DNA of 64,000 nt, filler included, from Streblomastix strix (lineage: Eukaryota), in the NCBI GenBank assembly GCA_008636045.1. It is 4 parts of 4 records of this genome, joined end to end, with 100 filler letters (N's around TTAATTAATTAA, not from the genome) between each part and the next. Parts side by side here need not be neighbours in the genome. Positions count along the whole stretch, not along the records: positions 32,257 to 48,268 come from SNRW01000885.1; 3 more parts are not named here. The stretch is one strand, 5' to 3'. Made by a program: the position numbers and the translations under genes. This document shows, piece after piece, positions 1-64,000 of the stretch (its first letter is position 1; every line of letters begins with the position of its first letter). Under the pieces are notes generated by a model. It was given only the letters and a program-made list of their open reading frames with translations, made no database searches and was not told where the DNA came from.

Positions 1-560
1 ATTGTAATCGCTAGTTTATTTTGACTGTTTACTCGCTAATTACTGAGTGGCTTAAAGCAAGTGCTTCGATTATGGCTGGCTTCATTGAACAAATAGTCAT
101 AAGGAGTGAAGTGAGTTTCGTCTACAATTCAATGTTTGTCAAATTTCGGTTCGAACCTTTTCCTCTCAATTAGTCAAATAGTATTCCCACGTTCTATGTG
201 TCTTTGTATTTCGGTTTGACGATCATGTGTACTTAGATCGCTTTTCTGGTGAATTGGTGCATGTGAAAATTCTTTAAATCTATGTCGAATGTGAGAGAGA
301 CCAATGAGGAGAGTCTATTAATAAACTGAAGTGCAGTGCTTGCTGAAGTATTTACTGATGTGTATGAAGCTAGTACCTATGTAATAATCATATATGGTTT
401 CATTCATAATAACTAAAATATAGTACGGTGGTTGATTTGGGTCCATTTCTTAAGGTTTTCTATTGCATGATAGAATCTTCTTTGGGTATTTTATCTCTCT
501 CCAAATAAAATCATATCTATAGCTTCACAAGAAAAATTTAATATATTCAAAATCTTTCTT
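1..560 (-). pseudogene. DIRS tyrosine recombinase, N-terminal part
   Basis: Translation KPKYKDTQNVGILFD...NIELQTKLTSLLMTICSMKP (~75-217) resembles the 'PKY..tWdv...L..Kl..LL....R' segment that opens the DIRS YR catalytic domain. Confidence 0.7.
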
Positions 561-606
561 GCGAATCTTCTTACCTTTCTGGCCTTCGATCCATCAGGAA
601 ACAACA

Positions 607-2450
607 TTACTTGTCTGAAGGAAGTTTTAAATTCTTCATAATTAACAATGTTCTTGGTTCCAAAATCTCATTATTCCAACCAAACATATGTGATAGAACA
701 TACTCGTTTACCAATTCTGTGTACGATATCTGGCCTGGCCATAGTGGAGCTATTATCATTGCATCGATCTGATCTTCTCCGATCTTCTTCAGAACTGCTG
801 GAAGGAGAGGGATAAGAGAATGAATCCATGGAAGATCCATCCTTTATATTTGATTGAGAGCGTCGATTGTTATTTCCCTGTGTCTTCTTATTGATGACAT
901 GAATCTTGGCGGTAAATTATTAAAATGTTGCGAGAATATGTTTATTGTTAAATTTAAGTTCATCTGAAGATATGTCTGTCGAAAAATCTTCTCCTTTAGT
1001 TTATTGTCTCCTGACCTAGATAGTCAACTTAGTGCGTCTGCTATTTTGCTTTTAACTCTTAGGAGTAGAGTAATCTGGATCTGAATTCCTAGTTTTTCTG
1101 TTGTTTAGCGTAATTGTTTTATTACATTTTTTAATGATTTTGCTGCTCTCCATTTCTTAATGTCGAAAATTTCTATACTGTTATCACTTCTAGTTGCAAT
1201 GGATTGAACTTGCGAATTCTTTAAGACTTTGGCGAAACTTCGTAGGCCTTAAGTTGTAGCTTTGATTTCCCTATTGTAACTTGTTAACTTCGCTTATCTT
1301 TTATTCCAAGTTCCATGAGCCATTGCTATCATTTCCTGTTCCCTCTTTAATGTTGAACCCATCAACTAGGTGCTGCATCCGTTGTCATTGTCATATGTGG
1401 TGGTATCTTTATCAATTACGATGGAAAGTTCGTTCTGAGTTTTGCATTCAACCAATTTAAATCTGGAACTGTTGTCTTCTTCATTATCATCGTTGAATTT
1501 CAACCTCTCAGTCTTGCAGCTTAAGCTTTTTGATGATCAATAATGTTCAGGATGAGTGAGGCTTCTTAAAATTATAGTTTTAAAAGTTAAGTTTTCATAA
1601 TAATTTAGCAATTTAAACTACTGTTGTCTCTATTCCTGTCTTTATCCATCTTATCATGTTGTATAGATTTTGTGAGAGAAATATACGCTTTTTCGGTTTC
1701 GTTTTAACTGTAATGTTGGTCAATTTCCATTTGCATCCTTAAAATTACTGTTAGTTTCGGTTCTGTCTCATTCTTTTATATGTTTAATGTGAACCCGAAA
1801 TTTTTCAGTGTTTCCATTATTTTCTGATATATTTTCTTTAGATATTCCTAATTAAAGTGAAGATGAAAGATGTCGTCAACTTAATTAATTATTCTGATCT
1901 CAGTCTATATTCTTATAAGTTGTATTATTGGCCTTATTACTGTTGCGAAGAATATTGATGAGTGTTTGGTTCCGAATGTTATTGCTTTATATGCGTAATG
2001 GTTGTGATTCGGTTTGTACTATTAGGTTGTGAAATGCAGAGGAGAGGTCCAGTGAAATGCCCCAATCAATAAGTCCAATTGTTTGTTTCACATTGTTCGA
2101 ATCGTGCATCTTGAACTGGAAGTCAACAATCTCTTTATGCAAAGTTTTCGTATCTAGTGTCTTTCTCTATTTCCCGTTTGCTATCTTAATCATTAATGTC
2201 GTGTTATACCATTTGATCAGTTCCTTTCTGATCGGTATTATAACGTTTTCTTTCAATTCTTTTTCTAATATTATATTGTACTTTTTCGCTTGTTCTTCCG
2301 TTCCCATGAATATCAATATCATAAGTAAATATCATAGCTTGTTAATACCCTAGTTATCTTTCCATTAGATGGTAAATCTTTATTAGATGAAATCTTTCAT
2401 GTTAACTGTTTCCGATTGTTCCAAGTACCTCGCTGTCTGTCATCCATTCT
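607..2450 (-). pseudogene. DIRS pol: reverse transcriptase, RNase H and methyltransferase-like domain, degenerate
   Basis: RT YAYKAITFGTKHSS and RIIN(TAA)VDDI (~1870-1890, a decayed YVDD). RNase H TDAAPS, SDNS and ADALS (~1030-1385). MT-like WIHSLIPLLPAVLKKI..MIIAPLWPGQ (607-840). Confidence 0.85.
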
Positions 2451-4520
2451 TATTTAATATTTCTTCATTATCATTGTCGGTTTTATGATTCTCAATATCT
2501 CTACCCTCTCTTCTTTCCTCTATCTTCCTTAGTCAATTCAACTGTTCCAGCTAGTAAGTCTCGGAGTAGGGCACAATCTCTATCTGATTATCGGAGTTGG
2601 ATCCTTGTTTATATTTTTTAGATCCTACCTAGGTTTTTTTGCTTTTGGAGTGTTTTGCGGATTTGTCTTCAGTTACTGGGGCTACATCCGCCTTTTTTCC
2701 CCCCTCGTACTTGGTTTTAAAGTGGTTAGGAGCGTAGGAGTTGGCTCTGACTTCGTGATTCCTTAAGGAATTATCAGGTACAGATTTTGGCTACCCTGTT
2801 TTGCTTCTAGTGTCATGGTCAGTTGTTGGTTACATCCTTTGTTTGAGTACTACAACTATCCGTTTAACTTAGCGTAATTCTGGAAGGATGGCGATTAAGG
2901 GTTGTTGGCCTTTGGATTATGAAATGTTTTGATTTCCTAGTTGTTATTCGGAATTGGTTGTGTAAAGTGAGCTTGTCCCTTTAAATTTAGTATTTTCTTT
3001 ATCTTTAAGTTTAGTTTCTTGTTTCTGTTCGTTTTTATTGTTGGATCTTATTTGTTTTCATTCTCTCCGGCGCTATTATCATTAGTTTGCTCGTTATTGT
3101 ATTCATTGCCAGTGTTTTCGATTGTCTGATGGTTTGAGGGTCCATTTTCGTTGGTAACTGTTTGTTACTGCGTCCCTCAACCGTTTGCTCGGAGTTCATC
3201 TGATCTGTTTACATTGTGGAGAGGAGTTTTGGAGAATATTTTAGTAATACTGATCTCATGATTCGCATTTTCGTTGAATGTGGCCTGTAACTGCGTCCAG
3301 CTGTCATATCATCTATGATCATCGTTTCAATTAGTGAAATGCTAAGAGTTTGATAGCGTGTTCAGATCAGTTTACGTTTCCACTGTCTTCTGTTTCATCA
3401 TTTATGGTTCTCTCTAGTTCGTTCGTTAATTGATCTTGTTTTTTACTTTCTGTTTCTGAGTATATGACTAGTTCTGCTGCGAATATGATAAAACCTATTA
3501 CTGCTTCAGGTATTGATTGGTATATTTAGGTATGCATATTAATGAATTCATCCACTCCATCAATGATATTTATTAATCCTGGGATGTATGATCTATTTGG
3601 CAGAATCGCTCAAGCTTCGAGGTTGTCGGTCCATCAAAGACAATAGCTTACTACGCCCTCGAGTACGTCCCTATCAAATTATTCCCGTTGTTCTTCTGAG
3701 AGATTTAGGTTTTATGGTCAAGGTATTGGCGTTGGGTAGTAGTTCTTAGGTGGATAGAAGAAAGCAAAACCGTCTTTGTTCGGAAATTCTCTATACTATC
3801 CTGGCAACAAGATTTAGGGTATCTTCTTTTCTTCTTCAATTATTGGCTTCATTATTTCATGGAACCTTTCAACTACATCCATTTGTCCTGCATATTGTTG
3901 TAGTTTTGGTTATTTTCGTTCGGGGTCTTTTTCTTTGTGTCCTCGTAGGCCTCCAGGGGAAATTGTTCTTAGTATAGTTAAAGTTTCTTTTAATATTTGT
4001 GACGGTGAGAGTTGAGTGCGTGGTGAAATGGATTTATGAGATGTATTGTGTTATGGACTTATGCAATTATAATCTACGTTTGAGTTTGCTTGAGTATTCT
4101 AGTCAGATTGTATGTGTGAAATAGGGTTTTTAGCTCTGAACACCTTTATGTCTAATTTTCATTTATTTCTGGATCCTTTTACATTTGCGATTATTGTGGT
4201 TGGGATTGCTATTGGTTCTTAATCCATTGTTTTCTTTCATATTCGATCTGTCTCTCCTTTTTTATTTATCTGTGGCGTTCATCATCCTCCAACCAGTCTT
4301 CATCTCCATCGGTTCACGGAATCTCGTTGTTTCCTTTCCCTGTCCAATCTTCATATATTTCCTAGCAGCTACTACTACTGCTGCTGCTACTACTATTCAG
4401 TTTCTTTCTCTTTTCTGCCTCAAAGAGCTGTTCATCTAATCTCGGCCTTTTCAATCCTTTCCCATTGTCTTTTGCCTACTACTTCTCTCTTTTACATATT
4501 TTGAAAGATTCATTTTTTAT
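2450..4520 (-). pseudogene. DIRS gag-like ORF1, degenerate
   Basis: Lies upstream of RT. Ser-rich tract and DEDWLEDDE segment are shared with the second element at 14340-15900. Confidence 0.55.
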
Positions 4521-4805
4521 GGACTTATCGTGAGGACTTTGAGACTTGTATTCCTTTGACAGATAGTGTGGTATATTGATTTACTCCAGTGAAAAACCTG
4601 CGTCTGACCAGAACTCTCTCCAATCTCTAAATGTGAAGGGTTTCTGAGTTGCCAGTTTGCTGTACCATTTCGAGTTATTGTATTTGATCACTATTCGAAG
4701 GATTTTTTTTGAATAATACACATAATAACTAATATCAGAAAGTATAATTCGTTTTATTACTAGTAATTATTATTATTTTAACGATTACATTTTAAATGAA
4801 AATAA

Positions 4806-5180
4806 ATGAACATTATATTGATAATTGGCATTATTATAAATCACATTTTTTAAAGGTGTTAACTTCTTATTTTCTGTTATTATTGTATCCATTCCCCAGA
4901 AGCATAGGAATTGATTAATATATTTAAAAAGTTATGGAGTTTTATTGATGATGTAGTGAAACCGATAAATGCTGTACTGCATATAATCAAATTTTTTTAT
5001 CATAAAAAAATGTATAAGCATTAGACCAGTGAGTAAAATGATGTCATCAAAAAATAATGGAATTAGCTTTTAATTGATGAGTTGTATTAGTTAATGTTGT
5101 TGGCAATAGATGATTAAGATTTAATATTACCAAACATTTTCTGTATCTGACCATTTTGAAATTAACAAATTAAAAGAGTA
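4806..5180 (+). pseudogene. Small hydrophobic viral protein, frameshifted homologue of 36581-36949
   Basis: MNIILIIGII..GVNFLFSVIIVSIP..KKLWSFIDDVVKPIN..IKFFYHKKM aligns with MNILSLIMGI..GVNFITSVISVQIP..KTLWSYFDIVLVPLN..IQFFYKRKM. Confidence 0.7.
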
Positions 5181-5205
5181 ATGTTCGATATTTTATTTTT
5201 AATAA

Positions 5206-6290
5206 ATGAGTTCAAACAAAGTTTATGCTTACTACGATAGTTCCTAATATGCTATTAACCAAATACAGTTCGATAATTATAATATGTTAGAAGAATACAA
5301 AACAAAACTCTTGACTTCAAAATCAATTTTTGTTATTAATGGAAACCACTACATAGTTAGAGCTGTTGGAAATGGTAAAACAACGTTATTGACTAAGTTA
5401 ATAATATTATATAGACATATCATCAATCCTTACATTATATATTTCTTTAATCTAGATCCAGACGAGATTATGGCAATCAATATGAATTATAAAGGTGTAT
5501 TACTTACCATTATGATATTCAATGAAACTATGATTTTCCTACCTTAATTTGATGAACTTAAATATAAAATTAAAGAAATATATATATATATATATATATA
5601 TATACGTATAATAAGTTAAAGTATATGAATATACGCTATAGTAGTGATTATATAAAAAACTCAAACAAGAAATATATGATTCTAATTAGTTAAAAACAAG
5701 GTGAGTCCTATTAATAGTTTATAGCTAGAATGAAAGAAGAGTTCAAAATCTATTGTATTGAAACTATTAACAAATATAGCTAACCATAATAACTTTTATA
5801 GTTTTTTATTCCTCCATTGACAAAATACTAGATATATGAAATGAGATTAAAAATCGTTGATACAAATGAGATATAAGATGATGGTGTTGTATTAGTCAAG
5901 ACGCTAAAACTATCTGTACAATCGAATGCTAAAATGTCATCTACACTAATAATATTTGACGATATAGGTTCTAATATAGATAAACATCGTTATACCTATA
6001 AATTATCAAATACAATAACCCACTTAGTCAAAAATTGCAGACATCCCAAAAATACTTTATTCTTTATTGCCAAAAGATCAAGTTATCTTTTTAATTCTGC
6101 TAAAATATTGTGTCATGAAATAGTCTTAGGATCTAGGATATCAGACAATGACTTAAAGCAAGTACATGAAGAAAATCACATCAACAAATTGACGAAGTAA
6201 GAACTAATGATAATGCAAAACGCATTAAATAAGTATGAGTTTATTATCATTAATAAGTATCAAAATTGGTTTGAAATAATTCATTACTGA
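5206..6290 (+). pseudogene. A32-like (FtsK/HerA) viral DNA-packaging ATPase, degenerate
   Basis: Walker A HYIVRAVGNGKTT (first Gly replaced by Arg), Walker B LIIFDD, then CRH and FFIA motifs. The N- and C-terminal halves are out of frame, with a (TA)n tract at ~5579-5604. Clear homologue of 35547-36564. Confidence 0.85.
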
Positions 6291-6447
6291 TTTTTTACTA
6301 CCAATTTAGATGACATGTTGGGAAATTATTAGTAGTATATCATTAATGATTATAGCAATTACCAATCTGCAAGGTTGTATGTTAGCGATTTAACAAATAT
6401 AAATAGATAATAAAGATATAAGTGATGAAGTAAGAAATTATTTATAT

Positions 6448-6819
6448 TCATGATTTAACATTAATAAAGTAGGTATTAATAATTTGCATATTTAATTGTG
6501 ATGGTAAATTCATATGGCTATTTGAATTGACAATAAATTATCCTGATTAATTGATTCTGCAGTCTATGTATTAAGTTGTATTAACTGTTGCTATTGTTAT
6601 ATGTTATATTGTTATTACACCAGCAAATTTTGGAATAAAATCATCATCAATATATCCCATTATTACACTTTAATCTTTGGTTCCACCTGGTGTGGTCCAA
6701 TGAGGATATTAGCTAATGTTTGCAATACCACTACTATGCACCACTAAAGAGCTTTAGCTTAGACCAATTACATTATCATCCACATGAAATTCACCGCTTT
6801 TTGATGTCAATGGCGCCAT
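6448..6819 (-). CDS. 123-aa beta-rich protein resembling the C-terminal domain of the viral fibre-like gene 42505-43261
   Basis: Open in code 6 from ATG 6819 to TGA 6448. GYIDDDFIPKF...YIDCRINQSGQFIV resembles SIINNAIKPKF...LIDCYIDPDGHVRI. Confidence 0.55.
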
Positions 6820-6859
6820 TCGTTATCGATTTAATTTTAATATGCAGCAATCCCTATCT

Positions 6860-7671
6860 GGATGGTTCCGTTCAGATCCAACATCTATAATTTTATTCCA
6901 TAAAAACATTTAATTTATTTTTATTAATAATTTTCATAAATATTAAATTTTCGATTTTGCTCGAACAAAAAATGTGCAAAAATTTTATTTTATTTTATGC
7001 GCCGCGAATCGAATGTATTACTCTGCATGGTTTGCAAATATTTATAGTTAAATATTTCTAAATTAATTTTTCATAACAAATATTCAGTTTCAACGGCGTT
7101 GACGCGAAAAAAATTAAGGAAAATCAAAATATACGTTTTTCCATTGAATCTTACATTTAATTGTTTATTATTTTGTTTATATATTCTTTTAATTTTATTT
7201 TGTAAATAATTTTCTAATAAATTAAAAATATATTTGCCAAGTTATACGGCAGATTCGATTTTTTATTATTTTTTCATGACCTTCAGGACACAATGTAATA
7301 AAAAAAAATTCAATTATTTATTATTCTAAATATGAAATTTATTGTAATTATGAGTTAAATTTAATAAAAAATAAACAATTTTCGATGAGAAAAATGAAAA
7401 TTAAGATTTTTCTAGATTTTCTCGAGTTGACACGGCTGAAACTGAATAATTATTATAAAAAATTAATTTAAAAATATTGAACTATAAATATTTGCAAACC
7501 ATGCAGAGAAGTACATTCGATTCGTGGCGCATAAAATAAAATAATAATTTTGCACTTTTTTTTGTAAGAGCAAAATTTGAAAATTTAATATTTATGAAAA
7601 TTATTAATAAAAAATAATTTAAATGTTTTATGGAGTATAATTATAGATGTTAGTTCTGGACGGAACTATCC
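6860..7671. mobile_element. Non-autonomous element with ~300-bp imperfect terminal inverted repeats (MITE/foldback-like)
   Basis: 6860-~7150 is the imperfect reverse complement of ~7380-7671 (e.g. CTCTGCATGGTTTGCAAATATTTATAGTT against AACTATAAATATTTGCAAACCATGCAGAG). Ends GGAT...ATCC are flanked by ATCT on both sides. Confidence 0.75.
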
Positions 7672-8254
7672 ATCTATATATACCGTTATTTATATTTTTA
7701 TAATCGTCATCTTTCTATATTTAGATCGGAATATCAGGATGCCATGTTCCAATACCATCATATAAGGTCAGCTAATATTTTTCAAGAAATTTTATAGGAA
7801 AAGTGCCCATTTTATAATTTATTAAAAAAAATCATTTTTATAATTTAAATGTAATTCAAATTAATTAAATTAACATAGAATTATTTTACTTAAATTAAAA
7901 AAAATTACTTTTTTTTAAATAAATATTTTCATTTGATTCAATAGTAAATACCTTCATTAGCAATAATAATCAATTACTATAATTAAAGTTTAATACAAAT
8001 AACATTAACATTAATCATTTATGACTATTTTGATTAATATCTTACAATTTAAATTTACCATTAATTAATGGTTTTCTTTAATAATTCTTAAAATTCAAAA
8101 AAAATTTCATAATATTTATTTATTTAATTAATTGTTTTATTGATTTTATTGTTATTACAAAATAAAATGAAAAATAATACTAAAATTTCTGCAAATAATA
8201 CAGAATTATTAATATAAATAAACCCAATTCCTTTCCAACTTTTGATCACTATTG

Positions 8255-8752
8255 TCAATTTGCTCTTCCAACATTCAATAATAGGCATTCCAGCAATGGA
8301 AGAAATATGATCATCCAACGCAGATAGACTCTCTTATCATTTGCTCCCGGAACAACAGACATATCTGGTTCATCAATTGCCATGATTAGATGCATACAAA
8401 GAAGACCATTAAGCGTTGCTCCTAGGCTCAATTGTACCAAATCCAATGTAAAGGCCACATCAATCGAGTAACAGACCATTGAAGTGACACTGATGACCAA
8501 AATAGAAGCGTTAATCATTTATCTGAAGTTCTCAAATCCGATTAATGTTGCATTGAGCACAACAAATGAGTGGAAGAATGCTTTAAACTCTGTCATGGAG
8601 GTCATTACTAAGCGAAGTGCCATATATGTACCAATGATAGTGTCTGATGATACCATTCCAACAATATAGCCAAGGATTTAGATAAAGTCCAGCGATTTCG
8701 TAACAGAATCGAGTCTTGTGTCGACACATGCGAGGACAATTCCTAATGACAT
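8255..8752 (-). CDS. Multi-pass membrane protein (possibly only the last exon), function unknown
   Basis: 166 codons open in code 6 (MSLGIVLACVD...LLLNVGRAN*), several hydrophobic segments, higher GC than the flanks. Confidence 0.5.
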
Positions 8753-10452
8753 ATCTATTGCATTTAAATATATGAAATAAATTATAGAAATGCAGAATAT
8801 CAATAATTTTAGATTTAAAAAATAAAAATACCTTATTAATCATCATTAAAAGTCGTACCATTTCATTATTTTTTTCATCCTAGAATTTCTGCTCTAATTC
8901 TAAATAATTGATATAGTTTATAAATAAAATAGGCTAACAAAGATATACTATTAAAATTTTTGATATAAAAATTATATATTACAAGTATTATTATCTAAAT
9001 TTTCAAAAAATTCAATTGAAAGCGATTTATAAAATCCAATGTTAATTAAAATAATTAAAAGAAACTATTTATTTAAAATTTGTTAAATATTATTTAAATA
9101 AAATATTTATTTTGTAAAAAAGCAATGTATTAAATGAGAAACTTTTGTTTGAAATTTTATTATTTAGATCTAGACTAGCAGGTCACAAAACAATACTTAT
9201 TATAATTAAATTTTTTTTGTTTAAATTCAATTAATTTATTTCTTATATTATAAATGACCAAAATTTAATGAAGTTATTACTATTCAATATGAAGTCATCT
9301 CCACGTTTTCTTGATATGAGTGCAAATTTGACCAATTCCACATTTCGTGAACTTGCATTTCCATCTATAAAAATTAATAGAATTTAACATAACTAAAAAC
9401 TTTAAATTGAGCAAATCCAAATCTCTCGGGCTATTTTTCAGAAATATGATCAATAAATTTAAGAAATTTTTATATTTAAACATAAAAAAATACATCGCTG
9501 CAAAATAAATATGACTCAAATTTTATTAAACGTTTGCTACAAAATAATTTAATTTTGAATTTTAATTTAAAATCGAACTTAATAAGTAAATAGTAGAAAA
9601 AAAATTTTTTTCAATATTTTTTTAAAAATGGCTTTAGGTGCGTCGTTAACGAGATATATGGCTTATATATTCAGATTAAACACATATGTCTACATAAAAT
9701 TTTACAGTCTCACAAAAATATGTCGGGCCAATTTTGAGAAAAATTACAATTAATCCATAAAATTTAAATTTATTTATTAGTTTGAGTTTTATTAAACAGT
9801 ATAAAAACTTAAATTTAATATTCTATATTATTTAAAAATATTTCTATTACTTTAACAATTGTATGATATTAATGAAAATATGCAATGTTTTATTTTTTGC
9901 AATTAAAACTAATAAATTGTCTGAAATATGATATTATTCCATTCATTTTAATTATATATATATATATGATGTTATTATAGATCAAATGATATTTGTTATT
10001 AAGTATTTAATTCTTCATTGATTACAAACGAAAAGTATAAATAAAACAAACAGATTTACGCTTGATATGCTGAACAAAAATTATGTAAACCTTAATAATA
10101 TTATTTAAATAATAATTAAAATTTTATTTATTGTAAAGTTTTCATTATTAATTTATTTTTTGTTTAATGAAAATAGGTTTTTCAATATTCTCTTTTGTTT
10201 TTTCATTATTTTCCTCTTATTTTTGCATTACTATTTAGATTTTCATAATTAATTTGACGTTATATTTCTAAATTTACTTTTCTTATGATATTAAAATTAC
10301 TGTATCAAGAAAAATTGCAGTCAATCAACATTTTTTACTTTCCTTCTTTTATCAGCTATTTACAGAATAATTATTCATTTAAGCATAAATTTCTACGTAT
10401 TTATTACATTTACTACATTTTTATATAATGTTTTATTTGTTTATTTTCTTAG

Positions 10453-11770
10453 AAGATCTGAACATAAATACATAATAATTTAAGAAAATATAGTTTTCAA
10501 ATAATTGAGTCAAAACTGGACAATAGCGGAATATCACAAGGTTTATTTTGCTTAAGATATATTATTATTCAATTTAAATATTTATTATTTAATCAAAAAA
10601 TAAGATTCGCAAACATCTGATACCGAAACCTGGCGAAGTCAATTCATTTTATCGGTTTTTATTTAAGTTATTAATAATAATTCATTTCAGTTCATATTTA
10701 ATTACTAATAATATTAATTTTTTATATTTAATTAATAGATGGGATGATTTGAATCTTGGAATGAATGTTGAAATCTATGGAGTTACATATCACATTGTCG
10801 ATTGTGATGAATTCACAAATGTATTTATATTTATTTTATTATTTTATTTATTAATAATATATTTAGATATACAATATATTTAATAGAACTTCTTTAATCG
10901 TGCTGAAATACAATTGAATAGAAATGAAGAATTTCCATATGATCCATTCCTTGTTAATTAAGAGAAGATGAAACCTCATCCAAGAACAACTACTACTCAA
11001 GTATAATATTATTAAATATAAATAAATATTTATTATATAAATATATTATTTATAAATAAATTATTAATTATACAATGTTATTAATTATTTAATTTAGGAT
11101 CCTGAGAAACTTACATTGAGATAATTCTTGAGAAATCATAGAAAAGTTCTTCGTTTCTATGCTGTATGATAATAATAATTAATATATTATAATTATAATA
11201 AATATATTCATATATTTTATAATATATTCATATTTGAATAGGTTTTGGATAACAGAAATGAATCATTTGGAGACATGCGTCAATTTGTAATCCAATATTA
11301 TTTGTCGGATGATACAACACGAGTAAATGAAGTATATAAGAATAATAGTGGATATTTAGAATTCCCAACATTCTGTCCTAGATAAGGGATTCCTAAGAAA
11401 GTATAAATTGTTGTTATGGATAAACCAAGAACAGCAACAATAACTGCAGCTGATTTAATGATTGGAAGAACAGTTAATATATTTAATCGACCTTTATTAT
11501 TATATGATTGTGATGAATATACTGAGAATTATTATCGTACCGCATATGGAATAACTGAATTCTCTCACGTTCAACTTCCTGAATTAATCAATATTGCCCC
11601 TGAATCTGTATGAGTTTATATATAATATGTTCAATTATTTATATATATTCATTTATATATAATATGTTCAATTATTTATATATATTCATTCGAATATTAT
11701 CTATTCTTATAATTAGCCAATTCGACACTGGGATAGAATAGAAACTGAAGAAAATACAATGGAGAATGTA
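10453..11770 (+). CDS. EFHC1/EFHC2/RIB72-like DM10-domain axonemal protein, multi-exon, apparently partial
   Basis: Spliced translation [26 protein letters not shown]...RKVLRFYA...[15 protein letters not shown]...[28 protein letters not shown] gives the end of one DM10 domain and a complete second one. GT-AG introns. Confidence 0.85.
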
Positions 11771-12699
11771 AAACATTTGAATATATTATTATATATGAAT
11801 ATTATTATAATATATTGAATTCATTTCCTGGAAATGATACACTTCCTATGTTTAAACATTTTGATAGATATATTTATAATGAATATTAATTGAATAATAA
11901 TAATAATGTTATTCTTTATTATAATAATGTATATTGTATAATCATATAAATATAAATATTAGGAATGCAGGAATTCAAACATGCATGAGAGAAGTTGGAG
12001 TTAGTTCAGAAGAAGTTGCTGCTCATCGTGAAGCACCTTGAACGAAATGAGAATGTATGAATATTTGGAACCTTATTTAAATTATTAAATTATATTTAAA
12101 TTATTTAATATTATTATTTATATACAAAACAGACATTCCTTGGTCTGACATAGCTTCTTGATCTAAACTTGACATACACCGCCTCGAAACAGCAATTCAT
12201 AGACGTGATGTTACAGCCGTGAAGTGTAAAGGGTATTTATAGTTTCCTCTATTACAATATTTTACACTACACTGTCTAAAATTTATTAATTGTTTTGTTT
12301 TTTTAATAACACATTATTTATTTAAAATATAATTATATTTTATAATAAAATAAATTTAAATTAAACAATTTAAATTAATATTCATCAAAAAAATTGATCA
12401 TTTTTTAAAAAATACAAATTATTTGAAATTATCAATTAAAAGCTTAATTAAAAAATTAATATTTTGAAATTGTTGAATTTTATTAAATAATTATTATATT
12501 AATCAATATGATTATAAAATATAATTAAATAAAAAAATAAAATTTTTTTTAATATTTTTAAATTTTTTCTACTAAGAAGAAGTTTCTTAACTTGAAATTT
12601 ATTAATATATTTAATATTATAAATATTTGTTTTAATTTCATTAACAAATATTTAAATTCCTAGAAAACCACTATTTTGTTGAATTGGTCAAATTTGCAC

Positions 12700-15600
12700 T
12701 CATATAGTTACTCTCCAGATGAAGTCAATAACAAATAGAATAAGCTATTAGCTATACGTCCAACTCCTAAGCCTGTTTGTACCTTTCTAATATACGTGGA
12801 AGATGATAATAACCACAGTTCTGAGGAATATGATGATGATGCAGATGATAAAGAAAGCACTATTAGTGAAATGAAAAAGAAGCCTAAAGTAACTAACAAA
12901 AAAATTAAATAAAACACTCATAAAAAGTATCTTCTATAAACTACACTAATCCATAACTAGATTTGGAAGAACTGATATAGCTAAGAATAAAGAATAAATT
13001 TATAAAAGAATATCACTTATAAACATAGAAACAAATATAAAATATAAAAATAAACTTAAGTAATTAAAGCAAAAGGAGGTTCAACCAATCGAACAGAAGC
13101 CAGAGGTATTGATAGAATAAAATATTCATAAGAGGAATGAGGAGAAAACCACTGGGTTTAACGAAGAGAAACTTATTTAACATTAAATGTTTATACATGA
13201 GTTTGATCTCTACTGATTTATGGAACCATTAGTAGGAACCATTTATTTTTTATATTGCTTCTGTTCCTCTTTTGCTTCAACAACGCTTGGTTTCACATGT
13301 TCTAGACTGCAATCCGCTTTGTTATTTAACTGTTCTAAAACACCATTACAAAATCTCATACTGCAGTCCGCTTTGCTGTTTGAGAGCACTATATCACTGA
13401 TGTGAAAAACCAATTTCACATAGACATTTTTAATTTGAAAAACACTATGTAAAAAGGTTTTTTATGACAATATTAAGAATGAAGAAAGTACAAAGAATCA
13501 TGTTAAACTAGTAATAAAACAATAATAATATGTAGAGAATATCTTATTATTAACTTTTAAAGTAATAACTGTAAACTTACTTTTAACGTTTTTGTTATAG
13601 ACTTTAGAGATTGTTTTTGAACGAAAGGCGAGAGCCTGGAGTGAGGAAACAATAATAAAAATAAAACAAAAAAAATTTAAAACAAATGGGTGGTAGTTTC
13701 GCTTTAGAAGATGGAACAAAGATATTCCCTATAATTTATTGTTAACTACAAATCTAATAAAACAATGGTCGGAGAAATAAAAAAAAATATCAGAATAAAC
13801 ATCGACTATTCAACACAACTATTGGATCATATGACACGAAAACTCTAGAAAGGATCAATACAATAAAGCAATTCTTTGTTTATACAAATATACACACCAG
13901 CAATTCCACCTATACTGTCCATCTTATAAAATAGACTCCATGAATAAAGTAATTACCCTAAACGACATAAAAAGAATATTAGAGGCAGAGCAGGATATCT
14001 ATATCCCCTAAATGAAAAAAATATAAGGAATCTTAAGAAGATGTCTTCTTCGAATCGATTGTACCATGAATAATAACGTTTAAGCTACTTCCACATCAGA
14101 CAGACATTGAAAGAGCTCAGAGAACATAGCAAAAAGAAGATATGATCTAGTAAGAGATCCGAGTGTAACCAAATATAAAACGTAAAATTAACAACAAACT
14201 AGCCATGCAAAGGCCATCTACCTTCAGGGATTGGAAAGACTTTTGGGGAGAAGCATGATACTCAATGGAGCAGATTAATATGCCGAATTAATTATTGAAA
14301 GGAAATATATCAGAAAGACTCGACGATAAATCAAGGAAGACTGATGCGGTGGGAATCTATGAGAAAGTAAAGGAATGCATTAGAGAAAGGATTATCATAT
14401 AAAAGGAGGTTAGGAGGAGAAATAATTCTGAGGGAAGAAGATAAAAGGAAAGATGGCAATGATAGAAGTAGAAGTAATAGTATCAGTAATTGCAGCACTA
14501 TTAGTTGCAATAGCAGTAGTAATAATGAACCAATTTAAGAATATTAGACTAAGAAAGGATAAATAAACAATCCATGAATTAATGAGGATGAGGATTGGAT
14601 AGAAGATGATGAATGCCTGATACAATTAGAAAGTTCAAAAATCTAGATTTCGAAAGATTACAACAAGTCAGAAAGGAATATGAACGATAAAACAACGAAC
14701 CACAACTATCATTTATGAAAAAGGACCTAGAACTTAATGGAAAATAATAAAAAAAAGTGCTTAGAGTTGCGAATATCCATTTCACAAGAGTAAATCAACT
14801 CAAATATTGAATACAACTATATAAGTCCACAATCCTAAACAATTCATAGATATATTTCACCTCCACCTCAATCTTATTCACCTATATTAGAAGAAACAGA
14901 GGGGAAATTAAGAAAGATCACACTTGGACATCATAGAAGTAAAAAAGCCAGACAAATATAGAGAGAAAAAATTAAATCAAAAATTAATAAATATTAATAG
15001 AAAGAATAGATCAAATCGTAGCTTATGGAGTCGAAGATAATGTAGACTGCGACTAATCGGAAATCACAATCGCATACATCACCAATGAAAACGATGGACT
15101 CGGAAAGAATGAAAGCAGGACGCGGTTAAAGATCGCAATTATCGGAGAAGCAGCATCTGAAATCAAATTCATAAAAACGACTGTCTACTTTTCAACCTCA
15201 TAATGTAAACGGATCGGATGAACTGGGAGGAATTGGATGAGAGAAACAGCTAAAGGTAACAATCAACTATATTAAAAACATAAAACATGTGGCAATCGAT
15301 ATCACTGACAATGAAAATAATAACCAGCAAATCAATGATAAATGAATCGAAAGAGATAAAGACATAAATGAACTTAAAGACACATATAAAACCTCAAGAG
15401 GAGTAAATGAATATGGAAATAAAATCTCAGACCTATTAAGAACCAATCCATTTCATACAATCTCTCCCAAGCAAGTTTCAGAAATTGTAAACATTTCACA
15501 AGTCAAAAATTTGCCATCTATAATAATCAAACACCAATGACTAAGTCGAGTAACAGGAAATGTTGCAAAACATAAATTAATGGTATAACTAATTAACGAA

Positions 15601-16036
15601 CACGATATCAGAAGTAAAAAAAGTTTGAGAACAATCATATCCTACAAGTCCTCAAGAAGTCCCGAAATAAAAGCTAATATTGACTATTCTAACCACTACA
15701 AGACCGAATTTGTTTGGAGTAAAAAGGCAGATGTAGCACATGATACTGAAAATTAGACCAATAAACTTTCCAGAGGTAATAAGACCAGAATAGGATCCCA
15801 AAAACAGAAAAAAGGATCCAAAATATCCAAAAAATTAAGATAAAGTAGTGCCTTATTCCGAGATTGACCAGCAGAAACAGTTTCACGGTCCAAGGGAAGT
15901 AGGAGAAAGGAAGAAAGGATTCAAATTTTGAAAATTGTGAACCAGACAATTATAAAGAATAATGCAAGACTAAAATGGGGTATAAATAGAAATATTTCAG
16001 GAAACATTTATTACAATAACCATGAACTTTGAAATT
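12700..16036 (+). mobile_element. Second degenerate DIRS-type element (gag region; contig ends just before RT)
   Basis: Nucleotide and peptide similarity to the gag/pre-RT region of the first element (AATGTAAACGGATCGGATGAACT ~15202 against AATGTAAACAGATCAGATGAACT; DEDWIEDDE; TGCCTTATTCCGAGA ~15849). The 5' limit is uncertain. Confidence 0.65.
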
Positions 16037-16136
16037 NNNNNNNNNNNNNNNNNNNNNNNNNNNNNNNNNNNNNNNNNNNNTTAATTAATTAANNNNNNNN
16101 NNNNNNNNNNNNNNNNNNNNNNNNNNNNNNNNNNNN
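16037..16136. other. Artificial contig-joining linker
   Basis: 44 N + TTAATTAATTAA + 44 N, identical to the other two junctions. Confidence 0.98.
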
Positions 16137-18990
16137 AATTTCAGCAATTTTGTCTTTAATTGAATTATTTATTCAACTTTCTCTTCTTCTTTTCTTTACT
16201 TAATTTAATTTTACTCTTCTTTTTCTTTTTAATTCTCATTTTCTTTCATATTTTATTCTTTTTATTATTTAATGTCTTTTTATAATTATTGACTTTATTA
16301 TTACTATTAGATAATCATTTCATAGTCGAATATTTTTGCATAATCGTCATCTCTATTATATATATGTTATTTTTATAATAATAAAATTATAATTATAGTA
16401 ATAATTCCATTATTTGTTTTTAAATTAAAATAAAAAGTAAATCTTAATTTATTATTTTATTATAAAATTTATTAGTTAACTAATATCATACTTTTCTTTA
16501 GTAGGTTTTTTTATTTCAAATATTTTATGATCATATTTAGTTCTTGGAAGATTGTCGTGCGCAACCTTATTAAATGAAGTAAGAAATCAAATATGTAAAT
16601 CAAATAATACAATATTATATAAATTATTTAATGAAATAATACAATATTATATAAATTATTTAATGAAATAATACAATATTATATAAATTATTTAATGAAA
16701 TAATTAATATGCATTCGATTTATCCTTTATATTATCAATTTGTAATTCAATTATTATTAGATATTATATTCATACATATATTTTGAGTTACTTTGGCACA
16801 TTCACAAACACAATTGGTGATTCTTCAGCTCCAAAGAATAAGCGTATTGTATTTTATACATCGCTGCACAAATTAAGTTCAAAGGTTATTTTTCTAAGTT
16901 GTAACAATTTATTGAATAGAATTAAATATTTAATAAATAATAATTATCATTTAATTTAATTTGTATACAATTGTAATTCTTCATTAATAATATTATATTA
17001 CATTTATCTCATAATTAATACCTGTTTTCATCTGTTTCTGGAATCCATCTGAACACTTCCTGCCAACCAATTCTTATTGTACCTCTGAATATTAGTGGGA
17101 AATGTAAATATAATAAAAAAATAAAAAAAAATATATAATCATTCATCATTATAATATTAGAACATATTACTTCTATATAATATATTATATATGTTTACAT
17201 ACCCTTTCTCATCATATGTAATAGCTCGAAAGTTCTTCCCAGGAACTGGAATATTATTCAGCAGTTCATCACCAACTGGAATGAATCCGAATCCTGAATT
17301 ATATATATAAAAGTAAAAATTGATAAAATATAATCTATTAACTTTTAATTATAATATTTATAATTATTTCTCTTTAATTATCAACTATATAAATTAAATA
17401 GTAAGAACATTATATGTTATATTCATTCGTCATACTTCTGGAATTTTCTGAATTAATAAACACATTACTCACTCTATAAACTCTTTTCTCAAACACTAAC
17501 CCTAATAATCGAGGTTTCAATGGAATTATTTCTTCAGATTATTCAATTTATTCAGTTTTAATTTCATCTTTATCTAATTTCATTTCTAATTTCTTTTATA
17601 ATTTCTTTTCTAATTTCACTTCTAATTTCACTTTTTTGTTGTCCTTTTCTTTAATTTTTTAATCGTCTTTTTCTTTCACTTTTTAATTATCTTTCATTTT
17701 TTAATTATTTTTATCTTTTTCTTTCAAATTCTCTTTTAATTTCTCTTTCCTTTATACATGTTCATCTTAAATAATAACTTAAGGTGGAATTGATGTATAT
17801 TTCCTTTTCTGTTTAACTTTCTGTTTAACTTATAAAAAAGATCTAGATCGGTGTATTTCATTCTACGATTCGTTATGCTATTATTTTTTCTCAAGATGAT
17901 CTTTTTCTTTTTTTTTATCTTTTATTTTTGTTTTTTTTTTTTATTAATCTTTCTCTTTTCCAGCATCTTTTTCATCTGTATTTTCATCTTCTGATTCACT
18001 ATTAGATAAGTTTTATTATTCCAATTCCAATTCAAACTATATTTCTCTGCTTACAACTTGGAATTCAATCATTTAACCCATCATAACTCTGCTTTGTATT
18101 GTCAAATGCCTCCTTTCAGTTTATTTGGCTTATATTCTATTCATCAATTCATGAGATTAATTCATCTATATTTAGATTTTCTATTCCATATAATGCCCTC
18201 TTTATTTGCTATTCTCAAATTCTTCAATATAAAAATGTGATTAATCTTATTCATTTATATTTTAATCTTCTCCTTCTTAAAGCTTTTCAATTTGCCTTTG
18301 TTTCTACTTTAATTGTGATAAAAGAAATTATTTCTCTTTTTCAAAGCTTTCAATATTATTTAATTCTTAATTTTGCATATTCTTGACATTATTATTATTC
18401 TTAACCTTTCTTTAAATGATCGTATTCTTGGATTATTCCTATATTTCGAGGTTATCTTTGCTCTTCTGATCAATTTCATCCCATATTATGAAGTCCCCTC
18501 CACATTATATGCCTTCTTTAGCATTCAGTAATGCCGTTTATCTTACTCTATCTGTAGCCCCAATTTAACAAAGTATTGAAGTAATGATGATTTATTCCTA
18601 TGAAAACAGATTTAATATTGACATGAATGAGGTACAAATGTGGGACGCATACTTATTCTTCATGTTCACATAAGCCTCTCAGGATTTGGAGGAGGGTGTC
18701 TGTAAGTGAAGTGGTTTTTATAATCTCAGCCATTTCGATTTTGTGTGAAGTGAAGCCTAAATTATTGAGGCGAAGCATTTTTCTCATAAATACTACATCT
18801 TTTTCATGATCCTTTATCTGTGAAATGGAGAGACGAATCTAGTCAAGAATATTTAGTTTCTATAGTTAGAAATCGTAAATAAAAGTTATAAAAAAAATAT
18901 TAATAAAGAATAAATAGCAATTCAAGCCTTAGATCCAACATTTTAGTGATGCAATTTAACATGTGGAACGTCTTTACCATTATTTGTCAT
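16137..18990 (-). CDS. Multi-exon host protein with a K/E/Q-rich region and a SPRY/B30.2-like domain, probably 3'-truncated
   Basis: Exons encode GFGFIPVGDELLNNIPVPGKNFRAITYDEKG and NTIRLFFGAEESPIVFVNVPK, resembling the domain in 21002-22781. Confidence 0.6.
16602..16704. repeat. Intronic tandem repeat, 32 bp x ~3
   Basis: AAATAATACAATATTATATAAATTATTTAATG repeated head to tail. Confidence 0.9.
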
Positions 18991-19409
18991 TTATTTTAAC
19001 TAAAATCTAGTGCGAAGGAGAAAAATAAAAGAAATATGTAAATTGGGTAAATGCAAACTGAAAAGTATATTAAAATATTATTAAAGAGTGATATAATATA
19101 ATTTTATTTATTTTCTCTATTAAATAATGTAAATTATTAATTAATTCAAAATAGAAAATCGAGAAAAACTGTTTTTTACTAAACTCTATATTGTTGAAAT
19201 CAATAATATGAATGAAGCTCATTAAAATTGAAGTTAATAAATTGGTAATAAGAATAAAAAGAATAAAAAGGAAAACTATGTCGCGTTGTCGAGCTTCAAT
19301 AATATCTAAGCAGTGAGTGCTAAGTAATAGTTTAACTCATCTGCAATATGCTCTGCTAAGAGTGTCATGATGCAAAACTACCCTTGCAGAGATACCTTCA
19401 ACCATATAA

Positions 19410-20480
19410 TCACCAGAACAAAGCCAGAATTGGAGTAAAGAGAACAGCTGCAACTACAGCCAAAGTTGCTCTCACTGATCCTGATGCACCTTTGCATATA
19501 CCACCTTTCCTTATATCTGCATCATATGATTCTTTATCCGTCTTCTTATCAAAGCAAGGACATTCATCAGCAGTTGTTGAAACTGTAAGTTCTGTTGCAC
19601 AGTCAATTGGCTTTGGCGCATCTGGGTTGAAAAAGAAATACCCTTAGTATGTGGTACCCTCAAATTCACTTTTAAAGAAGCTGTAATTCCCAAATTGACT
19701 TTCTTTAGCTGCATAAATGACTCTTTGATTCTCTCCATCTTTCTCCCAACCGATAACTACATCGCCATCTACCAGAACAGGTCCAAATCTAATAAGGATG
19801 TTCTTAAGGTTATCTCTATCTCCAGAGAATGTAGCAAACTTATATCCTTTAAGTAGAGCCTTTGGAGCTGTGGAAGTACCAGCACAAGTTGTCAATGAAG
19901 TTGGTACTTCGTCATTTGGGAAACAAACATTGTTGACAATTCCGTATTTATGAATCGCTGGAGTTGCAAAGTCGTAGTGATGGTCATAAAAAGTGCAAGA
20001 GTATTCTAGGTCAAGATCTTCCCATGTAGAGTCAGCTTCTTCAGGTTTGTCCTTGTAGACACGTTTTGTGGGAGCATTTGCAAGTAGCCATGTGAAAGAT
20101 GGAGAAATGTTATCATTCTCATAGAACTTCGCTGCAAACCCAAGAAGAGTGTAGTAAGATGAATCATAATACTCTTTAACTATATAACATCCTATTTATG
20201 ATACATCCTTGGCAGCAACAAGAGTATTAAAATCTGCATCTGGAAAGATTTAAAATGAATCATCTGTGTATTTTGTTCCGTTCACAAATGCTTTAAAATC
20301 TCTAATAAAAAGTGGTGTGTCAGCAGTATCGGCATCAGAACCTTTCTTTGAACCTTTTACTTATAGATATCCATTGCTGTCAATCTCATTGCTATTGTAG
20401 TAAAACGTTCCTAATTCTAAATCTTCCTCACCAGACGATAATATAGCAAGTACGAGAACGAATGCAAGTTTATTGAATGC
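19410..20480 (-). CDS. Putative GPI-anchored surface protein with a degenerate papain (C1A)-like fold
   Basis: 357 codons open in code 6. Hydrophobic N-terminus KLAFVLVLAILSS, motifs YGIVNNVCFP, LKNILIRFGPVLV and VVIGW, Cys-rich stalk, C-terminal GSVRATLAVVAAVLFTPILALFW*. No start ATG found in this exon. Confidence 0.7.
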
Positions 20481-21001
20481 CCTGAAAATAAAATCAAAAT
20501 AAAATAATAAATGAAATAATTTAAAAGAATTATCATAAAATAAAATAGGTTTTAATATTAGAATTTAAATTTGATAAATTCTTCCTCTTCTGCATAATTT
20601 TTTTGCAATGTAATTTAAATAAATAAGCAAATATAATACAATTCTTAGTTTGACTAAGAAAGTATACATGTAAACGTTCGAAATAAAGTTGTATGTATTA
20701 AAAAAATGTTGCTCTATTGAACAGCACATGAACATTTCCAGTCATAATTATTAATCCAATAATAACTGCATCACTATATAATAATTTTTGATAGGTGCTG
20801 CTCATACATGAATCTTTAATCGTTGAAAGATTTTGCTAACTAAAAACATTGTTTTTCTAAATAAGTATAAATCATTACACTTAATATAAATTAAAATTTA
20901 TGTAGAGTTGCTTTATTATTTATATTATATACATTTTTCCGTATTATTATAGTACCATTTTTTTTTTTACTTTGTTTCACTGAATTTCAGAATTTTATAA
21001 A

Positions 21002-22781
21002 ATGCAAAGTACTTGGGATTAAAATGCTGAATTTAGTTCTACTATTTATGATCCAGCAGCAGCAAACGAGAAATATATTGTTTGTATTTAAATCATTAAT
21101 TTAAGAATAGTTTTTTATACATTTTCTCAATAGTTTGCTGAAATCTATGAATGGGTTGAAGAATTCACTGGCGGAGATAATGTCAAAAAGGCAGAAATAA
21201 TTTAATAGTTACTTCGCTATATGACTAAATGTATATTAATATATTTATTTGAATTTTCTTCTCAAATTATTGTTATATTTCAGTTCCTGAACTGTATATT
21301 AAGTTATATGAAGAAACTCCACTGAGAAATAGTCTAGTTGATGCTCAGCGAACGAGTCTTCCACCTGAGCTTAAAGTATATGATATTTAATTTATAATCA
21401 TTTTTGTTTAATTAATTAATATTTACGTTGATTCATTATCTAATAGGAAAATGTTGATAGAACTCTAGTTTTGCTTGAAGCTCGTATGTTTTTTCAATAT
21501 AAATTAATAATTAAAATATATCAAACTTCATTGCTATTATCTAAATTATTATTACTGTCTTATTCATTATTTATATATATATTTTTATTATAATTGTCAT
21601 CATCTACAGACCGATCCAACATCGTATTCGGCGCAGCATCATTCCTCGACAAAATCCGACCCATACTTTTGAAACCATAATATTAATCACATACTCCAAA
21701 AACACAAGTCGTCAAAATGACACATCCTGGAAAAATCATTGTTCCATTTGACCCTGTTTTCACTGCAAGGGGAGCACCAGTGCGTCCAATTACTATGGAA
21801 ACAACTTTGGGGAAAGTTGTATAGCGAGATCTCCTATAGCCTCAAACTACGGTTGAAGGGGCAGTTTTTTATTGCGACATTGTGTCTTTCAATGATTTGA
21901 TGGGTTTTGATAATGTTGTGTCTGGGGTGTGATTGATTATAATTATATTTATTTATATATTTTTTCTAAATAATTTTTTATATAATTAATATTTTTTTAA
22001 GACTTTCATTTAAATTGATTTTTTTTTATTTATTCACAACAGGACTTGGAATTTTGGATGCTGATATACCAGTTGTTGGTTCATCAAGGTTCATAGCTGG
22101 CAAAAATAAAGGAGGAATTACATTTGACAGTAGGTAAGCAAATTAATTATTTATTTTATAAATATGCAAATAAGAATAATAATTTTAGAAAAATGAAATA
22201 TTTTTTTCTTAATATTGAAATATATCGTTTATCAATTAAACTCATAATCGATACTAAAGCGGATCAATTTGGATCAACGGTGAATATGATGATGCTCCAA
22301 CACCAGAAGACAAATGGACTCGTGGTGTCCACATCGCGATGGAAGCTGATTTGGAATCAAATCCGAGAACTCTCCGTTTCTTCGTTGGTGGGAGGCAGAT
22401 ATAGAGATACGTGACCAATATACCGGCGAGGATAAGATTCTTTGTATGATAATGTGGATATTTATGATTGTGTATATATTGTGTATATTTTATGGGAGTG
22501 ATTGTAGTTAATATGTTTATATTAACTTTATTTATCATTTCTATGTATTTATCATTTCTATGTATTTATCATTTCTTTGTATTTATCATTTCTTTGTATT
22601 TATCATTTCTATGTATTTATCATTTCCATTTTAATAACTTCCAGGCAACGACTATTCTTGATGGTGATTGGTTCCAAGTAGTCTCACTTTGTTTGCAAGA
22701 TAATCCCATAGGTAAGTTGCGCCCTGATGATATTCCATTAGTTGCTGAAGATAACCTTTTCGATTATTCAAATGGATTATG
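21002..22781 (+). CDS. Multi-exon protein with a C-terminal SPRY/B30.2-like domain
   Basis: Spliced GLGILDAD..GGITFDS..HIAMEADLESNPRTLRFFVGGRQIQRYVTNIPARIRFF..FDYSNGL*, with GT-AG introns. Confidence 0.7.
22529..22626. repeat. Intronic tandem repeat, 17 bp x ~5
   Basis: ATTTATCATTTCT(A/T)TGT repeated. Confidence 0.85.
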
Positions 22782-23020
22782 AAGATAAATTGTTTGATAA
22801 ATAATTTTAACTCTTGTGTTTGTTTTCGAAATAAAAGAAGAAATAGTTATTCTTTCATTAAATATTTTTATTTATCCATTTTCCATAAAAATAAAATAAA
22901 TTCTTCATTTTACTTACTAATTATATTAATATTTTGCGTATTTATTTTATTTACAATACTTACATACATTAAAAAGATCAACAGATTAAAAATATGATTA
23001 AATTGTTAAATGACGTGTTC

Positions 23021-26000
23021 TCAGCTGTCGTCTTCAGAACTAACACGAACTCTTTTTATTCCACTATTATTGTTATTATTATTGTTATTATTATCATCTT
23101 CCTTATTATTATAATTACTATTCTTCTTCGACTAAACAGTACCATCTACATTCTTATTAACTATCTATTATTCTTCATCTCTTTTTCTCTTGACTTTTGC
23201 TCCATTCATTAAATCAATATTATTTTAATCTGTGGTTTTAGAAGAATCATCATCGCTCTCGCTGATTGTGATTATATCCTTTTCTTGATTGATCAGATGT
23301 TGATTCTATTGTGAATGCTTCTTTTGATTGGAAATTGTGAGTTATTATTATTATTATTGCTATTATTATTATTGCTATTATTATTGTTGTTGTTGTTGTT
23401 TCTTTTGTATTTATGTTTGACTGTTAATTTATGTGTGTGTTGTCTGTATATGCTGTTTGATTAATCCTGAATTTTGATCAATTTCATCGCTTAGAAACTC
23501 TTCATCATCTGCAGAAACCAGTTTAGTTGGTTTAAGATCTAATAAATAATTATGAGTCAATCCATTATGATTATTATTATTGATTTATATCTTTGTATCA
23601 TTCAATTATTTTGAATTCAATTCATCTTTATCAGTATTTCTTTTCTCTTATTGATTTATTATCTTATTATGTTTATTATTCCCATTCAATTATTATTCAT
23701 CTTCATTAAACCCAAAAATATCATCTACATCCTGTTCCTCCGTTTTAGTATCATTCTCATTATCTATATCATTTCCATCTGAATCAACATCAATATCAAC
23801 ATCACTTTCATTATAATTATTATTGTTGTTGTTATTATTATTGAATTATCCCAATAATTCAGAATTCTTCTCATTTCTTCTTCTTCTTTATTTTTAGCCT
23901 TTTCTTTTCCTCTTTGATTTCTTCTTCTTCTTCTTTCCGCTCCAATCATTCTCAAAGTCTGAATCATATTGGAAGTAATCATTCCAACTTTCATCTGTTT
24001 TATTGATATTATCTTTTTCTTTGATGTTTTCATTGTTTTCATTGTTTTAAATGTTTTGATTTTCAATATTTTGATTTTGGCTTTTATTTGTATTGTTTTC
24101 GTTTAAATTGTCAACTGTGCTGAAATCTGGTGTTTTAACTGGTTCAATTGTATTGTTGCTTGAATTGTGCTGGATTTGGATATGTGAGATTTTATTGTCA
24201 TTAATGATATTGGATTTGTCTCCATTTTATGTACTTTATTAATTGGAATTCTAATTTTAATTCAACTGATTGATATTATTATTATGAATGTTGTAAAGAT
24301 CATCTGAAATTTGCAAATCTATTTCAATTTGTTTATTCTGTTATTAATCTTTTTCAAATTTTCCACCTTTCAAAATTCATTCAGTATCTTTTGGTGATTT
24401 GCTTTATTTGGGATCATTTTTATCCTTTAAACGAGATTTATCATCATTTTTTAATATTATTTATTTTTCTTCATCTTTTAATATGCTTGGTTTAATAATA
24501 TTATTTTATTCTGGTGGCTATTTATTTGTTTTTGATTTCTTGATGTTGTTTTTAATCTGGTTCTTTATGTCTTCATCCAATTCAAACTTTTGAATTATGT
24601 TTAATTTCCCATTTTCATTCTCATTATAATTATTATTATTATATTCATCATCTTATTCATTGCAATTCTTCTAATTTGATATGATCTTAGGAATAAGTAA
24701 TAGTGGAACAATAATAGTAGATTATTTCACTGATGAATTTCTTGAAGTTGATACTTATTATAATTACAATGGAGTAGAACGTTATGAATGTGTATGCAAA
24801 GTAGATGATGATGAAGATTATGAATATTAATAAGATTATGAATACAAATTAGTTTATCTCTTCTTGTTAATCTAAGTATGTGGAAATGTGAGCAATGATT
24901 GAATTGATGTATTTGTCAGTCCAACATCATCCAATGGAGCAACAAGTGGTTGAAGAAGTGCACACAAACATTGTCCAACTTCTATTAGAGAAGAAGATTG
25001 TTTATTTGGTTTGTCTTAATTTGACTGATTTATGGTATTAATGGTTGGTATTTGTTGTTGTTAATTTGCTTTATCTGTGTTATATTCAGAAGCAAGTAGG
25101 TTCATTATAATTTTATTCTTCAGTTAAGATTCAAGTAAATTACCATATAACTAAACTTATTCATCATCATCCAACAAATTACTATTACTATTATTATTTC
25201 CATTCACTTCATCCTCATTATTATTATTACTATTATTACTATACGACAACATCTCAATAATCTCATTCTTCAATTTTTTCCCAATCTTCTTCTACTTATG
25301 ATCCTGCTGCATTGTGATCTTCCTTAGTCCAATTTTAGACCCAGGTCCTTCATCAGATTCAGTTACAGTTTCTGGAGATTAAACATTGCTTTCAAAGTCT
25401 TCTTATGCATCTAATGTGGGTTATTCGTTGCTGGAAGTGCTTTCGCTGCTGTTTAGATCGGACGGTATTTGCTGTTGTTGTATTTATTATTGTTATTATT
25501 ATTATTACTACTGCTACTATAATGAATTCTATTATAACTATTATTATTACTATAATGTCTACAACTGCATTTATTTCCTCTTTTCCTCATCCTTCATCTC
25601 CTTTTCCACTTTTCTGAGCGACTCAGGCAGCGCAAAAGCTCTCATTCCTCTTGCTGTGTATATATTAGACGGTGGTGGTAGCACAGATACGACATTATTG
25701 GACCTCTCAAGATGCCATAACCCAAAAGTTCGGTCTAATAATCCAGGTCGACCCCTTTTTGTTGATCCGGTTCTCTGTTTCTGTTATTTGGGTTTCTGGA
25801 TGTCGTCTTTTTTAGTTGGTAGCGAGTCAGTGGTTTGATCGGAGGATGTTTCTTGTTGGAACTGTGGAATTATGGGGATCACTTCATATTGTGGGTTTGG
25901 CCATCTTTAAAGCTGGTCAAGAAGTACTGAGTGTTTTGGCTTGAAAATTTTGTCTTTGAATTTGCGGATTTGAGCGATTTTGCTTTAGAAACGAGCGAAT

Positions 26001-26512
26001 GACGTTGGAAGTTGGAATTCTGAATGTTTGCGGATATTTGCGAGAAAATTTGATGGAATTTCTGGAAGTTGAAGTGGAATTGAAATTTCAGTGTTTTCTA
26101 TATTCTATTATTTATCAGATTTTTAATGTTGTGAATTTAATTCATTATTGTTTTTATCTGATTATTTAACATTTGGAGAATAGTAGTTCTTTAAGAAGTC
26201 GGATATGACATAATTATTCTGAAGTAACTAATCTAATGAAATTTGTAACTCTTGTGCTAAAGCAGGTGGTAGCTCAAATCCATTTTATTATTTCTGTGGT
26301 ATTTCAGAATCACTTAGAGTTGCATCTTCATCGAACATGAAATTTTGGGTCTTGTTTGGGTTGTTTAATTCGTTGAATTCAAAAGGTAGTTGCTCGTTGA
26401 TAACAAGAGAATCGTCAATTAGGTCGTTGGAGGATTCCTTATCGTCGCTTATCTCCAAGTCTAATTCGGCTAGCGCTTATGGTTTGAAATTGGATTTAAG
26501 CAGATGCGACAT
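23021..26512 (-). CDS. Intronless ~1163-aa low-complexity (Q/N/D/K-rich) hypothetical protein
   Basis: ATG 26512 (MSHLLKSNFKPQALAELDLEISDD) and TGA 23021 (KRVRVSSEDDS*) are in frame. Poly-Q tracts are encoded by TAA/TAG/CAA. Not every internal codon was checked. Confidence 0.75.
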
Positions 26513-27381
26513 CTAAAATTATAGGAGTTAAAAAAATTAAGATATAAATTAGTAAATGAAAAGTAAATAAGTAAGAATAAAATTAGGATCTGAATGTTAA
26601 TCAAATATAGTATGATTGATTTATTATATAGTTTAAAAATTTTGGACAAATATGTATATTACAAAATAAAATATAATTTTTTAATAAAAAATCCAAAAAT
26701 GCAATTCAATACTTAATTTTGCATGATTTTAATTTTGAATTTTTAAATGCCAAAAAATTGTACGAAATTGATAATAAATTTAGATTTTGCAATATTTAAT
26801 TTATTAAAAAATAATGCAAGAATTAAATTAAATAATTCATAAATTTAATGGAGCAAGATTTGGTCTATAAATTGAGTTTTTTATTTATTTAATCAAATAA
26901 TATAAAATTTGCAATATGATATATTAATATTACATTGAATAACAAACAGAAAATTTACTACATTAAATAAAATTTAAGAAAGAAATTGGCTGTAAAACAA
27001 CCAACAAAACAATTTCTGATAATTTGGTGAGATTTTGCAAACTCGTCAAGAACTTAATATTCGTATTTTTACAATTATTTGGTAGCATGTCTTTTCTCCT
27101 TTTAAAATAATAATATAATTTAATTTGTAAATAAATAGAAAACACACCCGAACTTCCATAAAAAGAAATCTTAAAATCTCGCCACACCATAAACATTCTT
27201 TATATTTTAATATTAATTTAAACGTAATCAATTAATATAAAATATTAGATACTAATTTTTACTGTTTTCATTTTCATAATAATCATTAAAACTCTTTCTC
27301 AATATTCCTACAATAAATCGTTATTATATTTGTTATTGTTTATATATATGATTTGTCTGTTTATTATTTCTCAGAATATTT

Positions 27382-28451
27382 ATGGAACGTCTTTTAAATA
27401 AAACATCTCGACTTGCATTTACCACTCGTTAGTGCCGAGCAAACTTATTATTTAGCTTAACTATAGTTTCAATAATTATTGCACTCGTATTTGGATCGTT
27501 TGCCTTCGAATGGGATATTAAATACAGTGTAAGAATCAATGGAGCTAACCTTCTAAATAACAATAACGACACTCAACCTCCAAAGCTAAACAAGCTTGCT
27601 GAATCGATGAATTAGGACGAAGAATGGCCAAAACGCAAATTCTACGAGTACTATCTCTTCGCCACTGGCGTATTGCTCCTAGGCTCTATGGTATTTGGCT
27701 TTGCCACCTGCGTCAAGCGCGAAATGTCGCACATACGCCATGCCCTTCTGACTGTGTTTGTAGTCTTTTTCTTACTCTTCGGCGGAATCGGGGTCGTAAT
27801 TGCGCTGATTCTCGACGAGTACATTAGGCTGAAGAAGTTCATACAGTGGGTGGTCGTTACTGTGGCCTACTTCGTGTATTTCATAGTGAACATACTATGG
27901 ACAGTTAAATTGGTCAGGGACAAGAAGAGGAAGAGGAATAAGCTCATCATTTCAGGGATACTTTTCGTTAGTGAGGGATTGTTTAACTTTGTTGCATTTC
28001 TTTTAGTAACGCTTATTTACACTGGTTTGATTGCATACATATATATATTTATTATGTTTATTTGTAATTGTTCATATATTTTTTATATTTATTGTTTAAC
28101 TATTTTTTTTTTGCAGAAACAATTTCGTTGCCTTATTATGTATGTGGGCTGTTTAAAGTAGTGGCAGAGATATGTTAACGAATATACCAATTGATAGATG
28201 GAACGCTGATATATAATCTTGGTTAATATGTAGGCATCACTTCAATAATAGTTCCTGGGATAGCGTATATATTTGAGTTTATATTGATACCACTACGAGT
28301 TGATACAACAATCACAATTCACACGGCCATCTTGCTTATTCCGATCTATTTGTATTTGCTTTTCAACGTAATTCTCCTTTCAATGCACAGGAGATACACT
28401 TTCTCGGTTGAAAAAGTGATGCAAGAGGAAAATAACTAAAATACGGTGTGA
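27382..28451 (+). CDS. Multi-pass membrane protein, tandem paralogue A (one intron ~28025-28116)
   Basis: About 7-8 hydrophobic segments. Shares FEWD, FY.YY, E.LFNF..FL.V.LIYT and ILIPLR.D.TIT.HTAIL.IP.Y.YLL with paralogue B. Confidence 0.85.
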
Positions 28452-28864
28452 ATTGCAAAGAGGAAGTGAAAGTTAATGTTTTATTTTTGTTTGTTTCAAA
28501 ATTTAATTGGTGAATAAAGTTATAATTGAAAATATAAGTTATGCAACTGATTTTTTACATTTTTATTTATACCATAGATTTAACTTTTGTCAAATGTTTA
28601 ATCTTGTCGCGTTTTCATTAAAATAGCAAAAATTAGAATACATACATTATTGTCAAATCGCATATTATAAAAATGTTTCTTTTAATTGCATTATTACTTG
28701 TTAATTTTAATTAACTCGACGAATTCACTCGATTCTTTGAAATTTAAATGACATCTTAAAAATCCTGAACATCCACCTTAAATTTTGATAATTTTTATTC
28801 ATATTTTTTACAACGTCGATTTTATTCTTTTTCTTTCTAATTATTTTTTATCAGACATACTGAA

Positions 28865-29860
28865 ATGGAAGAGAATCTTGTTAAAACTGAAGATGTTGAT
28901 GATAGTTCGCACGTTTGTCGGTCCAACATCTTCATCATTATTGGCATGGCCTTAATGATAGTTGCTTACGTGTTTGCTGCGTTTAGCTTCGAATGGGATA
29001 CTGAGTTTGACATGCCAAAAAAAGGAGAACCTGCCGTAGAAAACAGAAGTTTTTATCAATACTACGTTTTCGCTGGATGTGTATTCATTGTATCCTTTAT
29101 CGTCATCACTCTTGAAATCTGCTGCCTATAGGATTTAGGAATGACCAGGCTAATAATTGGTATCGTCTTTGGCATAGTCTACGTAATTTTTGCCGCAATT
29201 ATGATAATCTTCACACTCATGCTGGATTACGTCATCCGAGTCAGCAAAACGGTCCTCTGGAGCATTGGCACTGCTTCATACGGATTAAGCCTCTTTTAGG
29301 GCATGTGGGGCCTGGCCACGTCGTGCTGCGGAGATAAAGACTCAAAAACGAGGTCTTTTTTTGTCGCTCTTTGTGTGTTTGGCGAAAATTTGTTCAATTT
29401 CCTGTGTTTCCTGTTTGTCGTACTCATTTACACTGGTATATATAATTATACTATTTATTTGCATGCATTAAACTAATTTACATACATATATATTATTACT
29501 CATTATATAAACACAGGCAACCTGAACATGCGATATATAATTCCTGGTGTGTTCAAACTAATAGCCGAGATTTTTGAGCGGATCAAACAGTTAGTTGAAG
29601 GGAAACTCATCCACAATCTCGGTGCATTTCTTGGCATACTGTGCATAGCCATACCTGGGGTGTGCTACATACTCATGGACATACTGATACCCCTGCGTGA
29701 GGACCGAACTATTACGACTCACACGGCGATTCTGGCAATACCACTGTATGTGTATCTGCTGTACAATATAGTTCTTCTCCTGTGGGCGAGCAAGTACACG
29801 TATAACTTCAAGCAGGCTATTCCTATAAAGAAAGGCATGACGGATTCTTCTGAAGTTTGA
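28865..29860 (+). CDS. Multi-pass membrane protein, tandem paralogue B (one intron ~29436-29517)
   Basis: Same motifs and same intron position (after LIYT) as 27382-28451. Ends TDSSEV*. Confidence 0.85.
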
Positions 29861-30154
29861 GTGACTGAATTGAATGAGTTTAAGAATCTAATCTGCACTA
29901 TGTATTGCAGATGGTAAAGTTTATCGGATTAGTTATTTTTATGTCAAACACTATAAGCAATTTTTATTATAAAATTATTTTATTTAACTCCAATAGCAAG
30001 AGGTTTTTTTAGATCTCATATCAGAATAGTAATTAAATTAGTGTTATTATAGACAAATAAACAATATGAAATGATTAAATACAAATATAGTACAAAATTT
30101 TGAATTGAATTGAAATGTTTGATTTATAATTAGATTAAATACTCTTGATTAAAA

Positions 30155-32156
30155 TCAACTATAATCATCCTCATCTTGTCCAAATAAAAATTAATTCTGA
30201 AGTCCAAATGGCAACTAATTCCTCATTTCTTCAGTAATGAAATCAGAACATTCAATCTAAAGTCCAGTTAACCCAGATAATGCTTAAACCCATTTCAGAC
30301 ATTCATCTTCAGTTTTAGCAATAAAAGCAACTTCTTCTGCTTCATACAATTCTGAATCTGATTCTTCGTCTTCCTATAATTACAATTATTGTTATTATTT
30401 CTTTGACTATTTTATCTTATTTATACTTTTGAATGTAATTGAGAATGATCTTTCTTCATCTTTCTATTATTATGTATTCAATTGAGGTGGATGATTGTAT
30501 TTATTTGATAGAGATGCTCTAACTGGAGTGATTGGAAGATTAGAAAAGGAAATTCTTTTATGTGAAGTTATCTGACTTTGTGAATAAAGTGAAATATTAT
30601 CATCATTATTATTATTTCTCTATTATTAATTAGGAGTTGATTATATTTATTATTATTATTATACTGCTGGTGATGTTTATCTTCTTTATCGATTTGGACG
30701 TATTGGAGTTTGTGAAGAAGATTAAGATTAACTTTATTAACTTTATTTAAATGCAGATGGATCAATTGTACCAGTTACCATAGCAGTTGAAACCGTTTCA
30801 TTCATCTTCTATATTCTTTATGGGGATATAATAGTTGTCATTCTAAGAGATGGCTATATGATTTAATTAGAAATTGAAGATATTACTGATTAATGTGTTT
30901 ATTTATAAGGTGATGATGTAAATATAATTGTTGACTAACTTCGAATATTCTGTTTCTGATTCTGATTATTAGTTGGTATTGTTGATCTAATTGGTGAATT
31001 TGATTAAGAAATAAATGTTTATTTTACAGGTGATTAAGATGATGATATTCTGAATTAGGATTCATTTAAATTATTAATATTTATATTATTGTTATTATTA
31101 TATGGTGTGGTAGCTTCATTGATTAATGAATAAGTTTCTTTATTATTTCTGTATCGAATGAATCTAATCATTTGTTCATCCTTCAATTTTCTTTCATAAT
31201 CCCATTATTATTTGAATAAATATGAATCTTATCCCAAAACTATCTTTATTGCTTCTGAAAGTAAGAAATGCTTATCTGGAAGTTTAGTTATTTAGTCTCC
31301 ATATTCAAATTATTGATTATTTTCTGTTCTTTGTGGACTGGATGTTAATAAAGATTATGATTGTGTTATAATCTGTAATTATTATTAATCTAAATCTTCA
31401 CTATTATTAATGTTATTATTATTTATTTTTCTAAATCCTTCTTCAATATCATCTGCTTGAGGAAGTTTAGTTTATGAGAATGAATCATTTATTTGTGGGA
31501 ACAAAATCTGAGGTTGTTTATTTGAATCTGACCAACATAAGAAAAGTTGTTCAGTAATTAATCTTGGTATTTAATTATATTGTTGAGTTAATTGGATTAT
31601 TTTATCTTTCATCCAAGTATGTTCATCAAGAAGTAGAGATTCATCTTATTGTATTTATTATTTGCAATTTTCAATATTCTTCATATTTTAGTCTAATTCT
31701 GTTATATTTTATTGTATTTTGATTATTTTCTATTATTTATTATGTAATTATTTTCTCAATGTATTTATTTCAGTTGTTTCATCAACTGAAACATTTTAAT
31801 CTAATTCTTCTTCATTTTATTCGTTTTCTCTTATTTTACTTTCCTATTCATATTCTTATTCATTATCAATATAAGAACCATCCAATTCCTAAAACTGATA
31901 TAATTATGACTATTTCAGATTAGTTTTCATTGTTTCTGGATTAATTGTAACAGATTTCTGCTATCTTTCATGGCTTCTCTTCATTATATCCGCTATTCTA
32001 CTCTGATCTTTGTTATATTTCCCTTTTTGTGCTGTTTCTATAATAAATATCCATCTTTTCTCTGCTTTTCCCTTTCGAGGGTATTTCATTACTTACATTG
32101 GCTGTTTTGTGTATTGCAATAAGTTCTGCACATTTTGAAGGTGTTTTCCGTATAAA
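30155..32156 (-). CDS. Q/S/N-rich protein with a split PH-like domain, 5'-truncated by the contig end
   Basis: MKYPRKGKAEKRWIFI, LFLCWSD, FLLSEAIKIVLGQDS and VAFIAKTEDECLKWVQALSGL occur in PH-domain order, separated by low-complexity inserts. TGA at 30155. Confidence 0.7.
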
Positions 32157-32256
32157 NNNNNNNNNNNNNNNNNNNNNNNNNNNNNNNNNNNNNNNNNNNN
32201 TTAATTAATTAANNNNNNNNNNNNNNNNNNNNNNNNNNNNNNNNNNNNNNNNNNNN
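32157..32256. other. Artificial contig-joining linker
   Basis: N44-TTAATTAATTAA-N44. Confidence 0.98.
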
Positions 32257-35200
32257 ACGTTAAGAATTAACTAAGACATTTATTACTACGATAACGAACA
32301 TAAGAATTATTATAGAGGGCTGTAGATATTGTATTAATATAAAGATTAAAATGAAAAATAAGATGTCAAAACAATCGATATATTAGTTGTTGAATCTATT
32401 TATGAAGGAAAGAAGATTTCTCATGTATTTGCAATAGCTAATAAACAAGCATTGACGGGATTGAAATTTTGTCCAAATTGTAACTCAAAAGCGTTTGATC
32501 CTAAAGATAAAAATTACTCAAGAGACTATGAGAAACACACTATAAAATGCGAAAATAACGAAGGAAAAATAGTTAAGAAAGCTAGTTTAGAATATATCTA
32601 AAAGCCATTTGTTCCACACATTATGCAAAATATAACTTATCAATATCTATTAGCAAAAGGAAGATAATATGAATTTAAACCTACACAATACTTCATCACA
32701 TACGATCTTGAAACAGTTCCTAAAATCGTTAAAAAAAGTTCAGTAAATCAAGCTGTTAAATGTATGAACAATTACCTTTATCAGTAGCATCAAATATCTG
32801 TATCAAATAAAGAATTAAGAAAATCTTCTTTAACTAATAAGATGGAGATGAATTTATAGTCTAATGGTTAAATTAATTGTTTAAAGAAGCTGATTAAGTT
32901 AATGCTGACAACTAGTGTATAACAGAAGCTTGCACCATTGATGAATCAATTCCTTATTCAATGGAAGTACCAATAGTAGGATTCAATAGCTCAAGATTTG
33001 ATATATCATTAATAATATCATAAATGTAATGTAAAGATTGGACAATCAGTAATTATATAGATAGTCCTTCATAAGCAAAGCAAGTAATTGAGCATCATAA
33101 AAAATTGAATATGAAAGTGAAATTTGTTGACATGTTAACGAATCTATAACCTATGGAATTAAAGTAAGCAGCTAAAGATTTTGGTGATGGATATGATGAT
33201 AGAAAAGGCTTATTTCCCTATGACTCTTTCAATACTGATAATGTAAATGAAGTATTAAGTAAATCAGAGTCATTTATAATGGAAGATTTCAACTCATCAT
33301 TGATGAAGACAAAAATTAGTTAGAAAGATTATTAAATTTATCTAGAAGATGCAAAACGATTTAAAAATAGATGGGACTATTTACAACACTATAACGAATA
33401 AGATACTAATATAGTGATTAAACCGTTAATGACTCTAATTAGCTTACAATTTAAATATAAAATTGATATGTTTAGTTTCATGAGTATGGCTGCATGCTCT
33501 AGTGCTATCAAATATGCTAAAGCATATGAGGATTTTGACATTAATGGAGTATATCCTAATTTTGAAGATTTGTCATAGAAATTTTACTTAACAGAGAACT
33601 ATTGGTTGAGTAAAGTGCGGGGATATCAAGTCTAAGATAAACATTAAAGAAGAGACACAACAAATAACGTATAAGATAAGGATTTCGATTATTTCAAACA
33701 ATTATTCAAAGATACCAATTGCAGCATTTGCAGATGTAAATTCACTTTTGCCAATAAACCAACTCTTGACAGAATCTACAATTTAAAAGGTCATTCAAAA
33801 GATAATATTCAACCTTGTTGTTTATATTGCAATTGCTTTTATTCAATCAAAGATAAAAATATAGGTAAATTGTTCATATAATTACGTAAATATTGTATGA
33901 TAAGATGTTTACCAACTAACCTAACAGATATTAATGTATATCATTTAATCAGGTCAGGAATAACAGGTGGATTATCAAATGTAATGCATCGAACTAATAG
34001 ATCAGGAATTGATTTTATTAAACGATTATATTATAACAAGGAAGCAAAAAAAGTTACTGTTCTTACAACGGATCATCGAATAACGCATGTAGTCGGTATT
34101 GATTTTAATTCTTTATATCCTAGTGTTATGTCATCAGAGCCACATAAATTTATTAAGTATACAGGAGGTAAAATGTATATGTGCGAATCATAAACAGGAA
34201 AGATTAAGGGTAATAGTGAACATTCAAAATAAACTATACTATGAATAATTAATAGCAATAAGCGATTTACATAAGACGGAAGATTATTCATTGCTGAAGT
34301 TAAAAGTCATATTGATGAGAATTACATAAACGATTTCATTGACTTTCCACCTATTCTAAGAAATATTGAATTCACAACTGATGAAAGAACTATCGGTTCA
34401 TAAATGTATAAACATATGAAGTACAATACGATTAAGACTGATCAAAAATAAAGAAAGCTAACTAATCTATCTTCAACGATGGGAGAATATATGGCATTAA
34501 GCTCATACTATTTATGGTTCTTAATTGATGATTGTCATTTTATTAAAAATGATGTGAAATAGATAGTGCTATTCAATAAACATGACTAATTCAGTTCATT
34601 TATTAAGGAATCTACTAAAAACAGAATTGAAGCAAAATTAGATGAGAATAAGTGATAAGAATAATTCTTTAAGATTGTTATGAATAGCTCATATGGTAGT
34701 GATGGAAGGAATACAGAGAAATATCATAAAGTTAAAATAATGAATAGTAAGTAAACAGAAAGAGCAATTAGATCTAATGCATTCATGAACGAATAAAAGA
34801 TATCTGAAGATAGTTATATTGTTTAAATGAATCCTGAGCATTGCAGTTGTAAAACTCCTTTATAAGTAGCTTTCTTTGTATTAGATAATGCAAAATATTG
34901 GTATCTAAACTTTATATATAACTTCACGTACAAATGCTTAGATATTAATCGTATTCATTTTATTGAAGGAGATATTGATTCAGCTTATTGGACTATTAGT
35001 GGTAATCCTAATGAAGATTTTACTTAGTAATTTAATGCTGTAGTTAACACTAGAGATTTTTATAATGAGAATGCAAAGTACTTCTTCCCTATGATTAGAG
35101 GAAACGTATATGATGAGAAGAAAATCCTAGGATTAGCAATCGAACGACAAGGACCATCAATGATAGCATTAGCTCCCAAAAATTATATCATATTCAAGAA

Positions 35201-35498
35201 TTATTGTGATGATTCAAAAATATAATTAAAAGGGGTAAATTAAAAAACTAACAAAATCACTAAAGACTAGATAGTCGATTGCATTAATGAAAGTAAGATA
35301 ACGAAATGCGACAACCTAAGGCTTGGCTAGAAGAATCATTAGATGAGTTAATTAGCAATAGAAAAAAATGGAATAACTGGAATTCACACAAAAATGATAG
35401 TGCTTGAGAATCAATCATGCTGTCCATTTATGTATGGATTAGTTGCTAAGGATTAGTTTTTTACCAAAAATGCCATCTCCGATGACTCATTCAATTGA
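32257..35498 (+). pseudogene. Protein-primed family B DNA polymerase (Polinton type), 5'-truncated and disrupted
   Basis: Exo I YDLET, Exo II GFNSSRFD, KGLFPYD, Exo III YNEQD, motif A DFNSLYPS, motif B KIVMNSSYG, motif C EGDIDS (DTDS expected), LAPKNY, KGV. Frameshift ~32740 and in-frame TGA at 34242 and 34653. Confidence 0.95.
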
Positions 35499-35546
35499 TT
35501 AGCAGAGCTTAGTGAAACTTAAACCTATGGTTTCAAACCTATGGTT

Positions 35547-36564
35547 TCATTTATTTTTGAGAATCTCAAATTTCCTGAGCCATTTGTTTAGAATGATAAA
35601 CTCATATTTCTTTAATGTATTGTATAATAATTGGAATTCATCAAAACCTAAATTTTATATAGTAATTTCATCATACACTTATCTTTGATCAGTTTCTCCA
35701 AGATTAACGCCTAAGCAAATGACATGTGTTAGTATCCTTGCAGTTTTGAACAAATAAATTGGACGTTAAGCTATAAAGAAAATAGTATTTTTACTATGTC
35801 TCGAATCATTAATGAGATGCGTAATTGTTTTAGATAGTTATGAACTGAATCATTAGATATCTGCATTAGAGCCAATGTCATCGAATAGCATTAACGTATT
35901 GAGTAATTGAGCTTTTTCTAATATAAGTATTTTCATTATTTTTTACATCAACCTAATCTTGATCGACTATTTTGAATTTCTTTTAGCAACGAACATTTTG
36001 AATTAGCGCAGGGATATCGAATCTCAATATCTTGGTTGGTTCACAATATATATTAATGGTTTCGATTACTTTTAATTTGAATAGTTCAGCAATTTTATTA
36101 AGATAATCATTAGGTTTTTCATTCATTTTAGTCTCATTAGCTTATAATATCTATTCTTCCATTCGCTTAATGAAATCGCTAGCATAAGATTATTTTTGTT
36201 CATTCATTTTGTACCATGTATACATCTCTTTAGTGGAAAATTTTATGTCATCAAATTCAGGTAGAAATATCATTGCTTCTCCATAAGTTACATTCGTTAG
36301 TTATATATTCTTACTATTAAGGTTTAATGCCATAGTTTCATCTGCACAATAATTCGAGAAGTATAATATGAATGGATCAATGATTTTCTTATATACTACA
36401 ACTAGCTTGCACATTAATGTTGTTTTACCATATCCAACAGCTCCAACAATATAATGGTTTCCATTAATAAGGAACAATGAATTCTTCGTTAATGGCTTAG
36501 GTTTATATTCATTCAATAGATCTTGATTAGTAAATGTTATATCTTATAATTCTTGTAGTGACAT
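35547..36564 (-). pseudogene. A32-like DNA-packaging ATPase
   Basis: Walker A GAVGYGKTT, Walker B LMLFDD, SRH arginine finger, FFIAQ (Q encoded by TAA). Frameshift ~36210 and TGA at 35850-35852. Confidence 0.9.
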
Positions 36565-36580
36565 TTTCAAAAATAATAAA

Positions 36581-36949
36581 ATGAATATACTATCTTTAAT
36601 CATGGGAATAATGAATTACATGTTCTATGGCGTTAATTTTATAACATCAGTTATATCTGTGTAAATTCCTGATAAATTAATGGTTATAGTTAATGTAATA
36701 AAAACATTATGGAGTTATTTTGATATAGTATTGGTTCCATTAAATTTAACGATTTACATTATATAATTCTTTTACAAAAGAAAAATGGATAAAAATTAGT
36801 CTCGCATTCATTGGTCATAGCTATCAGTAGAATAAATTGAAGCATTTCTGAACGAAGCAATATCAAATAAAGATTTGGAGTTGACAACTCATTGGAGATA
36901 TATCTTGTATCTTAAAATGTTAAATTAGCCATAAAAATAATTTGTTTGA
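36581..36949 (+). CDS. 122-aa viral protein with a hydrophobic N-terminal half
   Basis: Intact in code 6. Homologue at 4806-5180 next to the other ATPase. Confidence 0.75.
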
Positions 36950-36959
36950 AAAATAATAA

Positions 36960-37208
36960 ATGGATGAGATATATAATTTAGCTGCAAATATTGGTTTAAA
37001 GTATTATGCAACAGATTATGAGATTTTCAAAATATTTGAAGCGCTAATCGAGACAAATGATTTAGATTAATAGGAAAAATAATTGTATGAAGAATTCAAA
37101 TAACATTACTATTTTATAGAACAAATCCAAGATTAAATTGAAGAGATAATCAAATATATCTAATACATCAACAATCTTATTATTTTAAATTAAGCAAGTA
37201 GTAATTGA
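36960..37208 (+). CDS. 82-aa hypothetical viral protein
   Basis: ATG to TGA open in code 6 (MDEIYNLAANIGLKYYATD...), starting 10 bp after the previous stop. Confidence 0.55.
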
Positions 37209-37626
37209 CAAAGTTACTGTATTACTCCTCATTCACAAATTAATTATAAATCTATTTTTCTTCTTCACTGGCTTCAGAGATAATGTACTTCTTTATTTGT
37301 TATGGTTAATTGTTTAGATCTAATGATTTTTTTATTAATAGGTATTTATTTTTGATGTACTTATCCTATTCATTAAATAACTTATTTTTATAATCTTCTT
37401 CATCTACCATTTTCTTTATATTTTATAATTATTGCTATTGATTAGTGAACATTTTATAGATTCTCATTAATTCTTAGAGTAATGGATGGATTGATTCTTT
37501 TACATCATTCTTTAACAAATTTTATGGTGCTTCAATTGTAACTTTAATTGTATCGATATCATTAAAGTATTATTTAACTAATTCATTGAATAATTGTTTG
37601 ATTGGCTAAGCTTATTGTTTATCCAT
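37168..37626 (-). CDS. 152-aa coiled-coil hypothetical viral protein
   Basis: Open in code 6 (MDKQQAQPIKQLFNELVKQYFND...). Its 3' end overlaps the convergent ORF. Confidence 0.6.
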
Positions 37627-37654
37627 TTTTATAAAAATAAATTACAGTCATTGA

Positions 37655-39907
37655 TCATGGAGGAACTGATCCTAATGTTAATGGATGAGCTCTCCAGAAT
37701 ACGTTATTTCCATTGCTATAAAATCCACCTATTGGATCTGTACTATTTACACCCCATAAGATTGGATTGCCTGCAGAATAATTAACCGATCCGTTAGTTG
37801 CTCCATTTGTTGCTCCAGTTCCTGCTATAACAGATCCATTAAAAGTTAATGTATTTCCATCAGCTGATATCATTAGCCCTTGATTTTCATAAAGAAGTTA
37901 ATCACCAACTCCAATCCTTAAACTACCAGCATTTGTAGTTACTATACTCCACTAATCTGTTATTGTTCCAGTTGCTTAATTTGGATCACACCCGAGATAT
38001 ATTCCACTATAATCACTAATGGTAGATCGTGATATTCTTATTCCTTCATTAAAATTATTAACAGTTGGATTAATTTATATTGCATCACATTTGACACCAG
38101 CAAATGTTTTTTTACCTGTAATCGTTTAATCAGTTCCAACATTAACTAACTCATTACCATTAAATTTTAATTATGTACAATCTCCATTAATACTTAAACC
38201 AACACTATGATCAGTTTATCGTAGAGATGATAGGTTAATTGTCAATGCCCTATCACTTGTCTTACTTATCTCCCATTAACCAGTTTGTGTTGTTTTTATA
38301 GCTGTAGTTGACCATCCTAAATATAATGATGAGTATTAAGTGTAATAGTTTCCAATTCTAATACCATTATTATACGTAGCATATGTTCTACCTATTGGAT
38401 TAACTTATAACATATTATTAATTATTCCACCATTAGCTAAATCATAAGTAATTGGTATTTAGGTTCCATTTGCCACTCCTTAAACTACATCTTATGTTAA
38501 TATCTCTGTGATTCTATTGGTATAATAAGTGCATTAATCAGATACAACTATCGTAACTGTACCAGCTGATTCTAATCTAACATATGCTGAATAAATAGCT
38601 GATGTACCAGATCCAGAATGATTATGAAATAATTAATTTACACCTTATTCAATATCATAATATGAACTAACCTTAACTGCAGCAGTAAATATACCATAAA
38701 CAGTATTGATTCCGTTAACGGTATAATAAAGCACTAATCTAATGGTTCGAACAGCATTATACGATGAATATACTTTAAATTCAATGAATGGACTACCAAC
38801 ACTAGCACCTGCAGGAAATACACATAATCTAATCCATCCACCAGCGCTACCGTTGTAAGTTCTAGAAATTTTACTATCTATTGTAGTTGTATCAACTTTG
38901 GCACATAGTATTTCTGTTGCTAATCCACCTGCTTTAATGAACTTAGTTGCTGTAACGTTTCCATCATAAGTTAATTGCTATGAATGAACGTTATCTTGTC
39001 TAGCGTAAAAAGCTGATGTTCCAATAGCACCAACACCATTAACGATTGGAATATTTGAAGCATTAGTTTCTACATTAATTGGATGTGAATGATCGTTTCT
39101 AGCATAATAATTAGTTGTACCAACTTATCCATCTGCACTATCTTGTGGCGGGGTGGTAGTAGTTATATTAATTGGATGTGAATGATCGTTTCTAGCATAA
39201 TAATTAGCTGTATCAACTGATCCACTAGCAGTATCTTATGTTGGAATAGTTGATGTTATATTTAATGGATGAACATGATCTACACGTGAATATTCTGTGC
39301 TATTTCCCGCGTTTGCCCTACCATCAGATAATGGCGTTGCATCACTAGCTGGTGTAACTTAATCAAGAACTATATCTCCACTATTATACCAATTTTAATC
39401 ATACATCCATACTGTCCCACTTTCAGCACTAAATGCAAAATCACCATTAGCGGAATTAGGCAAATTTTATACATCTGTATTCAATAAATAATATCCTCTG
39501 AAATGTATTTATCTTGATAATTCTTGATTAATAGTATAAATATCATTTTTTATATCAGTGATATCTTATTCAGTTGTTCCGATTGATTATTATAATAGAT
39601 TCACTTAATTAATCAACAAATTAATCTAAGCGACAAAATCAAAATTAATCACTTTCAAATTCTTTATAGTTAATAGACCATTTGGTTCTATTTTTAATGC
39701 AAAATCTGAAGCCATTCCATCAACGATTTAATTATTTGCGGCGTAGACTAATGCATTGTTATTATCTATGAATAATTAATACTCTTCATTTGACATCATT
39801 CCACCACTAGAGTTACCTCGTTTCTAATATTGAATGTAGTAAGCTATATCGTTAGTAGTGAGCTATCTAACTGTACGGATTTATTATTATGATAGTGAAT
39901 TGTTCAT
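37655..39907 (-). CDS. 750-aa virion fibre/spike-like protein with phage tail-fibre repeats
   Basis: 751 codons without TGA. N-terminal coiled coil, four G..(G)....Y(A/S)R.D(H/N).H(P/S) repeats, TATKFIKAGG motif, VNVGTDQTITGKKTF motif, repeated G/N/T/S-rich beta modules. Confidence 0.8.
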
Positions 39908-39997
39908 ATTTTTACAAAAATAATAATCGTAGATTTGCCTTTTAGGCTAAGACTCAAAGAGTACTCTTATACTCAAAGAGTTTAAATTATGACAAGA

Positions 39998-51434: not shown

Positions 51435-52535
51435 TCACTCAAAGGCTGTTTCCGGAATACTGTACTTTTCTTATAAAAATTCTGGTAATTCTGCAGAAAA
51501 ATCACCCTGGAGTTACAACTCGTCTGCTGTGTTAGCACTATTCCGATTAACGCTACATGCACTGCTGAATTTTTTTGATAAGATCTTTGTTACTTCAGAA
51601 AGTTTAACTCCAAATAAGTCCAGGCCAGAAATTGTTGTTGTATGTTTTCTTCCTTATCTTCTTTGAACAGTAATTTTTATTTTTTAAGGAGGAGGTTACT
51701 AATTATGTTATATAATATTGCATGAAATATAATTATTTAATATAATTAATTTAAAATATTAATTATAATAAAATTAATTAACGTTTTATCACCAAATAAT
51801 AAATAGTACACAAACTTTTTATTTTTTTTCTTTCTTTTTCTTACCAGCTTCTCCACCTTCAGCTTCAGGTGCATCAACTGTTTATCCATCATCTCCTTTA
51901 ATATCTTTTTATTCTTCTTTTTATTCTTCTTTCTATTCTTATTTCTATTCCTATTTCTCTTCATCTTCTTCCTCATTCTTATCGTCTTCTTCTTAACCCG
52001 CACGTTTCCCCTTCTTGTTTCTCTTCTGTTTACCCTTCTTCTGTGTCTCTACTCCTTCAGATGCTGATTATTGTTTATTTTGCTTCTCAAATATCTCTGG
52101 ATACAATTCTGGGTGATGAACACCCAGCCATTCTTTGCATTTATCAAATGTTGGAGAAAACTCGCAATATTCAGGAGGAAATCCACATACAGGGCAATAT
52201 TCTATTTCCTCAAATACTTTTTCTTCAGCATCTTCTTCATTACCTTCTTCTTTATCAGCTTCTCCTTCTTCTGGCTCAACAACTTATGCTTTTCCTTTCT
52301 TTTTCTTTTTTTATTGTTTTTTGCTTTTCTTTCCCTTCTCCTCATCCGAATCATCTCCTGCTGCCATTAAAGCAGCCAATTTCTTCATTTATTCTCTCTA
52401 TGCTACAGTATCTTCATCTTCTTCATCAACAACAGGCCCGCCTTTCTTCTTTTTCTTTCGTCTAGCACGTTTATTCTCGTTTTCATCAAATACCTCTCCG
52501 AAATTATTTGTTTCCTCTTACTCAAATTCGGCCAT
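51435..52535 (-). CDS. DENR: Density-regulated protein / Tma22 (SUI1-domain translation re-initiation factor), one intron
   Basis: YCPVCGFPPEYCEF..CKEWLGVHHPELY zinc motif plus SUI1 domain RRQGRKHTTTISGLDLFGVKL..KKFSSACSV..LQGD. Confidence 0.92.
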
Positions 52536-53473
52536 TGGTTATTCTTAAATAATATATGTAAGATAAATATAGTAATAGTACATTAAGTAAGTTCGTTCTG
52601 GAATTAAAAGTGTTTTTGAGAAGAAAATTTTTCTATCGTTTTATTATTAGTATGATTAAAAAATTTATTGATTTCATACAAAAAAATGGCAAGTTTTATT
52701 AATTTAGTTTTAAAAAATTGGTTGTTTCTTTAGAAAAATTGTTCGGTTGTAGCTAAAAACGGAAAAAATTGTTAGAGCTCATGTTCGAAAATAACCAATA
52801 GCTAACACATAAAATTTTACTAGTCAGACGTCAAAATATTAAAATGGCACGTTGAGAGCTAAAACTACTTATCGGGTAGTGTCAAAATCGTGAGTCACAT
52901 AATCACACTTTATTTACATTATATAACAGTTTATTTTACATGATTAATATGATTGCTGATTAATTTTCGATCTGATATTAGATAAATTTATCTGTGCATC
53001 TAGTATTTGAACATTTATCATTCCTAGTCAGTTATCGAGATATGCAAAGAACAAATATTATACTTTGCATTTTAATATTATATATTTATATATATAAGAG
53101 CTTATTTAATTAATAATTCCCTATTATATTTAATTATTGCTCCAAAACTCGATATTTAATTTCATGCTATATTTCTCATTTTTCATAGTTCTGAGACTTT
53201 ATTGATATATTTAATTATCTATTTTAATTTTATAATTAATTTTATATGTGTTTTATCTAAGTGGCAACTAATATTATAGAAATCAAAACCACATTTTTAT
53301 GTGTTTTTTTTATTCTTTTTTTATTTCATATTGTAATAATTTATGAATTCATTGATTAAATTTTCAATTTATTCGCAACTTAATCATTTATATTTTGATA
53401 ATAAACATTTTGTTATTGTTTTATTATTCATTGGTCTTTTTCAGTTATAATCACAACAAGAAATAATATAAAG

Positions 53474-54805
53474 ATGGAGATAGACATTGATGCTGAATAA
53501 ACAATGGACTCAGAAGTTTGCATTTAATTTTCTATTTAATAATATATATTATATACTCTTTATTATTCTATTATTTAATATAACACTATAATTGTTACAT
53601 AGTTCAATGCCATTCAAGCAGATAGGAAAGCATCAGAAGCCATTCAATCCAATGAGAAATACTTCTCAACATATCTCACAATACTCACATCCAAGAAGTA
53701 AGACATTGGAATTAATGTATTGAAGATATCTAAATAAGCCCAGAAGGAGAATGAGCATAAATAACATCCTATATAAACATCTACAACTGCATCTAGTATT
53801 GATCTTGAAGAAGGAGAACTCGAAGTTTAAAGAACAAGTTCTCTTCCAAGTGAACTACCAATAATTATTGTCCCACCTGGCGTATCATTAGTTACAATAC
53901 ACAATGCTGAACACTTCTTATAGAATGAATAGTTTTTTAGACCTGATGAAATACGTCGCAAATCAGTTAATTCTGGAGATTCAGCTAAATAACCATCTAA
54001 GAAAATAATCCACAGAAGATTACAAGATGGGAAAGTGCATCATTTTATTATAGTTGGACAACCAAGCAAAGATCTTCAAGAGGGGTCCCCTAAAGATAGT
54101 GGCAATATATATGGTCTCTATTGGGATAATGTAGTTGGTATTCTGGTAGCAGGAGCAACATGGCAGTTCAAAGATTGGCCACAAAGAGATGATTTGAGTA
54201 GTTTGTTAGTTGGAGCAAGAGCATTTCATATAAGAGGAGAAGATGATCCTGAGACTCTGAATCAGATCAGATCCAAACATCTGATGTTGAAGAAGAATAG
54301 GAACATACCCATATAATCATCTTCATCATAAGATCCATCATCTATACCTATATATGATTAAATATCAATACATACTGTAGTCAGTACTATTTGGGATGAT
54401 ATATACAATATGATGAAGGTGAAAAGGAGTTAGATGTTGGAGATCTCATAATATCCTCCTTCTTTTTCAATATCCAATCAATAAAAGATGCAATAAACTC
54501 CATCTAATCAATAACTTAATTCTTCATCTTCATCACTATCAAATTAATAATATTCATCAAATATGAAACCTAATCCTGCTCCAATGAAGATAGCTCCAGA
54601 AACATAGAATCTTTTCAAATAATAATAATAATAAATTAACTACCCATTTCCTTCTTCTTCGTCAGCTTCAATTGCTCCACCATACACTTCTAACTATTAA
54701 CAATTTAACCCTCAAATACCTTAGCAAAATTTCACTCAATTTGGTAACTATTCTCTCTCTGCTCAACCCACTTCATACAACCAATCAGGATACTAGAGAA
54801 GATGA
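53474..54805 (+). CDS. CDC73: Parafibromin/Cdc73 (PAF1 complex) C-terminal-domain protein, one intron
   Basis: PIIIVPPGVSLVTIHNAEHFL and WDNVVGILVAGATWQFKDWP match the Cdc73 C-terminal domain signatures. Confidence 0.85.
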
Positions 54806-55347
54806 TGACCATAATAATAAATAAGAGTAATATTATAAAGTTTATTTTGATGAAGGATACTTTTATTATATTGAGTTCATAAAGTAAAAAACTCGAAAAA
54901 TACATTAGTTGAGAATACTGATCTTGTTTTAGATTTCATTATAAGAATCAGTAATTATCTCAATGATTAAGCACAGAAAACAATTTTTCAATTTACCTGA
55001 GAAATCTGGAACTGTAACTAAATCAATTTCCTGACATCTACATAATTATTTGCTCAGTCGTATGATTTAATATTTACTTATACAAATTATTTCATTATCC
55101 ATCTCAATTTCAGCTCTAAAAGCTGCTTACAAAAAATTATCATTAGATCTTAATTTCTAGCAAGAAGTAGATTATTAAACTACTTAAAAATATATCCATC
55201 AAATATTAAATTGCTGTTAAAATAAACTCAAACTATTTTTCTTCGTAATTTTACTCTAATTATTCAATAAGTACTATTTTTTAGTATTTTTACTTTAATT
55301 ATTCAATATTTTATCATTTATTTTTCATTTTGCAAGATTATTTTTGC

Positions 55348-58255
55348 ATGACATAACCAAATATATAATAGTAGAAGTACACTCAATATATTGCTGATTT
55401 GAGAAGTAAAATCACCGCTTCTAATGTTGATGATAGAATTGAGGTCGCATATACAGGGTTTATTGAGCTTTCTGATATTTTGAAGTGGACTTTTGATTAG
55501 GATAAAGAAGTTGCGCGTGATATTTAATTGGGAGTATGTGAAATTACCACAATTATACTGGGAAATAATCCTGATGCTATAGAAATAGCTCTAGAGACAA
55601 GGATAGTAAAAGAATTGATGTAATTATTGGGTACTATTCTACCTTTAGAAGAAGTTACCTTCAGTAATCTTGATTCTGTTTTGTCATTAGCATAATTTGG
55701 AACAGTATAATAAAGGCATTAATTATTTGAACTTGGACTTCCACAGGCTATTATCCGCGATTTGAAGAGCTAAGATTCCAATGTTACAGAAAAGACAGCT
55801 GGAACAATATATAAAGTAGTAAGTGGACCCTGGTACTAATTTGGATTCAAATGTCTTCATCCTTAATATGAAGTATTATAAAGAGATGGAGTTATTGTAT
55901 CATTGTTGGAGGATGGACTTAGAAATGGAAGAAGTGAGAAGACCAGATAAATATCTTCTGAGACAATTGCACTGTTATTCTAAGCAAGATAAATTCCATT
56001 TGATATGAAAAAAGATCTTATTACTCAGTTGAAGAAGGGATTACAGAGTAAAGACAAAGGTGACATAAAGAAATCATCTAAGGGCCTTTTATCACTGGCT
56101 CAAAATAAAGGTATTTAAATAGTTACTCATTAAAAATAACTAATAATAATTAAGAAATTATTTATATATATTATTTAATGTCATTACAATTATATTAACT
56201 TTTATTAATAATAAGAAAATGTTGATGATATTCTTGCTGATGATTTCCTTACTGTGTTGAAGAATGTAATACAAAACACGCATTTAAGGAAGACACTTCG
56301 TGATAGTTAACTTAAAGAGGTAGTTATGAATCTTTGGCATCATTTCAAAGGAGACGAGATAATCTAAAATGAGTTTGGATAAGAAAAATAAGAATAAATC
56401 CAACAAGTTTATGGTTAGCTGCCTTCTAATACTGTTTATAGAACTGTGGTAAATTCGTCCTAATATTAAGGATTCCTGTAAAACGATTCTCAAGTTAATT
56501 CAACATTATCATAATCATCTTCAAACGCTGATCTTACTTCCATTTCTACTTTATTCTAAGGAGCTGGTCCTAATTTTAACACAAAATGGGTTATAACTGA
56601 CTGTTTGTATTACTTATTATTCATTTCAATTAATATAGTTTTTATTTATTATTCATTTCAATTAATATAGTTTTTATTTATTATTCATTTCAATTAATAT
56701 AGTTTTTATTTATTTATATTTATATTATGTCAGTTGAATTTATTGATAGACTTGGATAAGGTGGATTTGGAACAGTTTGCAAAGAGAAAGTGAAAGAATC
56801 ACAACGAATTGTAGCAATAAAAGAAATAAATTACTTCACCCCTCAAGAAAAAATTAGTGTTAATACGGAAATATCACTGATGTTAGAAGCATATAATATA
56901 GTAAGAAAAGCTTCATTGAAATCATCATCGCCTTATTTGCATATTGTTGAGCCGTTAGGATTCTTTGTTCATGCTTAAGGACTAAAAGCATACTTAGTCC
57001 TTGAATATTGCTCAGGGGGTGATTTGCGCAGATACATCAATAATATGAAGAAATCTGGAGTTGAGATCAGTGAGAAAGTTTGATGAATTTAGTTAATTTA
57101 TGATCAATAAACTTATTTGTTATTCTTTTTTTTATAATATTATAATATATTTCATTTAATATTTTGCCAATTTATATAAAGAAATTGTGGTAAATGATTG
57201 CACAGATAGTATTTTCTCTTAACCAGCTTCATGCGAATGGTATACTCCATGCAGATCTCAAACCTGAGAATGTTTTGCTGACAGAAGAATTCATTGTAAA
57301 GCTAGGTATGATATTTTGTATATTAATAAAAAATATCAAACATCTGTTTTAATCACATCTTTATTCATTTTATATTTGTATGATTAAGCTGACTTTGGTT
57401 TAGCTAGAAAGCTTTAAGTCGGTCGAGATTTCACAACTTAGATTGGGGGTACTTAGTGTGTATTTAATATTATTAATGATTATAAATTAAATTAATTGTT
57501 CTTCTATTTTCAACTTATTTTACTTGATAGTCTTTATCAATCTCCAGAATTGCTTGGTATACATTATAATAGTCAAATAGATGGAACAGAAGATATGAAA
57601 GAGAAAGAAAATGACCAGAAGGAGGAAACAGTGAACAAACCAAAGTTTGCTAATCCTCATTTTACATACATTTTCCTACTTATATTTAATCATTTAATTT
57701 TATTCTTACTTATATTTAATCATTTAATTCTTCAAATAATTACTTCAGAGTCATGCAAAATAAAGCGGCGGATGTTTGGGCAGTAGGTATTATGATCTTT
57801 GAACTTCTTGCATAGAGACATCCTTTTACTAAAAGTGAAGTATGTTTTTTATTAATTAATTGAATAAAGTTATAATTTCAATATATTATATTGTTTGTTT
57901 GTTACCTACTTTATTATTTATTTTCATTATTTATTTTTGTACTTAATCTAATAAGAATTAATCCATCATTGAATTCGCGCGTGCCATTGAGAAAGAAGAT
58001 CTCCCCGAAATCCCATCTCACTACCCGGAAAGCATGAAGATGCTCATTAGGAGGATGTTGGATAAAGTTTGATGACTAAATAAATAATGAATAAATATTA
58101 TATTATATTAGACTTGATATTAGAATTTATAAATATAATCGTAATTTCTATTTATTTATTTTCAATATTTAATTGAATAGAATCCAAAGAGTCGTATTAC
58201 AACAGCGCAGATTCTTGAAGTTCCAGAAGTTGTTGCAAATTTAGATTCAAAATGA
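55348..58255 (+). CDS. ARM-like repeats followed by a Ser/Thr kinase (NEK-like), multi-exon
   Basis: GQGGFGTV, VAIK, HADLKPENVLL, ADFG, YQSPE, DVWAVG. N-terminal ARM-like module with HPQY...GVI..LL. Confidence 0.88.
56614..56709. repeat. Intronic tandem repeat, 32 bp x 3
   Basis: TTATTATTCATTTCAATTAATATAGTTTTTAT repeated. Confidence 0.9.
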
Positions 58256-58773
58256 AGAATGTACATATGAAAGATGAAGGATGTAGTAGAAGAATATAAT
58301 CAAGCAGATTAACTCTAACTCTTAACTGTTCTTTATTCACATAGTTGATTTACAATTTAACTCGAAATGATAAAAATTAACTCCATTTTATACTTTTTTA
58401 TTAAATTAATTTTTTTCATCAATATGATATTTCTAATTCTTCTACATCATAAACAATAACTATATTTTTAGATTTTGTTATAATAATAATATAAAGAAAT
58501 AAAAAATATAAATCTGAAATGATTACATTAATTTCCTTTTTATTTCCTTTTTATTTATCAATTCAAGTTTCATTAACTAATTGAAACAGGAGAGTGAAAT
58601 CGTTTCATCACAAACAATTTAAAGGTAATGAGTTTAAAATTATAATAAATTGAAGAGTTTAATTTAAAAATCAGAGAAAGAAAGTTAAGATTGATATGAG
58701 GAATTGAGAATGTGAATAGAATATAATTAAAATAAAATTAATGCTATTTATATTTTTAGAATCTCTTTTATAA

Positions 58774-63223
<4,450 letters not shown>

Positions 63224-64000
63224 TTATGGCAGTTTTCTACAATAAAGTAAATAATAGTATTAAATAAGAAATTTGATTGTTTGTAATGTTTGAAAATTGT
63301 TTTGAAAAAAAATTAATATTTAATTCGTTCTTGACAAATAGTAATAAAAAAATTAAAATCTAAATATAAGAATAATAAATACGTATTATGTATAAATTTG
63401 TTATTATTTAATAAGAATAATAAATATATTAAATTATATTATATATTATGCAATAAAATTTAAACTATAATTCCCAATAAATTGTAAATTATAATTAACC
63501 CTGCAAAAAATCGAACAATAATGTATTAGCTAATTATTATGATCAAAATTTATTTATAAACTTGTATCTTTAAAAATAAATATAGATATTCAATATAAAT
63601 AGGCTTATCTACTTTTTGGGAAATAAATTTTATCCAAATTTCTTTTTACTGTATAATTTATTCTATGTTCATTAAAATTTATCAGTATTTAATAATGTAA
63701 AAATAATTTAAATGCATTTATACATTAAACCGTTCTATTTGAAATATTTTTACTTTAATTGGTGTTGTTCTTCTTTTTGGTAGCCAAATTTAGATTAAAG
63801 ATTATATTATTCACCTGCATTGAACTAAATTATCGATGTACCTAATATTTATTTAAGAAAAATATATATTTACTGTATGATAATGCCAGAAATGCAATTT
63901 AAGTATAAAATTATATATAGGTTGTTTCATAAGTTATAGTACATAATTGTTTTTTCATTATTATGAGTTGCTTTATCATTTAATAATTAATTTTTATATA

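Follow-up and report, generated by a model that had tools for sequence, protein, structure and literature searches.

A probably phage-derived fibre gene in an endogenous virus of the protist Streblomastix strix

How did a viral element in the genome of Streblomastix strix come to carry a protein with repeats like those of bacteriophage fibres? The window, the whole 64-kb stretch of DNA that was analysed (64,000 nucleotides), consists of four contigs joined by N linkers, and the fibre-like gene P0001 lies on the contig at 32257-48268. It is read on the minus strand from 39907 to 37655 as one 750-aa ORF under genetic code table 6 (Table 1). Under table 11, no ORF of at least 100 aa was found across 37655-39907. 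Phage-like fibres are already known in Polinton-like viruses and virophages. New here are a prophage module that can be traced by sequence, its tandem amplification and the swapping of distal cassettes. We consider it probable that P0001 encodes the attachment fibre of an endogenous virus in this protist, and that its proximal module was captured once from a tailed phage of gut-type bacteria.

Table 1. Parts of the fibre-like gene and neighbouring genes, in positions of the window
Feature	Position	Strand	Remarks
Fibre-like gene P0001, 750 aa	37655..39907	-	Open under code 6; family of at least 284 relatives
N-terminal part, residues 1-88	39644..39907	-	Best-conserved region among copies; no outside homologue found
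Coiled coil, residues 89-133	39509..39643	-	AF2 helix 89-132; heptads from sequence
Small beta knob, residues 134-182	39362..39508	-	Common to prophage proteins
Four repeats of 31-33 aa, residues 185-311	38975..39355	-	End in Y[AS]RxDHxHP: HVH, HSH, HSH, NVH; predicted metal-clamped shaft
FIKxGG linker motif, residues 316-339	38891..38962	-	Common in viral contigs; cassette-swap point just after
Beta-sandwich, residues 345-488 (AF2-confident 348-458)	38444..38875	-	Tailspike-C-terminal-like; other domains substitute in some copies
Two beta-rich modules, residues 500-700	37808..38410	-	Split by DQTITGKKTF
C-terminal tip, residues 701-750	37655..37807	-	Conserved, median 78% among 57 copies
PolB-like gene, broken, at least 3 pieces	32266..35498	+	Endonuclease-VII-like insert; phrog_1035 E 1e-10
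Packaging-ATPase-like gene, broken	35625..36807	-	Walker A GAVGYGKT; 52-73% to paralogue P0237
Gly-rich 67-aa ORF	40001..40204	-	Directly upstream of fibre gene; between fibre and capsid-like genes
Putative major capsid gene, in-frame stops	40271..42256	+	50% over 672 columns to P0435
Second, related fibre-like gene remnant	42508..42978	-	44% over 80 aa to P0011 188-267

An open fibre-like gene among broken neighbours

The element that carries P0001 is very likely a decayed Polinton-like endogenous virus, an assignment made by context more than by passed tests. It uses the host code, its fibre and capsid-like genes have at least 284 and at least 264 relatives, and a host-like gene, armadillo-like with weak matches, lies on the same contig. 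Motifs in the translations of the PolB-like gene were recognised by eye as what we take to be PolB-type, and the gene had no Pfam or PDB polymerase match. The ATPase paralogue P0237 matched Pox_A32 weakly (E 0.0015, 18.5 bits, below the cut-off of 22.8). Ten of the 120 listed relatives of the capsid-like gene are named 'Major capsid protein' by the database, and all named relatives among those listed are from S. strix. An AF2 model of P0435 (55 rows) was poor (mean pLDDT 44) and had no clear fold match. A contig is shared with a listed capsid-like gene by 13/119 fibre records, 12 of them within 2 locus tags, where a rough estimate gives about one by chance and both lists are best-matching slices. 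The left end of the element is cut by the contig edge, and no integrase or penton gene was identified on the contig. Because the polymerase-like, ATPase and capsid-like genes are broken, this copy of P0001 is probably dead.

Several further observations concern the surroundings. The Gly-rich ORF starts with MG, likely forms an amphipathic helix, is 65% identical to a paralogue and had no match in a Pfam scan. It is a possible membrane-lytic peptide, presumably of the kind found in adenovirus protein VI. P0011 and P0237, relatives of the second fibre-like remnant, share DQT, FIK and beta-module motifs. Another packaging-ATPase remnant of the same family lies on a different contig (5254-6224, plus strand, and 6859-7672) near a long imperfect inverted repeat. 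Two neighbouring ORFs at 27382-28194 and 28865-29860 (plus strand) look related to each other, encode multi-pass membrane proteins and contain hardly any TAA/TAG codons. By eye, the capsid-like family is distant from the S. strix capsid in the accessible part of the Bellas 2023 supplement. It may be a second, divergent family; metamonad capsids are described as highly divergent and unplaced in the accessible text of 10.64898/2026.06.19.733378.

Endogenous viruses of the Metamonada group that use the host code, with 820 capsid hits, have been reported from S. strix (accessible sections of PMC10120064) and agree with the P0001 element in host, code and high copy number. The main text of that paper has 0 occurrences of fiber, fibre or tail, and the locus tags of five relatives and the tag prefix of our contig were not found in the accessible part of its supplement. 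In literature searches outside subscription papers, neither S. strix fibres nor the HxH module turned up.

Both TAA and TAG are read as glutamine across the element. They make up 35/42 glutamine codons in P0001, 27/34 in the capsid-like gene, 22/29 in the PolB-like gene, 13/19 in the ATPase gene, and 17/22 and 4/8 in two host-like genes (GC3 0.14). Because the share in P0001 resembles that of its neighbours, drift under AT bias suffices to account for it, and the recoding reads as ordinary drift. The idea of a special, adaptive recoding of the gene was rejected, since the share in P0001 is no stronger than in the neighbours or one host-like gene. In the module shared with prophages, 9/10 glutamine codons are TAA or TAG, and one TAA aligns with a glutamine found in 107/158 phage modules, which bears out the original prediction that the gene was recoded to table 6. 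Code 6 would read an incoming standard-code gene correctly except for TAA and TAG stops, and a recoded gene would have no return to bacteria.

A predicted repeat-bearing shaft and exchangeable distal domains

The family of P0001 is best conserved near its N-terminus, with a median identity of 93% over residues 30-130, and residues 1-88 are likely a capsid anchor. In the coiled coil, heptad position a is occupied by Ile/Val and position d by Leu/Thr/Ile, a pattern of the trimer type. The AF2 monomer of P0001 (mean pLDDT 63, pTM 0.37) contains the helix, the beta knob at residues 136-179, a confident sandwich and the distal beta modules, with pLDDT below 50 in the repeats. Such low confidence would be expected of an obligate intertwined trimer, and equally of disorder.

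The four repeat motifs that had been described, YSRVDHVHP, YARNDHSHP, YARNDHSHP and YARQDNVHS, are all present. They start at residues 206, 237, 268 and 301 (nucleotides 39292-39269, 39199-39176, 39106-39083 and 39007-38984), spaced by 31, 31 and 33 aa, and repeats 2 and 3 form a 93-nt direct repeat (82%). Not one of 20000 shuffles of the P0001 protein (0/20000) produced a single Y[AS]RxD[HN]xH motif. The description of all four as HxH repeats holds for three; the fourth is NxH, its first His being gone in the P0001 copy. Across the family (340 motif copies, 120 proteins) the first His is conserved in 98% and the second in 97%, values that lean high because the filter required at least one His. 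Sorted by motif number, 121 proteins comprise 43 with four, 37 with three, 14 with two, 24 with one and 3 without any. P0001 itself departs from the family at 14/294 conserved columns, one of them a His, an ordinary rate (4.4% against a median of 4.5%).

FIKAGG (38941-38924) and DQTITGKKTF (38131-38102) had been described as following the repeats. Both are there, but DQTITGKKTF lies 270 aa beyond FIKAGG. We take it to resemble a BppL_N motif, and a prophage relative, P0260, has a weak BppL_N match. The short motifs are widespread. HxH was counted by hand in at least 118 distinct ORFs of viral contigs, most of which carry P-x-x-D/N-G-x-A upstream, outside the search pattern. FIKxGG recurs 126 times with matching upstream residues in viral contigs, with the HxH motif in none of the stretches examined. 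Scans found no Pfam or PHROG family for either motif. Ten copies of the HxH motif occur in a single viral ORF, at least 1633 aa long, of the IMG/VR contig L048 (match region 2873-6054).

P0001 had no Pfam, PHROG or PDB sequence match, and 71 family members searched against Pfam, PHROGs and PDB gave just weak coiled-coil or unknown matches, none convincing. By fold, the likeness to phage fibres that had been proposed was recovered, the matches being phage fibres and tailspikes. Foldseek with the whole model gave tail fibres (E 9.6e-10) and gp37-type fibres (3.7e-9) as the best viral matches, at TM-scores of just 0.16-0.18 and with aligned ranges not given. In VIA comparisons the sandwich matched WceF (6tgf; Z 10.1, rmsd 3.2, 123 aligned) and the C-termini of Acinetobacter tailspikes (Z 7.1 and 6.7). 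For the distal half as modelled, the likeness to phage tail fibres and to C-terminal domains of tailspikes lies in the fold alone.

The best 120 of 284 homologues are all from Streblomastix strix, one of them being the database's alternatively spliced model of the P0001 gene itself. P0028, P0044, P0051 and P0092 are 78-94% identical at residues 30-345 and 17-18% identical at 348-470, which indicates that distal domains are exchanged as cassettes between copies. This comparison uses NCBI gene models, which are prone to mis-splicing, as in P0002. When the 130 aa after the linker were clustered at 65% identity in the linker-bearing copies (92/120), groups of 74, 3, 2, 2 and 2 and 9 singles were obtained; at 30% identity the same 92 copies fell into clusters of 88, 3 and 1. 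Two alternative cassettes were each found on separate contigs. Beyond the sandwich, residues 600-690 are the most variable stretch (median 49%).

HxH pairs in a fibre-like protein are common to P0001, T4 gp37/gp12 and R-pyocin fibres, whereas in P0001 they are proximal and set in a different, 31-aa repeat. A direct link to T4 gp37/gp12, as originally proposed, was not recovered: the P0001 protein and two profiles had no PDB match to gp37 or gp12 at E<=10, and the comparison is therefore an analogy, alongside the whole-model Foldseek matches to gp37-type fibres. In pyocin and T4 fibres, HxH pairs supply six His that hold a metal, which probably helps the fibre to fold and stiffens it (accessible text of PMC6116203). 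In the mechanism predicted for P0001, its N-terminus would dock onto the capsid, the coiled coil would initiate assembly of a homotrimer, and each HxH pair would converge with its two symmetry mates to place six His around one metal ion. As one ion is predicted for each HxH set, four metal-clamped repeats would form a stiff shaft with staged folding. The sandwich and distal beta modules are predicted to bind a surface glycan or protein, and a swap of distal cassettes after the FIKxGG linker would alter specificity.

Homology of the proximal module to prophage proteins

Residues 96-218, comprising the coiled coil, the small beta knob and the first HxH, are homologous to a module of virion proteins from Bacteroides and Clostridia prophages. 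P0001 is 43% identical to P0218 over 127 aa (BLASTP, pairwise E 1e-26). HHalign of 71 protist copies with 66 phage-side proteins gave 99.89%, E 7e-33 over 123 columns, and in phmmer against the whole library 11 long proteins reached E-values between 1e-43 and 1e-116. These proteins (945-1687 aa; 3/11 named Bacteroides sp. or Tannerellaceae) align several times each to approximately residues 90-220 with 29-46% identity. A representative search matched 1219 proteins; among the best 150 of these, the low-identity matches other than the long proteins were S. strix in 9/9 cases checked. S. strix paralogues aside, the closest matches come from prophage virion proteins rather than from cellular proteins of the host, as the original prediction had anticipated.

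P0001 and the prophage module keep the same order of coiled coil, HFRGY knob, PDQ linker and YxRxDHxHP, and both His positions are kept in 156/158 phage modules each. The prophage module (P0218, P0166, P0189 and P0225; L131, L132, L136, L138 and L141) is a true homologue of residues 96-218, at 33-46% identity. The prophage proteins contain the complete module in 1-6 copies set between long coiled coils; unlike them, P0001 has one module, three extra tandem HxH units, different distal domains and code 6.

The surroundings of the relatives are those of prophages. Portal, head protease and holin genes are present in all three Bacteroides sp. contigs (L131, L132 and L136), with an amidase in L132 and L136 and a tape measure gene in L131 and L132. 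In L138 and L141 (Bacillota) the relatives are accompanied by portal and tail protein genes. The relative in L128 adjoins a portal gene, and those in L127 and L149 adjoin tail proteins. L134 has a head protease and a weak tail-fibre match, with no portal found, and L140 (3 ORFs) and L148 (2 ORFs) gave zero PHROG matches. Pfam Phage_tail_C was above cut-off in P0136, P0189 and P0231. Other eukaryotic viruses could be hidden among the phage-side proteins. The Bacteroides relative is flanked by head-protease and portal genes and matches 'minor head protein' PHROGs, so it may form a fibre of the head instead of the tail; the matches point both ways. The gene order in L131, L132 and L136 is odd (tape measure, head protease, fibre, portal, holin). 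Neither a capsid nor a terminase was recognised among the 46 ORFs tested, and these contigs possibly represent an undescribed phage group.

In tblastn searches of 50,697 GenBank phages, neither the whole protein nor its C-terminal 256 aa had a match, the repeats gave 3 records at E 2-3, and the prophage module gave one unannotated record. IMG/VR yielded motif-level matches but nothing closely related to the fibre as a whole. No phage sequence match was found for the distal half. The phage homology visible in sequence comparisons covers the proximal shaft module and short motifs and not the likely receptor-binding half. The original prediction, that a receptor-binding protein was acquired from phages, is probably right for the proximal module.

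As had been suggested, a phylogeny of the module was constructed. The S. strix modules form one clade in unrooted trees (support 98, starred, with 92 columns; 100/98, starred, with 91 columns), on a short stem of 0.29-0.36 substitutions per site among more diverse phage-side modules. One clade on a short stem fits a single capture. All four donor groupings compared survived AU tests (p 0.18-0.25), and the proposed acquisition from phages is not tied to any one donor lineage. Since the trees are unrooted and the AU tests reject nothing, we infer the direction of transfer from distribution. A Bacteroidales donor was considered and dropped; it appeared in a quick tree (87, unstarred), without support from the careful tree or the AU tests. 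No donor is claimed, because the groups were defined once the first tree had been seen and the 41 rows were hand-picked from 83.

Origin, ligand and significance

Two other origins were weighed. The module may belong to an old pool shared by phages and Polinton-like viruses, or have come through an intermediate eukaryotic virus, without a direct capture from a gut phage. Many Polinton-like viruses, including those of Trichomonas, have phage-like fibre domains (accessible text of PMC12220804), a great number of viral contigs carry the short HxH and FIKxGG motifs, and the unrooted trees and AU tests accommodate a pool as well. Against this stand the approximately 40% identity, the full module order retained, the short stem, and S. 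strix as the sole named eukaryote among the named matches listed; we regard a shared pool as unlikely. Much less credible, to the point of being nearly negligible, is the idea that the contig belongs to a recoded bacteriophage, or to the prophage of a symbiont, that was swept into the assembly. The module is prophage-like and the assembly is a single-cell metagenome, according to a reference title in the accessible part of PMC10120064. However, TAA and TAG both encode glutamine across the element, as in the published S. strix elements with the host code (same source); the neighbours are PolB-like and A32-like, with no portal or terminase match in the 9 ORFs scanned; and the weakly matched armadillo-like gene shares the contig. 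Capture by the virus from a phage of gut-type bacteria remains the preferred reading.

Ligand and role were considered in the same way. The fibre might bind bacteria rather than the protist, recognising polysaccharide on the surface of the Bacteroidales rods that cover Streblomastix, the virus riding on bacteria to reach or stay on its host. Streblomastix has filamentous Bacteroidales ectosymbionts (accessible text of PMC2717939), the sandwich most resembles C-terminal domains of polysaccharide-acting tailspike proteins, and there is a precedent in virophage DSLV2, whose fibres are linked to cyanophages and whose tails bind Synechococcus LPS (accessible text of PMC12724248). But such sandwiches are common and a common fold says nothing of the ligand, and phage likeness by sequence is limited to the shaft module, the distal half being without a phage match. 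We hold bacterial binding to be quite doubtful. The fuller scenario, in which the virus took a Bacteroidales-phage fibre, amplified the metal clamp and swaps bacteria-binding heads, with the ectosymbiont coat as landing pad and recoding making the transfer one-way, is improbable as a whole. Domestication of the family as a host surface protein, for example to hold symbionts, is very improbable: the ORF is intact amid broken neighbours and the family is large, but the fibre is still linked to capsid-like genes, P0001 departs from conserved columns, including a His, at the usual rate, and no signal peptide or membrane segment was evident by eye. A viral fibre with a probably phage-derived shaft is the preferred interpretation.

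Related fibres differ from P0001 in construction. Like P0001, DSLV2 has a phage-related fibre of a small eukaryotic DNA virus near capsid genes, but its fibre is a heterotrimer encoded by three short genes, with a collar domain and relatives in cyanophages, whereas P0001 is one long gene; HxH, iron and histidine are not mentioned in the accessible text of PMC12724248. Virions of Gezel-14T contain a phage-like fibre (accessible text of 10.1101/2022.07.28.501842). The fibres of Polinton-like viruses (Gezel-14T Ltf; PTR, BppL_N and Peptidase_S74 types; accessible texts of PMC12220804 and 10.1101/2022.07.28.501842) are, like P0001, encoded by long modular genes; unlike them, 71 family copies had no Pfam PTR, BppL_N, gp36, collagen or S74 match. 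Streblomastix is not mentioned in the accessible text of PMC12220804.

Phage-like fibres of Polinton-like viruses have so far come mostly from remote profile or fold matches. The link of P0001 is plain in its sequence, and its case is more traceable than most published phage-like fibres. With it, a widespread phage fibre module and an HxH motif are defined, neither with a Pfam or PHROG family, and phage-style swapping of distal cassettes becomes visible across many endogenous copies. Because the link leads to prophages of gut-type bacteria and the host is wrapped in Bacteroidales, transfer from phage to eukaryotic virus becomes datable and testable. If the fibre binds the bacterial coat, virus hitch-hiking on bacteria would be extended to a gut symbiosis.
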